Positions 1-64,000 of a stretch of 64,000 nucleotides of DNA are shown piece by piece. The position numbers and the translations under genes are program-made. How positions within the stretch are numbered: the stretch's first letter is position 1; each line of letters starts with the position of its first letter. The stretch covers positions 2,472 through 66,471 of the forward strand of contig JAICWH010000002.1 of the NCBI GenBank assembly GCA_025934895.1, read 5' to 3'. Under the pieces are notes generated by a model. The model was not told the DNA's origin and did not search any database. It saw only the letters and a program-made list of their open reading frames with translations. Source of the stretch: Nocardioidaceae bacterium. GTDB lineage: Bacteria > Actinomycetota > Actinomycetes > Propionibacteriales > Nocardioidaceae.

Positions 1-585
1 ACCGGCCGGGTCGCCGTCCCGCTCCTCGCCCGCGGCGTGCCGGTCGTCGGGGTCGAGCTCTCCGCGTCGATGGTGGCGCAGCTGCGACGCAAGGTCGACG
101 AGCCCACCCTCCCGGTCGTGGTCGGGGACATGGCGACCACCGAGGTCGCCGGGGCGTTCTCGCTCGTCTACCTCGTGTGGAACAGCATCTCCAACCTCTG
201 CACCCAGCGCGAACAGGTCGCATGCTTTCGCAACGCCGCCCGGCACCTGGCTCCGGGAGGACGGTTCGTCATCGAGCTCTGGGTCCCGCCGGTTCGCCGG
301 CTGCCTCCCGGACAGTCCGCCGTGCCGATGACGGTGACCGATGGGCACCTCGCCTTCGACACCTACGACCTCACCACCCAGCGATGCACCTCCCACCACT
401 ACCGGCGCGAGGCCGACGGGTCGACCCGCTACAGCCACGGCAGCTTCCGCTACATCTGGCCGGCCGAGTGCGACCTGATGGCCCAGCTGGCCGGGCTCGA
501 GCTCGAGCAGCGGTTCGCCGACTGGGACCGGAGCCCGTTCACCTCCGAGAGCGAGAGCCACGTCTCGGTCTGGCGCACGACCTAG
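1..585 (+). CDS. Class I SAM-dependent methyltransferase (5' truncated by window edge)
   Basis: Frame is open from base 1 (TGRVAVPLLARGVPVVGVELS = end of SAM motif I plus acidic motif II), then GDM and FSLVYLV..LAPGGRFVIE; stop TAG at 583-585. Confidence 0.85.
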   Translation, partial: TGRVAVPLLARGVPVVGVELSASMVAQLRRKVDEPTLPVVVGDMATTEVAGAFSLVYLVWNSISNLCTQREQVACFRNAARHLAPGGRFVIELWVPPVRRLPPGQSAVPMTVTDGHLAFDTYDLTTQRCTSHHYRREADGSTRYSHGSFRYIWPAECDLMAQLAGLELEQRFADWDRSPFTSESESHVSVWRTT

Positions 586-632
586 CTTCCTCGGCGCTGC
601 GCAGCTGCACCGCGACATGGCACCATCGATGG

Positions 633-1082
633 GTGACCAGCAGACCTCCCGAGAGTGAGCGCCTGCGTGACCTCGCCCGGCTGCGTCGGGTCCGGGACCG
701 CATCGACCGGGAGTACGCGCAGCCCTTGGACGTCGAGGCGCTCGCCCGTGGCGCGCACATGTCGGCCGGGCACCTGAGCCGCGCGTTCAAGCAGGCCTAC
801 GGTGAGTCGCCGTACGGCTATCTGATGACACGGCGTATCGAGCGCGCCATGGCACTGCTCCGCCAGGGCGACCTCAGCGTGACCGATGTCTGCTTCGCGG
901 TCGGCTGCTCCTCGCTGGGCACGTTCAGCACTCGCTTCTCCGAGCTGGTCGGGATGCCGCCCAGCGCCTACCGACGGGACACGGCGCGGTCCGGCGCGGG
1001 GCTGCCGTCGTGCATGGAGAAGCAGGTCAGCAGACCGGTCAGGAATCGAGAAGCCCGGCACCGCGAGCCGCACCTACCCTGA
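633..1082 (+). CDS. AraC-family HTH transcriptional regulator (DNA-binding domain only, ~149 aa)
   Basis: LARGAHMSAGHLSRAF..SPYGYL..RRIERAMALL..SVTDVCFAVGCSSLGTFSTRF; the 177 start in the ORF track looks like a spurious extension, GTG at 633 chosen. Confidence 0.9.
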   Translation: MTSRPPESERLRDLARLRRVRDRIDREYAQPLDVEALARGAHMSAGHLSRAFKQAYGESPYGYLMTRRIERAMALLRQGDLSVTDVCFAVGCSSLGTFSTRFSELVGMPPSAYRRDTARSGAGLPSCMEKQVSRPVRNREARHREPHLP

Positions 1083-1087
1083 GCGCC

Positions 1088-1494
1088 ATGGACATCACCA
1101 TTCACACCACCGTTCTTCCGCACGACGACCCGGACGCCTCCGTGGCGTTCTACCGGGACAACCTCGGCTTCGAGGTCCGCACCGACGTCGGGCAGGGGAG
1201 GATGCGCTGGATCACCGTCGGGGCGCCCGAGCAGCCGGACACGTCCATCCTCCTGGCGCCGCCGGCCGCCGACCCCGGCATCACCGAGGACGAGCGTCGC
1301 ACCATCGACGAGATGATGGCGAAGGGCACCTATGGCTGGATCCTGCTGGCCACCACGGACCTCGACGGCACCTTCGACAAGCTCCAGGCCACCGACGCCG
1401 AGGTCGTCCAGGAGCCGACCGAGCAGCCGTACGGCGTCCGTGACTGCGCCTTCCGCGACCCTGCGGGCAACATGGTCCGCATCCAAGAGGTGCA

Positions 1495-1498
<4 letters not shown>
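1088..1498 (+). CDS. VOC/glyoxalase family protein
   Basis: ASVAFYRDNLGFEV...EPTEQPYGVRDCAFRDPAGNMVRI; ATG at 1088. Confidence 0.9.
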
Positions 1499-3918
<2,420 letters not shown>

Positions 3919-3935
3919 CCCGCCTTGAGAGCCCG

Positions 3936-3963
3936 ATCGCCGATAATCTACATTATGTCAACT
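3936..3963. other. dif: dif-type XerC/XerD site-specific recombination site
   Basis: ATCGCCGATAA-TCTACA-TTATGTCAACT: 11-6-11 layout; right arm matches the E. coli XerD arm TTATGTTAAAT at 9/11; AT-rich island in very GC-rich DNA. Confidence 0.88.
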
Positions 3964-5837
3964 ACGGGCGGCCGGCAGCGGATGTTCCGGTAGACGTGCA
4001 CGCCGCGGCGCGCGGCGTCCGGGGCCACCGGCAGCTCCAGCAGGAAGCCCCGGTGCAGCTCGGACGCCGCCACGACGTAGCAGTCGGTGGCCGCCGGGAA
4101 CAGGTACATCCACTGCTGTCCGCGGTAGCCGTGGGAGCTGGAGTGGTGCCGGTCCAACCGCGCTGTGGCATGCATCCCGTTCCAGTCCAGCCCGGCGTTG
4201 ATGGCAGTAGCCGGTACACCTGCGTGCGTGAGCCGACGCGCGGCCTCCCACACCGCGTGGTCGCGACGGTCCGTGAGCAAGGTGTTCGTCACCGACAGCG
4301 TCAGCAGGATCGCGGCCAGGGCCGCGGCCACGGCGCCGTACACCAGGTGCGCGGGGCGCAGAGACAGTCCTCCTCCGCCCGCGGCCGAGCTCGCGTCCGG
4401 GGCACGGGCAGCCCTGACCGGGGTCAGCAGCAGCACGGCGAGGCCGGGAAGCATCGGGACGTGGTACCGGTCGACCTGGAACTGTCCTGCCAGGCACAGC
4501 ACCAGACCGAAGCAGGCCAGGAGCCCGGTGTAGGCAGCGAGCATCGTCACCGCCGGGTCCGCGGCCCGGGCCTTGGCGACCGCGGTCCTCGGCGTCCGCG
4601 GCGCACGCGCGCCGATCTCCCCGAGGAGCACGATGCCGGCGACGGCGCCCAGCACCTGGGCGATGTCCCACAGCCAGGGCTCGACCGACGACGGCGCATA
4701 TCCGACGGTGGCGACCCGGAACCCGCCCATGGCGGTGGTGTAGTTCGACAGCAGGACCCGTGGCAGGTGCGGCAGGTGGCCGCCGGCGAGCGCAGCCACC
4801 CCGCACACGCCGAGCACCCAGCCGCAGACCCGGCCTCGACCGGGCCTCCTGCGCCAGCCGTGCATCCGGGGAGGTGCCCCGCGAGCCGACCCGTCCGACG
4901 ACCGGCGCGACCACGCGCGCCACAGCGACCAACCGGACAGTGGCGAGAGGACCAGGCCCAGGGTGTACGGCACGCGCAGACCGCTGCGCCAGGTGCCGGC
5001 CGCGTGCAGACGGAGGCCGAACGGCGGGATGTCGGGGTGCCCGAGCTGGTGCCGCAGCTGCTCCAGGACCACGCAGGCGACCGCAGCGGCCACGGTGGCG
5101 GTCACCGCGAACCGCCGGAACCGCCGCCACCGCGGACCGGTCCCTCCGTGCACCAGGGCCCCGACGAGCACGGCGCCGAGACCGGCGACCGCCTGCTCGC
5201 GGATCGTGAAAGCGACGATCCCGGCCGCGACGGCCAGCAGGAACCGCGGTCTGCTCTGCTCGTCCACGGCCCGCGCAGCGACCAGCACCGTGAGCAGCGA
5301 CATCGCTGCCGCGGGCAGGTCGGTCATGAACGAGCTGGCCAGCAGCGGAAGCCCGGGCCACAGGGCCAGCACGACCGGCACGGCGACGGCACGGGCCGGA
5401 CCGACACACCGTCGGGCGACGGCGAACGCGCACCACATCCACAGTGCGGCGGCCGTGACGCCGTACAGCTTGAGGCTCGCCACGTGGTCCCCGAAGACGG
5501 TCAGGAACGGCTGCGCAGTGGCCAGCTGTCCGACCAGGAACATCTGTCCCCAGCCCTGCAACCGGAGGTGACCGGTGCGGTGCAGGTCGAACGCGGACCG
5601 CATGAAGGACCAGTCGTCGTTCTGTGGCAGCAGGGCTCCGGTGGCCACGCTGGCCACGAACGACGCGGCGGCCACGACGAGGATCACCAGCAGCGTCGCA
5701 CACTCAGGTAGCCGCCCCCGACGGTGAAGCCGCGCCGGTCCCGGGCGCGAGCCCGGCGCGTGGCTCGGAGCGGCCACGGCGATGTCTGCGTGCGCCCTCA
5801 GCGCGCGGGCCGGGTCACCGGCGCTCGTCCGAGGCAC
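3948..5837 (-). CDS. GT-C fold membrane glycosyltransferase (ArnT/PMT-like); start uncertain
   Basis: N-terminal TM followed by PQNDDWSF (acidic pair in first loop) and many TM segments; stop TAG lies inside the dif site. Confidence 0.65.
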   Translation of the reverse strand: MPRTSAGDPARALRAHADIAVAAPSHAPGSRPGPARLHRRGRLPECATLLVILVVAAASFVASVATGALLPQNDDWSFMRSAFDLHRTGHLRLQGWGQMFLVGQLATAQPFLTVFGDHVASLKLYGVTAAALWMWCAFAVARRCVGPARAVAVPVVLALWPGLPLLASSFMTDLPAAAMSLLTVLVAARAVDEQSRPRFLLAVAAGIVAFTIREQAVAGLGAVLVGALVHGGTGPRWRRFRRFAVTATVAAAVACVVLEQLRHQLGHPDIPPFGLRLHAAGTWRSGLRVPYTLGLVLSPLSGWSLWRAWSRRSSDGSARGAPPRMHGWRRRPGRGRVCGWVLGVCGVAALAGGHLPHLPRVLLSNYTTAMGGFRVATVGYAPSSVEPWLWDIAQVLGAVAGIVLLGEIGARAPRTPRTAVAKARAADPAVTMLAAYTGLLACFGLVLCLAGQFQVDRYHVPMLPGLAVLLLTPVRAARAPDASSAAGGGGLSLRPAHLVYGAVAAALAAILLTLSVTNTLLTDRRDHAVWEAARRLTHAGVPATAINAGLDWNGMHATARLDRHHSSSHGYRGQQWMYLFPAATDCYVVAASELHRGFLLELPVAPDAARRGVHVYRNIRCRPPVVDIM

Positions 5838-6062
5838 TTCTTACGTCGCCTCCCCACTTCGTTCGCATCCCGTACGCCGTGCCGCCCGGACCGGGCTGTT
5901 CGGGCGCCGGGCACTCGCCCGACTCCGGGATGCCCTCATCCTCCTGCACCGGGGGCTTGCGTGGTGCCCGAATCACCTGGGTCGACAGGTGCGTCCCCAG
6001 GGGACCAGATGTGAGTATCCGGGCTCACGACCTGGGTCCTCCGCACCCCTCACAGTGGAGGC

Positions 6063-6419
6063 ATGGAGATCTCGATGCCGCAGCCTCGTGCCAGGAACGT
6101 TCGGACCGCGTGCGTCGTGGCGCTGGCCAGCTTCGTCGGGTTCCTGGTCGTCCCCTCCGTGGTGCGACCGGTGCTGGTGGCCATGCTGGTGGCCTCCACG
6201 TTGGCCGTGGTGATTCTCGCGGCCAGGTGGATGCGGAGGCCGCCGGGCTCGCGCGCGCTCGGGTCGGTGGCCATCGCCTCCGCGGCCGGGCTGCCGGGCG
6301 CCGTGGCCTACCTCAGCTCACTCGCCGACGAACCAGCCGCCATCCCGATCGTCGGCACCCTGGTGCTGCTGCTCTCGCTGGTCGGGCTGATCGTGTCCGC
6401 CGCGGCCCTGCACGAGTGA
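6063..6419 (+). CDS. Small integral membrane protein (about 4 TM), function unknown
   Basis: 118 aa with hydrophobic stretches, GGAGG upstream, GC-rich third positions. Confidence 0.7.
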   Translation: MEISMPQPRARNVRTACVVALASFVGFLVVPSVVRPVLVAMLVASTLAVVILAARWMRRPPGSRALGSVAIASAAGLPGAVAYLSSLADEPAAIPIVGTLVLLLSLVGLIVSAAALHE

Positions 6420-6450
6420 CGGGCCGGACGCGTCCCGGCGCCGGCCACCC

Positions 6451-8835
6451 TCAGTCGTTCACCATCCGGGTCAGCCGCGCCCTGGCCTGCGCGCCCAGCT
6501 GCGACTGAGGGTCCAGGTCGAAGCGGACCGCGTGCACCGTCCCCTGGAAGGCGTTGTCCCGGGCCGGGTAGTCGTCGGTGACCGGGCTCCCCCGGTCCAC
6601 CCCGACGTTGAGCGTCTCGTCGAACGCGAAGTAGAAGGCCGTCGTCGCCGGCAGCTCCCCGGTGCCGACCTGCTCGCCGTCGACGACCAGCGTGATGCGG
6701 GCGGCGTCTCCCGGTGGGCCGCCGGCGTAGTCGAACCGCATCCGGACCTCGTGCCGTCCGGTGCCCAGCACCCGCTCGGCCCGCACCGTGGTGAGGTCAC
6801 GTCCGTGCAGGTTGTAGGCGTACGCCGGCCTGCCGCCGCGGCAGTACAGCGACCAGCCACCGAACCGGCCGCCCTGCGCGACCAGCACACCGTCATCGCC
6901 CTCGGTGGCCTCGAGCCGCACCGTGACGGTGTGCGAGCGGTTCTTGAGGTTGGGTGCGGCCTCCTCCGTCAGCCGTCCGGTGTGCGGCCCGAGCTCGATC
7001 GACGTACGGCCGTGGTGCAGGTCCAGACGCCCCGCGACCGCAGGGTTCTCGCGCTCGGTGACCCGGTCGTCGAGAGGGAACACCTGATGGCGTCCGGCCT
7101 CGATGACGAACAGCTCGCGCAGGGCTGCGAGCCGCTCGGGGTCGGCGTCCGCGAGATCGTGGGCCTGCGTCCAGTCGGTGGTGGTGTCGTAGAGCTCCCA
7201 GACGTCGTCCTCGAAGGGCCGGTCTCCCGCGTCGACCATCAGCCACGGGGTGCCGTGCCGGGTCACCGCGGTCCAGCCCTCGTGGTAGATCCCCCGGTTG
7301 CCGACCATCTCGAAGTACTGCGTCGTGCGCCGCTCCGCCGCGTCCGGGTCGTCGAAGCAGTAGCACATGCTGGTCCCCTCGATGACCTGCTGATCCACGC
7401 CGTTGACGAGGGTCGGGTGCGGCAGCCCGGCGGCCTCGAGCACGGTCGGGAGCACGTCGATCACGTGGTGCCACTGGTGGCGCACCACTCCCCTGGCCGC
7501 GATGCCGTTCGGCCAGTGCACGACGAGCCCGTCGCGGGTGCCGCCGTAGTGCGAGGCGACCTGCTTGGTCCACTGGTACGGCGTGTTCATCGCCAGCGCC
7601 CAGCCGACCGGGTAGATGCCGTAGGTCGTCTCGTCACCGAAGCTGTCCCGCGCCTCGTCCATGGAGGCGGTGTCGTCGGCGATGCCGTGCCCGACCAGGT
7701 GCTCGCGCAGGGTGCCCAGCGGCCCGCCCTCGCCGGACGCGCCGTTGTCGCCGAGCAGGTACAGCAGCAGGGTGTCCTCGAGCACCCCCATCTCCTCCAG
7801 CGCGGCGACCAGCCGCCCGACGTGGTGGTCGGCGTGCTCGGCGAACCCCGCGTAGGTCTCCATGAACCGCGCCGCCACCCGTCGCTCCACCGGGTCCAGC
7901 TCGTCCCAGTGCGGCACCCCGGCCGCCCACGGCGCCAGGTCGGCCCCGGTCGGCACGATCCCGAGCTGCTGCTGACGTCGGAGCGTCGCCTCCCGCTGGG
8001 CGTCCCAGCCGGCGTCGAAGCGCCCCTCGTACCTGTCCACCCAGGCGCGCGGCACGTGGAACGGCGCGTGCGTCGCCCCGAGCGCCAGGTAGGCGAAGAA
8101 CGGCTTGTCCGGCGTCAGCGCCTGCTGGGTGCGCACCCAGTCGACGGCATGGTCCACGAGGTCCTCGCTCAGGTGGTAGCCGTCGGCCGGGGTGCGGACC
8201 GGCTCGACCGGTGTCGTGCCGTCGTAGAGCTGCGGGTACCAGTGGTTCATCTCGGCGCCCATGAACCCGTAGAACGCGTCGAAGCCCTCGCCGGTCGGCC
8301 AGCGGGTGAACGGTCCCGAGGCGTTCACCTCCACCGGCGGCGTCTGGTGCCACTTCCCGAAGGCCGCCGTGCTGTAGCCGTTGCCGCCCAGGATCTGCGC
8401 CATCGTCGCAGCGCTCGCCGGCCGGTAGCCGCTGTAGCCCGGCTCCAGCGTGGACATCTCCGAGGTGACACCCATGCCGACGGAGTGGTGGTTGCGTCCG
8501 GTCATCAGTGCCGCCCGGGTCGGGGAGCACAGCGCCGTGACGTGGAAGCGGCTCATCCGCACTCCCCCGCCGGCCAGCCGATCGGCCGTCGGCATCCGGC
8601 ACGGGCCGCCGTACGCGCTGGAGGCCCCGAACCCCATGTCGTCGACCAGCACCACCAGCACGTTGGGCGCGCCGGCCGGGGGACGCACCGGCCGGATCGG
8701 CTCGCGCGCCTGCGTCAACGGCACCCCCCCGGTCGCCGCGACGGTGGGCTGCACCGTGGCCCGGGCGTCCGAGGTGGCGGTGCGTACGTCGACCGGCAGC
8801 ACGCTGCGGTCCGGTTCAGCACTCTGCTCATGCAC
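6451..8835 (-). CDS. Arylsulfatase (Cys-type, formylglycine-dependent); start uncertain
   Basis: PNVLVVLVDDMGFG, ALCSPTRAALMTGRNH (CxPxR), FGKWH, GDNG motifs. Confidence 0.9.
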   Translation of the reverse strand: MHEQSAEPDRSVLPVDVRTATSDARATVQPTVAATGGVPLTQAREPIRPVRPPAGAPNVLVVLVDDMGFGASSAYGGPCRMPTADRLAGGGVRMSRFHVTALCSPTRAALMTGRNHHSVGMGVTSEMSTLEPGYSGYRPASAATMAQILGGNGYSTAAFGKWHQTPPVEVNASGPFTRWPTGEGFDAFYGFMGAEMNHWYPQLYDGTTPVEPVRTPADGYHLSEDLVDHAVDWVRTQQALTPDKPFFAYLALGATHAPFHVPRAWVDRYEGRFDAGWDAQREATLRRQQQLGIVPTGADLAPWAAGVPHWDELDPVERRVAARFMETYAGFAEHADHHVGRLVAALEEMGVLEDTLLLYLLGDNGASGEGGPLGTLREHLVGHGIADDTASMDEARDSFGDETTYGIYPVGWALAMNTPYQWTKQVASHYGGTRDGLVVHWPNGIAARGVVRHQWHHVIDVLPTVLEAAGLPHPTLVNGVDQQVIEGTSMCYCFDDPDAAERRTTQYFEMVGNRGIYHEGWTAVTRHGTPWLMVDAGDRPFEDDVWELYDTTTDWTQAHDLADADPERLAALRELFVIEAGRHQVFPLDDRVTERENPAVAGRLDLHHGRTSIELGPHTGRLTEEAAPNLKNRSHTVTVRLEATEGDDGVLVAQGGRFGGWSLYCRGGRPAYAYNLHGRDLTTVRAERVLGTGRHEVRMRFDYAGGPPGDAARITLVVDGEQVGTGELPATTAFYFAFDETLNVGVDRGSPVTDDYPARDNAFQGTVHAVRFDLDPQSQLGAQARARLTRMVND

Positions 8836-9034
8836 CTGCTCATGGGACCACGCCGGAGGCTGCCGCACCCGCCTCGGCCGCGATCGGCACGCCGACGGCT
8901 CCCCGACACGCAGGCAGAGAACGACCTCTGAGCCACTCCCAGGCATCCGAGCACGCAGAGCGCGGTAGCGTGACACCCGTTCGACCCGCACACCGTGCAC
9001 AGGGGGCACCCATGGCAGAACCTCCCGTCATCGG

Positions 9035-10135
9035 GTGACCTCCACGACCGGCGGCATCGACCCGCCTCCAGCGCCGCGCACCGGAGAACCGGTGCTGGCC
9101 CGTGCCACCCCGTTCCTGCTGGTCGACCTCGAGCTGCTCACCGACAACATCCGCGCGATGGCACGGCTCGCCGCCGACCGGGGGCTGGCGCTGCGACCGC
9201 ACGTCAAGACGCACAAGTGCACACAGGTGGGACGGCTGCAGAAGGAGGCCGGCGCGGTCGGGCTGACGGTCGCCACCGTGGCCGAGGCGGAGGTCTTCGC
9301 CGCGGCCGGGTTCGACGACCTGTTCATCGCCTACCCGCTGTGGGTCGACCCGGCCAAGGGGCACCGGATCCGTGACCTGGCCACCCGAGCCGGCGTGCGG
9401 GTCGGCATCGACTCGCTCGAGGGAGCACGCGCGCTCGCCGCGCAGGTCCCGGGCTGTCCCGTGCTGATCGAGGTGGACTCCGGCCAACACCGCTCGGGGG
9501 TGCAGCCGGCGTCCGCCGGCGTGCTGGCCGAGTGCTCACAACGAGCCGGCCTCGACGTGCGCGGCTTGTTCACGTTCCCCGGCCACAGCTATGCCCCTGG
9601 AGCCGCCGCCACGGTGGCCGCTGAGGAAGCCGCCACCTTGCGTACGGCGGTCGAGTCCCTGGCGCAGCGCGGCATCGAGGCGCACGTGGTCAGCGGTGGC
9701 AGCACCCCGAGCGTGGCGGAGGCGGACGCCGAGGTGCTCACCGAGATCCGGCCGGGGGTCTATCCCTTCGGGGACGCCCAGCAGTGGGAGCTGATGACCA
9801 CGACCCCGGGCCGGATCGCCCTGACCTGCGTGGCCACGGTCGTCAGCCGGGCCGGGGGAAACGTCGTGCTGGATGCCGGCAGCAAGGCGCTCGGTGCGGA
9901 CCGCCCGGGCTACGCGTCCGGGTACGGCCGGCTGCTGGACCATCCCGACGCCCGGGTGGTGCTGCTCGCGGAGCATCACGCGGTGGTGACCTGGGACACC
10001 TCACCGCTCCCGACGCTGGGCAGCCGGCTGCGCGTCGTACCCAACCACGTGTGCACCGCGGTCAACCTCGCCGACGAGCTGGTGCTCCGGGACGGCAGCT
10101 CGTGGCCGGTGGCCGCCCGAGGAGCGAACACGTGA
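9035..10135 (+). CDS. PLP-dependent alanine-racemase-fold enzyme (D-threonine aldolase / D-serine dehydratase DSD1 family)
   Basis: LRPHVKTHK PLP-lysine motif, GGSTP, EIRPGVY, EHH, PNHVC. Confidence 0.88.
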   Translation: MTSTTGGIDPPPAPRTGEPVLARATPFLLVDLELLTDNIRAMARLAADRGLALRPHVKTHKCTQVGRLQKEAGAVGLTVATVAEAEVFAAAGFDDLFIAYPLWVDPAKGHRIRDLATRAGVRVGIDSLEGARALAAQVPGCPVLIEVDSGQHRSGVQPASAGVLAECSQRAGLDVRGLFTFPGHSYAPGAAATVAAEEAATLRTAVESLAQRGIEAHVVSGGSTPSVAEADAEVLTEIRPGVYPFGDAQQWELMTTTPGRIALTCVATVVSRAGGNVVLDAGSKALGADRPGYASGYGRLLDHPDARVVLLAEHHAVVTWDTSPLPTLGSRLRVVPNHVCTAVNLADELVLRDGSSWPVAARGANT

Positions 10136-10631
10136 CCGGGTTCGAGCTCGTGGTGCTCGACTGCGACGGCGTGCTCGTCGACACCGAGCGGCTCACCGTG
10201 CACGTGGAGGCGCGGGTGCTGATCGAGATGGGGTGGCCGCACACCACGCAGGAGGTGGTCGACCGCTGGATGGGACGCTCCTCGGCGGCCCAGCTGGTCG
10301 AGGTCGGTGCGCGGCTGGGGGCCGAGGCCGCTCGCCGCTTCGACGAGGTGATGACGGCCGAGCTGCTCGCGGCGTTGTGCCTCGCGGCAAGCCGGAGCCG
10401 GACCTGTTCCTGCACGCGGCACGCTCCATGGCGGTCGAGCCGTCACGGTGCGCGGTCGTCGAGGACAGCGTCCACGGCGTGCAGGCCGGGGTCGCCGCCG
10501 GCATGACCGTCTTCGGATTCGGCGGAGGGCTCAGCGCACCTGAGACCCTGCAGAGCGCCGGTGCGGTGGTCTTCGAGGCGATGACCGACCTGGCCGACCT
10601 GCTGCTGGTCGACGGCGTGCCGGACTGCTAG
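10132..10631 (+). pseudogene. HAD-superfamily hydrolase with internal deletion and frameshift near 10375
   Basis: Motif I DCDGVLVD in the frame starting at GTG 10132 (GAGGAG RBS); motifs III/IV RGKPEPDLF and VVEDS in a different frame; ~165 codons in total versus ~215-225 typical. Confidence 0.8.
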
Positions 10632-11194
10632 TGGTCGGTCCCGGCGCCCGCTGCGGCCGCCCCCGTCTCGGTGCTCGTCTCCGACGTGACGATCTCGCCA
10701 CCGGCGTTCTCCAGGTGGGCCCGGATGAACCAGTGGAACAGCTCCAGCTTCTCGAGGTGACCGATCAGCATGTCCTCGGTGACCGGGTCGAGGTCGCTGA
10801 TCGTGGCGACGGCGGCGCGGGTCTCCTCGATCACGCCGCGGTAGACCAGGTCCAGTGCGCCGAGGTGCTCCTGGGTGGTGGCCCGGCCGATGCTGTAGTC
10901 GTCCCAGGTGCGCTCGGCGACCAGGGAGCCGGGCGTGCCCTTCGGGGAGCCGCCCAAGGTGGCGATCCTCTCCGCGGTGTCGTCGGCCATCGCCCGCACC
11001 GCGTCCACCTGCGGGTCGATCATCTCGTGCACCGCGATGAAGTGCGGGCCGACGACGTTCCAGTGCACGTGCTTGAGGGTGAGCTGCAGGTCGTTGGTCG
11101 CGTGCAGCCGGGACTGCAGCAGAGCGATGACCTGCTCCGCATCGTCGGTGTCGATGCCGGGAACGGTGTACGTGACCCTACTCGTGGAAACCAT
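10628..11194 (-). CDS. dps: Dps DNA-protection ferritin-like protein
   Basis: LTLKHVHWNVVGPHFIAVHEMID..DDTAERIATLGG ferroxidase signature; ATG at 11194. Confidence 0.93.
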   Translation of the reverse strand: MVSTSRVTYTVPGIDTDDAEQVIALLQSRLHATNDLQLTLKHVHWNVVGPHFIAVHEMIDPQVDAVRAMADDTAERIATLGGSPKGTPGSLVAERTWDDYSIGRATTQEHLGALDLVYRGVIEETRAAVATISDLDPVTEDMLIGHLEKLELFHWFIRAHLENAGGEIVTSETSTETGAAAAGAGTDH

Positions 11195-11779
11195 GGCCCG
11201 CGGGTACCCCGCACCCCCGGAGCGAAACTGCTCGTGCCACTCCGACTGCAGGATCGCGTACTGGTCCTCGTCCGCCCACTCACCCTTGAACAGCTCGTTC
11301 TTCACCAGGTGCGCCTCATGCCGCATGCCGAGCCTGGTCAGCACCGCCGCAGACGCGGCGTTGCGGGCGTCGAGCCGAGCCACCACGCGCCGTAGCCCCA
11401 GCACCTCGAAGGCGAGCTCGAGCAGGTGCCTGGCACCCTCCGTCGCCAGGCCCCGGCCGGAGAAGTCCGGGTGCAGCACGTAGCCGATCTCTCCACCGCC
11501 GTGCTGCACGCTTCGCAGGAACAGCACGAACTCGCCGACCAGACGGCCGCCCGCCTTGTCGAACCCGGCCAGTGTCACGCCGTCGCCGTCCTGCCCGAGG
11601 CGAAGGCTCTGGTGCCGGTCCAGTGCCGTGCGTGAGGCGGTCTCGTCGCGGGTCGCCCACGGCAGGTAGCGCGCCACCTCGGGTCTGCTGTGCAGGTCGT
11701 GGAAGGTCGCGAGGTCGGCCAGGGTGTAAGGACGCAGCAGCATCCGGTCGGTCTCGGCCCGATAGTCGGTGAGATCCAC
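10628..11779 (-). CDS. RimJ/RimL-type GNAT acetyltransferase lacking its own stop codon, reading in-frame into dps (383-aa fusion)
   Basis: GTG at 11779 with GGAGG RBS; LLRPY, EIGYVLHPDFSGRGLATEGA, NAASAAVLTRLGMRHE; no stop before the dps ATG. Confidence 0.8.
   Translation of the reverse strand: MDLTDYRAETDRMLLRPYTLADLATFHDLHSRPEVARYLPWATRDETASRTALDRHQSLRLGQDGDGVTLAGFDKAGGRLVGEFVLFLRSVQHGGGEIGYVLHPDFSGRGLATEGARHLLELAFEVLGLRRVVARLDARNAASAAVLTRLGMRHEAHLVKNELFKGEWADEDQYAILQSEWHEQFRSGGAGYPRAMVSTSRVTYTVPGIDTDDAEQVIALLQSRLHATNDLQLTLKHVHWNVVGPHFIAVHEMIDPQVDAVRAMADDTAERIATLGGSPKGTPGSLVAERTWDDYSIGRATTQEHLGALDLVYRGVIEETRAAVATISDLDPVTEDMLIGHLEKLELFHWFIRAHLENAGGEIVTSETSTETGAAAAGAGTDH
11204..11228 (-). 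promoter_or_regulatory. SigB/SigF-type stress promoter for dps
   Basis: Minus strand GTTT(11228-11225)-N15-GGGTAC(11209-11204), 9 nt before the dps ATG. Confidence 0.72.
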
Positions 11780-11933
11780 GCGCACCTCCCTGGTGTCTGC
11801 TCTCGGGCACTGGTCCCAACCTAGTGCGACCCACCGCCTCGAGCGTTTCGGCCGGGATGCCCGGACATTGACGCAGCAGAGGCCGACGGGGTAGCCGGCA
11901 GCCGCGCCGGTGCCGTGCGCGATGATGCCCCGC

Positions 11934-14048
11934 GTGACCATGTCCTCCCCGGCCCTCGTCGAGCTCGCCCAGACCTACGGCATCGCCACCGGCTACACCG
12001 ACTGGCGTGGCCGCCAGGTCGACGTGCCGGCCGAGGCGGTCACGGAGGTGCTCCGCGCCATGGATGTCGACGTCTCCGACCCGCGGGCCGCTCTCACGCA
12101 CCGGCAGGACGAGGTGTGGCGCCGGATGCTCCCGGCCTGCGTCGTGGTGCGCCGGAGCGAGCAACGGTCGGTGGCCGTGCACGCCCCTCGAGGGGACGCA
12201 CCTCAGCTGCACCTGCGGCTCGAGACGGGCGGCGAGCTGTCGCTGCACCACCAGCAGCCACGCGGCGAAGCCCGACAGGTCGACGGACAGGAGCTCGTCG
12301 AGGTCGCCTTCGAGATCCCGGACGGGCTGCCGCTCGGGTACCACGCGATGCTGGCGCGCTGCGGTGGCCGCGAGGTGGAGGCCACCCTCGTCGTCACCCC
12401 CGACTGGCTCGGCGTGCCCGCGTCGATGGGCGAGCACCGGTCGTGGGGCTTGGCCGCCCAGCTCTACAGCGTGCGCTCGAGGCAGTCCTGGGGGGGCGGC
12501 GACCTGACCGACCTCTGCGACCTCGCCGTGTGGTCCGCGGCCCGGCTCGGCGCCGACTACCTGCTGGTGAACCCGCTGCACGCCGCCGAGCCGGTGGCCC
12601 CGATGGAGCCCTCGCCGTACCTGCCGACGTCGCGGCGGTTCTTCAACCCGCTCTACATCCGGGTCGAGCGCATCCCGGAGTACGTCGACCTGCCGGCCGC
12701 CGACCGCGCAGCCGTCGAGGACCTGGCCCACGGCGTGCACACGAAGCTCGACGGGGCCGACGTCATCGACCGGGACACCTCGTGGACGGCCAAGCGCGCG
12801 GCCCTGCGTCTCGTGCACGACGTCCCCCGCTCGGCCGGCCGCGAGGTCGACTTCCGCGCCTACTGTGCCCGGCACGGCTCGGCCCTGCGGGACTTCGCGT
12901 TGTGGAGCGTGATCGCGAGCGACCACGGCAGCGACTTCCGCACCTGGCCGCACGAGCTGCAGGACGTGGCCTCCCCGGAGGTGGCGGACTGGGCCGTCGG
13001 GCACGCAGCGGACCTCGGGTTCGAGATGTGGCTGCAGTGGGTGCTCGACGAGCAGCTCCAGACCGCGCAGGCCAAGGCCGTCGCCGCGGGCATGTCGCTG
13101 GGCACGATGCACGACCTCGCGGTGGGCGTGCACCCCGGCGGAGCCGACGTCTGGCGGCTGAAGTCGACGTACGCCTCGGGGATCCAGGTCGGCGCCCCGC
13201 CGGACCCGTTCAACCAGGTGGGGCAGAACTGGAGCCAGCCGCCGTGGCGGCCCGACCGCCTGCAGGAGCTGGGCTACGCGCCGTTCCGCGACCTGATCGC
13301 CGCCGTGCTCCGACACTCGGGCGGGGTCCGCGTCGACCACATCATCGGGCTGTTCCGGCTCTGGTGGATACCGGAGGGTCGGCCGCCCTCGGAGGGCACC
13401 TACGTGCGTTACGACCACGAGGCGATGATCGGCGTGCTGGCCCTCGAGGCGCAGCGCGCCGGTGCGGTCGTTGTCGGGGAGGACCTCGGCGTGGTCGAGC
13501 CCTCCGCCCGTGAGTACCTCGCCTCCCGCGGTGTCTTCGGCACCTCGATCCTGTGGTGGGAGCGCGATGAGGAGGGTCGGCCGCTCCCGGCGGAGAGGTG
13601 GCGCGAGTACGCCATGGCCTCGGTCACCACCCACGACCTGCCGCCGACCGCCGGGTACCTGACCGGGGAGCACGTCAAGCTCCGTGACCGGCTGGGGCTG
13701 CTCACCCGGCCGCTGGCGGAGGAGGCCGCGGCCGACGACGAGGAACGCGAGTCGTGGCTGGGCGAGATCCGCGCACGTGGCCTGCTGCCGGACGAGGCGG
13801 GCATCGAGCGGACCGTCGAGGCGCTGCACCGCTACCTCACGCTGACCCCGGCCCGGCTGCTGTGCGTGGCCCTCACCGACGCGGTCGGCGACCGGAGGAC
13901 CCAGAACCAGCCGGGCACGACGGACGAGTACCCGAACTGGCGGGTGCCGCTGTCCGGACCCGACGAGCGGCCGCTGCTGCTCGAGGACGTGCTGGAGTCG
14001 GCTCGGGCAACTCGGCTCGCCGGCGTCGTGCAGACCCCCGCCGACTGA
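11934..14048 (+). CDS. malQ: 4-alpha-glucanotransferase (amylomaltase, GH77)
   Basis: WGLAAQLYSVRS, SPYLPTSRRF, HDLAVG, GAPPDPF, RVDHIIG, VGEDLG, TTHDLP, QNQPGT..YPNWR. Confidence 0.95.
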   Translation: MTMSSPALVELAQTYGIATGYTDWRGRQVDVPAEAVTEVLRAMDVDVSDPRAALTHRQDEVWRRMLPACVVVRRSEQRSVAVHAPRGDAPQLHLRLETGGELSLHHQQPRGEARQVDGQELVEVAFEIPDGLPLGYHAMLARCGGREVEATLVVTPDWLGVPASMGEHRSWGLAAQLYSVRSRQSWGGGDLTDLCDLAVWSAARLGADYLLVNPLHAAEPVAPMEPSPYLPTSRRFFNPLYIRVERIPEYVDLPAADRAAVEDLAHGVHTKLDGADVIDRDTSWTAKRAALRLVHDVPRSAGREVDFRAYCARHGSALRDFALWSVIASDHGSDFRTWPHELQDVASPEVADWAVGHAADLGFEMWLQWVLDEQLQTAQAKAVAAGMSLGTMHDLAVGVHPGGADVWRLKSTYASGIQVGAPPDPFNQVGQNWSQPPWRPDRLQELGYAPFRDLIAAVLRHSGGVRVDHIIGLFRLWWIPEGRPPSEGTYVRYDHEAMIGVLALEAQRAGAVVVGEDLGVVEPSAREYLASRGVFGTSILWWERDEEGRPLPAERWREYAMASVTTHDLPPTAGYLTGEHVKLRDRLGLLTRPLAEEAAADDEERESWLGEIRARGLLPDEAGIERTVEALHRYLTLTPARLLCVALTDAVGDRRTQNQPGTTDEYPNWRVPLSGPDERPLLLEDVLESARATRLAGVVQTPAD

Positions 14049-14066
14049 CGACCGGGTCGGACACCT

Positions 14067-14130
14067 CAGCCGCCCGCCCAGCCGCCCAGCCGCCCGCCCA
14101 GCCGCCCGCCCAGCCGCCCGCCCAGACGCC
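14067..14130. repeat. 12-bp tandem repeat (CAGCCGCCCGCC)n, about 5 units, intergenic
   Basis: Units at 14067, 14079 (8-bp short form), 14087, 14099, 14111, then degenerate CAGACGCC. Confidence 0.9.
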
Positions 14131-14290
14131 TGCCCGGGACGGACGCTCGGCGGCGAGCGAGCTGATCGTGACGGGGGGTCCCCGCAGATATAGGATCCTG
14201 CACGTCCGTGCGCGGTCCAGCACTCGGCCGCCTCACCCGCCCGTCGTGCGCCACCCCTGCGGCACCTGTGGCCCGCCTCCGAGGAAGCCT

Positions 14291-15019
14291 ATGACCGGCC
14301 CCGCCGACCGGGACCCGTCCCCCGTCACCGGGGGACCGAGGAGTCCTGGGCCGACCCTCCAGACGATCGCCGAGGCAGCACGCGAGCGGGTCCCGGGCGT
14401 GGACGAGGTCGGGCTCTGTGAGGTCGACGCCCTCGGGCACGTCGCGACACGCGCGGCCACCAGCGACCTGGTGCGCCGCCTGCACGCAGCGCAGCAGCGG
14501 CTGGGCGCCGGCCCCGTGCTCGACCTCAGGTCCGACCCGCACCCGGTGGCGATCCCCTGGCTGCGCCGCGAGCAGCGGTGGCCCGGCTACGCCGACGCTG
14601 CTGCGACCGTCGGGGTGCAGGCGGAGCTGGTCGTGCCGGTGCCTGTGAACGACGCCAGCACGACGGTGGTCCTGGACCTCTGCTCCCTGGGCACCGAGCA
14701 GATCCATCCCGACGCGGAGACCGTCGCTCGGCTGTTCGCCGGCCATGCCGCGGTGCTGCTGAGCAGTGACACGGCCGGGCTGCTCGACGCGCTGCGGGCC
14801 CGCGAGGTCGTCGGCCAGGCCACCGGCATCGTCGCCGAGCGCTACCAGATGAGCGCCGAGCGGGCCTTCGCCTTCCTGGTCCGGGCGGCCTCCCACAGCA
14901 ACATGACGTTGCGAGAGATCGCCGAGGAGCTGGTGCAGCGCCAGCAGGTGGACCGCCAGCTCGCCGACCGGGGGCTCCTCCAGCCACGCAACGGCTCCAC
15001 GGTGGCCGGCACCGGATAG
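14291..15019 (+). CDS. GAF + ANTAR domain protein
   Basis: GAF-like N-terminal part; C-terminal REVVGQATGIVAERYQMSAERAFAFLVRAASHSNMTLREIAEELV; GAGGAAG RBS. Confidence 0.85.
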   Translation: MTGPADRDPSPVTGGPRSPGPTLQTIAEAARERVPGVDEVGLCEVDALGHVATRAATSDLVRRLHAAQQRLGAGPVLDLRSDPHPVAIPWLRREQRWPGYADAAATVGVQAELVVPVPVNDASTTVVLDLCSLGTEQIHPDAETVARLFAGHAAVLLSSDTAGLLDALRAREVVGQATGIVAERYQMSAERAFAFLVRAASHSNMTLREIAEELVQRQQVDRQLADRGLLQPRNGSTVAGTG

Positions 15020-15039
15020 CCCGTGCCTACGATCGGTCC

Positions 15040-15651
15040 ATGCCCTTCGACCATCGCACCGTCTTCCGCGCCGCCGACGAGGGCGTCAACGCCTACCGGC
15101 TGATGACCGCGGTCGTCGTACCGCGGCCGATCGCGTGGGTGTCCTCGCTGTCCGCGGACGGCGTCGTGAACCTCGCGCCGCACTCCTTCTACACGGTCGC
15201 CTGCGCGAACCCGCCGATCGTGCAGTTCACCTCGGTCGGCGCCAAGGACACGCTCCGCAACGTGCTGGAGACCGGCGAGCTGGTGGTCAACCTCGCCTAC
15301 GGTCCCCTCCTGACCGCGGTCAACAACAGCTCGGCCGCGTTCGCGCCCGAGAGCAGCGAGCCCGAGGAGCTCGGCATCACCATGGAGCCGAGCATCGCCG
15401 TCCGACCGCCGCGGGTGAAGGACTCCCCCGTCTCGATCGAGTGCACCCTGCACAGCACGAACCAGCTCGGCGACTCCACCGTCGTGCTCGGCGACGTGGT
15501 CCTGTTCACCGTCGCCGACGAGGTGCTGGTCGACGGCCATCCCGACTACGACCTGCTCGACCCGCTGGCCCGGCTGGGCAAGGACGAGTGGGGCGTGCAC
15601 GCCCAGGTGACCTCGATCAGGAGGCCGAGGAAACCCAGCGACATCAGGTAG
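15040..15651 (+). CDS. Flavin reductase-like (DIM6/NTAB) FMN-binding protein
   Basis: VVPRPIAWVSS..NLAPHSF..KDTLRNV..GELVVN..PLARLG. Confidence 0.9.
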   Translation: MPFDHRTVFRAADEGVNAYRLMTAVVVPRPIAWVSSLSADGVVNLAPHSFYTVACANPPIVQFTSVGAKDTLRNVLETGELVVNLAYGPLLTAVNNSSAAFAPESSEPEELGITMEPSIAVRPPRVKDSPVSIECTLHSTNQLGDSTVVLGDVVLFTVADEVLVDGHPDYDLLDPLARLGKDEWGVHAQVTSIRRPRKPSDIR

Positions 15652-15667
15652 CCCCGCGGCGCGGCCT

Positions 15668-15850
15668 CTACGCGGACGGCTCCAGCACCGGCAGGTCGTA
15701 GCCCACGGCGAACCCGGCGACCTTGTTCCCGTCGGCGTCGATGACCAGCGTGGGTCTCGAGCTGATGACCGTCCCGCCGCCGGCCTTGATCATGTCGCGG
15801 GTGCCCGTGGCGTCCTCGAACACGCAGTAGGTGGTGTACCGCTTCGTCAT
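15668..15850 (-). CDS. Hypothetical 60-aa protein
   Basis: MTKRYTTYCVFEDATG...; almost every codon ends in G/C. Confidence 0.6.
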   Translation of the reverse strand: MTKRYTTYCVFEDATGTRDMIKAGGGTVISSRPTLVIDADGNKVAGFAVGYDLPVLEPSA

Positions 15851-16071
15851 CAGCGACGCACGGACCCGTCGGTCCTCGCAGTCATCCCGACCACGCTCAC
15901 GCGTTCGGGCATGCTCGTTGCTGTCCTGGCTGTCTGCATCGTTCCCCCGGTTTGCTGAAACGAGGCGCCCCCGCGCCTCTGACCCCAGTGTGCGGCCCAC
16001 GTGCCGCGTTGGCAATGGGCCGGTCGGCCACGGCCGCGGGCACCCCCCGACGGCGCCACTACGCTGGGCAC

Positions 16072-16956
16072 ATGAGCCGCAGCCGTCGACCCGGGTCGAG
16101 CACCCGGGTCCGGGTGCAGGAGGTGACCCTTGGGCCGGCACCTGCGGCGAGCCCGCCGGCGGTGGTGCGGCACGAGGACCGGCTCGCGACCGAGGAGCCG
16201 CTGGAGATCCGGCTGGCGTGGCCGGGCCGGCCCGCGGAGCGGGTCGCGGTCACGATGCGGACCCCGGGACACGACTTCGAGCTCGCCACCGGCTTCCTGT
16301 ACGGCGAGGGGGTGCTCGGGTCGGCCGAGGACCTGCGCAGGGTCGCCTACTGCACGGACGTCGCACTGGCGCCCGAGGAGGAGTTCAACGTGGTGACCGT
16401 CGAGCTGGGCCGGCCGCCCGGACGCGCACCCGCGGAGCGGTACGCAGGTCTCTCGTCAGCCTCGTCGGCGTGCGGCGTCTGCGGCACCGAGAGCATCGAG
16501 GACGTCCTCGCGCTCTGCCGGGTCACCGGGTCCTCCCGCTGGTCGCGGCTGCGAGTACCTCCCGCCGTACTCCTCAGCCTGCCGGACCGGCTGCGCGCCG
16601 AGCAGCGGGTCTTCGACTCCACGGGCGGGTTGCATGCCGCCGGGCTGTTCGACGAGCTGGGGAGCCCGCTGGTTGTGCGGGAGGACATCGGACGGCACAA
16701 CGCCGTGGACAAGGTGGTCGGCGCCCGCCTCCTGGCCGGCACGTCCCCCGCAGCGCCCGTGCTCTGCGTGAGCGGCCGGATCGGGTTCGAGATCGTCCAG
16801 AAAGCGGTCGTTGCCGACGTCGGGGTGCTGGCCGCGGTCGGCGCGCCCTCGAGCCTGGCCGTCCACCTGGCCGGCGAGGCGGGGCTGTGCACCGCCGGGT
16901 TCGTGCGCGACCACCGGTACGTCGTCTACTCGGCCGCCGAGCGGGTCGGCGTGTAG
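16072..16956 (+). CDS. fdhD: Formate dehydrogenase accessory sulfurtransferase
   Basis: EEPLEIRL, TMRTPGHDFELATGFL, SACGVCG, TGGLHAA, REDIGRHNAVDKVVG. Confidence 0.93.
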   Translation: MSRSRRPGSSTRVRVQEVTLGPAPAASPPAVVRHEDRLATEEPLEIRLAWPGRPAERVAVTMRTPGHDFELATGFLYGEGVLGSAEDLRRVAYCTDVALAPEEEFNVVTVELGRPPGRAPAERYAGLSSASSACGVCGTESIEDVLALCRVTGSSRWSRLRVPPAVLLSLPDRLRAEQRVFDSTGGLHAAGLFDELGSPLVVREDIGRHNAVDKVVGARLLAGTSPAAPVLCVSGRIGFEIVQKAVVADVGVLAAVGAPSSLAVHLAGEAGLCTAGFVRDHRYVVYSAAERVGV

Positions 16957-16993
16957 GAACGGTTCTGTCGGTGCCGGGTCCTACCGTCAGGGC

Positions 16994-18205
16994 ATGCGCA
17001 TCCTGCACACCTCCGACTGGCATCTGGGCCGCTCCTTCCACGGTGTCGGGATGCTGGCCGCGCAGGCGGCCTTCGTCGACCACCTCCTCGAGGTGGTGGA
17101 GTCCGAGCGGGTCGACCTGCTGGTGGTCGCGGGTGACGTCTACGACCGCGCGCTGCCTCCGGTGGACGCTGTGGAGCTGGCCGACGACACGTTCGCGCGG
17201 CTGGCCTCCTCGAGGGCGTCCGTGGTCGTCTCGAGCGGCAACCACGACTCCTCGGCCAGGCTGGGCTTCAACGCCCGCCTCGCCGACACCGCCGGCGTCC
17301 ACCTGCGCACCCGGTGGCAGGACGTCGGCTCACCGGTGATCCTCCGGGATGCTCACGGACCGGTGGCCGTCTACGCCCTCCCCTACCTCGAGCCGGACGC
17401 GGTCCGAGCAGCATGGGGGCTCCCGGAGCGCAGCCACCAGGCAGCGCTCACGGCAGCGATGGCCCGGGTGCACCAGGACCTCTCGACGCGGTCCGGGGCG
17501 CGCTCGGTGGTCCTCGCGCACGCGTTCGTGGCCGGCGGCCCGGACGACATCGGCCGGATGTCCTGCGACAGCGAGCGTGACATCTCCGTCGGTGGCATCC
17601 AGATCGCCTCCACGCGGCTGTTCACCCGCGTCGACTACGCCGCTCTCGGGCACCTGCACGGTCGCCAGACCCTGACCCCGACCGTCCGCTACAGCGGGTC
17701 CCCGCTGGCCTACTCGTTCTCGGAGGCGGCCCAGACCAAGGGATCCTGGCTCGTCGACCTCGGACCCGGGGGGGTGGACGCCGCCCAGTTCCTGGCCGCT
17801 CCGGTGCCCCGGCGGCTGGCCACCCTGCGTGGCCCCCTCGAGGACCTGCTATCCGACGCGGCGCTCACCGCGCACGAGGACGCGTGGCTGCAGGTGACGC
17901 TGACCGACCGGAACCGTCCGCTGCAGGCCATGGAGCGGCTCCGCGCCCGGTTCCCGCACACCCTGATGCTGGCGTTCGACCCTCGAGACGGTGCGCCGAC
18001 GCGTGGCCCGGTGCAGCCACGGGTGGGCCGGCGCAGCGACCTCGACATCGCGCTCGGCTTCGTGGCGGAGGTCCGGGCGCTGGAGGCCACTACCGAGGAG
18101 GAGCTGCTGCTCCAGCTGGCCTGCGACTCCTGCCGGATCAACGACGACCGGGACGCCGACTTCCAGGTCACCCCGCAGATGCTGCTCGGCGGGGACGTGG
18201 GCTGA
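16994..18205 (+). CDS. sbcD: SbcD exonuclease subunit
   Basis: LHTSDWHLG, AGDVYD, GNHD, ALGHLH, YSGSPL. Confidence 0.95.
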   Translation: MRILHTSDWHLGRSFHGVGMLAAQAAFVDHLLEVVESERVDLLVVAGDVYDRALPPVDAVELADDTFARLASSRASVVVSSGNHDSSARLGFNARLADTAGVHLRTRWQDVGSPVILRDAHGPVAVYALPYLEPDAVRAAWGLPERSHQAALTAAMARVHQDLSTRSGARSVVLAHAFVAGGPDDIGRMSCDSERDISVGGIQIASTRLFTRVDYAALGHLHGRQTLTPTVRYSGSPLAYSFSEAAQTKGSWLVDLGPGGVDAAQFLAAPVPRRLATLRGPLEDLLSDAALTAHEDAWLQVTLTDRNRPLQAMERLRARFPHTLMLAFDPRDGAPTRGPVQPRVGRRSDLDIALGFVAEVRALEATTEEELLLQLACDSCRINDDRDADFQVTPQMLLGGDVG

Positions 18206-21200
18206 TGCGGCTGCACAGGCTGACGGTGACCGCGTTCGGTCCCTTCGCCGGCACCGAGCACGTCGACTTCGACCAGCTCAACGAGGCCGGGCTGTTCCTG
18301 CTCACCGGGGCCACCGGTGCCGGCAAGAGCAGCCTGCTCGACGCGGTGTGCTTCGCGCTCTACGGCACGGTCCCCGGGGTGCGAGGCGTCAAGACCCTCA
18401 AGTCCCAGCACGCACCTGCGACTGCCAGGCCCGAGGTGCTGCTCGACTTCACCGTGCAGGGTCGCCGGTTCGTCGTACGCCGCTCGCCGGAGTGGACCCG
18501 CCCCAAGCACCGAGGCAGCGGGGTGGTGACCGAGAAGGCGTCGGCGTCGGTGGTCGAGAGGACGGGCGGCGTGGAATGCCTGCGGTCGGCGCGGGCCGCT
18601 GAGGTCGGGCTGCTGGTCAGCGACCTGATGGGGATGAACGCCGGTCAGTTCGTCCAGGTCGCCCTGCTGCCCCAGGGCGAGTTCCAGACGTTCCTCCGAG
18701 CGTCGTCCCAGGACCGCCATACCGTCCTCCAGCAGCTGTTCGGCACGGACCGCTTCGCCCGCATCGAGGACTGGGTGGGCGAGCACAGCCGTCGGGTCAA
18801 GGAGCAGGCCGAGGCCGGACGCTCCGGCGTGCAACGCATCCTGGACACCGTGTCGGACCGGTTCGGTTCGCCCGTTCCCTCCGGGCTGTGCGGGGACGAC
18901 CTGGCGCCTGCAACTGCCGAGGGCCGCGTCGAGACCTGGGTCAGCGGTGTCCTGGTCCGGGCGGAGGCCGACGCGGCACACGCCCGGGAGGCGGTCCGCT
19001 GGGCGGCGGCCCGGGCCCGCGAGGCGCGACACCGCTACCAGGAGGCCGCTCGTCGTGCCGAGCAGGCCAGCCGCAGAGACTCCGCGCTGCGGGTGCTGGC
19101 CGAGCTCGTGGAATCGGAGCCGGCCGCCGGCGAGGACCGGTCGCGGCTCGCGGCGCACGACCGCGCGAGCAGGTGCACGCCGGTGCTCGACCTTCGCGCC
19201 CAGGCGCTCGCCGCGCGAGGGGATGCCGCCAGCTGCCGCGACCGCGCCGTGCAGACCCTGGTCGCCGCGCTCCCTGCAGGGGCCTTGGGACTCGACGAGC
19301 TGCTGCCCTCGTCCGACCGGGCCGGCCCGGTCGATCTGACCGCCGCCACCGGTCCCATCGACCTGCACGACCCGACCGAGCAGGCCGTCTCGGCGCTGCT
19401 CGAGCGGCTGCGCAGCCGTGCCGCCCGGTTGGAGGCGCTGGTGCCGCGCGAGCAGGCGGCCGCCGAGGTGCGGCGTGACCTGGACGGCGACCTGGCCCGG
19501 TTGGCAGTCGTCGAGAGGACGCTCGAGGACGCCGTGGCGCGTGCCGAGGCGCTCCCGGCCCAGGCAGACCGCCTCGGCTCGTCGCTCATCTCTGCGGCTG
19601 CCCTGGCCGCTCGGCACGAGACGCTCACGTCGGCGCTGACCGCGGCGCGCAGCCGCCAGGACGCCGCCGCACGCCTCGACCAGGCGCGACACCGGCTCGC
19701 AGCGCTCGACGACGCCCGACGGGACGCGCGCGACCGGATGCAGGACGCCCGCGAGGACCTGCACACCGTGGTGGCGCAGCGGCTCGCGGGGATGGCCGCC
19801 GAGCTCGCCGGCGCGCTGGTGGACGGCGCGCCGTGCCACGTGTGCGGCAGCGTCGAGCACCCCCGGCGAGCCACTCCCGAGGTCGGCGCGGTCGGCGACC
19901 GCGACCACCAGGCGGCCGACCAGCGCGTGGTCGACGCGACGTCGGCCCTCGAGGCCGCGGGTGAGGCCGTCCGCGCGGCTCAGCATCGCCACGACGCCCT
20001 CGCCTCGGCCAGCGGCGGCCGGTCCGCGCAGCAGGCCGCAGAGGAGGTCGCGCACCTCGAGGCGGACCTCGCCGACGCGGTCGCTGCGGCGCGGCTGTGC
20101 AAGGAGCTGAAGACCCAGCTGACGGCCCTGCGGGCGGAGCAGGCAGACCTCGGCCGTCGACAGTCAGCCGGGATCGCTGAGGCCGCGGCGTTGCGAGGAT
20201 CGGCGGCGGCCCACGACCGCACCCTCACCGCTCTGAGTGCCGAGATCAGCGACGAACTCGGCGACCGACCCGCGGTCGCCTCGGTCGCCGACGCCCTCCG
20301 CCGGCTGTCCTCCTGGTGCGGACCGCTCTCCGACACGCGGGCAGCCGTCGCGGCGCTCGACGCCGCCGAGGCCCGGCTGGCAGAGGTGACCGACCTGGCT
20401 GTCGCCGCGGCCCTCGACCAGGGGTTCGGCTCCCTCACCGACGTCGAGGCGGCCCTGCTGCCGACACCGACCCACGAGCGCCTGCTGACACGTCTGCGCG
20501 AGCGGGATGAGGCCGAGGCTCGCGCCCGCGCCGTCCTCGACGACCCGGTCCTGCGGGACGACCCCGGGCCGGCCGACGCGCCCGAGCACCTCCGGACGTT
20601 GACCCTCGCGCTCGCCGAGGCGGAGTCTGCGGACGCCGAGGCGACCCGGCTGCTGGCGCTCCACGAGGACCGGGTCGCCGGCGGAAGGGTGCTGCTCGAC
20701 CGGCTCGGGGCCGCACTCGAGGGATGGGCCCCGATGCGCGACGAGTCGATCCGGGCCGAGGCGATCTCGAGGCTGGTTCGCGGGATGGGCCACGACAACC
20801 GGCTCCAGATGCGGCTCTCGGCCTATGTCCTGGCCACCCGGCTCGACCAGGTGGTGGCCGCGGCCAACGAGCGCCTCGGTCACATGCGGGACCAGCGTTA
20901 TCTGCTGCAGCGCACCGGTCGCGCCGAACGCCGCAGCGCGCAGGCCGGGCTGGGGCTCGAGATCGTCGACCAGTGGACCGGTGACACGCGGTCCCCCTCC
21001 ACGTTGTCCGGGGGCGAGACGTTCGTCGTCTCGTTGTCGCTCGCCCTCGGCCTGGCGGACGTCGTCACCCACGAGGCCGGTGGCACGGAGGTCGAGACGC
21101 TGTTCGTCGACGAGGGGTTCGGCACCCTCGACGCGGATACCCTCGACGACGTGATGGACCGGCTGGACGGGCTGCGCGCCGGCGGCCGGACGGTCGGCAT

Positions 21201-21303
21201 CGTCTCCCACGTCACGGAGCTGCGCAGCAGGATCCCGACCCAGGTCCAGGTCGACAAGGGGCGCGCCGGTTCGACGGTCCGCGTGCGGACCCTCGTGGGA
21301 TGA
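18205..21303 (+). CDS. sbcC: SbcC SMC-like ATPase
   Basis: ATG overlaps the sbcD stop (TGATG); GATGAGKS, coiled coil with CHVC zinc hook, LSGGE, LFVDEGFG, VSH. Confidence 0.95.
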   Translation: MRLHRLTVTAFGPFAGTEHVDFDQLNEAGLFLLTGATGAGKSSLLDAVCFALYGTVPGVRGVKTLKSQHAPATARPEVLLDFTVQGRRFVVRRSPEWTRPKHRGSGVVTEKASASVVERTGGVECLRSARAAEVGLLVSDLMGMNAGQFVQVALLPQGEFQTFLRASSQDRHTVLQQLFGTDRFARIEDWVGEHSRRVKEQAEAGRSGVQRILDTVSDRFGSPVPSGLCGDDLAPATAEGRVETWVSGVLVRAEADAAHAREAVRWAAARAREARHRYQEAARRAEQASRRDSALRVLAELVESEPAAGEDRSRLAAHDRASRCTPVLDLRAQALAARGDAASCRDRAVQTLVAALPAGALGLDELLPSSDRAGPVDLTAATGPIDLHDPTEQAVSALLERLRSRAARLEALVPREQAAAEVRRDLDGDLARLAVVERTLEDAVARAEALPAQADRLGSSLISAAALAARHETLTSALTAARSRQDAAARLDQARHRLAALDDARRDARDRMQDAREDLHTVVAQRLAGMAAELAGALVDGAPCHVCGSVEHPRRATPEVGAVGDRDHQAADQRVVDATSALEAAGEAVRAAQHRHDALASASGGRSAQQAAEEVAHLEADLADAVAAARLCKELKTQLTALRAEQADLGRRQSAGIAEAAALRGSAAAHDRTLTALSAEISDELGDRPAVASVADALRRLSSWCGPLSDTRAAVAALDAAEARLAEVTDLAVAAALDQGFGSLTDVEAALLPTPTHERLLTRLRERDEAEARARAVLDDPVLRDDPGPADAPEHLRTLTLALAEAESADAEATRLLALHEDRVAGGRVLLDRLGAALEGWAPMRDESIRAEAISRLVRGMGHDNRLQMRLSAYVLATRLDQVVAAANERLGHMRDQRYLLQRTGRAERRSAQAGLGLEIVDQWTGDTRSPSTLSGGETFVVSLSLALGLADVVTHEAGGTEVETLFVDEGFGTLDADTLDDVMDRLDGLRAGGRTVGIVSHVTELRSRIPTQVQVDKGRAGSTVRVRTLVG

Positions 21304-21375
21304 GGCGCCGCCCATGGGAGGTGCCGTGCCTATCCGGGCCGGGGCGTCCAGAGGCCTGCCCGGCATGATGCTGCC

Positions 21376-21867
21376 ATGAGCGATCCCGCCGGCCCGATGG
21401 TTGCCGTCGTCGACGTCGACGGCGTGGTGGCCGACGTACGCCATCGTCTGCGGCACGTCACCGAACGGCCGAAGGACTGGCGGGCGTTCTTCGACGGAGC
21501 CGCGGACGACCCGCTGTTGCTCGAGGGCGAGGAGACCGTGCGCAAGCTCGCGGAGGTCTACGACGTCGTCTACCTGTCCGGTCGGCCCGAACGGCTCCGG
21601 CACGTGACCGAGCGGTGGTTGCGCCGGCACGACCTTCCGGCGGGGCCGCTGCTGCTTCGGCCCCGGGACGACCACCGACCTGCCCGCTTCTTCAAGGTCG
21701 AGGCTCTCCGGCACCTGGCGGAGACCCGGACCGTCGTGGTGCTCGTCGACGATGACCCGCGGGTCGTCGAGGCAGCCCGGTCGGCCGGGTTCGACGTGCT
21801 CCCGGCCACCTGGATGGGCGAGCACTCGGCGCTGCGCGAGGCGCAGGAGCGCGACGGCCGCACCTGA
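21376..21867 (+). CDS. HAD-like phosphatase (resembles polynucleotide kinase 3'-phosphatase domain)
   Basis: DVDGVVAD, LSGRPE, FKVE, LVDDD. Confidence 0.7.
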   Translation: MSDPAGPMVAVVDVDGVVADVRHRLRHVTERPKDWRAFFDGAADDPLLLEGEETVRKLAEVYDVVYLSGRPERLRHVTERWLRRHDLPAGPLLLRPRDDHRPARFFKVEALRHLAETRTVVVLVDDDPRVVEAARSAGFDVLPATWMGEHSALREAQERDGRT

Positions 21868-21916
21868 CCCCGACCCTCCGTGGGTGTGTCCGATCACCGG
21901 GACCTAGCCTCGACCC

Positions 21917-23443
21917 ATGACCCGGCACGAGATCGACGACTCGTTCACGGCCCTGCCGTACCGGCGGCTGGCGGAGTCCGCGCTGACCCGCGCCCAGGAC
22001 TTCCACGTGAGCCACGCGGACTTCCGGTTCGAGCGGATCAGGTCACAGGACGTGCGGGTCCGCGACGGCCGGCTGCAGGGTGCCTCGGACTCCGAGAACG
22101 TCGGCTTCTCCGTGCGGGTGATCCTCAACGGCGCCTGGGGGTTCGCCTCCGGGATGCTGCTGAGCAGCCAGGAGGCGGTCAGGATCGCCGAGACCGCCGT
22201 ACGCACCGCACAGGTCGCCGCGGCGATGACGTCCCGTCCCGTCGAGCTGGCCGCGGAACCAGCCTACGACGACGTGCACTGGGTCTCCGACTACCAGGTC
22301 GACCCTCTCAGCGTGCCACTGGCCGATAAGGTCGACCTGCTGTCCGGCTGGTCGGCGGCGCTGGTGGCCGCCCCCGGCGTCGAGCACAGCTTCGGCTCGC
22401 TCCGGCAGGTGGTGGAGAACAAGTTCTACGCCGACCTGGCAGGCACCACCACGACCCAGCAGCGGGTCCGCCTGCAGCCGGACGTCGAGGTCTATGGGAC
22501 CAATGACCGGACCGGGACGTTCGACTCGATGCGCACGGTCGCGCCTCCGGTCGGGCGAGGGTGGGAGTACCTCACCGACGGCTACGACTGGGACACCGCG
22601 CTGGGCGAGCTGCCGCCGTTGCTGGCGGAGAAGCTCGTCGCTCCCCCGGTAGAGGCCGGCCGCTACGACCTCGTCGTGCATCCCTCGAACCTGTGGCTGA
22701 CCATCCACGAGTCGGTCGGGCACGCCACCGAGCTGGACCGGGCGCTGGGCTACGAGGCGAACTACGCCGGCACGTCGTTCGCCACCGTGGACAGGCTCGG
22801 CACCCTGCAGTACGGCTCCCCCGTCATGAACGTCGTCGGTGACCGGACCCGTCCACACGGCCTCGCCACGGTGGGGTACGACGACGAGGGCGTCGCGACG
22901 CAGAGCTGGGACATCATCCGCGACGGTGTCCTGGTCGGCTACCAGCTCGACCGGTCGATGTCGCAGATGATGCCGGAGCTCAACGGCGGGCGCTCCAACG
23001 GGTGCGCCTTCGCCGACTCACCCGGCCACATCCCGATCCAGCGAATGGCCAACGTCTCGTTGCAGCCGGACCCGGACCCGGGCGGTGCACCCAGCACCGA
23101 GGAGCTGCTGAGCCGCGTCGAGCGAGGGATCTTCGTGGTCGGGGACAAGTCCTGGTCGATCGACATGCAGCGCTACAACTTCCAGTTCACCGGACAGCGC
23201 TTCTACCGGATCGAGAAGGGCCAGCTCGCCGGCCAGCTGCGTGACGTCGCCTACCAGGCCACCACCACGGACTTCTGGGGGTCCATGGAGGCGGTCGGTG
23301 GCGCCTCCACCTGGGAGCTCGGAGGTGCGTTCAACTGCGGCAAGGCGCAACCTGGCCAGGTGGCTGCCGTGTCCCACGGATGTCCCACCTCCCTGTTCCG
23401 CAACGTGAACGTCCTGAACACCACCGCCGAGTTCGGCAGCTGA
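21917..23443 (+). CDS. tldD: TldD metalloprotease
   Basis: IHESVGHATE (HExxxH), GYDDEGV, RMANVSL, CGKAQP. Confidence 0.93.
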   Translation: MTRHEIDDSFTALPYRRLAESALTRAQDFHVSHADFRFERIRSQDVRVRDGRLQGASDSENVGFSVRVILNGAWGFASGMLLSSQEAVRIAETAVRTAQVAAAMTSRPVELAAEPAYDDVHWVSDYQVDPLSVPLADKVDLLSGWSAALVAAPGVEHSFGSLRQVVENKFYADLAGTTTTQQRVRLQPDVEVYGTNDRTGTFDSMRTVAPPVGRGWEYLTDGYDWDTALGELPPLLAEKLVAPPVEAGRYDLVVHPSNLWLTIHESVGHATELDRALGYEANYAGTSFATVDRLGTLQYGSPVMNVVGDRTRPHGLATVGYDDEGVATQSWDIIRDGVLVGYQLDRSMSQMMPELNGGRSNGCAFADSPGHIPIQRMANVSLQPDPDPGGAPSTEELLSRVERGIFVVGDKSWSIDMQRYNFQFTGQRFYRIEKGQLAGQLRDVAYQATTTDFWGSMEAVGGASTWELGGAFNCGKAQPGQVAAVSHGCPTSLFRNVNVLNTTAEFGS

Positions 23444-23457
23444 GGGGCGGACCAGCG

Positions 23458-24846
23458 ATGACCGGCATCAGTCCGCAGGAGCTCGTCGAGCACGCGCTCG
23501 GCTCCTCGCGCAGCGACCACTGCGTCGCCATCGTGCACGACTCGATGAGCGCCAACCTCCGATGGGCCAACAACACGTTGACCACCAACGGCGTGATGCA
23601 CGAGGTGACCGTGACGGTGGTCGCCCTGCACGGCATCCGCGAGGGGATGGCGGCCGGGTCGGTCTCAGCGACCGCTGCCTCGACCGAGCAGGTGGACCGG
23701 ATCGTCGGGGCCGCGGATGCGGCGGCGCGGGCCGGGAGCCCGGCCGAGGACGCTGCCGACCTGCCCACCGGTGAGGCAGCCGGCGACTGGTACGACCCGT
23801 CCGGCGAGACCTCGATCGACGTCTACGCCGACTTCGCGCCTGCCCTGGGGGAGGCGTTCAGGCGCGCGGACGCGGAGAGCCGCTTGCTCTACGGGTTCGT
23901 CGACCACGACGTCACCACGACGTACCTCGGCACCAGCACCGGGCTCCGGCTCAGGCACGTGCAGCCGACCGGCCACTATGGCTGCACCGCGAAGCCGACG
24001 GACCTGTCCACGAGCGCCTGGGTCGGAGGCGCGACCCGGGACTTCGTGGGCGTCGACGCGCAGGCGTTGGACGCCGAGCTGGTGCAGCGGCTGAGCTGGG
24101 CGTCGCGTCGCGTCGACCTCCCGGCCGGCCGCTACGACACCGTTCTGCCGCCGACGGCCGTGTCCGACCTGATGATCTACGCCTACTGGAGCGCGTCCGC
24201 CCGCTCGGCCCATGACGGCCAGACGGTCTTCTCCCGCCGGGGCGGTGGCACCCGCATCGGGGAGCGGCTCAGCGACCAGCCCCTGCAGATGATCTCCGAC
24301 CCGACGTACGACGGGCTGCAGGCGGCGCCGTTCGTCAGCACCGGCTCGAGCAACGAGATCGAGAGCGTCTTCGACAACGGGCTGCCGCTCGGTCGTACGC
24401 ACTGGGTCAGGAACGGCGTGCTGACGGCGTTGCTGCAGAACAGGTACTCCGCCCGGCTCACCGGGCAGCCCGTCACGCCGTACGTCGACAACCTCGTCGT
24501 CTCCGTCGACGGTGCCACCGGCAGCACGTCGGACCTGGTCGCTGGCGTGGAGCGGGGCCTGCTGCTGACCTGCCTGTGGTACATCCGCGAGGTGGACCCA
24601 CAGACGCTGCTGCTCACCGGGCTGACCCGCGACGGTGTCTACCTGGTCGAGAACGGTGAGGTCACCGGTGCGGTCAACAACTTCCGGTTCAACGAGAGCC
24701 CGGTCGACCTCATGCGGCGCTTCACGCAAGCCTCGGCGACGGTCCCGAGCTTCTCACGTGAGTGGGGTGACTCCTTCCCACGCACCGCCACCCCGGCGTT
24801 GCGGGTGCCCGACTTCAACATGTCCACCGTCTCGCTGGCCACCTGA
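23458..24846 (+). CDS. tldE: TldE/PmbA partner subunit
   Basis: Follows tldD; RWANNTLTTNG, LTGLTRDG..NNFRFNESP. Confidence 0.88.
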   Translation: MTGISPQELVEHALGSSRSDHCVAIVHDSMSANLRWANNTLTTNGVMHEVTVTVVALHGIREGMAAGSVSATAASTEQVDRIVGAADAAARAGSPAEDAADLPTGEAAGDWYDPSGETSIDVYADFAPALGEAFRRADAESRLLYGFVDHDVTTTYLGTSTGLRLRHVQPTGHYGCTAKPTDLSTSAWVGGATRDFVGVDAQALDAELVQRLSWASRRVDLPAGRYDTVLPPTAVSDLMIYAYWSASARSAHDGQTVFSRRGGGTRIGERLSDQPLQMISDPTYDGLQAAPFVSTGSSNEIESVFDNGLPLGRTHWVRNGVLTALLQNRYSARLTGQPVTPYVDNLVVSVDGATGSTSDLVAGVERGLLLTCLWYIREVDPQTLLLTGLTRDGVYLVENGEVTGAVNNFRFNESPVDLMRRFTQASATVPSFSREWGDSFPRTATPALRVPDFNMSTVSLAT

Positions 24847-25032
24847 CCCGGCGTGTCTGGCGGCGGCCTGCCCGCCGACCCGGCGTGTCTGGCGGCGCCT
24901 GCCCGCCGACCCGGCGTGTCTGGCGGCAGCGGGTCCGCCAGATACGCCGGGTCGGCCCGACGGCCTCGCCAGATACGCCGGGTCGGCCTCACGGCCTCGC
25001 CAGATACGCCGGGTCGCCAGACCCGCCGGGTC
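24845..25032. repeat. Nested palindromic REP/BIME-like array between convergent genes
   Basis: GACCCGGCGTGTCTGGCG at 24845, 24877, 24908; inverted CGCCAGATACGCCGGGTC at 24936, 24967, 24998; one degenerate copy at 25016. Confidence 0.9.
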
Positions 25033-26362
25033 AGCGGCCGGGGATGGGGGCCGCGGGGTCGTACGGCACCCGGGTGAAGACGAAGGTCGCGCACGCCAGG
25101 TGGTTGACGGTCCCGTCGTCGTTGCGTACGACGCTCAGCCGCTCCCCGTGGTGGTAGCCGAACGTGCCGACGAACGTGCCGTCCTCCTGGGGTGCGAAGC
25201 CGTGCATCCGGACGTCGCTCCCGGCCTTCGTCACGACCACCTGTCGGCCGTCCCAGGCGAAGGCGAACGCGGTGTTCCCCCAGTGCCACACCCCCAGGAC
25301 GTCCTCGACGGAAGGCGGCACAGCCGCGACCGGCCTCCACGGCGGCGGTACCGTCCCTTCCGACGCTTCGAGCGTCTCGAGCATCTCGACCGGCAGCCGG
25401 TCGCTGCGCATCCCGGTGGTGGCGTTGGCCACCGCCACCGCACCCGTACGACGGACGGGGTCGACGAACAACCCGGCCAGGAACCCCGGCATGGAGCCGG
25501 TGTGGCCGAAGACGAGACCCGAGCCACCGCGGACGATCTGGAACCCGAGACCATGCGCGGAGGCCATCCCCCCGGCTCGGCTGGCCGACTGCGGGGTCAC
25601 CATCTCCTCGAGGGTCGCCCGGGAGAGCACGTCGTCGTGTCCGGCACCCAGGAACGCGGCGTAGCGCGCCAGGTCCTCGACGGTGCTCCACACCTGACCC
25701 GCCGGTGCCATGCCGCCGGCGTCGAACGCAGGCTCCTCGGTCAGCGTGTTGGCATAGTGGTGCACGCTCCAGCCGGTCGCGTGCGGCGGCTCGGGAAGGT
25801 ACGACGTCCGCGTCATCCCCAACGGCGCAAGGATCCTCGAGGTCACCTGGTCCCACCATGACGCACCCCGAACCCGGGCGACCAGCTCACCGAGCAGCGC
25901 GAACGCGACGTTCGAGTAGTGGAACGTGACGCCGGGTGCGAACGCCGGCGCCGAGTCGTCCAGGGCCGCCACCAGCGCGTCGAACGGGACACCCGGGCTT
26001 CGCTCCCACCACGACCCGGCCGGCTCGGAGTTCATGCCCGAGGAGTGTGTGAGCAGGTGGCGCAGCGTCCGGTCGCCGTACGGGACCCCCGGCAGGTGCG
26101 CCGACAGAGGGTCGTTGAGGTCCAGCCTCCCTTCGTCGCGCAGCTGGAGGATGAGCACCGCGACCAGGGTCTTCGTGATCGACCCGATGCGGTACTGGAC
26201 GCCGGGACCGGCCACGAACCCCTCGAGCGCGCTCACCGAGCCGGTCCACTCCAGGGAGCCGTCGCGGACCACCGCGGCGACCACCGAGGGCAGCCGCCCG
26301 GCCACCTGCTCGCGAGCGAGCAGCACCTCGAGCCGGCGCGCCGTCGACGGGAGGACGCTCAT
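25031..26362 (-). CDS. Serine hydrolase, beta-lactamase class C / D-peptidase family
   Basis: YRIGSITK (SxxK), LLTHSSG, YSN, GHTG; ATGA overlap with the gcvP stop. Confidence 0.88.
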
Positions 26363-29259
26363 GCCTCGGAGCTGGTGAACGCCTCGGGCGGCGGGCAGGC
26401 GCAGACCAGGTTGCGGTCGCCGTAGGCCTGGTCGACGCGGCCCACGGGCGGCCAGTACTTGTCCGGGTCGTAGCCGGTCGGGAACACCGCCACCTCCCGC
26501 GAGTAGGCACGGTCCCAGTCACCGACCAGCGTCCTGGCCGTGTGCGGCGCCCCCCGCAGTGGGGACATCTCCGGGGTCCACTCCCCTGCTGCGACACGCT
26601 CGATCTCACCGCGGATCGCGATCATCGCCTCGCAGAACCGGTCGATCTCCGCGAGGTCCTCGGACTCGGTCGGCTCGACCATCAGCGTGCCCGGGACGGG
26701 GAAGCTCATCGTGGGCGCGTGGAAGCCGTAGTCGACGAGCCGCTTGGCCACGTCGTCGACGGTGACGCCCGTGCGACGGGTGAGCTCGCGCAGGTCGAGG
26801 ATGCACTCGTGCGCGACCAGGTCGCCATGTCCCTTGTACAGCACGGGAAAGTGCTCGCCCAGCCGCTTCGCGACGTAGTTCGCCGACAGCACCGCCACCG
26901 CAGTCGCGTCGGTCAGCCCCGCGCCGCCCATCATCCGCACGTAGGCCCATGAGATCGGCAGGATGCCCGCCGAGCCGTACGGCGCCGCACTGACCGGCCC
27001 GCTGCCCGCCCGCAGCGCAGGGTCCGGGTGTCCCGGGTGTGACGGCAGGTACGGCGCCAGGTGTGCCCGCACCCCGACCGGGCCCACCCCGGGACCGCCG
27101 CCGCCGTGCGGGATGCAGAACGTCTTGTGCAGGTTGAGGTGTGAGACGTCGCCACCGAACTCTCCGGGCCGTGCGTAGCCGAGCAGCGCGTTGAGGTTGG
27201 CCCCGTCGACGTACACCTGGCCGCCGTGCTCGTGGACCACGGCGCACAGGTCGCCGATGCCGTCCTCGTAGGCGCCGTGCGTCGAGGGGTAGGTGACCAT
27301 GATCGCGGCCAGCTCCGCGGAGTGCTTCTCGCACTTGGCGCGCAGGTCATCCATGTCGACGCGTCCGTCGTCCGCTGCGTCCACCACCACCACGCGCATG
27401 CCGGCCATCACCGCGGAGGCGGCGTTGGTGCCGTGCGCGGAGGCCGGGATCAGGCAGACGTCGCGGCCCGGCTGGTCGTTCGCGACGTGGTAGGCGCGGA
27501 TCGCCAGCAGCCCCGCGAGCTCGCCCTGGGAGCCGGCGTTCGGCTGGATCGAGACCCGGTCGTAACCGGTGACGTCGGCCAGCCAGCCCTCCAGCTCGCC
27601 GATCAACCGCGCGTAGCCGAGCGCATCCTCGGCGGGGGCGAACGGGTGCAGGTCCGCGAAGCCGGGCAGGCTGATCGGCTCCATCTCGGTGGTCGCGTTG
27701 AGCTTCATGGTGCAGGAGCCGAGGGGAATCATCCCCCGGTCCAGCGCGTAGTCCCGCGCCGAGAGCCGGCGCAGGTAGCGCAGCATCGACGTCTCGGACC
27801 GGTGCGAGTTGAACACCTCGTGCCGCAGGTACGGCGTGGTCCGGACGAGGTCACCGGGCAGCTCGTCACCCACCCGGGCGTCGACCTCGTCGAGGTCCAC
27901 GTCCGCCACGTCAACCCGGGAGGCGCCGAAGGCCTCGAGCACGGCCTCGAGGTGCGTGCGGGTGGTGGTCTCCGACGTGGAGACCCCGACCGTGTCGTCG
28001 TCCTTGTGCCGCAGGTGCACGCCCCGCTCCCGTGCTGCGGCCACCACGGAGGCGGCCCCGCCGGGCACCCGGACGGTCACCGTGTCGAACAGCTGCTCGT
28101 GGAGCACCTCGGCACCGGCCTCCCGCAGCGCGGCGGCCAGCACCGCGGCGTACCGGTGGGTGCGGAGCGCGATGGTCCGCAGGCCCGCGGGTCCGTGGTA
28201 GACGGCGTACATCGCGGCGACGACCGCGAGCAGCACCTGCGCCGTGCAGATGTTGGAGGTGGCCTTGTCACGGCGGATGTGCTGCTCGCGGGTCTGGAGC
28301 GCGAGCCGGTACGCCGTCCGGCCCTCGGCGTCGACCGAGACGCCGACCAGCCGGCCGGGCAGGTGTCGCTCGAGGCCGGCCCGAACGGACATGCAGCCGG
28401 CATGCGGGCCACCGTAGAACAGCGGGACGCCGAAGCGCTGGGAGGAGCCGACGACCACGTCGGCCCCCATCGTGCCGGGTGCCTCCAGCAGGGTGAGCGC
28501 CAGCAGGTCCGCGGCTACGACCGCCAGGCCGCCGCGCTCGTGCATCGCCTCGACCACTGGTCGGGGGTCGAGGATCGCCCCGTCCGAGCCCGGGTACTGC
28601 ACCAGGACCCCGCACGGCTTGTCCAGGTCGCCTGGCAGGCCCGCGGTCAGGTCCGCGACGACGACCTCGATGCCCATCGCCCGGGCCCGGGTCGAGACGA
28701 CGGCGATCGTCTGCGGCAGCGCGTTGGCGTCGACCACGAACGGCCCGGTCGCCCTCTTGTTCGCCCGCCGCACGAGCGTCATCGCCTCGGCCGCGGCCGT
28801 CGCCTCGTCGAGCAGCGACGCGTTCGCGGTCGGCAGCCCGGTCAGGTCACCGACCATGGTCTGGAAGTTCAGCAGCGCCTCGAGTCGACCCTGGGAGATC
28901 TCCGGCTGGTACGGCGTGTAGGCGGTGTACCAGCTCGGGTCCTCCAGGACGTTGCGACGTATGACGGACGGGGTGATCGTGCCCGAGTAGCCCAGGCCGA
29001 TCATCGGCTCGAGCGGGTTGTTGCGGGCCGCCGCGGCACGCAGCTCACCGGCCGCCTGCTGCTCGGTGGCCGGCGCCGGCAGGCCGAGCTCCTCGGCCGA
29101 GCGGATCCCCCCGGGGACCGCCGCATCCATCAGCGCGTTTAGGGACTCGAAGCCCAGCGCCTCGAGCATGGTGTCCCGTTCGGCGGGGCTCGGCCCGATG
29201 TGCCGCTCGGCGAAGACGCCGGAGGTGTCGAGGTCGAAGAGACTGGGGTGGTCGGACAT
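26359..29259 (-). CDS. gcvP: Glycine dehydrogenase (decarboxylating), P protein
   Basis: [64 protein letters not shown]. Confidence 0.98.
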
Positions 29260-29289
29260 GGAGGCTCCTGGGCTAGCGCGGTCAGGTCG

Positions 29290-29445
29290 CCTCCCCCTCT
29301 GTCAGCGACGCCCACATCAGTGTCGTCTTCAGAGTCGCCTCACCCGCGCGGTCCTGGCGCCTGAGAGGTTCTGGGGAGGAGTTGCCCCTTCGGCGCTCCG
29401 ACCCGGCTCAAGATCAGCAGGAGTCGAAGACTCTCCCGCACGGTG
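29290..29445 (-). ncRNA. Glycine riboswitch (one complete aptamer plus a reduced second element)
   Basis: Minus strand GGGAGAG...CGCCGAAGGGGCAA...ACCTCTCAGG, then CTCTGAAG-hairpin-GACAGAGGGGG, directly upstream of gcvP. Confidence 0.9.
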
Positions 29446-29460
29446 TCAGCAGCACGGTAG

Positions 29461-29466
29461 ATTCTA
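29461..29466 (-). promoter_or_regulatory. -10 element (TAGAAT) of the riboswitch-gcvP transcript
   Basis: TAGAAT about 20 nt upstream of the first aptamer motif. Confidence 0.6.
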
Positions 29467-29475
29467 CCAACCGGG

Positions 29476-30084
29476 TCAGCCGACGGCGCGGGCCCGGCGA
29501 CGGGCGGCGAGCTCGTCGGCGGTGTGAGCGGCGCTGTCGTCGGTGATCCGCTCGCTGGGCAGCTCCGCGAGGGAGCCCTCGATCTCACGCCAGACGCCGC
29601 CGATGGCGATGCCGAACACGCCTTGGCCGCCTTGGAGGAGGTCGATGACCTCGTCGTTGCTGGTGCACTCGTAGACCGTCGCGCCGTCGCTCATCAGCGT
29701 CACGCCGGTGAGGTCGTCGGTGCCCCGCGCGCGCAGGTGCTGCACGGCGGTGCGGATCTGCTGGAGCGAGACGCCCGCGTCGAGCAGCCGCTTGATCACC
29801 TTCAGCAGCAAGATGTCCCGGAAGGAGTAGAGCCGCTGGGTGCCGGAGCCGGTGGCCCCCCGGACGGTGGGATCCACCAGCCCGGTGCGGGCCCAGTAGT
29901 CGAGCTGGCGGTAGGTGATGCCGGCGGCACTGCACGCGGTGGGACCCCGGTAGCCGGTGCCGCTGGGGAGCGGGGAGACGTCGTCGTCGAAGAGCAGTCC
30001 CTGCTGGCTGGCGGCGTGGGCCGCCTCGTGTGCCGCGGTGTCGCGGGCTGCATCGCGTGCAGCCACGTCATCCTTGCCGTTCAC
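29476..30084 (-). CDS. MerR-family regulator (Rv1830-like)
   Basis: GYRGPTACSAAGITYRQLDYWARTGLV..GSGTQRLYSFRD..GQGVFGIA. Confidence 0.92.
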   Translation of the reverse strand: MNGKDDVAARDAARDTAAHEAAHAASQQGLLFDDDVSPLPSGTGYRGPTACSAAGITYRQLDYWARTGLVDPTVRGATGSGTQRLYSFRDILLLKVIKRLLDAGVSLQQIRTAVQHLRARGTDDLTGVTLMSDGATVYECTSNDEVIDLLQGGQGVFGIAIGGVWREIEGSLAELPSERITDDSAAHTADELAARRRARAVG

Positions 30085-30284
30085 CGGTGACCTCGTCTCG
30101 TCAGCTTCGCTCTGCGTGTCGCTCCCGGGAGGAAGCCGTCGTTCCCGGGACGCGGGCAGAGAACAACGGTGGAGTTACAGCGAAGACACTTCCCAAGGTA
30201 GGCCCCACATGCAGGGCGGTCAACGAGCACCGCGGCATCGGACCGGCGTGTCGTGACCCTCGACCTGAGGTTGAGGGTTGACCG

Positions 30285-30752
30285 TCAGAGCGCCTCGAAG
30301 TCCTCCGGTGAGACGTGGTCGAGGAACTCGCGGAACTTCTCCACCTCGTCCTCCTGCTCGTCGGGCACCTCGAGACCGGCCTCGTCGAGCACCTGCTCCG
30401 CACAGACGATCTTGCTGCCGGTGCGCAGCGCCAACGCGATCGAGTCCGAGGGGCGAGCGCTGACCTCTACGCCGGAGCCGAAGACCAGCACCGCGTAGAA
30501 GATGCCGTCCTTCATCTCGGTGATCCGGACCTCGGAGAGGTCCTGGCCGGTGGCGTTGAGGAGGTCCTTGATCAGGTCGTGGGTGAGCGGCCTGGGCGGC
30601 ACGACGCCCTGCTGGGCGAACGCGATGGCGGTGGCCTCCACGGCACCGATCCAGATGGGCAGGTAGCGGTCGCCCGACACCTCCCGCAGCAACACGATGG
30701 GCTGGTTCGAGGGCATCTCCACACGGACACCGATCACGTCGACTTCGCGCAC
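30285..30752 (-). CDS. Bifunctional nuclease / DUF151 family (Rv1829-like)
   Basis: GTG start REVDVIGVRVEMPSNQPIVLL..YLPIWIG..RPLTHDL..ARPSDSIALA. Confidence 0.92.
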   Translation of the reverse strand: MREVDVIGVRVEMPSNQPIVLLREVSGDRYLPIWIGAVEATAIAFAQQGVVPPRPLTHDLIKDLLNATGQDLSEVRITEMKDGIFYAVLVFGSGVEVSARPSDSIALALRTGSKIVCAEQVLDEAGLEVPDEQEDEVEKFREFLDHVSPEDFEAL

Positions 30753-30796
30753 ATCATCAGCGTACCCCCGCACTCGTGACCGGAACCTGGCAACTC

Positions 30797-31534
30797 TCAG
30801 GCGCGGAGCGCGGCTCTGACGAGAGTCGCGTGCAGCCGCACGGACAGGGCCGCCAGCTGCGCGATCGCCTCCTCAGCCCGCGCCGAGGCGGTCGCGTCCC
30901 GGCCGTGCCGCATCGTGGAGACCACCTGCTCGACCAGGCCGATCTCCCGGTCCGCCGCGGTCTTGAAGGCACGCAGATGACGGGGCTCGAGCCCGAACGA
31001 CGCCATCTCACCCGCGGTCTTCGCGATCATCAACGCGTCCCCGTCGTACGGCGCCGAGCTGTGCCGCGGCCGGATGAGGCCGTAGGTCTCGAGCTGCTCC
31101 AGCAGAGGGTCCTCGATCTGCGCCGCGGTCAGCAGCTCGTTGCGGGACAGGCGCAGCTCGGCGCCTTCGCCGAGCTGCCCGAAGGATGCGGCCGCGGGGT
31201 ATCCGTCGCCGTCGAGCACCACCCGGGGCACCTGCGGGCTGCTGGCTCCGTTGAGGCTGGGCGGCTCGAGGCCCCGGTCGATGGCGTCGAGGTGTTCGCG
31301 GATCACCTTCAAAGGCAGGTAGTGCTCCCGCTGGCAGGTCAGCACGTAGCGCAGCCGGTCCACGTCACGGTGGGAGAACTTGCGGTAGCCGGAGGGGGTC
31401 CGCTCCGGCTCGATGAGGCCCTCTGCCTCGAGGAACCGGATCTTGGAGATGTTCAGCCCCGGAAAGTCCCCACGCAGCTGGCCCAGCACCTCACCGATGC
31501 TCAGCCGTGCCCGCGACGAGGCGGACGGCCTCAC
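30797..31534 (-). CDS. MerR-family regulator (Rv1828-like)
   Basis: LSIGEVL..ISKIRFLEAEGLIEPERTPSGYRKF..HYLPLKVIREHL; GTG at 31534. Confidence 0.9.
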   Translation of the reverse strand: MRPSASSRARLSIGEVLGQLRGDFPGLNISKIRFLEAEGLIEPERTPSGYRKFSHRDVDRLRYVLTCQREHYLPLKVIREHLDAIDRGLEPPSLNGASSPQVPRVVLDGDGYPAAASFGQLGEGAELRLSRNELLTAAQIEDPLLEQLETYGLIRPRHSSAPYDGDALMIAKTAGEMASFGLEPRHLRAFKTAADREIGLVEQVVSTMRHGRDATASARAEEAIAQLAALSVRLHATLVRAALRA

Positions 31535-31539
31535 CGGCC

Positions 31540-32091
31540 CTACCGGCCCACTCCGGCGTGGCTGGCGAAGTAGACCAGCCGGTACTTCCCGATCTGCACC
31601 TCGTCGCCGCCCTGCAGGGTCACCTCGTCGATCCGGTCGCGGTTGACGTAGGTGCCGTTGAGACTGCCGACGTCGGCGACCGTGAAGCCGTCCGCCGTGC
31701 GCCTGAACTCGGCGTGCCGACGAGACACCGTGACGTCGTCGAGGAAGATCTCGCTGTCCGGGTGGCGGCCGGCAGAGACCACGTCGGTGTCCAACAGGAA
31801 CCGGCTGCCGGCGCTGGGGCCACGCTGCACGACGAGCAGGGCGCTGCCGGCCGGCAGGGCGTCGACGGCCGTCGCGTCCGCCTCGTTGAGCGACCCCTCG
31901 TCGCGGAGCTCGGATGCGTCCTTGGCAGGCGCCCCGAACGTGATGGTCGCCGTGGTCTCGCCGTGGCCCTCGACGGCTGCGGGTGTCGTCGGCCCGTCGC
32001 TGCCGGCGGCCGCCACGAGGCGGTTTCCGCACTGCGAGCAGAAACGAGCCCCGTCGGGGTTCTGGTGTCCGCACTGGGTGCAGAACGGCAT
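31540..32091 (-). CDS. garA: GarA/OdhI-like FHA protein with N-terminal zinc ribbon
   Basis: CTQC..CSQC, ETTATITFG, AGRHPDSEIFLDDVTVSRRHAEF..GSLNGTYVN..QIGKYRL. Confidence 0.92.
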   Translation of the reverse strand: MPFCTQCGHQNPDGARFCSQCGNRLVAAAGSDGPTTPAAVEGHGETTATITFGAPAKDASELRDEGSLNEADATAVDALPAGSALLVVQRGPSAGSRFLLDTDVVSAGRHPDSEIFLDDVTVSRRHAEFRRTADGFTVADVGSLNGTYVNRDRIDEVTLQGGDEVQIGKYRLVYFASHAGVGR

Positions 32092-32242
32092 GCTTGGCCT
32101 CCCGGCTCACTCGGCTTCGTCCCAGGGTGTCACTGACCCGCAACCGCCACGTTCCACAACCCTCAAGGCTCAGTCGAGGTTCACGGTTGCTTGGGCACGA
32201 ACCTACCAGCGCCGGAGTCGGGGTCAAGGGGCGACCGGCCGG

Positions 32243-32629
32243 TCAGGACTCCAGGCCGGCCTGGTAGGTGGCGGCGTCCATCAGGGCCTCGACCGTCGCG
32301 GGGTCCGAGGGCACCAGCTCGAAGAGCCAGCCCTCCCCGTAGGGGTCGGAGTTGACCAGCTCCGGGGTGCCCTCCAGGGCCTCGTTGACCGCTGCCACGG
32401 TGCCCGCCACCGGTGCGTAGACGTCGCTCACCGACTTGGTCGACTCCAGCTCCCCGACCGCTGTCCCGCTCTCCAGCTCGGCGCCCACCTCGGGCAGCGA
32501 GACGTAGACGATGTCCCCCAGCGCCTCCTGGGCGTAGTCGGTGATGCCCACCCGCACCGAGGACTCGGCGGCGCCCGGGCGGCGAAGCCACTCGTGCTCG
32601 GCGGTGTACTTGAGGTCGTCGGGGAACAC
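32243..32629 (-). CDS. gcvH: Glycine cleavage H protein
   Basis: EHEW, GITDYAQEALGDIVYV, ESTKSVSDVYAPV (lipoyl Lys), DPYGEGWL. Confidence 0.97.
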   Translation of the reverse strand: MFPDDLKYTAEHEWLRRPGAAESSVRVGITDYAQEALGDIVYVSLPEVGAELESGTAVGELESTKSVSDVYAPVAGTVAAVNEALEGTPELVNSDPYGEGWLFELVPSDPATVEALMDAATYQAGLES

Positions 32630-32723
32630 GGCTCTCCTCTGTCTCGGGTGGGACTGGTCAGCGCCGCAGATCGGGGTGGCCCGCCCGCTGATGTCGGCTG
32701 AGGTTGGCTGGGGTTCGCTGAGG

Positions 32724-33533
32724 CTATCGGGTCAGCCCGGGCTCGGCGTACTTCGGTGCCTGGACCTTGTGGAGGCTGGTGATCTGCACCGTGGCGAGCC
32801 GCTGCACCGTGACGGTGCCACCGACCCCGCGGATCTCGGAGATGAAGCCGCCGGTGAAGTCCAGAGCGGTCGCCAGCGTGTGCGGGTCGCCGATCGCGTC
32901 GATGACGTAGGGCGGTCCGAGCGGCGTGCCGTCTGCCAGGACCCCGCCGCCGGTGGTGTCCTCCAGGTAGGTCGATGCCACCACCCGGACCGAGTCGTTG
33001 AGCTCGATGACCTCCGCCCCGGCGTCCCGGAGCTCCTGGAGCCCGTCGATCAGCTGGTTGGTGCCGACGCCGGTGTTCTTGTCGCTCACGGTGACCCGCA
33101 CGCCGGGACCCTCGGCGGGCATCGTGCCCGCCAGGATGCCGAGGGTGTCGGCCTGCTGGCGGGCGCGCAGCAGGGCCGTACGCCGCGCCTGGGTGTCGTT
33201 GCCCAGCGCGTCCCGGGTCTTCTCCAGCTTGGTGATCTGGGCCTCCGCGCGGTCGGAGGCCAGCGAGAGGGTGTTGATCAGCTGGATCAGGTCGCCTTGC
33301 CGGGCGCCGACGTAGGTGTCGTCCTTGCGGTTGGCCTGCACCTGGGTGACGCCAGCGAACCCGACGGCCGCAAGGAGCAGGCCGGCCACCACCTGGCCAC
33401 GCGACCCCGGCTTGCGCAGGGCCGCCAGGAGCCGGGCCCGGCCGTCGAGGTCCTCGCGGCCGGATGGCTCGACCGGCGTCGCGGCGGCCGGCCGCGGAGC
33501 GTCCATGGGGCCGCTCGGGCCGAGCTCAGGCAT
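32724..33533 (-). CDS. DUF881 family protein (Rv1825-like)
   Basis: TM, coiled coil, GPGVRVTV, ELRDAGAEVIELN, PPYVIDAIGDP. Confidence 0.85.
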   Translation of the reverse strand: MPELGPSGPMDAPRPAAATPVEPSGREDLDGRARLLAALRKPGSRGQVVAGLLLAAVGFAGVTQVQANRKDDTYVGARQGDLIQLINTLSLASDRAEAQITKLEKTRDALGNDTQARRTALLRARQQADTLGILAGTMPAEGPGVRVTVSDKNTGVGTNQLIDGLQELRDAGAEVIELNDSVRVVASTYLEDTTGGGVLADGTPLGPPYVIDAIGDPHTLATALDFTGGFISEIRGVGGTVTVQRLATVQITSLHKVQAPKYAEPGLTR

Positions 33534-33858
33534 GGAAGATGTGCCGTCGGATCGCGGCGACGTTGGAGAAGATTCGGATGCCCAGCACCACGATCACGCC
33601 GGTGGACAGCTGACCGCCCACACCGAGCTTGTCACCGAGGTACACGATCAGCGCCGCGATCAGCACGTTGGACACGAAGGAGATGACGAACACCTTGTCG
33701 TCGAAGATCCCGTCCAGGAACGCGCGCAGCGCGCCGAAGACCGCGTCCAGGGCGGCCACCACGGCGATCGGCAGGTAGGGGTCCAACCACACGGGCACCG
33801 ATGGCTGGAGCAAGAGGCCGAGGAATACCCCGAGGAGCAGGCCGATGGCGGCGATCAT
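33526..33858 (-). CDS. Small basic family protein Sbp/DUF1290 (Rv1824-like)
   Basis: PYLPIAVVAALDAVFGALRA..FVSNVLIAALIVYLGDKLGV..GIRIFSNVAAIRRH; ATG at 33858. Confidence 0.9.
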   Translation of the reverse strand: MIAAIGLLLGVFLGLLLQPSVPVWLDPYLPIAVVAALDAVFGALRAFLDGIFDDKVFVISFVSNVLIAALIVYLGDKLGVGGQLSTGVIVVLGIRIFSNVAAIRRHIFHA

Positions 33859-34760
33859 CGGCGGCCCTGGAGCTCGTGGGCATGACGAAGGCTCACGCGC
33901 CTGGCCGCGGGCAGCTGCATGGAGTCCTTCACCTCGATGTTGAACTGCAAGCCGAAGTTGGATTGTAGGGTCACCCACACCCGCCCTCCTTCGGTGTCGA
34001 GCAGCCGGGCACCCATGTCCTGCGGGTTGCCGATCGCCGAGACGGTGTAGGGCGCGGTGAGGGACCGGAAGTCGACGGTCACCGCCCCGGCGGCGTCGCG
34101 GATCGGGGTCAGGCTGGTCAACCGCTGCCCGTTGATGGAGATGGCCTCGGCGCCGACCGTCCACAGGGCGTTGACGAGCTTCTGCAGGTCCTGGGACTGC
34201 ACCCGCTTCTCGGGCGTGGTGGCGCCTGGTGCGTCGTCGACCGTCACCGCTATGCCGGGACCCCGGGTGGGTTCGCTTCCGGTCAGGATCCCGAGGCGGG
34301 TGAGCTGCTGCCGCATGGCGCGGCCCTGCGCGGTCGCGTCCAGGCTGCGGGCCTGCAGGGTCGTGATCTGGTCCTGCAGCACGCGCACCAAGGTGCGGCG
34401 CCTGTTCAGGTCGTCCCTGCGGGCGTCGACCTGCTTGACCAGCGTCTCGCGCGAGGTCGCCGCCTGGGGTGCGTCGCGGGAGTTCTGGACGGCGGCCGTC
34501 GCCACCAGCACCCCGAAGAAGGCGAGCACGAGCAGGGTCCTGCTGGCCGGCCGGGCCCCTAACGGCCTGCCGGGGGGCCTGCCGGTGGGCCCGCCGGGGT
34601 CTGGCGGCGTCCCGGCGGCCGCGTCCCGCATCCTCGCGGCGCGGGCGTAGTCGGCGTCCAGCGAGGTCGAGGCGATGTAGTCGAGCAGCCCCAAGCGCAC
34701 GCCGGCCGGTGGGTCGGGGACCGGCTGGTGCGGGTCGGTTCCGCGTGGGTCAGCCACCAT
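33855..34760 (-). CDS. DUF881 family protein (Rv1823-like)
   Basis: LDADY, TM, GPGIAVTVDDA, DLQKLVNALWTVGAEAISINGQRL..PYTVSAIG. Confidence 0.85.
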   Translation of the reverse strand: MVADPRGTDPHQPVPDPPAGVRLGLLDYIASTSLDADYARAARMRDAAAGTPPDPGGPTGRPPGRPLGARPASRTLLVLAFFGVLVATAAVQNSRDAPQAATSRETLVKQVDARRDDLNRRRTLVRVLQDQITTLQARSLDATAQGRAMRQQLTRLGILTGSEPTRGPGIAVTVDDAPGATTPEKRVQSQDLQKLVNALWTVGAEAISINGQRLTSLTPIRDAAGAVTVDFRSLTAPYTVSAIGNPQDMGARLLDTEGGRVWVTLQSNFGLQFNIEVKDSMQLPAARRVSLRHAHELQGRR

Positions 34761-35364
34761 CGAGAGCAGGCGCCCTTCGGTCGCGGTCGGCGAGCAGCTT
34801 GTGGACCTGCCACGCATAGAGGAGGCCGGCCCACCAGTACAGCCCGATCCCCCAGATGGCGAACGCCCAGCCGAGGATCTGGGCCAGGTGCGCCAGCGTG
34901 CCGGTCGCGTCCCCGAGCAGCAGCAGCGGGAAGGCGTACAGGAGGTTCGCGGTGGCGGCCTTGCCCAGGAAGTGCACCGGCAGCGAGCTGTAGCCGCGGG
35001 TGCGCAGGAACGGCACGAGGCACCACAGGAACGCGTCTCGCGCGGGGAGGAGGGCGGCCACCCACCACGGGATGATGCCGCGCGCGGCGAGCCCGATCAC
35101 CGTGGACAGGATGTAGAGCCGGTCGGCGACCGGGTCAAGGATCTCCCCGACCTTGGACGTCTGGTTGAGCCTGCGCGCCAGGTAGCCGTCGGCATAGTCG
35201 CTGATCCCGGAGACGAAGAGTACGGCGAGGGCCCAGCCGTCCGCCTCGGGGACCAGGACGAGCCAGAGGAAGAGGGGGACACCTGCGAGCCGGATGATCG
35301 AGATGACGTTGGGGATGGTGAGGACCCGGTGGCTGCCGCCCACCGCTCCGTCCTGCTTGTCCAC
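34750..35364 (-). CDS. pgsA2: CDP-alcohol phosphatidyltransferase (PgsA2-like)
   Basis: LTIPNVISIIRL, SDYADGYLARRLNQTSKVGEILDPVAD, GKAAT. Confidence 0.92.
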   Translation of the reverse strand: MDKQDGAVGGSHRVLTIPNVISIIRLAGVPLFLWLVLVPEADGWALAVLFVSGISDYADGYLARRLNQTSKVGEILDPVADRLYILSTVIGLAARGIIPWWVAALLPARDAFLWCLVPFLRTRGYSSLPVHFLGKAATANLLYAFPLLLLGDATGTLAHLAQILGWAFAIWGIGLYWWAGLLYAWQVHKLLADRDRRAPALDGG

Positions 35365-35513
35365 CAGGTATCCCTCGCCTCGTTGGGAACCTCAGCACCC
35401 TATCCCGTCGGGGAGCGGGCTCCGGCAGTCCGGGAACGAGGGTGGCTGAAGCGGCGTGGCGGAGAGTGCTGGGGTCGACGTGGCATCTTCCCAGCGGGGA
35501 TCGTGCGCCTGTC

Positions 35514-35672
35514 TCAGTGCGCGGAGATGCAGCGGCCGCAGCGGGGGCAGTGCGCCCGTGCGACGACGTCGAGCTGCTGACCGCAGCGGCAGTCTCGGAG
35601 GCGGCGGCGCACGATGCCCTGCTTCTTCGTGACCCGACTGTCGCCGTTCGTGGTGTTCTCGGTGCGGCTCAT
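35514..35672 (-). CDS. 52-aa Cys/His-rich micro-protein (absent from ORF track), paralogue of 38556-38714
   Basis: Hand translation MSRTENTTNGDSRVTKKQGIVRRRLRDCRCGQQLDVVARAHCPRCGRCISAH*; GGGGAG upstream; GC-rich third positions. Confidence 0.75.
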   Translation of the reverse strand: MSRTENTTNGDSRVTKKQGIVRRRLRDCRCGQQLDVVARAHCPRCGRCISAH

Positions 35673-35796
35673 GAGCTCAGCTCCCCATAGATCCTGTCAT
35701 GAACAGGAAACTGGCGAGCACGTCGAAAGTGACGCAGAAACGCCGGTCATGGCCCGAAAGGATCAGAGGGACCACCCGAAGGGACGAGCCGCTCGC

Positions 35797-36018
35797 TCAG
35801 AGCTTGTGCAGCTTCGCGAACGGCCGCATCAACCGCGTGCGCGAAGTTCCGAAGTCCACCACGACCGCCTGCTCACCCTCGACAGCGACCACGCGGCCGA
35901 GACCGTACTTGTCGTGCGTCACCCGCTCGTCGACCAGGAAGGTCTCCACCACCTCCGGCACAGGAGGCTTGAAGGGACTGCTGGCTAGGTGTCGCCGGGA
36001 CCCGGCATATGGCTTCAT
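35797..36018 (-). CDS. Stand-alone PcrA/UvrD C-terminal Tudor-like domain protein (73 aa)
   Basis: FLVDERVTHDKYGLGRVVAVEGEQAVVVDFG..LHKL*; ATG at 36018 with CATACT 7 nt upstream. Confidence 0.75.
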   Translation of the reverse strand: MKPYAGSRRHLASSPFKPPVPEVVETFLVDERVTHDKYGLGRVVAVEGEQAVVVDFGTSRTRLMRPFAKLHKL

Positions 36019-36199
36019 TGGCTCCAGTATGTGCCAGGGGGGCTGTCCCTGTCGCCCTTCGGCGCCCACGATCGGGTCCGTACGGGGAGGAAGCCTGGCC
36101 GTGCGGCGTCTCCAGCCCCCCGGACCGGAGACGGCGCACTGCACACCTGAGACGCCGGAGCGGCCGGGTCGTGACGCCGGTTGAGACCGGCTCTTCGGC

Positions 36200-37054
36200 C
36201 TAGGGGTAGAGGTGCCGCACCAGCGGGCCCGGCGCGAACGGTCGCCAGCTCCTCTCCGGACGGGCCAACCGGTCGGCCAACAGGTGCAGGACGGTGGGGT
36301 TGTTCACGAGACCTGAGTGGCTGCCGCGAACCTCGATGTTCTGCCGACGCCGGCCGGGCGGCAGCAGACAGGACTTCCACGGCACCACGCCGTCGCTGCG
36401 CGTGTAGACGGCCGTGGCCGGCACCCGCAACGGCCCGGGCTCCGCCCACGGGCGCGCCACCATCGACGGCGTCACGTGCAGGTGCGACATCGCGTCGAAC
36501 ACCTGGGACGCGGCCCGACCGCTGCGGCGGGCCAGCCGCACCGGACTGCCGAGGGTGACGACCTGCCGGACACTGCCCGGAGACTTGCGGGCGAGCTCGT
36601 GCGCGTAGAGACCCCCCAGGCTCCAGCCCACGAGGCTGACCCGGCTGCCCGAGGAGTCAGCCAGCGTCTCCAGCCGGTCCCGCAGCCCGCTGACGACCGC
36701 CTCGGTCGGCCCGAGGTTCGCACCGAGCCGCCAGCCGGAGACCGAGTAGCCCAGCCAGCCGAGGTAACGGCGCAGGAGCAGGGTGGAGGCGTCTCCTCCC
36801 CACAAGCCGGGCAGCACCAGGACCGGGTGTCCGTCGCCTCGTTGTTCGACGGCGAGCAGGGGCGCGACCGTCACGGTTGCCGCCAGCTCCAGCGAGGCTC
36901 GCGGCAGCTCGGAGGCCAGCAGCCTGGCTGCGGGACCGTGCCGCCCGACCTGCACGGGCCGCGGCAGCGATCTCCATCGGGCTGGAGCCCACGTCCCGAC
37001 GGCCCATGGGGCCGGAGGCCACCCGCGGACCTGGGTCAGGGGCAGCCGGCGCAC
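36200..37054 (-). CDS. Alpha/beta hydrolase (esterase/lipase-like)
   Basis: VLVLPGL, LVGWSLGG (GxSxG), VTLGSP, SDGVV, SHSGL. Confidence 0.88.
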   Translation of the reverse strand: MRRLPLTQVRGWPPAPWAVGTWAPARWRSLPRPVQVGRHGPAARLLASELPRASLELAATVTVAPLLAVEQRGDGHPVLVLPGLWGGDASTLLLRRYLGWLGYSVSGWRLGANLGPTEAVVSGLRDRLETLADSSGSRVSLVGWSLGGLYAHELARKSPGSVRQVVTLGSPVRLARRSGRAASQVFDAMSHLHVTPSMVARPWAEPGPLRVPATAVYTRSDGVVPWKSCLLPPGRRRQNIEVRGSHSGLVNNPTVLHLLADRLARPERSWRPFAPGPLVRHLYP

Positions 37055-37075
37055 CGGGTCATCGTGCCATGGACC

Positions 37076-37420
37076 TCAGGGCTGGTGTGCCGCGCGGTAG
37101 GCCGCGATCACCGTCACCGGCAGGCGACCGCGCCCGCTGACCGTGAAACCGTTCTGGCGCGCCCACGCACGGAGCTCGACGTTGCTCACCTGGGGCGTGG
37201 CCTTGGCGCCGCCGCTCCCCTTCTGGCGCCGCCTGGCCGATCCCTTTCCCGGTGGCGACGTGGCGGGACCCGGTGGGGGTGCGATGCTGGGTACCTCGGA
37301 CAGGTCCGGCTGGGGGACGTGCTTCGTGGACACCCCGAGCTCGACGCCGTACACAGCGCCGACGACACGCAGTGCGTCCTCGAGCGGGTCGCTCGAGTCG
37401 ATGGTCACCTTCACGGGCAT
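37076..37420 (-). CDS. Lsr2-like nucleoid-associated protein with atypical N-terminus
   Basis: C-terminal ELRAWARQNGFTVSGRGRLPVTVIAAY (Lsr2 DNA-binding domain with RGR hook); GAGAGG RBS before ATG 37420. Confidence 0.8.
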   Translation of the reverse strand: MPVKVTIDSSDPLEDALRVVGAVYGVELGVSTKHVPQPDLSEVPSIAPPPGPATSPPGKGSARRRQKGSGGAKATPQVSNVELRAWARQNGFTVSGRGRLPVTVIAAYRAAHQP

Positions 37421-37545
37421 CTGCCTCTCGACGTGTCCGGCGGATGGGAGGGTCCACAGCTGGATGCCTCCCAACGCTACTAGAGACGGCAACCCGGCGC
37501 AGCGAACGCGCCGGTCCGGCGGATCCGCCCCGACGGCACGTGGGC

Positions 37546-37728
37546 TCAGCCCGGGCGTCGCAGCGTCGCCTCGAACTGCTGGAGGGACCGTTTGGTGCTG
37601 GTCTCGAGGTCGCGTACCGCCCGCTGCAGGGCGGACCGGTCGTCATCGTCCTTCTTGTGCCACTGGTCGTGCCGGAAGGGGTCGACGACCCCGGCCCCGC
37701 ACTTGCTGCAGGTCTGCACCTCTGACAT
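37546..37728 (-). CDS. 60-aa protein with C-x2-C-x9-H-x3-H zinc-finger-like motif and helical tail
   Basis: CSKCGAGVVDPFRHDQWH; GGAGG RBS. Confidence 0.7.
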   Translation of the reverse strand: MSEVQTCSKCGAGVVDPFRHDQWHKKDDDDRSALQRAVRDLETSTKRSLQQFEATLRRPG

Positions 37729-37809
37729 CTCGACCTCCCGGGCCGGTCGCCGACGGCTGCCTTCGTCGCCACCGTACGTCGACCGCGGGAACTGCTCGGT
37801 GCGGGATGG

Positions 37810-38325
37810 TCAAGCCTCGGGTGGCCGGGAGGGGGGTCGGCGGGCCTGGTCGAGGTAGCGCTCCATCAGGTCGGGGCTGAGCCCGTCACCGAAGGTCTGG
37901 GCGCGGGACCCGGCCGCGACCGTGCGGCGTCGGGCGGACGCTCGTCGGAAGGCCGCGACGCCGAGGCAGGCGGCCGCCGCGACGAACCAGCCGAGGACGC
38001 CCGCAGCGTCCACCCATCGCGTGGACCTGCTGACCAGGCCCTGCCCCGGGTCGGCCGGGTCGACGTAGACGGTGACCGGCGTGTCGTGGCTGGGCGCCGC
38101 GCCCGGCGCGTCCACAGTGAAGTCCTCCCCGTTGTACTGGTAGTAGACGATCCCACCGCTGTTGGTGCCCTGCACGGCCTGGCCGGTCCAGTACAGGCTG
38201 GACGGCGACTGCAGCTCCACGAGTGCGAACAGCAGCCCCACGACGACGAGGGCGAGGGCGACCTTGGCGGACGGGTACGCGAGGACGCCGCGGAGCCCTC
38301 CTCGCAGGCGCGGCTGCTCGGACAT
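37810..38325 (-). CDS. Two-TM membrane protein, function unknown
   Basis: Two hydrophobic segments flanking a beta-rich loop (VTVYVDPADP); GGAGG RBS. Confidence 0.7.
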   Translation of the reverse strand: MSEQPRLRGGLRGVLAYPSAKVALALVVVGLLFALVELQSPSSLYWTGQAVQGTNSGGIVYYQYNGEDFTVDAPGAAPSHDTPVTVYVDPADPGQGLVSRSTRWVDAAGVLGWFVAAAACLGVAAFRRASARRRTVAAGSRAQTFGDGLSPDLMERYLDQARRPPSRPPEA

Positions 38326-38555
38326 GCGGCACCTCCCGCCGTCGACGCTGGAGTACGACGCTAGCGCCCTGCGACGCCGGACGTAAGGGTCCCTGCCGGC
38401 GTGCCCGGTGCCGCAGCGGTATCACCGGACCGGCGCCGGCCCTCCTCACCGACAGACCCGTACGACGAGGTCGGAAAGAGCGATGAGGTCACGACCGGCG
38501 GCAGGTCCTACCTGTGAGCCGGAAACCGTGAGCGACCCGGGAGGGAGCAAGAGCG

Positions 38556-38714
38556 ATGACCACCGAACAGCACGCCTGGGCCACGGCTCCGGCGACGGGG
38601 AGGACCTCGAGGCCGTCCGGGCCGCCGGTGTGTGGCTGCGGCCAGGACCTCGACGTATGTCACGGGAGCCACTGCCCACGCTGCGGCACGTCGCTGCTCG
38701 CGCACGCGGCGTGA
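38556..38714 (+). CDS. 52-aa Cys/His-rich micro-protein (absent from ORF track), paralogue of 35514-35672
   Basis: Hand translation MTTEQHAWATAPATGRTSRPSGPPVCGCGQDLDVCHGSHCPRCGTSLLAHAA*; GGAGGGAG RBS. Confidence 0.78.
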   Translation: MTTEQHAWATAPATGRTSRPSGPPVCGCGQDLDVCHGSHCPRCGTSLLAHAA

Positions 38715-38774
38715 GCGGCGGCAGTCGGGCACCGAAGCGCCCGAGCACCGAAGCGCCCGGGCGCCGACGTGCGG

Positions 38775-39989
38775 TCAGGCGACCATGCCGTGCGGGTCGA
38801 TCACGAACTTCTTGGCGGCGCCGCTGTCGAAGTCGGCGTAGCCCTGCGGGGCCTCGTCGAGTGTGATGACGGTCGCGTTGACGGCCTTGGCGATCTGCAC
38901 CTTGTCGTGCAGGATCGCCTGCATCAGGCCGTGGTTGTACCTCATCACCGGGCACTGACCGGTGGTGAAGGACAGCGACTTGGCCCATCCGGTCCCGAGG
39001 CTCAGCGACAGCGACCCGACCTTGGCGGCCTCGTCGATGCCGCCGGGGTCTCCGGTCACGTAGAGCCCGGGAATGCCGATGGCGCCGCCGGCGGCGGTGA
39101 CCTCCATCAGCGAGTTCAGGACGGTGGCAGGCGCCTCGGTGGACGCGCCCTCGCCGTGACCCCTGGCCTCGAAGCCGACCGCGTCGACCGCGGCGTCGAC
39201 CTCGGGGACGCCGAGCAGCTGCTCGATCTGGTCCTGCGGGTCTCCCTTGGAAACGTCGACCACCTCGCACCCGAAGCTCTTGGCCTGCGCGAGCCGGTCC
39301 TCGACCATGTCGGCGACGATCACCACGGCGGCGCCGAGCAGCTGGGCGCCTGCGGCCGCCGCCAGCCCGACCGGTCCCGCACCCGCGATGTAGACGGTGG
39401 ACCCCGGCTGCACGCCGGCGGTCACCGCTCCGTGGAACCCGGTCGGGAAGATGTCGGACAGCATCGTGAGGTCGGTGATCTTCTCCATCGCCTGGTCCCG
39501 GTCCGGGAACTTGAGGAGGTTCCAGTCGGCGTAGGGCACCATCACGTACTCCGCCTGGCCACCCACCCAGCCGCCCATGTCCACGTAGCCGTAGGCGGCC
39601 CCCGGGCGTGCCGGGTTGACGTTGAGGCAGATGCCGGTCTTGCGCTCCTTGCAGTTGCGGCACCGCCCGCACGCGATGTTGAAGGGCACCGAGCAGAGGT
39701 CGCCGACCTTGATGAACTCCACGTCCGGGCCTGCCTCGACGACCTCGCCGAGGATCTCGTGACCCAGGACCAGGTTGTGCGGCGCGGTGGTACGGCCCCG
39801 CACCATGTGCTGGTCGCTTCCGCAGATGTTGGTCGTCACCACCTTGAGGATCACGCCGTGGTTGCACTTGCGACCGACGTTGGCCGGGTTGACGCCGGGC
39901 CCGTCCCGGAGCTCCAGCTTGGGGTAGTCGATCTCGTGGACCTCGACCTTGCCGGGGCCCATGTATGCAACGCCTCTGTTGCCTGCCAT
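38775..39989 (-). CDS. fdhA: Glutathione-independent formaldehyde dehydrogenase (zinc MDR family)
   Basis: TNICGSDQHMVRGRT, LGHEILG, CGRCRNC, GGWVGGQAEY, LSDIFPTG, GIPGLYVTGDPG, GQCPV. Confidence 0.93.
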   Translation of the reverse strand: MAGNRGVAYMGPGKVEVHEIDYPKLELRDGPGVNPANVGRKCNHGVILKVVTTNICGSDQHMVRGRTTAPHNLVLGHEILGEVVEAGPDVEFIKVGDLCSVPFNIACGRCRNCKERKTGICLNVNPARPGAAYGYVDMGGWVGGQAEYVMVPYADWNLLKFPDRDQAMEKITDLTMLSDIFPTGFHGAVTAGVQPGSTVYIAGAGPVGLAAAAGAQLLGAAVVIVADMVEDRLAQAKSFGCEVVDVSKGDPQDQIEQLLGVPEVDAAVDAVGFEARGHGEGASTEAPATVLNSLMEVTAAGGAIGIPGLYVTGDPGGIDEAAKVGSLSLSLGTGWAKSLSFTTGQCPVMRYNHGLMQAILHDKVQIAKAVNATVITLDEAPQGYADFDSGAAKKFVIDPHGMVA

Positions 39990-40167
39990 CGAGAATCAGC
40001 CTCCATGTCGTGGTCGTGCTGTGGTGGTCGTCACGCGGCTGTGCCCCGGTGCGCTGCCGGCAAACGGCTCCTCGATCGGCACGACGTCAGGGCGCTGATC
40101 ACGAGGGCCGAGGCCGGCGTCACCACCTGCCCGAGAGGGGGCAGACACCGGACGCCATCCGGCCGTG

Positions 40168-40776
40168 TCAGCCTGGCGTGTGCAGCCACGGGTCTCGGAG
40201 GTCGAGGAACTCCGGCTCGCCCACGCTGAGCGACTGCATCTCCTTCATCACCTGTTGACTTTCGGCCGGCATCTCCTTCTGCTCACCCTCACGGGCGGCC
40301 GCCTCGGAGGTGAAGTAGCTCGCCGTCGTCCAGGCGCCTCCCTCGTGAGCTATCGAGAGGTTCCCGAGGATTTCCGGACGGATCGAATGCCAGTCGGTCG
40401 AGTCCTCGCGCATCAGCTCGCGCACCCGGTCCAGGTCGCGCGAGCGGCCCTGCATCACCTGCACGAACCCGGCCTGTGAGGGGTCGCCCGGCGTGTCCAC
40501 CTCGACCGCGGTGCTGTCCTGGAACACCGGCTCGTCGGTGAACAGCTTGGCTGTCTCCAGCCACCACGCCGACTGCTCCGGCCGGTCGCTGTTGCGTCGC
40601 GCGGCCTCTTCGGAGTCGAAGCGGGCGAGGGCGACCAGCTGACCGTCCTCGGTGACGCCGGACGTGCTGCCGAGCCACCCCACGGCCCCGGGCGCCACCT
40701 CCCGCAGCCACGTGTCCAGTCGCTCGCGTACCTGGGCGGGATCGGAGACGTGACCGCGGATCACCTGTACGAACAT
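40168..40776 (-). CDS. Conserved hypothetical protein with two similar halves (possibly dimeric alpha/beta barrel, ABM-like)
   Basis: MFVQVIRGHVSD.. and GFVQVMQGRSRD.. internal duplication; GGAGG RBS. Confidence 0.75.
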   Translation of the reverse strand: MFVQVIRGHVSDPAQVRERLDTWLREVAPGAVGWLGSTSGVTEDGQLVALARFDSEEAARRNSDRPEQSAWWLETAKLFTDEPVFQDSTAVEVDTPGDPSQAGFVQVMQGRSRDLDRVRELMREDSTDWHSIRPEILGNLSIAHEGGAWTTASYFTSEAAAREGEQKEMPAESQQVMKEMQSLSVGEPEFLDLRDPWLHTPG

Positions 40777-40909
40777 GCTTCCTCCCTGGCTTTCGAGCCC
40801 CCGGACCTCCTCCGGAGGGCCGCCTCGACGCTACTCCCGGCGACGCTGGGTGGCGAGGGCCCGATCGGAGCGCTCGTGAGTGCTGGTCCGGGCCGCCCTC
40901 TCGCTGAGG

Positions 40910-41110
40910 TCAGCGTTCACGAGCCGCGGATCGCGACGCCTGGGCGGCGGCGCGGGGTCGAGCCAAGGACGCGACCGGCAGCAGGAACCAGTGGCGTCGT
41001 ACGCACCGCACCTTGGCATGCTCGACTGGCCCGTCGGTGCTCTCCAGCACGTCGCGCCACTCCACCTCAGCAGGTGCCCCGCACTCCGGGCAGGTCGTGG
41101 TGTCCCACAT
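40910..41110 (-). CDS. 66-aa zinc-ribbon-like protein
   Basis: CPECGAPAEV..STDGPVEHAKVRCVRRHWF; AGAAGGGG upstream. Confidence 0.72.
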   Translation of the reverse strand: MWDTTTCPECGAPAEVEWRDVLESTDGPVEHAKVRCVRRHWFLLPVASLARPRAAAQASRSAARER

Positions 41111-41305
41111 GCGCATTCCCCTTCTGCTGTCGCCGGCACACTTGTGGTGGCCGACCCGGCTCACGTGACCGGTTCTCCTGGATGGCCGGTCCTCCTGGGT
41201 TGACCGGTCCCGCTGGGATGGCCGCGCCGGGGTGGGAGGCAGACTGTTGCGGCGACCGGTCACTGACAGGAGAAGGTCGCGCGCCGCCGTGATACACGCG
41301 AGCGC

Positions 41306-41453
41306 CGAGTCGGCGCATCCGCAGGGGTGAAGGCCGTCGAGTCGGCGCATCCGCAGGCGTGAAGGCCGTCGAGTCGGCGCATCCGCAGGTGTGAAGGCCG
41401 CCGAGTCGGCGCATCCGCAGGTGTGAAGGCCGTCGAGTCGGCGCATCCGCAGG
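41306..41453. repeat. 32-bp tandem repeat, 4.6 copies (CGAGTCGGCGCATCCGCAGGNGTGAAGGCCGY)
   Basis: Units start at 41306, 41338, 41370, 41402, 41434 (partial); no unique spacers. Confidence 0.92.
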
Positions 41454-41915
41454 GTCGCCACCGCGAGATGCGTTGCCTGGGTGAGGGGTGTCGCGAGGCG
41501 CTTCTAGACCATTCCCAGGCATGGGGAGCCACCCAAGATCGACATCAACCGGGGACGGTACCCCGGCACTGAGGAGTACGTGCGGCACGCCGAGCGTCAG
41601 AGGACGAACCGGGCCTCGGTCAGCCAGGTCCCCGACTTGGCCGCCTCGGTCCTGTTCGGGCCCGCGACCGTGGGCATCCACGGCACCCGGCTCGGCCGCT
41701 CCCACGTCGACCAGATCGCCGCGGCGACCACGCTCGTCTGGTCACCACAGTCGAACCCGCGGGCGTACGACGAGACACCGACATCGGTCCCGCGCTGCCG
41801 GTCCGGATGCAGGTCTCCGTGGGCTCGGATGCCGTCGGTCCGATCTTCGCTTGGGATCCCCGGTCTAGCGGCGGTCGCCGCCGGCGTTGACGGGCGCCCC
41901 TTCGGAGAGTATGCC

Positions 41916-42713
41916 ATGCATATGACGCAAATGTCCCGATTGCTGGTCGTGTCCGTCCTCCTGGGCACAGCATCCCTCGCTGCGGCTTCGTCGCTACTGC
42001 CGGCGCCGGCCTCCGCTGCCTCTCCGCCTCCGTGCACGATCACGGGCACCCCCGGTGACGACGTCATCACCGGCACCAGCGGCAAGGACGTCATCTGTGG
42101 GCTGGGAGGCAACGACCGGTTGTACGGCGGGCCCGGGGCCGACATGCTCCGAGGGGGGCCCGGAGACGACCAACTCTTCGGGGGCCCGGGAGATGACACG
42201 ATCAACGGCGACGACGGCTTCGACAACATCTTCGGCGGAAACGGCAACGACCACATGTATGGCGGAGCCGGTGGCGACACCTTCTTCGCCACCCGCGGGT
42301 CCACCCCGGGCAGCGTGGCTGACGGGCATGACGTGATGAGCGGGGGGCCGGACTCGGACACGGTCCGCTACGCCCAGCGTCTGACGGGTGTCCGGGTGAC
42401 CCTGGACGGCCTCGCCAACGACGGTGCACCCGGCGAGAACGACCAGGCCGGCGTAGCCACGACCACCTCCGGGTCGGACGTCGAGAACGTCGACGGAGGA
42501 GACGGCAATGACGTCATCGTCGGCACGGACGGACCCAATGTCCTGGTGAGCCGTGCAGGTTCCGACACCATCACGGGTCTCGGCGGTGACGACACGATCG
42601 ACACCTTGGACCGCACCGGTGACGACACTGTCAACGCCGGCACGGGTCAGGACTACTGCGCGGTGGACCTGACCGATGCCCTGACGAGCTGCGAGACGGT
42701 CTTCTCGGGATAG
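41916..42713 (+). CDS. Secreted RTX-type calcium-binding repeat protein
   Basis: Signal-peptide-like N-terminus ending PASA-A; repeated GGxGxD nonapeptides; Cys pair at the ends (PPCT, DYCA..SCE); start may be 41916 or 41922. Confidence 0.85.
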   Translation: MHMTQMSRLLVVSVLLGTASLAAASSLLPAPASAASPPPCTITGTPGDDVITGTSGKDVICGLGGNDRLYGGPGADMLRGGPGDDQLFGGPGDDTINGDDGFDNIFGGNGNDHMYGGAGGDTFFATRGSTPGSVADGHDVMSGGPDSDTVRYAQRLTGVRVTLDGLANDGAPGENDQAGVATTTSGSDVENVDGGDGNDVIVGTDGPNVLVSRAGSDTITGLGGDDTIDTLDRTGDDTVNAGTGQDYCAVDLTDALTSCETVFSG

Positions 42714-42720
42714 CCGGCCG

Positions 42721-42797
42721 CCTGCGGATGCGCCGGGTCGGCCGGGTTTCGGCCTGCGGATGCGCCGGGTCGGCGGGGTTTCGGCCGGGTTTCGGGG
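42721..42797. repeat. 32-bp repeat, 2 copies plus a remnant, inverted relative to the 41306 array
   Basis: CCTGCGGATGCGCCGGGTCGG(C/G)..GTTTCGG at 42721 and 42753. Confidence 0.85.
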
Positions 42798-42800
42798 GTG

Positions 42801-44447
42801 TCAGTCCCGGAGCTCGCGGCGCAGGATCTTGCCGGTGACCGTCTTGGGGAGCTCGTCGATGACCACGACCTCGCGGGGGTACTTGTAGGCCGCCATCCGC
42901 TCCTTGCAGTGGCCGATCAGCTCCTCCGGCGTCACCTGCGCCCCCGACTTGAGGCTGACGAAGGCCTTGACGGTCTCACCGCGCTTCTCGTCGGGAACCC
43001 CGACCACTGCGGCCTCGCGCACCGCCGGATGCTCGACGAGGACGTCCTCGACCTCGCGTGGCCACACCTTGTAGCCCGACGCGTTGATCATGTCCTTCTT
43101 GCGGTCCACGATGAAGATCCAGCCCTCGGGGTTCATGAACCCCACGTCGCCGCTCCTCAGGGCACCGCCGGGAAGGCTGGCCGCGGTCTCCTCGGGTTTC
43201 CCCCAGTAGCCGGCGACCACCTGGGGGCCCTCCGCGACGATCTCGCCGACCTCGCCGAGGGGCAGGTCCTCGCCGTCCTCCCCCTGGATCCGCACGATCG
43301 TGCTCGGCACCGGCGCACCGACCGAGAGCGCACCGGAGGTCTCGTCCACCGGCGAGGGCGCCCCGAACGGCGTCAGCGTCATCGGGCTGGTCGTCTCGGT
43401 CAGGCCGTAGGCGTTGTGCACCTGCCTGCCCGTCGCCTTCCGGAACGCCTGCTCGGCGGTCGGTGAGATGGCCGCGCCGCCGGAGTAGACCGACGTGAAC
43501 GAGCTGAAGTGCTCGGCCGTGAACCGCGGCGAGTTGAGCAGCGCGTTGAACGCGGTGATCGCGCCGATGGTGTACGTCGGACGGTGCTCGAGCAACGCGT
43601 CCAGCACGACGTCGGGCTCGAAACGGTAGGCCAGGACCAAGGGCATGGGGGCCAAGAAGCTGACCGCGATGTGCCCGATCAGGCCGGTGATGTGGAAGAG
43701 CGGCGCGACGCCGAAGACCGAGCCACCCGGCGCGAACCGGGCGCAGTCGCGGTAGACCGCGGCCGTGAACACGACGTTGCGGTGGGTGTTCATCGCCCCC
43801 TTCGGCACCCCGGTCGTGCCCGAGGTGTAGGTCAGGAACGCGACGTCGTCCAGGTCGAGCTCGACCGCAAGCGGCACCTCGCCGTGGTGCTGCTCCACGA
43901 GCCCCGCCAGATCGGTGGTCCCCTCGTGGCGCTGCCGGGTGATCCCGGCGAGCAGCCGCTCGTCGTTGCGGGTCTGGTGCTCCAGCTCGCTGGTCGTCAG
44001 CACCAGGTCGACGTCGGTGTCCGGGACCACGTCGCGGGCCACCTCGTCATACAGCGTCTCGAGGCAGACCAGCACCTTCGCGCCCGAGTCCTTGAGCAGG
44101 TAGGACAGCTCTCGGGCGCGGCTCATCGGGTTGATGGAGACCATCACCCCGCCGGCCTTCCAGGAGGCGAGCATGCACACCAGGAACTGGGGGACGTTCT
44201 GCAGGTAGACCGCCAGCCGATCACCCCGCGTGAACCCCCGCGCCAGCAACGCACAGGCGAGGGCGTCACTGACCTGGTCGAGCTCGGTGCGCGTCAGCAC
44301 GCCGTCGAAGTACCTCACCGCCGCCCCGGACGGGTCCGCCGCGAGCCCGGCCTTGAACATCGCCAGCGCGTTCGAGAACTCGGGCTTCATCTCGGTCGGC
44401 TGGTCGCCGTAGAGACCGAGCCACGGACGGTCGTCGTAGACGCTCAC
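42801..44447 (-). CDS. Acyl-CoA synthetase / AMP-binding ligase
   Basis: YTSGTTGVPKG, AYGLTET, SGDVG, VDRKKDMI, KTVTGKILRR. Confidence 0.93.
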   Translation of the reverse strand: MSVYDDRPWLGLYGDQPTEMKPEFSNALAMFKAGLAADPSGAAVRYFDGVLTRTELDQVSDALACALLARGFTRGDRLAVYLQNVPQFLVCMLASWKAGGVMVSINPMSRARELSYLLKDSGAKVLVCLETLYDEVARDVVPDTDVDLVLTTSELEHQTRNDERLLAGITRQRHEGTTDLAGLVEQHHGEVPLAVELDLDDVAFLTYTSGTTGVPKGAMNTHRNVVFTAAVYRDCARFAPGGSVFGVAPLFHITGLIGHIAVSFLAPMPLVLAYRFEPDVVLDALLEHRPTYTIGAITAFNALLNSPRFTAEHFSSFTSVYSGGAAISPTAEQAFRKATGRQVHNAYGLTETTSPMTLTPFGAPSPVDETSGALSVGAPVPSTIVRIQGEDGEDLPLGEVGEIVAEGPQVVAGYWGKPEETAASLPGGALRSGDVGFMNPEGWIFIVDRKKDMINASGYKVWPREVEDVLVEHPAVREAAVVGVPDEKRGETVKAFVSLKSGAQVTPEELIGHCKERMAAYKYPREVVVIDELPKTVTGKILRRELRD

Positions 44448-44453
44448 CGTGCG

Positions 44454-45416
44454 CTACTTGATCACGATCGGGTTGACCGGGGCACCACTGCCCTTGGCCA
44501 CCTTCAGCGGGGCCGCCGCGTAGAAGAGCTCGTAGCGTCCGTCCTGGGCACAGTCCTCGGCGAGCTTCTCCAGGTCGGTGATCTCGGTGAAGGTCACGCC
44601 GAGGTTGCGCATCAGCGCGTTGTGCAGGACGAGGGCCACCCCGGTGTTCGGGTCGGAGGTGACCTCGTTGGCGATGGTGTCGGTGACCAGGTTGGGGATC
44701 TCCATGTCGGCGAACCACTGCACCAGCTCGGGGCTGTAGACCAGACCGGCCTCGCAGAACCCGTCGTAGAAGGCGTCGCCCTTCTCGAAGAACAGCTGCA
44801 GGTGGTTCGTCCGGATGATGATGATGTCGCGCTTGCGCAGCTCGACGCCCTGGGCCTCGGCGCAGGCGAGCAGGTCCTCGTGGGTGAAGGTCTCGGCCGC
44901 CTCCATGGCCGGCTTTCCGCGGAAGCGGGCCATGTCCAGCAGCACCGCGCGGCCGACGACGCCCCGCTCGGCGATCGGCTCGACGCTGGCCTTGTCCAGC
45001 CCGCCGATGGTGGTGCGGGCGTCGTAACCGTTCCAGATCTGGCCGCCGTACCAGACGTGGCCGAGGCCGTCGTACTGCGTGGAGCCCTGCAGAAAGGCGT
45101 TGATCTTGTCGTCGGCGTAGTGCAGGCCGCCGGGGAAGGCGGGACCCTTGCCGCCCTCGTCCCAGTCGCCCTCGTCGAGGATCTGGGTGCGCTCGGCGGG
45201 CGTGCGCCCCGGCCACACCGGGTCACCCTTCGGGTCGCCGATCAGCCGCTGCAGCGTGAAGACCTTGCCGTCCTGGATCAGCCGTGCGGCGGCCAGCACC
45301 TGCTCGGGACCCAGGTAGTTCAGGGACCCGACCTCGTCGTCCGCACCCCACTTGCCCCAGTTGCTGGGCGAGTCCTTGAGCACCTCTTCGAGGGCAGGGG
45401 CGGTGGTCTCGGTCAT
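44454..45416 (-). CDS. Cyclase family (kynurenine formamidase-like) protein, QxSTQxD variant
   Basis: SNWGKWGADDEVGSLN, QGSTQYDGLGH, GRAVLLD, IIIRT, APLK..GSGAPVNPI. Confidence 0.85.
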   Translation of the reverse strand: MTETTAPALEEVLKDSPSNWGKWGADDEVGSLNYLGPEQVLAAARLIQDGKVFTLQRLIGDPKGDPVWPGRTPAERTQILDEGDWDEGGKGPAFPGGLHYADDKINAFLQGSTQYDGLGHVWYGGQIWNGYDARTTIGGLDKASVEPIAERGVVGRAVLLDMARFRGKPAMEAAETFTHEDLLACAEAQGVELRKRDIIIIRTNHLQLFFEKGDAFYDGFCEAGLVYSPELVQWFADMEIPNLVTDTIANEVTSDPNTGVALVLHNALMRNLGVTFTEITDLEKLAEDCAQDGRYELFYAAAPLKVAKGSGAPVNPIVIK

Positions 45417-45772
45417 GTGTCCTCCTGGACTGACGGGGTGGGAAGATCGGCGCGCATAGCCGGATGCTCTATGACGATCCTCACATTGAGGCCTTGGTGG
45501 CTGTCAAGGGCCCTCGAGGGTCAGATCGCGCAGGCCCGGGACTCCGGTCGGAGGACGGCTCTCCGAGCCCGTGCAGCTCGCAGTGCCCCCGCAGCCGGCT
45601 CCCCCACCCGTCCGGCGTACGGCGCCGGGAGGTCGTACCCGCGCGCACCGGTGCCGACGTTCCCCAGGCCCCGGCTGACCGGCGCGAGGAGGTGCTGTCC
45701 GTCACCGCGCGGTCGACCACCACCCAGGAGGGCCGGCCCACACCCCGCCCTCCCCCCGTCGAGCGCGGGGCG

Positions 45773-47743
45773 CTAGCTGACGGCGGCGGCGAACTGAGAG
45801 TTGTACAGCGCGGCGTACGCGCCGTCGGAGACGAGCAGCTCGTCGTGGGTGCCCTGCTCCACGATCGCGCCGGCCTCCATCACCAGGATCAGGTCGGCGT
45901 CGCGGATCGTGGAGAGCCGGTGCGCGATCACGAAGCTGGTCCGGTCCGACCGGAGGGCAGCCATCGCCTTCTGCACCAGCAGCTCGGTCCGGGTGTCGAC
46001 CGAGCTGGTCGCCTCGTCGAGGATCAGCAGCGCCGGGTCCGCCAGGAACGCCCGGGCGATGGTGACCAGCTGCCGCTCCCCGGCGCTGATGCTGCTGCCC
46101 TCCTCGTCGACGACGGTGTCGTAGCCGTCCGGGAGGTTGTGCACGAACCGGTCAACGAACGTGGCCCGCGCCGCCTCCAGGATCTCCTCGGGGGAGGCGT
46201 CAGGGCGGCCGTAGGCGATGTTGTCGCGGATGGTCCCCTCGAACAGCCAGGTGTCCTGCAGGACCATCCCGGTCATCCCGCGCAGGTCCCCGCGGCGCAT
46301 CGTCGCGATGTCCACGCCGTCCAGCGTGATCCGTCCCCCGTCCACGTCGTAGAACCGCATGATCAGGTTGACGAGGGTCGTCTTGCCGGCACCGGTCGGC
46401 CCGACGATCGCGATCGTCTGCCCCGGTCGCGCGACCAGTGACAGGTCCTCGATCAGCGGCTGGTCGTCCTCGTAGCGGAACGACACGTGCTCGAAGACCA
46501 CCTCGCCGCGGCCGCCTTTCGCCAGTGGCTCGACCAGCTCGACCGGCTCCTCCACCGCGTCGAGAAGCTCGAAGACCCGCTCGGCGGACGCCACGCCGGA
46601 CTGCAGCAGGTTGACCATCGAGGCGACCTGGGTGAGTGGCTGGGTGAACTGGCGTGAGTACTGGATGAACGCCTGTACGTCGCCCAGGCTCATCGTCCCG
46701 CTGGCCACCCGCAGCCCACCGAGCACCGCGATCACCACGTAGTTGATGTTGCCGATGAACATCATCATCGGCATGATCAGGCCGGAGACGAACTGCGCCC
46801 CGAAGCTCGCCTTGAACAGCTCCTCGTTCTCCCTGTCAAAGACCTCCTCGACCTCCGCCTGACGGCCGAACACCTTCACCAGGGCGTGGCCGGTGAAGGT
46901 CTCCTCGATGTGCGCGTTGAGCACACCGGTGCGCCGCCACTGGGAGATGAACAGTCCCTGGGAGCGCTTCATGATCTGGCTGGTGACCAGCATCGACAGC
47001 GGCACCGTGACCAGGGCGACCAACGCCAGCGTCGGCGAGATCAGCACCATCATCGCCAGCACGCCGACCACGGTGAGCAGCGAGACCAGCAGCTGGCTCA
47101 TCGTCTGCTGCAGAGTCTGGCTGATGTTGTCGATGTCGTTGGTGACCCGCGACATCAGCTCGCCGCGCGGCTGCTTGTCGAAGTACGACAACGGCAGCCG
47201 GTTGAGCTTGGTCTCCACGTCACCACGCATCCGACGCACGGTGCTCTGCACGACGTCGTTGAGGATGTAGCCCTGCAGCCAGCCCAGCAGGGCGGCCGCG
47301 ACGTACACCGCCAGCACCAGCGTCAGCACCCGTCCGACGGCGCCGAAGTCGACCCCCCGGCCCGGCACGACAGCCATCCGGGAGAGCATGTCCGCGAGCC
47401 GGCCGTCGCCCTTGGCCCGCAGCGCCTCGACCGCTCCCGCCTTCGTGGTGCCGGCCAGCTGCCGCCCGAAGACCCCGGAGAAGATCAGGTCGGTCGCATG
47501 ACCGAGGATCCGCGGCCCGGTGACCGTCAGCCCGACGCTGAGGACGGCGAGGAGCACGACGGCCACCGCCTTGACGCGCTCGGGCCGCATCCGGGCGAGC
47601 AGACGCTTGGAGGACGGCAGGAACGTCATCGACTTCTGACCGACCATCCCGCCGCCCATCGGGCCGCCACGCCCCGGGCCACCGCCGACCTGGACCCGTT
47701 CCGTCTCCCGCATCGTGGCGCCGGATGGCCTGGTGGCGCTCAT
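45773..47743 (-). CDS. ABC exporter half (TMD+NBD) with canonical Walker B
   Basis: [30 protein letters not shown]; ATG 47743 overlaps the upstream stop. Confidence 0.92.
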
Positions 47744-49473
47744 GCCGCCGCCTCTGCGGTCAGCTGGGAGGCCACGATCTCCTGGTAGGTCTCGCACGTC
47801 TCGAGGAGCTCCTCGTGTCGACCGCGACCCACGACGGCCCCGTCGTCGACGACCAGGATCTGGTCGGCGCCGATGATCGTGGACACCCGCTGCGCCACCA
47901 CCACCACCGTGGAGCGGGTCGTGACCGGGTCCAGCGCGGCGCGCAGCCGCGCGTCGGTGGCCAGGTCCAGCGCCGAGAAGGAGTCGTCGAACAGGTAGAT
48001 GACGGGCCGCCGGATCAGGGCCCGGGCGATCGCGAGCCGCTGCCGCTGACCGCCCGACACGTTGGAGCCGCCCTGGGTGATCGGCGCCTCGAGGCCCTCG
48101 GGCATCGCCTCCACGAAGTCGCGGGCCTGCGCTATCTCCAGGGCCTGCCACATCTCCTCGGGCGACGCGTCGGGCTTGCCGTAGCGGAGGTTGCTCGCCA
48201 CCGTGCCCGAGAACAGGAACGCCTTCTGCGGCACCAGCCCGATCTGGCTCCACAGCAGCTCCGGCTCGAGGCGGCGTACGTCGACCCCGTCGACGTACAC
48301 TCCCCCGCCGGTCACGTCGAAGAGCCGCGGCACCAGGTTGACCATCGTGGTCTTGCCGGCCCCGGTCGAGCCGATGACCGCGGTCGTCTCACCGGGACGA
48401 GCGGTGAACGACACGTGGCGCAGCACCGGCTCCTCCGCCCCGGGATAGGTGAACTGCACGTTGCGGAACTCCAGCAGCCCGCGGCCGAGGATCGTGGCGA
48501 CCGGCTCCGCCGGAGGCGCCACCGAGGAGTCGGTGTCCATGACCTCGCCGATCCGGTCGGCGCAGACCGAGGCCCGCGGCACCATCATCAGCATGAAGGT
48601 CGCCATCATCACCGACATCAGGATCTGCACGAGGTAGGCGAGGAACGCCGTGAGGGCACCGATCTGCATCGCGCCGGAGTCCACGCGGTGGCCACCGAAC
48701 CACAGCACCGCCACGCTCGAGACGTTCAGGATCAGCATCACGCTCGGGAACATGGTGGCCAGCCAGCGCCCGGTGGTGACCGCGACGGCGGTGAGCTCGT
48801 CGTTGGCGCGCCCGAACCGCTGGGCCTCGATGGGCTCGCGGACGAAGGCCCGGACCACGCGGATGCCGGTGATCTGCTCGCGGAGGATGCGGTTCACAGC
48901 GTCGATGCGGGTCTGCATCAGCCGGAACCCCGGCACCATCCGGGAGATGATGAAGCCGACGGTGCAGAACAGCAGGGGCACGCACACCACGAGCAGCCAG
49001 GAGAGCCCGAGGTCCTCGCGCATCGCCATCAGCACGCCCCCGACCATCATGATCGGCGCGGAGACCATCATCGTGCACGACATCAGCACCAGCATCTGCA
49101 CCTGCTGGACGTCGTTGGTGTTGCGGGTGATCAGCGAGGACGCACCCAGCTGGGACACCTCACGACTCGAGAACGCCCCCACCCGGTGGAAGATGCCGGC
49201 TCGCACGTCGCGGCCGAACCCCATGGCGGTGCGCGCTCCGACGTACACCGCGCCGGAGCTGCACAGGATCTGCACGAACGACACGACGAGCATCACCAGG
49301 CCGGTGCGGGTGATGTAGCCGGTGTTGCCGGTCGCGACGCCGTTGTCGATGATGTCGGCGTTCAGGCTGGGCAGGTAGAGCGCGGCCATGGTGCCGATGA
49401 ACTGCAGCAGCACCACGAGGGCGAGCTGAGGGCGGTAGACGCGCAGCCGCTCCCGGAGAAGTCGGACCAGCAC
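47740..49473 (-). CDS. ABC exporter half (TMD+NBD) with degenerate Walker B; heterodimer partner
   Basis: [25 protein letters not shown] (D for catalytic E), VAQR (Q for H). Confidence 0.92.
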
Positions 49474-49583
49474 GCGTGTCTCCTATGAGGGTCGAGCGAG
49501 GACGGACCGCCGGCCCGAGCCTGTCGACGGTCCAGATCCGAGCGTACTGTCCGCACCGAGGCGACGACGAGCGAATTTGTCCG

Positions 49584-50540
49584 CTAGCCGTCCGCGTCCC
49601 CGCCCAGGGCCCTGACCACTGCGGAGGGACTCGGCCGGCCGAGCCGGGAAGCCATCCACAGCGAGGTGGACACGAGCCGGTCTAGGTCGACCCCGTGCTC
49701 GATCCCGAGCCCGGTGAGCAGCCACACCAGGTCCTCGGTGGCGAGGTTGCCGGTCGCGCTCTTGGCGTAGGGACAGCCGCCGAGGCCGCCCGTCGACGCG
49801 TCGAACGTGGTGACCCCGCAGCGCAGCGCTGCCACCGCGTTGGACAGCGCCTGGCCGTAGGTGTCGTGGAAGTGCATCGCGAGCGACTCGTTCGGCAGGC
49901 CGGCGTCGTTGAGGGCAGCCAGCAGTGCAGTCACGTGGCCCGGGGTCCCCGTGCCGATGGTGTCGCCCAGGGACAGCTCGGACGCGCCGAGGTCGACCAG
50001 CCGTCGGCCGACCGACACGACCTGGTCGACCGGGACCGCGCCCTCCCACGGGTCACCGAAGCACATCGACACGTAGGCCCGGACGTCCACGCCCGCATCA
50101 CGGGCCCGCCGCACGGTGGGCTCGAACATGGCGAACTGCTCGTCCAGGCTGCGGTTGAGGTTGCGCCGTGCGAAGGTCTCCGTGGCGCTGCCGAAGACCG
50201 CGATATGTCGCAGGCCCTTCTCCAGGGCACGGTCCAGTCCTCGCTCGTTGGGCACCAGCACCGGCATGTCGAGCGCCACGTCGCCCAGGTCGACCACCAG
50301 GGCGTCCACCAGGTCAGCCGCGTCCGCGAGCTGGGGTACCCACCTCGGATGCACGAAGCTGGTCGACTCGATGACGGGGAGCCCCGCGTCGACGAGCCGC
50401 CTGACGAGCTCGGCCTTGGTGGAGGTGGGGACCAGCGTCTGCTCGTTCTGCAGCCCGTCGCGCGGACCGACCTCGTAGATCCGCACCCGGCCGGGCAGCG
50501 ACGGGTCGGGAACCACCTGCGGCAGCCCCAGCGTCGTCAT
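49584..50540 (-). CDS. hmgL: Hydroxymethylglutaryl-CoA lyase
   Basis: YEVGPRDGLQNE, SLGDTIG, HFHDTYG, GLGGCPYA, GNLATEDL. Confidence 0.93.
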   Translation of the reverse strand: MTTLGLPQVVPDPSLPGRVRIYEVGPRDGLQNEQTLVPTSTKAELVRRLVDAGLPVIESTSFVHPRWVPQLADAADLVDALVVDLGDVALDMPVLVPNERGLDRALEKGLRHIAVFGSATETFARRNLNRSLDEQFAMFEPTVRRARDAGVDVRAYVSMCFGDPWEGAVPVDQVVSVGRRLVDLGASELSLGDTIGTGTPGHVTALLAALNDAGLPNESLAMHFHDTYGQALSNAVAALRCGVTTFDASTGGLGGCPYAKSATGNLATEDLVWLLTGLGIEHGVDLDRLVSTSLWMASRLGRPSPSAVVRALGGDADG

Positions 50541-52552
50541 CACTGCACCTCCCTCGCCGTGGTGTCGGAGGCTCGGTCGGTGTGGGCCACCCCCGCACCT
50601 GACCCGTCGGTGGGAGCGGCGGCGGGGGTGACGACGAACAGCGTCGCCCCCAACGCCACCTGCTCCCCCACCGCGGCGCCGACCGTCGTGACGGTCCCGG
50701 CTACGGGGGCCTTCAGGGACAGCTCCATCTTCATCGCCTCCAGGATGCCGAGCACGTCGCCGGCGTCCACCTCGTCGCCCTCGCTGACCGGCACGGACAG
50801 GACCGTCCCCGGCATCGGTGCGGAGACGGTGCCGTCTGCACCAGCGGCGACCGGCTCGGCGAACACGTCCGGCTTGCGGAACACGTGCCGCTGACCCCGG
50901 TGCACCACCTCGACGGTGTGCGCGGCGGCGTTCACGACCGCCTGCTCCCGGTGGTCTTCGATGCTGAGCACGGCGACGTGGTGCTCCGCGGACAGCTGCC
51001 GCACCTCGACCCCGTCGACGCGGCCGGTGCCGTCACCGGCCCGGTGCACCAGGACCGGCCGGTCCAGCTCCACGACGAAGGGTGCGCTGGGACCGGTGAG
51101 CCGCCAGCCGTCGCCTCGGAACGGGTGGCCGGGGTCGGCCTCGGCGGCCAGCATCGACTGGACCCACGCGGCGAAGACCCGCGCGACGTCGTCGTCGGGC
51201 TGCTCGAGCGTGGTCCGGTCCAGCCACGCGGTGTCGATGGTGGCGTCGCGGAACTCGTCGCTCGCGGCCACCGCCCGAAGGAACCCGACGTTCGTGGTGA
51301 GACCCAGCACCGCCGTGTCGTCGAGCGCGTCCACGAGCGCTCGACGCGCGCTCTCCCGGTCGGAGCCGTGCACGACCACCTTGCCGAGCATCGGGTCGTA
51401 GGCGGTCGAGACCACCTGTCCGCTCTCCAGCGCGGCATCCACCCGGGCTCGTCCCGGCCACCGGACCAGCACCGCGGTGCCGGCCTGCGGCAGGAAACCC
51501 CCGAACGGGTCCTCGGCGTAGACCCGGGCCTCGATCGCGTGCCCGGCGAGCGCGACGTCCTCCTGGATGAACGGCAACGGCTCGCCGGCGGCGACCAGCA
51601 GCTGGAGCGCGACGAGGTCGATCGGGGACCCGTCGACCTGCACCGCGAGCTCGGTCACCGGGTGCTCGACCTGCAGCCGGGTGTTCATCTCCAGGAAGTA
51701 GGCCTCCCCGGTGTCCGCGTCGAGCAGGAACTCCACGGTGCCGGCGTTCCGGTAGCCCACCTGCCGGGCCAGGGCCACCGCCGAGTCCGTGACCAGCGTC
51801 CTCACCCGGTCCGAGATGGTCGGGGCGGGGCACTCCTCGATCACCTTCTGGTGCCGTCGCTGGGTCGAGCAGTCCCGCTCGAAGAGGTGTACGACGTTGC
51901 CGTGCGCGTCCGCCAGCACCTGCACCTCGACGTGCCGGCCGTGCTCGACGTACTTCTCCAGGAGCATCGTGTCGTCGCCGAACGCCGCACGCGCCTCCCG
52001 CCTGGCGGAGGCCACCGCCGCATCCAGCTCAGCGGGGTCCCGGACCACCCGCATCCCCTTCCCGCCGCCCCCTGCGGCGGCCTTCACGAGCAGCGGGTAG
52101 CCCACCGCCGGCGCCGAGCTGTCAGCCCCGGACGCCCCAGCCAGCTCAGCGGACGGTACGACGGGGACGCCGGCCGCCACGGCGACTTTCCGCGCGAGGT
52201 CCTTGCGACCCATCCGGTCCATCACGTCGGCCGAGGGCCCGACGAAGACCAGACCGGCCTCGGTGACCGCACGGGCGAAGGCGGCGCGCTCGGACAGGAA
52301 GCCGTACCCCGGATGCACCGCGTCCGCGCCGGTGCGCCGCGCCGCGTCGAGGACGGCGTCGATGCTGAGGTAGGACTCGGCCGCGGGGGTGGGGCCGATC
52401 CGCACCGCCACGTCGGCGGCGCGCACGTGGGGAGCCTCGCGGTCGGCGTCGGAGTAGACCGCGACCGTGCGGAGCCCGGCCGCCCGGGCGCTGCGGATCA
52501 CCCGCAGGGCGATCTCGCCCCGGTTCGCGACCAGCAGGGTGGAGAAGGTCAT
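50540..52552 (-). CDS. liuD: Biotin carboxylase / biotin-carrier subunit (3-methylcrotonyl-CoA carboxylase alpha-like)
   Basis: VANRGEIA, HPGYGFLSE, GGGGKGMR, EMNTRLQVEHP, EAMKME biotin motif. Confidence 0.9.
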   Translation of the reverse strand: MTFSTLLVANRGEIALRVIRSARAAGLRTVAVYSDADREAPHVRAADVAVRIGPTPAAESYLSIDAVLDAARRTGADAVHPGYGFLSERAAFARAVTEAGLVFVGPSADVMDRMGRKDLARKVAVAAGVPVVPSAELAGASGADSSAPAVGYPLLVKAAAGGGGKGMRVVRDPAELDAAVASARREARAAFGDDTMLLEKYVEHGRHVEVQVLADAHGNVVHLFERDCSTQRRHQKVIEECPAPTISDRVRTLVTDSAVALARQVGYRNAGTVEFLLDADTGEAYFLEMNTRLQVEHPVTELAVQVDGSPIDLVALQLLVAAGEPLPFIQEDVALAGHAIEARVYAEDPFGGFLPQAGTAVLVRWPGRARVDAALESGQVVSTAYDPMLGKVVVHGSDRESARRALVDALDDTAVLGLTTNVGFLRAVAASDEFRDATIDTAWLDRTTLEQPDDDVARVFAAWVQSMLAAEADPGHPFRGDGWRLTGPSAPFVVELDRPVLVHRAGDGTGRVDGVEVRQLSAEHHVAVLSIEDHREQAVVNAAAHTVEVVHRGQRHVFRKPDVFAEPVAAGADGTVSAPMPGTVLSVPVSEGDEVDAGDVLGILEAMKMELSLKAPVAGTVTTVGAAVGEQVALGATLFVVTPAAAPTDGSGAGVAHTDRASDTTAREVQ

Positions 52553-52559
52553 CTCGCGC

Positions 52560-54122
52560 TCACATCCTGAAGATGCCGTAGGAGGGCTCCGGGACCGGCG
52601 CGTTGGACGCGGCCGCGAGACCCATGCCGAGCACCCGCCTGGTGTCGACCGGGTCGATCACCCCGTCGTCCCAGATCCGTGCGGTGGAGTAGTACGGCGA
52701 CCCCTGGTGCTCGTACTGCTCGCGGACCGGCGCCTTGAAGGCCTCCTCGTCCTCGGCCGACCACTCCTCGCCCCGAGCCTCGAAGCCGTCGCGGCGGACC
52801 GTCCCCAGCACGGCCGCAGCCTGCTCGCCGCCCATCACCGAGATCCGGGCGTTCGGCCACATCCACAAGAACCGCGGGTCGTAGGCGCGCCCGCACATGC
52901 CGTAGTTGCCGGCCCCGAACGACCCCCCGATCACCACCGTCAGCTTCGGCACCACGGAGCAGGCGACCGCGGTGACCAGCTTGGCTCCGTCGCGGGCGAT
53001 GCCGCCGGTCTCGGCGTCGCGGCCGACCATGAAGCCGGTGATGTTCTGCAGGAACACCAGCGGGATGCCGCGCTGGTTGCACAGCTCGATGAAGTGCGCG
53101 CCCTTCAGGGACGAGGTGGAGAACAGGATCCCGTTGTTGGCCAGGATCCCGACCGGGTAGCCCCACACCCGTGCGAACCCGCACACCAGGGTCTCCCCGT
53201 AGAGCGCCTTGAACTCGTGGAACCTGCTGCCGTCCACCATCCGGCGGATCACCTCGCGGACGTCGTACGGCGTGCGGGAGTCGGTGGGAACGACGTCGTA
53301 CAAGCCGTGCGGGTCCTCGGCCGGCTCCTCGGGCTCGTGCTGGACCAGGGAAGGCGGCATCCGACGCTCGAAGGTCGCCACGATCGACCGCACGATGGCG
53401 AGCGCCTCCGCGTCGTCGCTGGCCAGGTGGTCGACCACGCCTGAGCGGCGGGCGTGCACGTCGCCGCCGCCGAGCTCCTCCGCGGTGACCACCTCGCCGG
53501 TCGCCGCCTTCACCAGCGGTGGGCCGCCGAGGAAGATCGTGCCCTGCTCCTTGACGATCACGCTCTCGTCCGACATCGCCGGCACGTAGGCACCGCCGGC
53601 GGTGCACGACCCCATCACGGCGGCCACCTGCGGGATGCCCTGCGCCGAGAGGTTCGCCTGGTTGAAGAAGATGCGCCCGAAGTGCTCCTTGTCCGGGAAC
53701 ACCTCGTCCTGCATCGGCAGGAACGCCCCGCCGGAGTCGACCAGGTAGACGCACGGCAGCCGGTTCACCCGCGCCACCTCCTGCGCACGCAGGTGCTTCT
53801 TGACCGTCACCGGGTAGTAGGTGCCGCCCTTGACGGTCGCGTCGTTGGCGACCACGACGCACTCGCGGCCGCTGACCCTGCCGACCCCGGTGACGATCCC
53901 CGCCGACGGGACGGCGTCGTCGTACATCCCGGTCGCGGCTAGCGCGCTCAGCTCGAGGAACGGGCTGCCCGGGTCGAGGAGCCGGTCGACGCGGTCCCGG
54001 GCCAGCAGCTTGCCGCGCGCGAGGTGCCGGTCGCGCGCGGAGCGGCTGCCTCCCGCCCCGTCCTGGCGGACGGCGGCCAGCCGGCCGCGCAGGTCCTTCA
54101 CCAGCGCCAGCATGTCCGTCAT
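52560..54122 (-). CDS. liuB: Carboxyltransferase subunit (3-methylcrotonyl-CoA carboxylase beta-like)
   Basis: [42 protein letters not shown]; GGAGGGAG RBS before ATG 54122. Confidence 0.92.
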
Positions 54123-54149
54123 CGGTGCTCCCTCCGGGTCGGACACAGG

Positions 54150-54593
54150 TTAGCGGCCGCGGTCCCTCGGGTACGGCCGGACGACCACAGGTCCGGCAAT
54201 GATCGGAGGGCGGCTTCCTCGCACGGTCGAGGACGGGTCGGGGTGGGTCGGTGGCCGTTGTGGTGGCTGTTGTGGTGGCTGTTGTGGTGGCCGTTGTTGG
54301 GCGGGGTGTTCCGCCGGCTGTCCGGGCGGAGGAGCGGCAGCACCGGACACGGGAGACCCACTCGAGTCGGGGGACCCACTCGCGTCGGGGGACTCGATGG
54401 CGGGGGCCAGCAGCCGGTAGGCCTCGACGACGGCCGCGAACCGCTGACCGGCTGAGGCGTCCGTCCGACCGGTGGCATCCGGGTGGCACAGCTTCGCGAG
54501 CCGGCGGAAGGCGCTGGTGATGTCGGCCGCGGACGCCGTCGCGGGCAGCCCGAGCACGCCGAGCGCGTCCCTCCTCGAGATCGGCCGCACCAT
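54150..54593 (-). CDS. J-domain protein with low-complexity Pro/Gln tail
   Basis: [34 protein letters not shown] (HPD motif). Confidence 0.8.
54251..54298. repeat. 12-bp tandem repeat x4 within the J-domain gene (encodes PQQP-like units)
   Basis: GTGG(C/T)(C/T)GTTGTG-type units at 54251, 54263, 54275, 54287. Confidence 0.85.
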
Positions 54594-54729
54594 GGCCCCT
54601 CCCTCCGTCGGAAAAAGTCGCCCACCGCCCCTTGATCTGTCCGGAGCACCATGTTATATGAAATGTGTAACGGCGCCTATAGGTAGGAGGCGTCAGGACA
54701 GATCACGATGTGCTGTGGAGGTGGTAGTC

Positions 54730-55164
54730 ATGTTGATGCGCACCGACCCGTTCCGTGAGGTAGACCGACTGGCACAACAGCTGCTCGGCGCCGGCACCAC
54801 GTCGCGTCCTGCGGTGATGGCGATGGATGCCTGGCGAGAGGGCGACACGTTCGTCGTCGAGTTCGACCTTCCCGGCGTGCAGAAGGACACCCTGGACATC
54901 GACGTGGAGCGCAACGTCCTCACCGTGAAGGCTGAGCGCTCGCCACGCAACGGGGACTGGGAGATGCTCGCCGCCGAACGGCCCACCGGCCTGTTCAGCC
55001 GCCAGCTCGTGCTGGGTGACAACCTCGACCTCGAGCGGATCGCGGCAGACTACGACGCCGGGGTGCTGCGACTGCGGATCCCCGTGGCCGAGCAGGCGAA
55101 GCCGCGCAAGATCGAGGTCTCGAGCGGCTCCACCTCACGGGAGCAGACCCAGATCTCGTCCTGA
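54730..55164 (+). CDS. hsp20: Hsp20 / alpha-crystallin small heat-shock protein (Hsp18-like)
   Basis: [50 protein letters not shown]. Confidence 0.93.
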
Positions 55165-55368
55165 CCCGCAGGGGGCCGGATGGGGTGGTGGCGTGCCTAT
55201 CGCCCTGCACCGATACAGGGACCGCATCGGCCACGTCGGCCCGGGCACGACCACCACCCCGCACCGGCCGTCGGACAGCGCCCGCTGCTGCGCGGCTCGG
55301 GCCACCGGGCCCGGCAACGCGGACCGTCCGTGTGCCCCTGAACGACCCGTCGACCGGGCGACGAGCCC

Positions 55369-56271
55369 TCAGGGCACCAGGGCGAGCTTGCCGCGGACGT
55401 GGCCGCCCTGGCTGATCCGGTAGGCCTCCTCGGCGCGGTCGAACGGGAACGTCTGCACCTTGACCACCAGCTGGTTCTGCTCCAGCAGGTCCTTCACCTC
55501 CGCCAGCGCCTTCGTCGGCTGCGCGTCCGCTCCACCCACGGTGACCTGGGCGCCGACCTCACCGGCGGAGAAGTTCGCGATGCTCAGCACCTTGGCGGGG
55601 GCCGGCACCAGCGCCACGAGCTGCTCGACGGGGGTCTTGCCCGCCACGTCGAAGACCGCGTCGACCGGCCCGCCGGTGGCGGCCACGACCCGGTCGCCCA
55701 TGCCCTCGCCGTAGAGCACCGGGATGGCCCCGATCTCCTCCAGATATCCGTGGTTCGCCTCGCTCGAGGAGGCGACGACCCGGATGCCACGGGCCACGGC
55801 CATCTGCACCGCGATCGCGCCCACGCCGCCTGCACCCCCGTCGATGAGGAGGGTCTCACCGGCCTCGACGCCGAGCAGGCGCAGGGCCCGCTCGGACGTC
55901 TCACCACCGACGCCTACAGCTGCCGCGACCGCCCAGTCGACGGAGGAGGGCTTGGCAGCCCACGATGCGAGTACGGCGTGCTCCGCCTGGGTGTTGCTGC
56001 CCAGGCCGAAGACGTCGTCACCCACGGCGACGCCCGTGACACCGTCACCGACCTCGTCGACGACGCCGGCAGCGTCGTGCCCGAGATAACCCGTGCCGGT
56101 CATGGGCTGCCCGCCGGACATCATGCCCGTGAAGAGCTTCCAGTCGATCGGGTTCACGCTGGCGGCGCGCACCTCGACGCGGACCTGTCCAGGCCCTGCG
56201 TGCACGTCCGGGGCGGCTGTCCACGAGAGAACCTCGGGGCCTCCGTGGGTCGTGTACTGCAACGCGTGCAT
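55369..56271 (-). CDS. NADPH:quinone oxidoreductase-like MDR family protein
   Basis: YTTHGGPEVL, AASVNPIDWK, DGGAGGVG, GHVRGKL. Confidence 0.9.
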   Translation of the reverse strand: MHALQYTTHGGPEVLSWTAAPDVHAGPGQVRVEVRAASVNPIDWKLFTGMMSGGQPMTGTGYLGHDAAGVVDEVGDGVTGVAVGDDVFGLGSNTQAEHAVLASWAAKPSSVDWAVAAAVGVGGETSERALRLLGVEAGETLLIDGGAGGVGAIAVQMAVARGIRVVASSSEANHGYLEEIGAIPVLYGEGMGDRVVAATGGPVDAVFDVAGKTPVEQLVALVPAPAKVLSIANFSAGEVGAQVTVGGADAQPTKALAEVKDLLEQNQLVVKVQTFPFDRAEEAYRISQGGHVRGKLALVP

Positions 56272-56361
56272 CGGGCTCCCTCGGGATCGGTCGATCGGCG
56301 CTCGAGTCTAATCCCGGAGATCGTGCGTGGCTCGCACGGGCGGGAGCGACAGGACCGGCCC

Positions 56362-57081
56362 TCAGCTGGTGAGCAGGTCCGCGGTGACCGTGCCCCCCAC
56401 GACCTCGGAGGCGACGACGCTCAGCGCCAGGTTGTGGCTGCGGGCGTGTGCCCGCATCCTGGCGAACGCCTCGCCCACACTCACCCCCGCTCGCGCGGAC
56501 AGTGCGCCCTTGGCCTGCTCGACCAGCACCCGGCTGTGAAGTGCCGACTGGAGCTGTTCGGAGAGGATCGTCTGCTCGTGGGCCAGCTGCTGGTGGAGCA
56601 GCCCGATCGTCGCGACGTCCGCCATCGCCTGACCGACTCCGAGGTCGGTGCTGGTCAGGTGCACCGGCTGGTCGGTGAAGAGGTTCAGCGCACCGATCAC
56701 CGTGCCGCGCAACCGCATCGGCAGCGCGTGGGTAGCCCCGAACCCCGCCTCGACGGCGGCCGGGGTGAAGATCGGCCACCTCTTGTTCGCCTCGACGAGC
56801 TCGACGTTGGTCACGGCTTCGCCCGTCATGAAGCACTCCAGACAGGGCCCCTCCTGCACCTGCAGCTCGAAGACCTCGAGCACCCTGGCACGCTCCAGGG
56901 TCGCGGTCATCAGCTGCAGACCGCCGCGCTGGTCGCTGAGCATCAGCCCGGCCGCGTCGGCGCCCAGCAGCTCCACGCACCGGTCGGTCAGGGTCTGCAG
57001 GAAGTCGACCACGTCGAAGTCCTCGATCAGGGTGTCCGCAAGCTCCACGAAGACCTGCGCCAGCCGCTTCGACTCATCCAT
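56362..57081 (-). CDS. GAF + ANTAR domain protein
   Basis: VFVELADTL..GPCLEC..LPMRLRG..SRVLVEQAKGAL..AFARMRAHARSHN. Confidence 0.9.
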   Translation of the reverse strand: MDESKRLAQVFVELADTLIEDFDVVDFLQTLTDRCVELLGADAAGLMLSDQRGGLQLMTATLERARVLEVFELQVQEGPCLECFMTGEAVTNVELVEANKRWPIFTPAAVEAGFGATHALPMRLRGTVIGALNLFTDQPVHLTSTDLGVGQAMADVATIGLLHQQLAHEQTILSEQLQSALHSRVLVEQAKGALSARAGVSVGEAFARMRAHARSHNLALSVVASEVVGGTVTADLLTS

Positions 57082-57190
57082 CTGCCTCTCCCGTTCCCAC
57101 CGTCCCGGTCGGCCGTCGTGACGGCGGCCGGTCACCACACCCGCTGCCCGGCCGTCGGCTGGCTCGTCGCCATGGCCCGGCGAGGTCGCC

Positions 57191-57907
57191 CTACCCGGCA
57201 AGGGTGTCGTCACCGAAGGATAGGGAGCCGTGCACCACGTCGCGGGCAAGTTCCACGATAGGCCGTTCCGATGCGTAGGCGCGCGCTCGCAGCCGCACCA
57301 AGGCCTCGGAGATGTCCACGTCCGCCTGGACCGAGATGATCCCGGTGGCCTGGTGGACCTCGGCCCGGTCTTCCAGAACCGGGATCGCGCCCAGCTCGCC
57401 GCCATCGGTGGAACGCTGCGCCTGCAGGTGCAGCAGGACCGCGGTGGCAGCGGACGCGAAGGAGAGCGCCTCGGTCATGTCCGCCTGCGAGAGCTCGCCG
57501 GCCCGGTCGCGATAGAGGTCCAGCACCCCGAGCCGGATGCCACCCACCCGGAGCGGAAAAGCGAAGATCGCCCGGATCCCGGCATCCAGCGCACCGGCGG
57601 AGAAGGCCGGCCACCGCTCCGGGCCGGTCCTCGCCAGGTCGGGCTGCAGGACCGGCCGCCCCGTCCGCGAGCTCTCCACGCAGGGGCCGTCCCCCAAGGT
57701 GAACTGGAGGTCCTCCATGGTCGCCGCCGGCGAGTCGCTGGTCGCCACGATCCCGGCCGGCCCCTGGTCGGTCATCAGGATCAGGCCCACCCCGCTCACC
57801 GGCAGCGCCGCAGTGCAGGCCCGGATCAGCCGCGGAGGGACATCGCTGGCCCGCCCGGCACCGTCGACGACGACGGCCAGGATCTCCGCCACTCGCGTCG
57901 ACGCCAC
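57191..57907 (-). CDS. GAF + ANTAR domain protein
   Basis: LQFTLGDGPC, FAFPLRVGG..LDLY, VHQATGIISVQ..ALVRLRARAY. Confidence 0.9.
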   Translation of the reverse strand: MASTRVAEILAVVVDGAGRASDVPPRLIRACTAALPVSGVGLILMTDQGPAGIVATSDSPAATMEDLQFTLGDGPCVESSRTGRPVLQPDLARTGPERWPAFSAGALDAGIRAIFAFPLRVGGIRLGVLDLYRDRAGELSQADMTEALSFASAATAVLLHLQAQRSTDGGELGAIPVLEDRAEVHQATGIISVQADVDISEALVRLRARAYASERPIVELARDVVHGSLSFGDDTLAG

Positions 57908-58014
57908 AGCGGATCACCCACCTCGTCCGACGGTCCCACCTCGGGTCGACCTGGCCCGAAGCTCCAGCCTAGTGGGGTTGTCGCACAGCCCGCCGGATCA
58001 TGGAACGGCCGGAG

Positions 58015-58224
58015 ATGCCCGAGCACAAGCCCTACCTCGGCGACACGATCACGTCCGGGGAGGAGGTCGCCGGGTGGCTCAGGGAGCTGAGCAGCGGCCG
58101 GGAGGCGACGACTCCCAGGCCGAGACGCGACCGGAGCGATGGTGAGAGCCGGAGCGATGGTGAGGGCCGCGAGCCGCATGCCCCGACGGGTCGAGGGGTA
58201 CCCGATGAGCACGGGCCGCACTGA
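58015..58224 (+). CDS. Possible small hypothetical protein
   Basis: First ~30 codons have coding-like G/C third positions (MPEHKPYLGDTITSGEEVAGWLREL); the tail includes an 18-bp duplication and looks less coding-like. Confidence 0.35.
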   Translation: MPEHKPYLGDTITSGEEVAGWLRELSSGREATTPRPRRDRSDGESRSDGEGREPHAPTGRGVPDEHGPH

Positions 58225-58433
58225 GTTCATGCACGCGGCGCCGAGATCCCTGGGGTCAAGAAGCCGCCCCAGGGGTCGCGTCACCTACCCGCCCGAAAAC
58301 CCCGCCGACCCGGCCCGTCCGCAGGCCGAGACCCCGCCGACCCGCCGTCGCACCCTGCGCAGCTGCCGGCCTACGCCGCGAGGTGGCCAGCAACCGGTGT
58401 CAGACTTGAGCAGCCGGACAGTAGGAGAACGTG

Positions 58434-59510
58434 ATGCGACTTCCCACGACACCGACCCCCATCGTCCTCGCACCGATGGCCGGCGGCCCGGGGACCCCGG
58501 AGCTGGTCGCCGCGGTCGGATCGGCAGGCGCTCTGGGGTTCCTGCCCAGCGGGTACGTCGATGTGGACACCCTGCGAACGAACATCGACGTCGTGCGCTC
58601 CCGCATCGGCGGGAGCTTCGGCGTCAACCTCTTCGTGCCCGCCGCACCGGATGCGGAGCGGCTGCAGCGCGCCGAGCAGTACGTCGCCCGGCTGGCGGCA
58701 TGGGCCGAGACGGTCGGCATGCAGCCGGACCGACCGGCGTACACCGACGACCACTACACCGACAAGCTCTCCCTCCTGGTGGAGCAGCGGACGCGGGTCG
58801 TGTCCTTCACCTTCGGGCTTCCGGACCAGGAGGCGGTGGACGCGTTGCACGACGTCGGCAGCTCGGTGCTGGTCACGGTGACGAACCCCGAGGAGGCGAG
58901 CGCCGCCGTCGCCCGGGGAGCCGACGGCCTGGTGGCGCAGGGCTGGGAGGCCGGCGCCCATCAGGGCGGCTGGCTCGACAGCGCGGAGCACTGGGGCGTT
59001 CTGCCCCTGCTGCAGAGCCTCGTCGAGCAGGTCGACACACCGTTGGTCGCCGCCGGCGGGATCGCCACCGGGCGCGCCGTCGCGGCGGTGCTGACCGCCG
59101 GCGCGCAGGCCGCCATGCTGGGCACGGCGTTCATGAGGTGTCCGGAGGCAGGGACCGCGCCTTCCCACGCAGCAGCCCTGCACGGCTCCGGTCCCACCCT
59201 GATGACGCGCGCCTTCACGGGCCGGCCGGCGCGGGCCCTGAGCAACGAGCTCGCCAGCCGGTTCGACGCGGTCGCCCCCGACGCCTACCCCGAGGTGCAT
59301 GTCGCCACCAGCCGGATGCGCGCCGACGCCCGCAGCCGCGACCACACCGACCGCTACCACCTCTGGGCGGGGCAGGCCCATGCGTTGGCCCGTGCAGTGC
59401 CGGCGGCCGACGTGGTGGCGACCCTGGACGGTGAGGCTCGCGCCGCGCTGCAGCGAGCAACCCTCTCCTGGGGAGCTGGCGCACCTGCCAAGCCGGGCCG
59501 GCAGGGCTAG
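58434..59510 (+). CDS. Nitronate monooxygenase / 2-nitropropane dioxygenase family flavoprotein
   Basis: PIVLAPMAGG, QGWEAGAH, AAGGIATG, LGTAF, TRAFTGRPARA, LWAGQ. Confidence 0.9.
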   Translation: MRLPTTPTPIVLAPMAGGPGTPELVAAVGSAGALGFLPSGYVDVDTLRTNIDVVRSRIGGSFGVNLFVPAAPDAERLQRAEQYVARLAAWAETVGMQPDRPAYTDDHYTDKLSLLVEQRTRVVSFTFGLPDQEAVDALHDVGSSVLVTVTNPEEASAAVARGADGLVAQGWEAGAHQGGWLDSAEHWGVLPLLQSLVEQVDTPLVAAGGIATGRAVAAVLTAGAQAAMLGTAFMRCPEAGTAPSHAAALHGSGPTLMTRAFTGRPARALSNELASRFDAVAPDAYPEVHVATSRMRADARSRDHTDRYHLWAGQAHALARAVPAADVVATLDGEARAALQRATLSWGAGAPAKPGRQG

Positions 59511-60553
59511 GAAAGGGCGGTGAGCGCCGCGTCCACGTCGGCGTCGGTCGAGTACAGGTGGAAGGACACCCGCAGCGAGCCGGCCCTCTCGGCCGCTCGG
59601 ATCCCCGCAGCAGCGAGCCGCTCACCGGCGCCCGGCAGCCGGGTGCTGACGATCGCGCTGTTCGAGTCGGGCATGCCCAGACCCCGCCGGAAGCGGTTGG
59701 CCAGCCGCACGTCGTGGTCGTGGATGACCTGCACGCCGACCTGTTCGATCAGCTCGAGGGCGGGGGCAGCACCCACCCAGCAGTGCCAGGCTGGTGAGAG
59801 GTCGAAGCGTCGGGCGCTGTGAGCGAGGTGGACCTCGGGACCGTAGTAGCTCTCGTGCACGGCCTCGCCGGAGTACCACCCGGCCGCCAGCGGCCGGACC
59901 CGCTCTCGCAGCCCCGGGCTGACATAGAGGAACGATGTGCCCCGCGGTGAGCAGAGCCACTTGTACGCCGCGCATGCCAGCGCGTCCACGTGCTCCACAC
60001 CGACCGGCAGCCACCCAGTGGCCTGAGTCGCGTCGACGACCACCACGGCACCGACTGCATGCGCACGGGCGGCGACCTCAGCCAGGTCGACGACCTCGCC
60101 GGTCGCCGACTGCACGGCGCTCACCGCTACCAGGTCGACGCCGTCGACGATCGAGTCCAGGAGCGCGGGCAACGGCGGTGTCCGGACGTCGACCCCACGT
60201 GAGGCGTGCACCTGGTACGGGAACAGGTTGGAGCCGAACTCGACGTCCGGAGCGACAACTCGCGCACCGTCGGGCAGCGCTGCGGCGACCAGGCCGATCT
60301 GCTGGGACACCGCTGAGCCGATCGACACGTCCTCGTCGGCGGCGCCGACCAGCCGTGCGAAGGCCCGTCGCGCCCGGTCGGTCGAGGAGTCCCACTCCTC
60401 CCACGACGTCCTCCCGTGACGCCACTCGTCGAGACCCGACTGCATCGCCGACCACGCGGTCCGCGGCGGCAGCCCATAGCTGGCCGTGTTCAGCCACCCC
60501 GGTTGCGCGTCGAACAGCGCTTGCGCAGCGCTGAGGGACAGGTTGCCGGTCAC
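59507..60553 (-). CDS. Class V PLP-dependent aminotransferase / cysteine desulfurase-like
   Basis: WLNTASYG, VSAVQSATG, VDATQATG, ACAAYKWLCSPRG, RVSFHLY. Confidence 0.9.
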   Translation of the reverse strand: MTGNLSLSAAQALFDAQPGWLNTASYGLPPRTAWSAMQSGLDEWRHGRTSWEEWDSSTDRARRAFARLVGAADEDVSIGSAVSQQIGLVAAALPDGARVVAPDVEFGSNLFPYQVHASRGVDVRTPPLPALLDSIVDGVDLVAVSAVQSATGEVVDLAEVAARAHAVGAVVVVDATQATGWLPVGVEHVDALACAAYKWLCSPRGTSFLYVSPGLRERVRPLAAGWYSGEAVHESYYGPEVHLAHSARRFDLSPAWHCWVGAAPALELIEQVGVQVIHDHDVRLANRFRRGLGMPDSNSAIVSTRLPGAGERLAAAGIRAAERAGSLRVSFHLYSTDADVDAALTALS

Positions 60554-60886
60554 GGAAGGTCCGGAGGGGCGAGGGCTGCCACGACGCCACCATAGCCACG
60601 GTCGCGACCTGCGGCCTCCGCGTCATGCACCGACGCGACCGGAGTCATAGGGCAAGCGCCGCGACGGAAGACCCCTGGGTTGCGGCGTCCCGGGCACCCT
60701 CGTCTAGGCGAGGGTGCCCCCGAGGGTCACCCGGCGAGCCCCCTCTCGGGTGACCCTCGGAGCGGTCCTGTCCTGGGAGGGGACCGCTCCTCCGGGGTGC
60801 GGTCGAGCCTCCGTCTCGCGTCATCCCGCGAGCTCCCGGGAGTCAGTGGTGGCAACGTCGCGTTACCACCAGGAGGCAGGCCCGTC

Positions 60887-61123
60887 ATGACGAACCCGGC
60901 AGTCAGCGACCACGCGCTCGAGGAGAGCAGGCGCAGGATCGAGCAGATCACGCAGGTGGTCGTCCGGCACGTCTACGCGGACATGATGGGGCGCCCGGCG
61001 GACCAGGTCTACCGCGTCCTCAACGCGCGGCTGCACGCCGCAGACGTGCCGCTCGACAGCGAGCAGGTCCGGCAGTACGCCGAGTCGATCAGCGACGGCA
61101 CCTGGTCCGGGCAGCGACGCTAG
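60887..61123 (+). CDS. Hypothetical 78-aa helical protein
   Basis: AGGAGG RBS at 60871-60876, ATG at 60887, coding-like codon usage. Confidence 0.7.
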   Translation: MTNPAVSDHALEESRRRIEQITQVVVRHVYADMMGRPADQVYRVLNARLHAADVPLDSEQVRQYAESISDGTWSGQRR

Positions 61124-61293
61124 CCACGCTGCGGGTCCCAGGGGTCCCCGTGGTCACCGGCAAGGACCTCGTCGACCTCAGCGGGCGTCAGGCCGCCGTC
61201 GCGCCTGGAGGCGGCGATCATCAGCTCCGTCGCCAGCCTTATCTCCGCCAACAGCTCGTCGTCGTGCAACGACACGTCGAACTGGTCCGTCAT
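61120..61293 (-). CDS. Hypothetical 57-aa acidic protein
   Basis: MTDQFDVSLHDDELLAEIRLATELMIAAS..; GAGGG upstream; stop overlaps the stop of 60887-61123 (CTAG). Confidence 0.65.
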   Translation of the reverse strand: MTDQFDVSLHDDELLAEIRLATELMIAASRRDGGLTPAEVDEVLAGDHGDPWDPQRG

Positions 61294-61556
61294 GCCCTCA
61301 CCCTTTCCCTGCGGACGCTCGAGCCCCGTCGGTGTCCGCGATGTCCGCGGCTGTATGACTCCGGGCCGGGCCGTCCATGACGCGGGCGACCTGGTATCAC
61401 GGCGGGCACTGCGCCGTACAAACCTGGGCACTCCCGTCGACAACGGACCGCTCCGGGCGCATCCTGGAAGTGGTGCAGCGAGGTTGCCGAGGCTATGGTC
61501 ACGGGGCGGTCGCGCCCTGCGACCGTGCCACCTCAACGGTCGGGGAGGGACGGTCT

Positions 61557-62663
61557 GTGGACGGCGCCCGGTCTGAGCTCGGACCCGACGACCAGGTCAT
61601 CGTCGACCTGGTGCCGATGGTGCGCAAGGTCGTCGGGTCCCGGATCCGCGACCCGCACCTGGTCGACGACCTCGTGCAGGAGACGCTGGTGCGGGTGATG
61701 GCCGCCCACTCACGGGTGGAGGGCGACACCATGGCGCCGTACGCCGCGGTGACCGCGCGCAACGTCGTGGCGTCCTACGCCCGACGCAACGACCGGGCCA
61801 GGGCACGGGCGCATCTCCTCGCCCACGGCGACATCGACTCCTCGGAACGACCCGGGGACAGCCTGCTGCGGCAGGAGGACCGCTCGATCGTCGCCGCCGC
61901 GCTGGCCCGCCTGCCGGCGGCCGAGCGGGACATCCTGGTTGCGCACGAGGTGAACGGGGACGACACCCGGACGCTCGCTGCGACCCGGGACACGACGCCC
62001 GGGGCGGTCGCCGCGCAGCTGGCCAGGATCCGGGCCAAGATGCGGGTGGAGTACCTCCTGGTGAAGGAGAACCTCGAGCCACCCACCGACCGCTGTCGTG
62101 CGGTGCTGCGAGCGCTCTCGGCAGGCGACCGCCGCCGACAGCGGGAGCTCGACACCGGCGCCCACCTGCTGGAGTGCGACTGCTGCGCCCTGGTCAGCGC
62201 CGGCCTGCTCGACCGGTGGTCGGCATCCTCGAGCGACGACGAGATGCGGGTGCCCGTCGCCAGGGACGCAGATGTCGTCACGGCGCGCCAGACGGGTCGT
62301 CAGGTCGCTGCCCGCCTGGGCTTCTCGCCCACCGACTCGACCCTGATCGCCACCGCGATCTCGGAGATCGCCCGCAACATCGTCAAGTTCGCAGAACGTG
62401 GTGAGATCGTGATCAGCCACGTCTCCACCGGCGGCTCAGACGGCATCTCGATCGTCGCGCGCGACGTCGGACCAGGGATCCCTGCGTTGGAGCAGGCCAT
62501 GCGCGACGGCTACAGCACCTACCGAGGCCTGGGTCTCGGTCTGCCGGGCGCCAGACGACTGATGGACGAGTTCGACGTGGTGACCGAGGTCGGCAAGGGG
62601 ACAACGGTCTCGATGACGAAATGGCACTCAGCGCGACGCCGACCCGGCGACAATGAGAACTGA
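61557..62663 (+). CDS. Fusion of ECF sigma factor (sigma2+sigma4), ZAS-type zinc finger and RsbT-type serine kinase
   Basis: GTG 61557 with GGGGAGG RBS; sigma2 DDLVQETLVR..ARNVV; sigma4 LARLPAAERDIL..GAVAAQLARIR; C..HLLECDCC; RsbT DVVTARQ..ATAISEIARNI..DVGPGI..GYST..GLGLGLPGARRLMDEF..GKGT..KW. Confidence 0.9.
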   Translation: MDGARSELGPDDQVIVDLVPMVRKVVGSRIRDPHLVDDLVQETLVRVMAAHSRVEGDTMAPYAAVTARNVVASYARRNDRARARAHLLAHGDIDSSERPGDSLLRQEDRSIVAAALARLPAAERDILVAHEVNGDDTRTLAATRDTTPGAVAAQLARIRAKMRVEYLLVKENLEPPTDRCRAVLRALSAGDRRRQRELDTGAHLLECDCCALVSAGLLDRWSASSSDDEMRVPVARDADVVTARQTGRQVAARLGFSPTDSTLIATAISEIARNIVKFAERGEIVISHVSTGGSDGISIVARDVGPGIPALEQAMRDGYSTYRGLGLGLPGARRLMDEFDVVTEVGKGTTVSMTKWHSARRRPGDNEN

Positions 62664-62678
62664 CAGAGACGAGGCGAC

Positions 62679-63569
62679 ATGACGGACCAACGCCAGATCG
62701 ACGAGGCGAAGCAGGACGACCTGGGCGAGCCCGAGTTCCTTCTCCCTGAGCTGGTCGCGCATCTGCGGCACCTGCGGACTCCGCTTCGTCAGGAGTGGGC
62801 CAACCGGATCAACGACGCGCACCTGCTGTCCTCCATGACGGCCCAGGAGGTCTTCTCCGAAGCGACGTCGGTCTATGACAACTATGTCGAGGTCCTCGAG
62901 ACGGGCAGCGTGGAGGCACTGCGGCGCTACGCGCGAGACCTCTCCGAGCGCATCATCCCGCGCGGGGTCGAGACCCACGAGGTGGTCGGCATCGTGCTGC
63001 TGCTGCGCGACGTGCTCGCCCGGTCGCTGTTCGAGAAGTACCGCAACGACTTCGACCTGCTCAACCGCGTCCTCGACGCCTACGAACCGGCGGCCAACAG
63101 GATCGCGAACACGGTCGCGGTGAGCTTCGTCGAGGAGCGCGAGCGCGTCATCCGACAGCAGCAGGACTCACTCCTGGAGCTGTCCACGCCGGTGCTGCAG
63201 GTCCGGGAACGGCTGTTGATCCTGCCCATCATCGGCGTCCTGGACGACATGCGGGCCCGCCAGCTCACCGAGCAGCTGCTCGGAGGGATCCGCAACCACC
63301 GCGCGAAGGTCGTCGTGGTCGACATCACCGGTGTCCCCGACGTCGACCAGGCGGTGGCCAACTCCCTCGTCCAGACCGTCGACGCGTCGCGGCTGATGGG
63401 CGCCGAGGTGATCATCACCGGACTGTCCTCGAAGATCGCCCAGACCCTCGTGACGATCGGCGTCGACCTGAACAAGATGCGCACGGTGGGAGACCTGCAA
63501 GGCGGGATCGAGGAGGCCGAGCGTCAGCTGGGCTTCAGGGTGACCAGGCCGACCGATGCCCAGCCCTGA
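62679..63569 (+). CDS. rsbR: RsbR stressosome scaffold (helical sensor N-domain + STAS)
   Basis: QQQDSLLELSTPVL..LPIIGVLD..VVDITGV..LMGAEVIITGL..IAQTLVTIGVDL. Confidence 0.92.
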   Translation: MTDQRQIDEAKQDDLGEPEFLLPELVAHLRHLRTPLRQEWANRINDAHLLSSMTAQEVFSEATSVYDNYVEVLETGSVEALRRYARDLSERIIPRGVETHEVVGIVLLLRDVLARSLFEKYRNDFDLLNRVLDAYEPAANRIANTVAVSFVEERERVIRQQQDSLLELSTPVLQVRERLLILPIIGVLDDMRARQLTEQLLGGIRNHRAKVVVVDITGVPDVDQAVANSLVQTVDASRLMGAEVIITGLSSKIAQTLVTIGVDLNKMRTVGDLQGGIEEAERQLGFRVTRPTDAQP

Positions 63570-63987
63570 GCTCCCGGGCACCTCCGAGCCCCTGCGCGTC
63601 TCGATCCTGACCCAGGGACAGTTCCTCATCGTGTCCATCCACACGGCGCTCGACGACACCCAGATGACGCGCCTGCAGGAGGACCTGATCGAGCAGGTCG
63701 GTCGTCAGCGCTCGCGCGGCATCATCGTCGACGTGTCCACGCTGGACGTCCTCGACTCGTTCGCCACCCGGACCCTGACCCAGCTCGCGCACGTGGCGCG
63801 CCTACGCGGGGCCGAGACCGTCGTCGTCGGCATCAGCCCCGAGGTGGCGATCGCGATGGTCCAGCTGTCCCTGCAGATGAGCTTCGTGCACACCGCACTG
63901 GACCTGGAGGAGGGACTCCAGCGGCTGGGCGAGCTCACGGGTGCGCTCGACGAGGCGGCGTTCCTGGGGACTCGCTCCCGTGGCTGA
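63556..63987 (+). CDS. rsbS: RsbS STAS antagonist
   Basis: LIVSIHTALDD..LQEDL..GIIVDVSTLDVLDSF..LRGAETVVVGISPEVAIAMV..LDLEEGL. Confidence 0.92.
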   Translation: MPSPELPGTSEPLRVSILTQGQFLIVSIHTALDDTQMTRLQEDLIEQVGRQRSRGIIVDVSTLDVLDSFATRTLTQLAHVARLRGAETVVVGISPEVAIAMVQLSLQMSFVHTALDLEEGLQRLGELTGALDEAAFLGTRSRG

Positions 63988-64000
63988 CCTCGCCGACTTC
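63980..64000 (+). CDS. Probable start of the next operon gene (truncated by window edge)
   Basis: GTGGCTGA overlap with the rsbS stop; open to the end (VADLADF); too short to assign. Confidence 0.3.

Follow-up and report, generated by a model that had tools for sequence, protein, structure and literature searches.

The 28-bp sequence at positions 3936-3963 of the plus strand of the window (the whole 64,000-nucleotide stretch analysed here) is very probably the single dif site of its chromosome, which would mark the replichore junction in the terminus region and, judged by homology, would serve the resolution of chromosome dimers by XerCD and FtsK. This reading is directly supported by the match in sequence, the uniqueness of the site, its conservation and synteny, the switch of motif polarity and GC skew, and the presence of the enzymes; binding by the recombinases, their assignment to the two arms, the dependence on FtsK and recombination itself are what we infer by analogy. 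The window comprises positions 2472-66471 of C219, a 73.5 kb contig of a draft assembly (3.91 Mb, 247 contigs, 70.9% G+C, 99.9% complete by marker genes), and the site lies 6.4 kb from the left end of this contig.

Architecture and relation to known dif sites

Read directly, the site is ATCGCCGATAA-TCTACA-TTATGTCAACT (G000:C219:6407-6434), i.e. two imperfectly inverted 11-bp arms that flank a 6-bp centre, with the core ATAA-N6-TTAT expected of a dif layout; the 11-6-11 XerCD site proposed in the original prediction is thus exactly what the sequence contains. By analogy with Escherichia coli dif, the left arm (3936-3946, plus strand) would be bound by XerC and the right arm (3953-3963, plus strand), which is assigned by its identity to the E. 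coli counterpart, by XerD, and the intervening TCTACA (3947-3952, plus strand), delimited by direct reading and by the alignment of relatives, would be the region of strand exchange. The E. coli site itself, GGTGCGCATAATGTATATTATGTTAAAT, consists of the XerC arm GGTGCGCATAA and the XerD arm TTATGTTAAAT around its centre, and 19 of its 28 bases are identical to those of the present site; 9 of the 11 XerD-arm bases agree, whereas the XerC arm has diverged here to 6 of 11.

Much closer to home is the predicted actinobacterial dif of Frankia alni, which is said to stem from work by Hendrickson and Lawrence in 2007. This proposed site, CACGCCGATAATGCACATTATGTCAAGT, is quoted by Kono et al. (2011; PMC3025954), who predicted dif in 66 of the 66 actinobacterial genomes that they analysed. 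It has 23 of 28 bases in common with the present site, including the invariant CCGATAA and ACATTATGTCAA, in the same 28-bp 11-6-11 layout, and it differs at the two outermost bases of the XerC arm, at two central bases and at one outer base of the XerD arm, which is ordinary variation between genera. Like the predicted actinobacterial sites, the present one is single-copy and lies at a switch of motif polarity; to judge from its relatives and from synteny-ordered flanks, it would also lie at the change of skew, roughly opposite oriC (for details, see below). Since, in addition, all 22 of its arm bases equal those of several same-genus sites, it conforms to the phylum-specific consensus, and the element is of an already known kind.

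The dif site of Mycobacterium tuberculosis, TAAGCCGATAA GCGACA TTATGTCAAGT, as taken from primers spanning excisable dif cassettes (PMC5364183), is identical to the present site at about 22 of 28 positions; the arm cores are the same, but the centre here is TCTACA instead of GCGACA. Endogenous XerCD excises dif-flanked cassettes in M. tuberculosis, BCG and M. smegmatis (PMC5364183, PMC4789726, bioRxiv 10.1101/758037), and this Xer-cise marker excision is experimental support for such sites in Actinobacteria.

Could the site be a mere AT-rich palindrome that arose by chance, or else a local operator or terminator between convergent genes? It is indeed partly palindromic, and it does lie between convergent genes, namely between the stop of a plus-strand uvrA-like gene (ending at 3918) and the 3' end of a minus-strand open reading frame (ORF) encoding a GT-C glycosyltransferase. 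However, a search for the arm pattern CGCCGATAA-N6-TTATGTCAA that tolerated three mismatches gave one match in the window and none in 100 dinucleotide-preserving shuffles (0.00 expected); the arms are kept throughout the phylum while the flanking DNA and the neighbouring genes vary, and neither the G+C-rich stem nor the T-run of an intrinsic terminator is present. The probability of this explanation is therefore practically negligible. The AT-rich island that the site forms within DNA of 71% GC is, by contrast, explained by the presence of dif.

Copy number and conservation among relatives

The 28-mer occurs once in the whole 3.91 Mb assembly even when up to eight substitutions are tolerated, so that the genome-wide count suggested along with the original prediction returned a single copy, and no better dif match emerged anywhere else in this draft genome. 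Among relatives, the arm pattern (up to two mismatches) was detected in 20 of the 24 genomes from the genus and in the majority of those from three further families of the order, nearly always as one copy per genome; the reversed control pattern was found in 0 of the 24 same-genus genomes and matched once in all 41 genomes. An exact match to the 22-mer containing TCTACA is found, once in each record, in at least 119 other species, all of them Actinomycetota, with Lentzea, Arthrobacter, Nocardia, Rhodococcus, Mycobacterium and Citricoccus among its carriers.

In an anchored alignment of 13 sites from the genus and 12 from the order, conservation ended at the edges of the 28 bp and the flanks were unrelated. 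The XerC arm is identical in eight genomes (G005, G024, G003, G001, G009, G016, G013 and G020), and TTATGTCAA is invariant in all 13 of the same-genus sites compared. Within the site, variation is greatest in the first half of the centre (three bases); the genus centre is GCGACA in 9 of 13 genomes, as in M. tuberculosis, TCTACA here and TCTGCA in the closest metagenome relative, and of the six bases only the second half, ACA, is kept in the genus. Recombination between the dif sites of two different species is therefore improbable.

The position of the site is conserved as well. At 12 same-genus loci, its orientation relative to the same flanking genes is kept, with a UvrA paralogue and its upstream genes on the XerC side and a sulfatase gene, an alanine-racemase-like gene, a gene for a GNAT-ferritin protein and malQ on the XerD side, and variable DNA inserted directly beside dif. 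One genome, G020, carried two copies of dif and at first sight resembled a case of an integrative mobile element exploiting Xer (IMEX), but these proved to be overlapping contig ends and hence an assembly artefact: G020:C11:1-6364 and G020:C12:1-6359 overlap end to end as reverse complements with 99.6% identity over 6.36 kb, and dif lies inside the overlap, which leaves one copy in every same-genus genome that has the pattern. In six genomes (G012, G005, G001, G002, G016 and G009) the XerD arm is followed on its right, at a distance of 5-10 bases, by a GGAGAG-like word, which may be a ribosome-binding site of a conserved neighbour gene, or nothing; it is absent here because the glycosyltransferase block occupies that place.

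Neighbouring genes and the species-specific block

The gene that reads towards dif from the left (1495-3918, plus strand) encodes a UvrA paralogue of 807 amino acids, which scores 684 bits against TIGR00630, below the cut-off of 729.8, and has the Pfam domain ABC_tran. It adjoins dif in most same-genus genomes; in G012 there was no match to it within 10 kb of dif. The one GGGGGAG copy near dif that points the 'wrong' way lies within this gene.

On the right, the ORF for the GT-C (PMT_2-like) glycosyltransferase (3948-5837, minus strand; about 577 amino acids when counted from the start that homologues favour) overlaps the XerD arm and the centre of dif with its last five codons (VVDIM) and its TAG (3950-3948). 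The idea that dif truncates this protein was dismissed: its conserved part ends at YRNxRC, before dif, and the tails of the homologues vary from 0 to 12 residues, so that the overlap touches only the variable tail. An ORF that enters AT-rich dif from DNA of 71% GC meets a stop, and the overlap therefore needs no special explanation. A search of 40 relatives found the glycosyltransferase in none of them, and its family is a rare one, with only 17 homologues in a large protein database. A homologue of 93% identity is found in the same gene order on one metagenome contig (L211:6001-7734), whose dif is ACCGCCGATAA TCTGCA TTATGTCAACC and where the glycosyltransferase gene stops at a TGA of the XerD arm. 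Together with an ORF of 118 amino acids without a Pfam match, the gene makes up a species-specific patch of 2.5 kb directly to the right of dif, the GC3 of which (0.89-0.92) is like that of the rest of the genome.

Beyond this patch, the window contains mainly core genes (the gcvP/MerR/bifunctional nuclease/FHA/gcvH cluster, sbcCD, malQ, fdhD, tldD/pmbA) and other ordinary ones (acyl-CoA carboxylase subunits, an ABC exporter pair, sigma and anti-sigma factors), and no integrase, transposase, phage or plasmid genes were seen in it. The suggestion that a terminus location would explain accessory content nearby has thus largely fallen away, with the single 2.5 kb patch as its remainder. Two further genes may be recorded. 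One ORF (10628-11941, minus strand) combines GNAT acetyltransferase and ferritin/Dps domains, a fusion that is no error of this assembly because the same two-domain call (385 amino acids) was obtained at L211:236-1393 of the metagenome contig. The other (41580-42713, plus strand) encodes an RTX-repeat protein (HemolysinCabind, six stretches) and is the lone plus-strand gene in a long run of minus-strand genes.

The fragmentation of the assembly into 247 contigs and the abutment of the 2.5 kb species-specific block on the XerD arm could be taken to mean that the 28-mer is only a secondary dif-like site, i.e. an IMEX attachment site or a plasmid-derived pdif, and that the true dif fell into an assembly gap. 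This appears most improbable. No other match exists in an assembly that is 99.9% complete by marker genes; by synteny, the site is the orthologue of the sole dif in each of 12 genomes of the genus, where the contigs that carry it reach 2.9 Mb, and it is located at the switch of motif polarity described below. An IMEX would be expected to lie between dif and a second, often degenerate, dif-like site and to carry genes of phage, plasmid or island type, and neither was found: no second dif-like site in the window rose above chance (three sites with eight arm mismatches versus 2.35 expected), and none was located at the block boundary. With no second dif-like site, integrase or transposase detected, an IMEX or plasmid origin is unlikely, and C219 is collinear with contigs of 2.5-2.9 Mb of three relatives, which speaks against a pdif on a plasmid replicon.

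A more specific variant concerns the block rather than the site. The block might be an IMEX-like cassette, lacking a recombinase of its own, that Xer once integrated at dif and whose second site was later lost to decay. Such a history is highly unlikely; if it were nevertheless true, the centre TCTACA (and TCTGCA in the sole close relative that shares the block), as opposed to the GCGACA of the genus, would represent a scar or a barrier to further events.

Converging motifs, GC skew and the replichore junction

If the 28-mer is the single dif of the chromosome, as argued above, polar sequence motifs should converge on it. The architecture-imparting sequences (AIMS) of actinobacteria reportedly originate from work by Hendrickson and Lawrence in 2006. 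As published, they read G(A/T/C)GGGGGA and (T/C)GGGGGAG, and they have been used to place dif in Corynebacterium genome papers (PMC3219685). In three same-genus genomes (G012, G005 and G024) that have the site on contigs of 2.5-2.9 Mb, the flanking 200 kb in either direction were scanned de novo and without supervision for 8-mers that change their preferred strand there; the scan returned at its top CGGGGGAG (169:8) and TGGGGGAG (106:3), followed by overlapping words, with 95-97% of the copies on the strand that points to dif. The most skewed octamers of the scan are identical to the published AIMS, of which no description for this genus was found in the literature, and here too the polarity switch coincides with dif. 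Since the scan assumed a switch at dif, the choice of motif is not independent of it; what is independent of this assumption is the localisation on the kilobase scale within 400 kb, the match to the published motifs and the test in the genome itself. For GGGGGAG, the maximum-score switch intervals relative to the site were (-1044,+812), (-787,+1536) and (-2665,+1398), and dif lies inside all three.

In the genome under study, 11 GGGGGAG motifs on the minus strand, pointing leftwards to dif, and 2 on the plus strand lie to the right of the site in C219 (6587-50669 of the window; contig positions 9058 to 53134, from which window positions follow by subtracting 2471), and 1 forward and 1 reverse motif lie to its left. 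Alignment of all contigs to the three reference regions gave one consistent order, namely C245(-), C238(+), C102(-), C243(+), C217(+), C133(+) and C219(+), followed on the right by C189(-), C57(+) and C107(+); the left side of this scaffold relies on a contig order inferred from synteny with relatives. The ratio of forward to reverse motifs is 25:4 in the left 140 kb and 3:22 in the right 144 kb (Fisher p = 5e-8), and the best switch interval, from -4.8 to -2.0 kb at a resolution of about 5 kb, is compatible with dif and offset from it because one reversed motif lies inside the gene of the UvrA paralogue. Motif convergence on the site is thus seen in all three relatives and in the scaffold, and the polarity switch anticipated by the original prediction is located where it should be.

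Within about 200 kb of dif, (C/T)GGGGGAG is 86-97% polar (G012, G005 and G024, as well as contigs C238, C102, C243, C219, C189, C57 and C107 of the genome itself). Within contigs genome-wide, the purity of GGGGGAG is 75%, versus 63% under the null, and it reaches 86-88% near the terminus; the lower polarity far from the terminus fits the known rise of KOPS/AIMS skew towards dif. The contig that carries dnaA, which is not C219, holds too few GGGGGAG motifs to show the opposite switch. As a whole, GGGGGAG is under-represented, with 702 copies in 3.9 Mb versus roughly 2,200 expected by our own estimate from base composition.

GC skew tells a similar, if fainter, story. Within C219 it is -0.020 to the left of dif and -0.011 to the right; no switch of sign is visible because only 6.4 kb (three genes) lie on the left and power is too low, for which reason the comparison within the contig was replaced by synteny scaffolding. 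In the scaffold, the left flank has a skew of +0.0086 and the right flank one of -0.0067 (both deviate from zero by about 2.5 standard deviations), and in the three same-genus genomes the left/right values are +0.009/-0.007, +0.017/-0.005 and +0.013/-0.012, so that the sign changes in three out of three. The switch of GC skew proposed as a check is thus seen at the site in relatives and on the synteny-ordered flanks, albeit weakly, with an amplitude of only about 1%. The remark that gene orientation is consistent with converging replichores roughly holds by GC3-based gene calls: all three genes on the left are on the plus strand, and of those on the right 28 are on the minus and 16 on the plus strand, mostly plus between 9 and 25 kb and mostly minus between 25 and 58 kb.

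Five genomes of the order consist of a single contig, and in these the site lies away from dnaA by 50% (G030), 52% (G032), 50% (G038), 48.5% (G028) and 41.5% (G026) of the chromosome, values that carry an uncertainty of about 1% because genome sizes were rounded. Taken with the motif polarity and the weak change of skew, this position opposite dnaA in relatives supports the original view that the window marks the chromosome terminus.

Does the site also mark the point at which the forks actually meet? It is conceivable that it is a genuine dif that marks the replichore junction for the purposes of segregation, and that the forks meet tens of kilobases away from it. The cumulative GC-skew maxima of the three same-genus genomes, at -73, +74 and +44 kb from dif, could be read in this manner, and a skew amplitude of only about 1% leaves room for it. 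These maxima, however, fall on both sides of dif, and between dif and the maxima the cumulative curves hardly change, a picture compatible with noise; the motif polarity flips within 1-3 kb of dif in all three relatives, so that the prospect of a switch far away from the site, which would have spoken against the terminus, did not materialise; and, according to published analyses, most bacteria terminate replication near dif (PMC3025954). Fork convergence at a distance from dif is accordingly judged unlikely.

Enzymes and a model of dimer resolution

The genome encodes the cognate proteins. XerD (C189:14909-15808) scores 332.3 bits against TIGR02225 (cut-off 329.6). A XerC-like paralogue on C104 has its best match to TIGR02224 with 306.5 bits, below the equivalog cut-off of 335, and passes NF001399; an FtsK with a gamma domain is encoded on C49 (FtsK_gamma, 85.6 bits). 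Synteny with three relatives puts xerD on the right replichore, at a distance of only about 130-180 kb from dif.

The present system thus resembles the XerCD-FtsK-KOPS system of E. coli in its architecture, its two Xer paralogues, its FtsK with a gamma domain and its converging G-rich polar motifs, and it differs in the motif itself, which is (C/T)GGGGGAG here and GGGNAGGG in E. coli. No experimentally defined actinobacterial KOPS was found in the literature, where recent papers on mycobacterial and corynebacterial FtsK cite only the E. coli motif; by analogy, FtsK-gamma may be expected to read (C/T)GGGGGAG. Judged by homology to the systems of E. coli and mycobacteria, ATCGCCGATAA on the left would be bound by XerC and TTATGTCAACT on the right by XerD. 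In a chromosome dimer, the two sister copies of dif would meet at the division septum, where FtsK would translocate along the DNA in a direction set by the GGGGGAG-type octamers that converge on dif, and would activate XerD. Two sequential pairs of strand exchanges across TCTACA would then resolve the dimer into monomers.

Implications

What is known about Xer recombination is left unchanged by these findings; their value lies in what they say about this chromosome and its relatives. The replichore junction of a fragmented draft genome becomes fixed, and at least ten contigs (about 285 kb) can be oriented around the terminus. Moreover, the published actinobacterial AIMS octamers hold in this genus of Nocardioidaceae and locate dif to within 1-3 kb, which makes AIMS a cheap terminus finder for draft actinobacterial genomes in which GC skew, at about 1%, is too weak to serve.

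Follow-up and report, generated by a model that had tools for sequence, protein, structure and literature searches.

Two short open reading frames rich in cysteine and histidine lie in the window, our term for the whole 64,000-nucleotide stretch of a Nocardioidaceae genome analyzed here, and they raise the question of whether they encode genuine, related proteins and what such proteins might do. The preliminary description had placed a 52-residue ORF with its own ribosome-binding site at each position, and we find that both translate as it states, each with a Shine-Dalgarno-like sequence 8 nt from the ATG:

35514..35672, minus strand: P0001, A-type micro-protein gene, 52 aa, basic; translation MSRTENTTNGDSRVTKKQGIVRRRLRDCRCGQQLDVVARAHCPRCGRCISAH, then stop
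35681..35686, minus strand: Shine-Dalgarno-like GGGGAG, 8 nt 5' of the P0001 ATG; GGGAG is kept before the GTG or ATG starts of orthologues
38556..38714, plus strand: P0002, B-type micro-protein gene, 52 aa, with MTTEQHAW N-terminus and C-terminal -HAA; translation MTTEQHAWATAPATGRTSRPSGPPVCGCGQDLDVCHGSHCPRCGTSLLAHAA, then stop
38539..38547, plus strand: Shine-Dalgarno-like GGGAGGGAG, 8 nt 5' of the P0002 ATG; a related GGAAGGCGGTGA block is kept in orthologues

Each protein contains one exact CPRCG and one CxCG. The Cys/His motif described as common to both is borne out by BLASTP, which aligns their C-terminal 25 residues with 15/25 identities (60%; E=5e-10) around the cores C28-R-C30-GQQLDVVARA-H41-C42-PR-C45-G in P0001 and C26-G-C28-GQDLDVC-HGS-H39-C40-PR-C43-G in P0002. 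Their N-termini, previously called unrelated, indeed give no BLASTP alignment with each other, but each is conserved within its own subfamily; judged by this anatomy, there are two subfamilies, A (represented by P0001) and B (P0002). Scanning all six frames of the complete 3.9-Mb genome recovers the family motif in these two genes only. The label "unannotated" is accurate for the exact P0002 sequence, which has no record in public protein collections, but not for P0001, whose exact sequence is already present there, nor for the orthologues of both types, which RefSeq and JGI list as "hypothetical protein".

Codon-level comparisons establish P0001 and P0002 as genuine, conserved coding genes and as the protein-coding paralogues they had been proposed to be. 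Purifying selection is apparent from dN/dS values of 0.20 (A) and 0.32 (B), calculated by the Nei-Gojobori method over the 24-codon core for each subfamily separately, on sequence sets that were gathered partly by motif regex, a pattern that all 20 of the 20 loci found only by profile search also fit. Codon-position entropy falls from the third to the first to the second position in both the A type (0.83, 0.43, and 0.27) and the B type (0.96, 0.63, and 0.49), and synonymous TGC/TGT, GGN, CCN, and CGN changes are frequent in the core. Shine-Dalgarno sites and start codons are kept across orthologues, and about 130 six-frame family matches are stop-free except for 2 with one TGA each. The columns C, C, G, Q, C, P, R, C, and G are invariant, and L, D, and H reach at least 90%.

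Relatives with E<=1e-3 form 288 clusters at 50% identity, nearly all of 40 to 80 aa, and a word-index search gives 44 homologues of P0002. A family copy is present in 34 of 36 genomes of the same genus, and the 2 genomes without one are only 58% to 60% complete and lack pgsA as well. The family occurs in 84/201 Nocardioidaceae genomes and 12/45 genera (assigned by record titles). In the same order, 24 of 24 genomes from other families lack both the family and any analogous ORF upstream of pgsA. Across these genomes, the small-protein family is restricted to a subset of the Nocardioidaceae. No family in Pfam, NCBIfam, or PDB matches P0001 or P0002, in agreement with the earlier statement that no named family could be assigned.

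The only conserved part of the family is an 18-residue module, C-x-C-G-Q-[QDE]-L-D-x-(C)-x3-H-C-P-R-C-G, which we infer to be a single Cys4 metal knuckle, most likely for zinc, between disordered tails. This is plausible because the four invariant cysteines are arranged as CxC...CPRCG and because weak HMM matches are confined to zinc-ribbon families (NrdR, LysW, DUF2089, DZR_2, and S27ae). The earlier suggestion of a small zinc-ribbon family fits the cysteines and these weak matches, but none of the matches reaches its gathering threshold: the best P0001 match, Zn_ribbon_NrdR, scores 15.5 bits against a cutoff of 27.2, P0002 has no zinc-ribbon HMM match, and the DUF2089 ribbon weakly matches just 5 of 84 family members. 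Like the zinc-ribbon and rubredoxin-like knuckles of Zn_ribbon_NrdR, LysW, DZR_2, and S27ae, the module has two cysteine pairs about 11 residues apart of which the second is a classic CPxCG, but its first pair is CxC rather than the usual CxxC. AlphaFold models are of low confidence (pLDDT 57.5 and 66.9; about 75 in the core, with only isolated bridge residues), and Foldseek finds no structural neighbor with E<3 for them. For the previously suggested partnership with RNA polymerase or the ribosome, we found no link.

The A-type genes lie without exception upstream of a pgsA-DUF881-sbp-DUF881 cluster (about 36 loci, in every pgsA-bearing genome examined), with the pgsA start roughly 100 to 270 bp beyond their stop on the same strand. 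P0001 is flanked by the pgsA operon and a tudor-like gene, and the cluster downstream of it, in which pgsA is the first gene, reads pgsA-DUF881-sbp-DUF881-gcvH-FHA. In 4 diverged genomes (L057, L058, L079, and L083), the position upstream of pgsA is held by a B-like CGQ[DE] version. The features of this locus are:

34750..35364, minus strand: CDP-alcohol phosphatidyltransferase gene (pgsA/cardiolipin-synthase type; Pfam PF01066, E=6e-37)
35397..35402, minus strand: TAGGGT/TAAGGT -10-like hexamer between P0001 and pgsA, from intergenic comparison of about 30 loci
35706..35758, minus strand: conserved non-coding block TTCGGGCCAT..GTTTCTGCGTCA..GTTTCC upstream of P0001, from alignment of 30 loci

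The block upstream of P0001 is presumably a promoter or operator, with no known regulator; its motif occurs once in the genome, and the 30-locus alignment yields no consensus RNA structure (0 predicted pairs) and no Rfam match. Between P0001 and pgsA, the block GGCTAAGGTAC / GGATAGGGTGC is likewise conserved in about 30 loci, and the hexamer is likely a separate promoter of the pgsA operon. Since pgsA thus appears to have a promoter of its own, synteny is the one sign of a functional tie between P0001 and the operon. A-type N-termini are basic and rich in Thr, Ser, and Arg (median pI about 9.9), and the A-type genes including P0001 have no ECF56-type site.

The B-type genes, recognizable by their MTTEQHAW N-terminus, are dispersed in the genome without conserved neighbors, and their surroundings differ in every context examined, so that no partner can be named from gene order. 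P0002 itself stands tail-to-tail with a Zn-dependent formaldehyde/alcohol-dehydrogenase-like gene. Upstream of B genes, we find the motif GATGA[GC]T-N16-GTCnGTAC at 65 to 74 nt 5' of the ATG, and the same motif precedes the TIGR02960/PRK08241 (ECF56) sigma gene of this genome:

38481..38512, plus strand: ECF56-type promoter-like site CGATGAGGT-N15-GTCCTACC (consensus match 38481-38507), 1 mismatch to the published consensus
Contig C215 of genome G000, 3875-4906, minus strand: ECF56 sigma gene (PRK08241 E=1e-140; TIGR02960 E=1e-122)

The published ECF56 consensus, CGATGAGTT-N15-GTC, comes with a regulon of glyoxalase, DHFR, hydrolase, and hypothetical genes (10.1101/2020.01.30.927608); B-type genes carry the same consensus at promoter distance, and as far as that text goes, the regulon has no described small Cys-rich member. 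At the sigma gene of this genome, the site reaches 29.5 bits, and its end lies 43 nt 5' of the start codon; in other genomes, 13/15 orthologues of this gene have the motif in front of them, but few paralogues do. A position weight matrix trained solely on sigma-gene sites gives at least 14 bits (14 to 29) in 14/37 B upstream regions at a similar distance, compared with 0.02% of random windows; the remaining 23/37 B loci lack the motif. The P0002 site begins 75 nt before the ATG (74 nt from the GATGA core) and, at 15.7 bits, ranks eighth genome-wide, in a list whose top sites also precede the sigma gene itself and RibD_C-, DUF1905-, BNR-, VOC-, and MBL-like genes; ECF56-type sites also lie 5' of VOC-, DHFR-, and DinB-type genes in this genome. 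Taken alone, the P0002 site, with its one mismatch and poor -10 (GTCCTACC), has no statistical significance in 64 kb (chance expectation 0.25; a 1-mismatch match in 24% of shuffles). From the promoter motif together with a cognate sigma gene bearing the same site, the B-type genes look like candidate members of the ECF56 regulon.

B-type proteins also frequently end in Ala-Ala (86/175 in one set and 120/218, or 55%, in another, leaving 45% without this end), spread over 14 different tail lengths and against a background of 1.5% among long ORFs in this genome. None of 19 A-type proteins ends this way, and P0001 does not either. In the actinobacterial regulator sigma-AntA of Streptomyces, an Ala-Ala end has been proven to act as a ClpXP degron; it is kept in 67/71 sequences, and ClgR and PopR are cited alongside (PMC7142297). 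By analogy, the B copy is probably removed by ClpXP. B-type proteins share the terminal Ala-Ala-COO- with ClpXP substrates like the SsrA tag and sigma-AntA, but they are neither sigma factors nor regulators that bind DNA. Ahead of AA they often have H, Q, or R (-HAA in P0002) in place of L, and as degrons -HAA or -QAA may be less effective than -LAA.

Among characterized proteins, the family most resembles in kind Brz of Halobacterium salinarum and other haloarchaeal one-domain C(P)xCG zinc-finger micro-proteins, which likewise have 50 to 60 residues with little beyond a Cys4 site bearing a CPxCG knuckle and exist as many lineage-specific paralogues. The gene for Brz directly precedes the gene that Brz regulates, in the same orientation (PMC2253796), and the P0001-pgsA arrangement looks alike. 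The present family differs in being actinobacterial rather than archaeal and in a first knuckle of CxCG instead of CPxCG or CxxC, and because no homology to characterized haloarchaeal CPxCG proteins is detectable by sequence, the resemblance is one of kind and not of family. Other small, Cys/His-rich actinobacterial proteins, often tied to stress sigma factors, are the metallothionein MymT, WhiB-like Fe-S proteins, and ZAS anti-sigma factors. P0001 and P0002 match the HMMs of none of them: about 10% Cys and a single site are unlike a metallothionein, 52 residues are too few to make up a WhiB fold or an anti-sigma domain, and the ZAS hallmark HxxxCxxC is absent (H-C-P-R-C here) in a protein of 52 aa compared to a domain of about 80 to 90 aa, with no zf-HC2/RsrA HMM match. 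The known ECF56 anti-sigma factor RsfG has 17 kDa, while P0002 has 52 residues.

Three features carry most of the functional information, namely the anatomy of the subfamilies, the synteny of P0001 with pgsA, and the ECF56-type promoter plus Ala-Ala tail of P0002. We favor the reading, to which we assign a probability of roughly 55%, that P0001 and P0002 are Cys4-knuckle micro-protein paralogues of which the A copy belongs at pgsA and the B copy is induced by ECF56 and cleared by Clp. The conserved module would bind one metal, and the flanking disordered tails would carry subfamily-specific functions. The A copy would have kept the apparently ancestral position before pgsA-DUF881-sbp-DUF881 with a unique upstream control region of its own, and the B copy would be a dispersed duplicate that gained an ECF56 (SigG-type, TIGR02960) promoter, the MTTEQHAW N-terminus, and the C-terminal Ala-Ala. 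B would then be induced together with the ECF56 detoxification regulon (VOC/glyoxalase-like, DHFR-like, and DinB/MDMPI-type genes), fold round a metal via four thiolates, act by binding a partner or through its thiols, and be quickly removed by Clp proteolysis, so that its level would track the stress. That the proteins bind metal, that transcription of B depends on ECF56, that Clp degrades B, and that a partner exists are what we infer. A further but unlikely idea is that the B type is a thiol/metal sensor feeding back on the ECF56 sigma factor or its RNA polymerase, being induced by the sigma factor, binding either the factor or the SnoaL-like inhibitory domain of that factor depending on redox state or metal, and being cleared by ClpXP, with the A type as a constitutive relative acting on the envelope/division cluster.

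The proteins could instead be metal- or electrophile-buffering thiol peptides, either metallothionein- or chaperone-like or sacrificial scavengers, with B made alongside ECF56 detoxification enzymes against Cu/Zn or reactive aldehydes. Five Cys and 1 or 2 His within 18 to 25 residues, including the CxC typical of metallothioneins, would suit such a role, as would predicted co-regulated genes of VOC/glyoxalase, DinB/MDMPI (mycothiol-dependent), and reductase types, the dehydrogenase-like gene tail-to-tail with P0002, and the effect of an ECF56 sigma factor in S. tsukubaensis on iron and copper homeostasis (PMC7730460). However, just four Cys are invariant, which means one site and very low capacity, and that G, Q, L, D, P, and R are so strictly kept speaks for a specific fold or interface; for a buffer, it would also be odd to carry its own degron, and the A copy is outside the stress regulon. 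We consider buffering doubtful on balance.

For P0001, its invariant place on the same strand 100 to 270 bp 5' of pgsA and its short, Cys-rich ORF recall a cis-acting leader peptide or uORF whose translation, e.g., through cysteine supply, controls the pgsA operon while the peptide itself is functionless. This is improbable given the purifying selection on non-Cys residues with an invariant GQ..LD..CPRCG, the paralogues with the same module far from pgsA, the conserved -10-like element between ORF and pgsA, and a search that found neither an Rfam element nor a hairpin of the terminator or attenuator kind. Small proteins with a Cys-rich C-terminal half and a more variable N-terminal half might also be precursors of a RiPP (ribosomally synthesized, post-translationally modified natural product), but a conserved "core" behind a variable "leader" is the opposite of most RiPPs, no conserved maturase, protease, or transporter adjoins either subfamily, and B genes sit in entirely different surroundings from one genome to the next, making this highly improbable. 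Finally, 50-codon ORFs are common on every strand of a 71% GC genome and could arise by chance or overlie a conserved RNA or DNA element. This we regard as the least credible explanation, already contradicted by the codon-level evidence: third-position variation dominates with dN/dS of 0.2 to 0.3, starts and Shine-Dalgarno sites are conserved, the roughly 130 six-frame matches are nearly stop-free, and there is no Rfam match.

Small proteins are routinely overlooked or left "hypothetical", and the family described here, which is defined by a compact and strongly conserved Cys4 module, is absent from Pfam, NCBIfam, and PDB and offers concrete regulatory handles, with a reach limited to part of one bacterial family. 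The pgsA-DUF881-sbp-DUF881-gcvH-garA cluster, which is connected with division and the synthesis of membrane lipids, is otherwise kept throughout Actinobacteria, and the A paralogue marks a lineage-specific addition at its head. Sigma factors of the ECF56/SigG type occur widely in Actinobacteria, mycobacteria and streptomycetes among them, and have a highly conserved promoter. A Cys-rich, probably short-lived predicted member of their regulon suggests itself as a component that may respond to redox state, metals, or electrophiles and, if the feedback sensor described above were true, would supply the missing input signal for this sigma factor family.

Two small genes of the window each encode a 52-aa protein of one Cys-rich micro-protein family:

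35514-35672, (-) strand: P0001, of the A subfamily, translated as MSRTENTTNGDSRVTKKQGIVRRRLRDCRCGQQLDVVARAHCPRCGRCISAH
38556-38714, (+) strand: P0002, of the B subfamily, translated as MTTEQHAWATAPATGRTSRPSGPPVCGCGQDLDVCHGSHCPRCGTSLLAHAA

Both ORFs translate as the preliminary description had read them, and each has the ribosome-binding site claimed for it in the form of a Shine-Dalgarno (SD)-like site 8 nt 5' of the ATG. The proposed relationship of a shared C-terminal part and unrelated N-termini also held, as the BLASTP alignment of the two covers only the last 25 residues (15/25 identity; E = 5e-10). A six-frame motif scan of the whole assembly (3.9 Mb, 70.9% GC) found these two family copies only. 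The statement that both genes are unannotated stands for P0002, whose exact sequence is not on record, and falls for P0001, whose exact sequence is in public protein sets. Orthologues of both types are found there as "hypothetical protein" (e.g., WP_180935157.1 of N. ungokensis, WP_344148343.1 of N. koreensis, and WP_183408353.1 of N. pocheonensis).

Variation among non-redundant orthologues falls mostly on third codon positions, with entropies at positions 1/2/3 of 0.43/0.27/0.83 for the P0001 type and 0.63/0.49/0.96 for the P0002 type, and the 24-codon core has a pairwise dN/dS of 0.20 and 0.32, respectively. Start codons and strong SD sites are kept among orthologues, and many A-type genes have a GTG start with GGGAG before it. 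Alignments of 64 and 84 sequences have the invariant columns C, C, G, Q, C, P, R, C, and G, with L, D, and H each conserved to at least 90%. A family profile built from five sequences matched 34 of 36 same-genus genomes, and in 24 genomes representing four other families of the order it had no match. The two same-genus genomes without a profile match are 58% to 60% complete and also lack pgsA; one same-genus genome of 98% completeness has no family match. A pattern scan with one genome per species yielded 66 loci, all in Nocardioidaceae or Propionibacteriales records and including the cultivated Nocardioides iriomotensis, N. koreensis, N. ungokensis, and N. pocheonensis. Within the GTDB family of the window's genome, the micro-protein family is present in 84 of 201 genomes and in 12 of 45 genera, with 1 to 4 copies per genome, and an HMM search that exhaustively covered 1.84 billion representative proteins gave 288 clusters at E<=1e-3, nearly all of 40 to 80 aa. 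Taken together, the codon-level variation, the dN/dS values, the conserved starts and SD sites, and the restricted distribution lead us to conclude from comparative sequence evidence that P0001 and P0002 encode proteins, are under purifying selection, and belong to a lineage-restricted family, and the earlier argument that both ORFs are real is borne out by the same data.

Neither single sequences nor profiles found anything above threshold in Pfam, NCBIfam, or PDB-sequence searches, which agrees with the earlier view that no named family can be assigned. The suggestion of a small zinc-ribbon family fared less clearly: the weak sub-threshold matches in these searches were to zinc-ribbon families only, but no curated family matched above threshold. 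AlphaFold models were poor for P0001 (mean pLDDT 57.5; 64-sequence alignment) and for P0002 (mean pLDDT 66.9, around 75 for residues 21 to 50; 84-sequence alignment), and Foldseek against the PDB returned unusable RING and ribbon fragments (best E = 3.4). The most economical reading of the conserved columns would be a single Cys4 metal site in which a CxC pair is separated by 11 residues from a classic CPxCG knuckle. A fifth Cys (LDxC) occurs in 86% of A-type and 66% of B-type proteins and is Val in P0001, so that the constant set of putative ligands would be the four Cys. The invariant GQ-LD segment and the near-invariant His may then form a loop or interaction surface of the module. Memberships in the ZAS, WhiB, and metallothionein groups were considered or tested and rejected. 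In kind, though without homology, the present family comes nearest to one-domain C(P)xCG zinc-finger micro-proteins of haloarchaea; one of these is Brz, whose gene lies directly upstream of the gene that Brz regulates (PMC2253796).

What is new is the functional split into two subfamilies that these sequences indicate, with P0001 basic and preceding pgsA and P0002 dispersed, with an ECF56-type promoter site and a ClpXP-type tail. A-type proteins share the core CxCGQQLDxCARAHCPRCGR and a basic, Thr/Ser/Arg-rich N-terminus (e.g., VTRTETKT...RARCSRS), with a median pI of 9.9 and a net N-terminal charge of +3. B-type proteins have the core CGCGQ[DE]LDxC and a neutral pI, and a M[TN]TE[QRK]HAW start is recognizable in one third of them.

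Wherever the flanking sequence is long enough, the A-type gene precedes, on the same strand, a cluster of pgsA (a CDP-alcohol phosphatidyltransferase gene, PF01066), a DUF881 gene, a small basic protein gene, and a second DUF881 gene, with the pgsA start around 100 to 270 bp beyond the A-type stop. In the window, this operon extends to gcvH, an FHA (GarA-like) gene, MerR, a nuclease gene, MerR, and gcvP, and we take the whole to be the conserved actinobacterial cluster (Rv1822-Rv1832 in M. tuberculosis). The FHA protein at the GarA position (31540-32091, (-) strand) has, as read from its ORF translation alone, an N-terminal double CxxC zinc ribbon (MPFCTQCGHQ...FCSQCGNRL). Genomes that are more diverged (loci L057, from a Marmoricola MAG, L058, L079, and L083) have a copy with a B-like CGQ[DE] core at the pgsA-linked position, which suggests that this position is ancestral. 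No comparable small Cys ORF was found upstream of pgsA in 12 pgsA-bearing genomes from other families of the order. Two conserved noncoding blocks accompany P0001:

35397-35410, (-) strand: GGCTAAGGTAC / GGATAGGGTGC block with a TAnnnT -10-like hexamer, strongly conserved between the A gene and pgsA in around 30 genomes
35706-35758, (-) strand: block TTCGGGCCAT..GTTTCnGCGTCAT..GGTTTCC upstream of P0001, conserved before A-type genes at 30 loci

Given its -10-like hexamer, the first block probably serves as promoter for the pgsA-DUF881-sbp-DUF881 operon, and the A gene would then probably be a separate transcription unit. For the upstream block, RNAalifold predicted 0 pairs and no consensus RNA structure in the A-type upstream region, which led us to reject a riboswitch or leader structure, and a regulon defined by this block was ruled out because its motif occurs once in the genome. 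An Rfam scan of 34500-39500 gave no match, and scans for a sigma-70 promoter and an intrinsic terminator found none.

Several other genes lie near P0001 and P0002. Between the two is a gene for an Lsr2-like nucleoid-associated protein (37076-37492, (-) strand; Lsr2 DNA-binding domain, E = 6e-12); next to it are a small tudor-like ORF (35797-36144) and a gene for an alpha/beta-hydrolase. A 60-aa ORF (37546-37728, (-) strand; MSEVQTCSKCGAG...DQWHKK...), placed between this Lsr2-like gene and a DUF3592 gene, has no Pfam match. Of 31 same-genus genomes, only 4 have it conserved, with 62% to 69% identity, and it is probably a real but accessory small gene. A further small ORF (40910-41101, (-) strand) with a CPECG...C knuckle (MWDTTTCPECGAPAEVEWRD...VRCVRRHWF), present in 9 of 31 same-genus genomes, is a zinc-ribbon-like stand-alone micro-protein unrelated to the P0001/P0002 family.

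B-type genes have no conserved neighbors in called-gene contexts, which we used instead of ORF clustering because the latter was swamped by spurious GC-rich ORFs. The three neighborhoods seen are unrelated: P0002 is divergent from a DUF3592 membrane protein gene and tail-to-tail with a Zn-dependent dehydrogenase gene, and the B-type genes of two other genomes follow a DinB_2/pentapeptide gene and an ABC-2 transporter, respectively. What moves with the gene is a motif, cGATGA[GC]T-N16-GTCnGTAC, 65 to 74 nt 5' of the B-type ATG. Its best copy in the window's genome is just 5' of a gene for a 343-aa ECF sigma factor of the PRK08241/TIGR02960 family (E = 1e-140 and 1e-122), ending 43 nt before the start codon, and a TIGR03086/MDMPI_N (DinB-like, mycothiol-type) gene follows this sigma gene. 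The sites and genes concerned are:

38481-38507: P0002 promoter-like site CGATGAGGT-N15-GTC, with one mismatch to the ECF56 consensus
Contig C215 (outside the window), 3875-4981, (-) strand: ECF56/TIGR02960 sigma gene with a perfect CGATGAGTC-N15-GTCGGTAC site
Contigs C45, C36, C18, C106, and C31: candidate ECF56 regulon genes, RibD_C-like, DUF1905-like, BNR-like, VOC, and MBL-like, respectively

The motif is directly 5' of 13 of 15 sigma orthologues (at least 63% identity) from 16 other family-carrying genomes, and paralogous sigmas (39% to 52% identity) are mostly without it. A weight matrix trained on the sigma-gene sites alone scored at least 14 bits in 14 of the 37 upstream regions of B-type genes, with the site at a constant distance, and in only 0.02% of random 180-nt genomic windows. 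With 15.7 bits, the P0002 site is the eighth best genome-wide, outscored by sites before the sigma gene and RibD_C/DHFR-like, DUF1905-like, BNR-like, VOC/glyoxalase-like, and MBL-like genes. A preprint describes the ECF56 consensus, CGATGAGTT-N15-GTC, as kept in species ranging from Streptomyces venezuelae to M. tuberculosis, and the regulon as comprising glyoxalase, dihydrofolate-reductase-like, hydrolase, and hypothetical proteins (bioRxiv 10.1101/2020.01.30.927608). The B-type motif agrees exactly with this consensus, and predicted ECF56 regulon membership is well supported for the B subfamily and moderately supported for the P0002 copy itself, since 0.25 one-mismatch matches are expected by chance per 64 kb.

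PafBC/RecA-NDp and SigB/F-type promoters were ruled out for B-type genes by misfits of spacing and -10 element. A likeness of MTTEQHAW to the ECF56 sigma N-terminus was dropped because orthologues have generic MTT starts only, and B-type proteins as the ECF56 anti-sigma factor RsfG were ruled out because RsfG is a 17-kDa protein whose gene adjoins the sigma gene. Three B-type genes (L072, L073, and L075) have no ECF56 site and share a different upstream block, GAGAAAGTTGTTGGGA(A)T, which suggests that another regulator or sigma factor may control part of the B subfamily.

The B-type C-terminus is distinctive as well. An -AA terminus is found in 86 of 175 B-type proteins of a first set (-VA in 10 more) and in 120 of 218 of a larger set, compared to 0 of 19 A-type proteins and a background of 1.5% of long ORFs in the window's genome. 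The -AA-ending proteins fall into 14 tail-length classes with 6 to 33 residues after CPRCG, and this retention of the terminal dipeptide while tail length changes argues for selection on the C-terminus itself. C-terminal Ala-Ala is the essential part of the SsrA-type ClpXP degron, and in Streptomyces sigma-AntA it is present in 67 of 71 orthologues and sets protein abundance, with a change of AA to DD being stabilizing (PMC7142297). We infer that B-type proteins are probably Clp substrates.

Different roles for such small Cys-rich ORFs can be weighed against these data. A reading as chance ORFs or as an RNA element conflicts with the codon statistics. That P0001 would be a pure leader peptide for pgsA is made unlikely by selection at the residue level, the promoter-like element between ORF and pgsA, and the dispersed paralogues; a RiPP precursor is similarly unlikely with no conserved maturases in the neighborhoods examined. 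A buffer for metals or electrophiles would fit the detoxification-type genes in the predicted co-regulated set and the link of an ECF56 sigma factor to Fe/Cu homeostasis in S. tsukubaensis (PMC7730460), but one site per chain and a putative built-in degron argue against buffering, and we consider it a plausible but less likely role. As judged from sequence, the two genes belong to an uncharacterized, clade-restricted micro-protein family built on a probable Cys4 metal knuckle. The family provides a concrete candidate for a new part of the ECF56 response, which is itself poorly understood, and one that is open to testing.

Follow-up and report, generated by a model that had tools for sequence, protein, structure and literature searches.

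A stand-alone UvrD1/PcrA-type Tudor micro-protein of Actinomycetes with a conserved N-terminal motif and a putative promoter element of its own

A single small Tudor domain directs PcrA/UvrD-type helicases to RNA polymerase, UvrB, and Ku, partners among which cells partition the helicase. We know of no report of RNA polymerase binding by the Tudor domain of mycobacterial UvrD1. The Tudor of PcrA engages a β-hairpin, the "helicase interaction motif" [VIL]DxxTGE[VIL][VILT], which is present in RpoB and UvrB. It binds RNA polymerase, and each of the substitutions H681A, W684A, K712A, and L714A nearly abolishes this binding (PMC5397179). When supplied on its own, the free PcrA CTD out-competes full-length PcrA for the elongation complex, and its overexpression in B. 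subtilis raises R-loops (PMC8318588). In the studies cited here, the mycobacterial UvrD1 Tudor is documented only as a Ku-interaction module; it is required for the formation and activation of the Ku-UvrD1 complex (bioRxiv 10.1101/2023.09.29.560180). The same domain is dispensable for the repair of UV, MMC, cisplatin, and psoralen damage (PMC11975281), and excision repair proceeds without a need for it (PMC11975281; bioRxiv 10.1101/2023.09.29.560180). The Tudor domain itself is therefore already known, as is the action of a free CTD as a competitor, shown artificially.

The window analyzed here is a 64,000-nucleotide stretch of a Nocardioidaceae genome (3.9 Mb, 247 contigs). It contains a 73-codon ORF (Table 1) whose product is MKPYAGSRRHLASSPFKPPVPEVVETFLVDERVTHDKYGLGRVVAVEGEQAVVVDFGTSRTRLMRPFAKLHKL. 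The coordinates and translation given for this ORF in a preliminary description were reproduced, and its statement that no helicase gene or remnant lies upstream was borne out. None flanks the gene either upstream or downstream; the neighbors are a hydrolase, a Cys-rich ORF, and a phosphatidyltransferase. The complete UvrD1/PcrA of the source genome is encoded away from the 73-aa gene, on contig C26, and has its own, more divergent Tudor tail (GDRVLHDSFGMGSVV...). The GC contents at codon positions 1, 2, and 3 of the 73-aa frame (0.69/0.43/0.82) are of the coding type for this 71% GC genome. By the same measure, the 42 in-frame codons from the GTG at 36144 to the ATG have a non-coding look (0.76/0.67/0.76). 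A 115-aa version starting at that GTG was rejected on the basis of this non-coding GC pattern, the conserved start Met, and a conserved sequence that ends 7 nt ahead of the ATG. The start Met is common to the homologues, and one relative has a stop codon directly before it. Long ORFs on the opposite strand over the gene are the mirror-image frames that GC3-rich genes commonly produce. The 3' region of the gene folds only slightly better than shuffled sequences (z = -2.0), and a consensus scan for an intrinsic terminator at the gene found nothing. Judged by its codon usage and the conservation of its start, the ORF is a real gene.

Table 1. Features of the 73-aa gene and its surroundings (window positions)
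Feature	Position	Strand	Remark
Putative -10-type promoter element, GGCA-CATACT	36026..36035	minus	family form GGCG-CATACT-GG, window form GGCA-CATACT-GG; hexamer ends 7 nt before the ATG
73-aa protein, complete CDS	35797..36018	minus	ATG 36018-36016, TGA 35799-35797
N-terminal motif R-R-H-L-A-S-S-P-F (consensus RRxLxxSPF)	35971..35997	minus	codons 8-16; conservation among 101 members
Predicted five-stranded Tudor/SH3-like barrel	35800..35940	minus	codons 27-73; AF2, Foldseek, and sequence/profile homology
Alpha/beta hydrolase	36200-37054	minus	neighbor of the 73-aa gene
52-aa Cys-rich ORF	35514-35672	minus	neighbor of the 73-aa gene
CDP-alcohol phosphatidyltransferase (pgsA), then DUF881-DUF1290-DUF881 cluster			flank of the 73-aa gene

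The preliminary description had read the protein as a stand-alone PcrA/UvrD Tudor-like domain, placed the stretch DRVTHDKYGLGRV in mycobacterial UvrD1, and proposed profile or structure comparisons with the PcrA CTD. On these points, phmmer, profile searches, hhalign, and AF2 with Foldseek all agree, and the similarity is well above what chance would give. In phmmer searches of the PDB, the protein matched the Tudor of M. smegmatis UvrD1 (9DQS; E = 2.5e-7) and residues 721 to 770 of M. tuberculosis UvrD1 (9DCI; E = 1e-5); the DRVTHDKYGLGRV stretch is identical in mycobacterial UvrD1 in the phmmer alignment. The family profile retrieved the same two proteins from the PDB at 3.5e-9 (9DQS) and 1.5e-8 (M. 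tuberculosis UvrD1). When the family alignment was compared with the C-terminal tails of UvrD1/PcrA from related genomes, hhalign gave a probability of 98.1% (E = 8.9e-14, 46 columns). An AF2 model built from a 31-sequence alignment (mean pLDDT, 76.8) has predicted strands at residues 32-35, 39-47, 51-55, 60-64, and 70-72 (pLDDT 83-88). Its top Foldseek matches in the PDB were 9DQS, 7EGT_B (Thermus UvrD CTD bound to UvrB), 5DMA (PcrA Tudor), and 7EGS_B (E. coli UvrD CTD on an RNA polymerase lobe), with TM scores normalized to the target of 0.73 to 0.82. All of these top matches are UvrD/PcrA Tudor structures, two of them in complex with a partner (UvrB in 7EGT, the RNA polymerase lobe in 7EGS); the RID domains of Mfd and CarD appear further down the list.

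Curated models recognize the protein less readily. PcrA_UvrD_tudor (PF21196) scored 19.9 bits, below its gathering threshold of 23.9 (E = 6.9e-4), and aligned over profile positions 1-23 only. At E ≤ 0.01, this model matched 20 of 31 relatives (best E-value, 6.9e-4), and it is a precomputed assignment in 2 of 103 homologues. CarD_TRCF_RID (PF02559) scored 16.1 bits against a gathering threshold of 23 (E = 0.012), matched 8 of the 31 relatives at E ≤ 0.01, and is precomputed in 1 of the 103. No PHROG family matched the protein at E ≤ 0.1, and its sole match among the PADLOC models was a meaningless 11.5 bits to DpdF. The protein thus falls below Pfam's own threshold, yet every more sensitive test leads to the UvrD1/PcrA Tudor. 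On homology and predicted fold, it is a stand-alone UvrD1/PcrA-type Tudor domain plus an N-terminal motif.

The region directly upstream of the gene is conserved as well. A CATACT hexamer was present in 94 of the 100 loci examined, and in 77 of those 94, across orders, the first ATG or GTG follows 7 nt after it. The G/G/C/G and GG positions flanking the hexamer are 75 to 88% conserved, again across orders. This pattern suggests that GGCG-CATACT-GG is a -10-type promoter element and would constitute the gene's own promoter. Transcription would then probably start at or next to the ATG and yield a leaderless mRNA. No -35 element is conserved among the examined loci, and a sigma-70 consensus scan upstream of the gene found nothing. 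A GGAG sequence between the hexamer and the ATG, considered as a Shine-Dalgarno site, was rejected because its distance to the start codon is only 3 nt and conservation among relatives is lacking. A search of the source genome for the GGCGCATACTG element returned six unrelated sites and no regulon.

Profile and hhalign alignments place the PcrA residues H681, W684, K712, and L714 at H35, Y38, R62, and I/V/L63 of the 73-aa protein, with the K712-to-R62 assignment hinging on a one-residue gap placed by hhalign. Across 101 family members, H35 is conserved in 100%, Y38 in 92% (F in 4%, E in 4%), R62 in 98% (K in 2%), and I/V/L63 in 98%. As aligned, the equivalents of the four RNA polymerase-binding residues of PcrA are conserved in the family, and the barrel, we think, has kept a docking partner of the class bound by helicase CTDs. 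Candidate docking sites in the source genome are LHPLTGEVV inside the UvrB_inter domain of UvrB, NNETGEIK in an N-terminal hairpin of RpoB, and Ku, which is also encoded there. The RpoB site presumably aligns with the β1 region used by Mfd and CarD. RpoB of the source genome has no strict match to the helicase interaction motif, [VIL]DxxTGE[VIL][VILT], and carries a loose variant only. The sole strict match of known identity in this genome is a TrwC relaxase. A 1246-aa ORF considered as RpoB was rejected, being the TrwC relaxase.

In the AF2 model, residues 1-30 have no secondary structure (pLDDT 53-72), and residues 1-26 are predicted to form a disordered basic tail. This tail carries the RRxLxxSPF motif. 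Among the 101 distinct family members, R8 is conserved in 95%, R9 and L11 in 98% each, and S14, P15, and F16 in 100%; for comparison, the barrel core residues V33, H35, G39, G41, and P66 are each conserved in 100% of the same set. RRxLxxSPF was found in no other coding frame of the source genome. By this alignment, the tail motif is as invariant as the barrel core, and the tail is more than a mere linker. It had been proposed in the preliminary description that a free Tudor domain could compete with UvrD1 or Mfd for RNA polymerase. The Tudor domain in that proposal stands, but the protein is not a bare domain, given a tail motif conserved at 95 to 100%. A passive decoy would have no need of such a motif, nor would one expect this constraint on a passive linker.

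We therefore tentatively favor, at somewhat less than an even chance, a two-part micro-protein that serves as a two-handed adaptor or competitor, with binding partners that we infer. The barrel would take up a site on RNA polymerase or UvrB at which the helicase docks, and a second partner or a second surface would be contacted by the tail. Having no motor, such an adaptor or competitor would tune which factor, UvrD1/PcrA or another, reaches a stalled or transcribing polymerase. Transcription would start from the highly conserved element in front of the gene, and the mRNA would probably be leaderless. The equal constraint on the tail motif is what favors a two-handed adaptor or competitor over a passive decoy.

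The gene neighborhood bears on which processes the protein might serve. Among the 80 best loci (named genomes), 34 have a cold-shock-domain (CSD) gene within 4 kb of the 73-aa gene; in 30 the two genes are immediate neighbors, and divergent, tandem, and convergent arrangements all occur. DEAD-box helicase genes were seen in 22 of the 80 loci, and the identities of both the CSD and the DEAD-box genes were confirmed with Pfam. Six of these genomes contain 4 to 8 CSD genes in 5 to 12 Mb, so few that ∼0.5% of random 8-kb windows would be expected to hold one. When a single genome per family was sampled, CSD linkage was seen in 3 of 14; thus, part of the 34/80 reflects shared ancestry within the Streptosporangiales. 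The csp/DEAD-box coupling, which recurs in many lineages, suggests a function in transcription and in the handling of RNA during stress, not in excision repair as such.

The same coupling, which recurs in several orientations and several orders, could also mean that the protein is an RNA or cold-shock factor unrelated to the helicase partners. Its barrel would then bind RNA, the ribosome, Csp, or a DEAD-box helicase and act in RNA remodeling at low temperature. It would in this respect behave like small barrels of the KOW, S1, and Sm types, and the protein is basic overall (pI 9.9). The weaker Foldseek matches include KOW-type ribosomal proteins and the KOW domain of MutS2, and one family member matches the SPT5 KOWx model. 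However, by sequence and by structure alike, the best matches are without exception UvrD/PcrA Tudors, and the protein-docking residues are kept. Furthermore, the window and the Nocardioidaceae show no cold-shock linkage; here, the 73-aa gene sits upstream of the pgsA cluster, and the csp genes of the source genome are on contigs C119 and C23. We consider an RNA or cold-shock factor of this kind unlikely.

If the protein were instead a pure decoy, the free docking domain would titrate the site on RNA polymerase or UvrB and lower the recruitment of UvrD1/PcrA, and the tail would be an inherited linker. The homology and the conserved surface residues agree with a decoy in the same way as with a two-handed adaptor or competitor. 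The free PcrA CTD provides a precedent, being a dominant-negative competitor in B. subtilis (PMC8318588). At 73 aa, the protein is also as long as linker and Tudor together in the E. coli UvrD CTD construct 6YI2, and the profile alignment reaches weakly into the linkers of two helicases, M. tuberculosis UvrD1 and Geobacillus PcrA. An inherited linker is nevertheless difficult to reconcile with RRxLxxSPF, which is as invariant as the barrel core, whereas helicase linkers are poorly conserved (PMC5397179) and those from the same genus have only a short RRFG. In addition, the neighbors of the gene in many lineages are cold-shock and RNA genes, not repair genes. A pure decoy is, in our estimate, quite unlikely.

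A small chance remains with an adaptor that joins the two themes: the barrel would sit on the RNA polymerase hairpin, and the tail would recruit Csp or a DEAD-box helicase to the transcript. Such an adaptor would link RNA remodeling or R-loop avoidance to transcription in the cold while competing with UvrD1/PcrA.

To a modulator of Ku and NHEJ we give a slimmer chance. In that case, the barrel would bind Ku and either block or mimic the Ku-dependent activation of UvrD1 at double-strand breaks. The closest solved relative of the 73-aa protein is indeed the mycobacterial UvrD1 Tudor (46-47% identity, with an identical DRVTHDKYGLGRV stretch), the domain on which formation and activation of the Ku-UvrD1 complex depend (bioRxiv 10.1101/2023.09.29.560180), and Ku is encoded in the source genome. 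However, all 15 of the same-genus genomes tested encode Ku, with or without the 73-aa gene, so that it gives no co-occurrence signal. No NHEJ gene is linked to the 73-aa gene in the examined loci.

The family is widespread. A word-indexed search retrieved 103 homologues, almost all of 73 to 76 aa, and an exhaustive profile search yielded 439 representatives at 50% identity with E ≤ 1e-3 (219 with E ≤ 1e-10). The best 150 of the 439 representatives span 50 to 171 aa, and in the longer of these the start seems to have been called too far upstream. In an even sample of the class, with presence defined as a full-length match at E ≤ 1e-12, the family occurs in 111 of 301 Actinomycetes genomes and in 58 of 141 genera. 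Named hosts include Nocardioidaceae, Actinomadura, Spirillospora, Nonomuraea, Streptosporangium, and Streptomyces; further hosts are Kitasatospora, Streptacidiphilus, Humibacillus, Trebonia, and Pseudonocardiales. Some genomes carry two or three copies. Database entries are labeled "hypothetical protein," apart from a few automatic transfers of "ATP-binding protein" or "DNA helicase II."

Within the window's genus, the 73-aa gene is present in 13 of 25 genomes and the helicase in all. Five genomes of the genus that are at least 98% complete have no 73-aa gene. In these five genomes, homology to the window extends from pgsA across the Cys-rich micro-ORF and ends just downstream of the end of the Tudor gene. 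No remnant of the gene was found in these genomes, which makes it a clean absence; in one other member of the genus, the gene lies 300 kb from pgsA. The gene is dispensable, as about half of the same-genus genomes do without it.

The dN/dS ratio among homologues, a measurement suggested in the preliminary description, was 0.08 to 0.30 in eight close orthologue pairs (Nei-Gojobori), which indicates purifying selection. The all-pairs median of 0.47, inflated because synonymous sites are saturated, was set aside, and only close pairs were used. A tree of the Tudor domain alone (48 columns) groups the helicase tails together (support 82/85), with the stand-alone sequences around them as an unresolved star. 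The topology is compatible with a single old origin; with just 48 columns, it is no proof, and its resolution is too low for dating or rooting the split. Judging from homology, the family most likely derives from a helicase tail of the mycobacterial UvrD1 type.

By these measures, the locus holds a functional gene under purifying selection, not the decaying fragment of a uvrD duplicate that the preliminary description had named as the outcome that would count against it. For all that the ORF is small and its Pfam match sub-threshold, a decaying uvrD/pcrA duplicate or a spurious ORF in GC-rich DNA is extremely improbable in view of the selection acting on the gene, the constant length of 72 to 76 aa in hundreds of clusters, the conserved start and promoter element, the coding-type GC3 pattern, the lack of a helicase remnant nearby, the intact UvrD1/PcrA on C26, and the clean absence, with no pseudogene, in relatives that have no copy.

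In the searchable literature, we found no account of a natural, conserved stand-alone family with the RRxLxxSPF tail, the promoter element, and the csp/DEAD-box linkage, and no paper was found that brings Tudor domains together with cold shock, DEAD-box helicases, and Streptomyces. If the two-handed reading is true, a docking domain and an invariant peptide motif would together form a built-in regulator or adaptor of the helicase hub, and the protein would be the physiological equivalent of the free CTD whose artificial expression raises R-loops in B. subtilis. The csp/DEAD-box linkage suggests an undescribed tie between transcription-coupled helicase docking and RNA handling. Because the family occurs in Streptomyces and many other genera of Actinomycetes, it is experimentally accessible, and the H35/Y38/R62 and S14/P15/F16 surfaces would lend themselves to clean separation-of-function mutants. 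Even without such binding, the family is large, has no name, and escapes detection at current Pfam thresholds.

Among known systems, the Tudor of mycobacterial UvrD1 (9DQS; 9DCI) is likewise a five-strand barrel from an actinobacterial protein and shares 46 to 47% identity with the 73-aa protein over ∼50 residues. Unlike UvrD1, the 73-aa protein has no SF1 motor, and it has no G-x-G-E-S loop between strands 2 and 3. The C-terminal ends differ as well, being xPFxKLxKL in the 73-aa protein and xxAPxxKL in the mycobacterial Tudor, and the N-terminal RRxLxxSPF of the family is missing from helicase linkers. The PcrA/UvrD Tudors of Firmicutes, Proteobacteria, and Thermus (PF21196; 5DMA, 6YI2, 7EGS, and 7EGT) have the fold predicted for the 73-aa protein, with their RNA polymerase-binding residues conservatively matched. 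In contrast to the 73-aa protein, a natural stand-alone gene product with its own conserved, putative promoter element, these Tudors form the extreme C-terminus of an SF1A UvrD/PcrA helicase. The CarD/Mfd RID (PF02559) is likewise a Tudor-like barrel, docks on the β1 lobe of RNA polymerase, and shows weak HMM and Foldseek similarity to the family. CarD, in particular, is a small, motor-less RNA polymerase-binding protein of Actinobacteria, as is proposed here for the 73-aa protein. The latter, however, does not have the C-terminal helical domain of CarD, and its homology to the helicase Tudors is much stronger.

Between pgsA, the CDP-alcohol phosphatidyltransferase gene, and the gene for the 73-aa stand-alone Tudor protein lies a Cys/His-rich micro-ORF (window 35514-35672), which forms a paralogous pair with a second copy in the window; neither matched Pfam. 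In relatives (loci L033 and L007), a comparable ORF of 53 to 59 aa is located ahead of pgsA. Same-genus genomes without the Tudor gene retain DNA homology over the micro-ORF; thus, judged from sequence conservation, its partner in inheritance is pgsA and not the Tudor gene. For the Lsr2-like protein, the true start is probably MPVKVTIDSS rather than the listed TTG.

Features in the window and elsewhere in the source genome (contigs C93, C142, C186, and C198)
Feature	Location	Strand	Remarks
Cys/His-rich micro-ORF, first copy	window 35514-35672	-	52 aa; C-x-C...HCPRCG
Cys/His-rich micro-ORF, second copy	window 38556-38714	+	52 aa; C-x-C...HCPRCG
Lsr2-like protein	window 37076-37492	-	C-terminal Lsr2 DNA-binding domain, E=6e-12
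RecQ-family helicase ORF	C93:6112-7914	+	Tudor-like C-terminal tail VGADVVHRTFGPGSVVDVEGDTITVLFDD...
RpoB	C142:37240-40770	+	NNETGEIK at ~residue 145
TrwC-relaxase/AAA_30 protein (L113)	C186:32334-36071	-	1246 aa; LDPVTGEVT
Second GGGCCATACTGG element	C198, around 14765	-	followed by GTG/ATG; precedes 68-aa ORF

Elsewhere, genes for a cold-shock protein (csp), a DEAD-box helicase, and the Tudor microprotein form conserved clusters in several groups, Streptosporangiales, Kitasatospora, and Trebonia among them (e.g., loci L040, L041, L052, L064, L077, L109, and L112), with differing orientations (<DEAD <CSD >TUDOR, >CSD >DEAD >TUDOR, or >CSD >TUDOR). A typical actinomycete copy adjoining csp also occurs on contig CAWKNH010000009.1 (L058) of a metagenome-assembled genome named "uncultured Alphaproteobacteria," a bin label that is probably wrong.

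The CATACT-type element preceding the Tudor gene has a second occurrence in the source genome. The ORF that follows it is hydrophobic (VMRRFRSWLLLALPLVVVVV...) and may represent another small gene whose mRNA lacks a leader and whose -10 region resembles that of the Tudor gene.

Tudor-like sequence also appears at the C terminus of a RecQ-family ORF, with a subthreshold match to PF21196 (PcrA_UvrD_tudor; 21 bits against a gathering threshold of 23.9). If this tail is of the PF21196 type, a second helicase class would bear the same docking domain. As for potential partners, the published PcrA helicase-interaction motif has three strict matches in this genome, namely, the TrwC-relaxase/AAA_30 protein and one ORF each on contigs C82 and C188. 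By this motif, the conjugative relaxase may offer a candidate docking site for UvrD1-type Tudor domains. The RpoB sequence does not satisfy the strict pattern and constitutes a loose TGE-type motif, which probably falls within the region of the beta1 hairpin that Mfd and CarD use.
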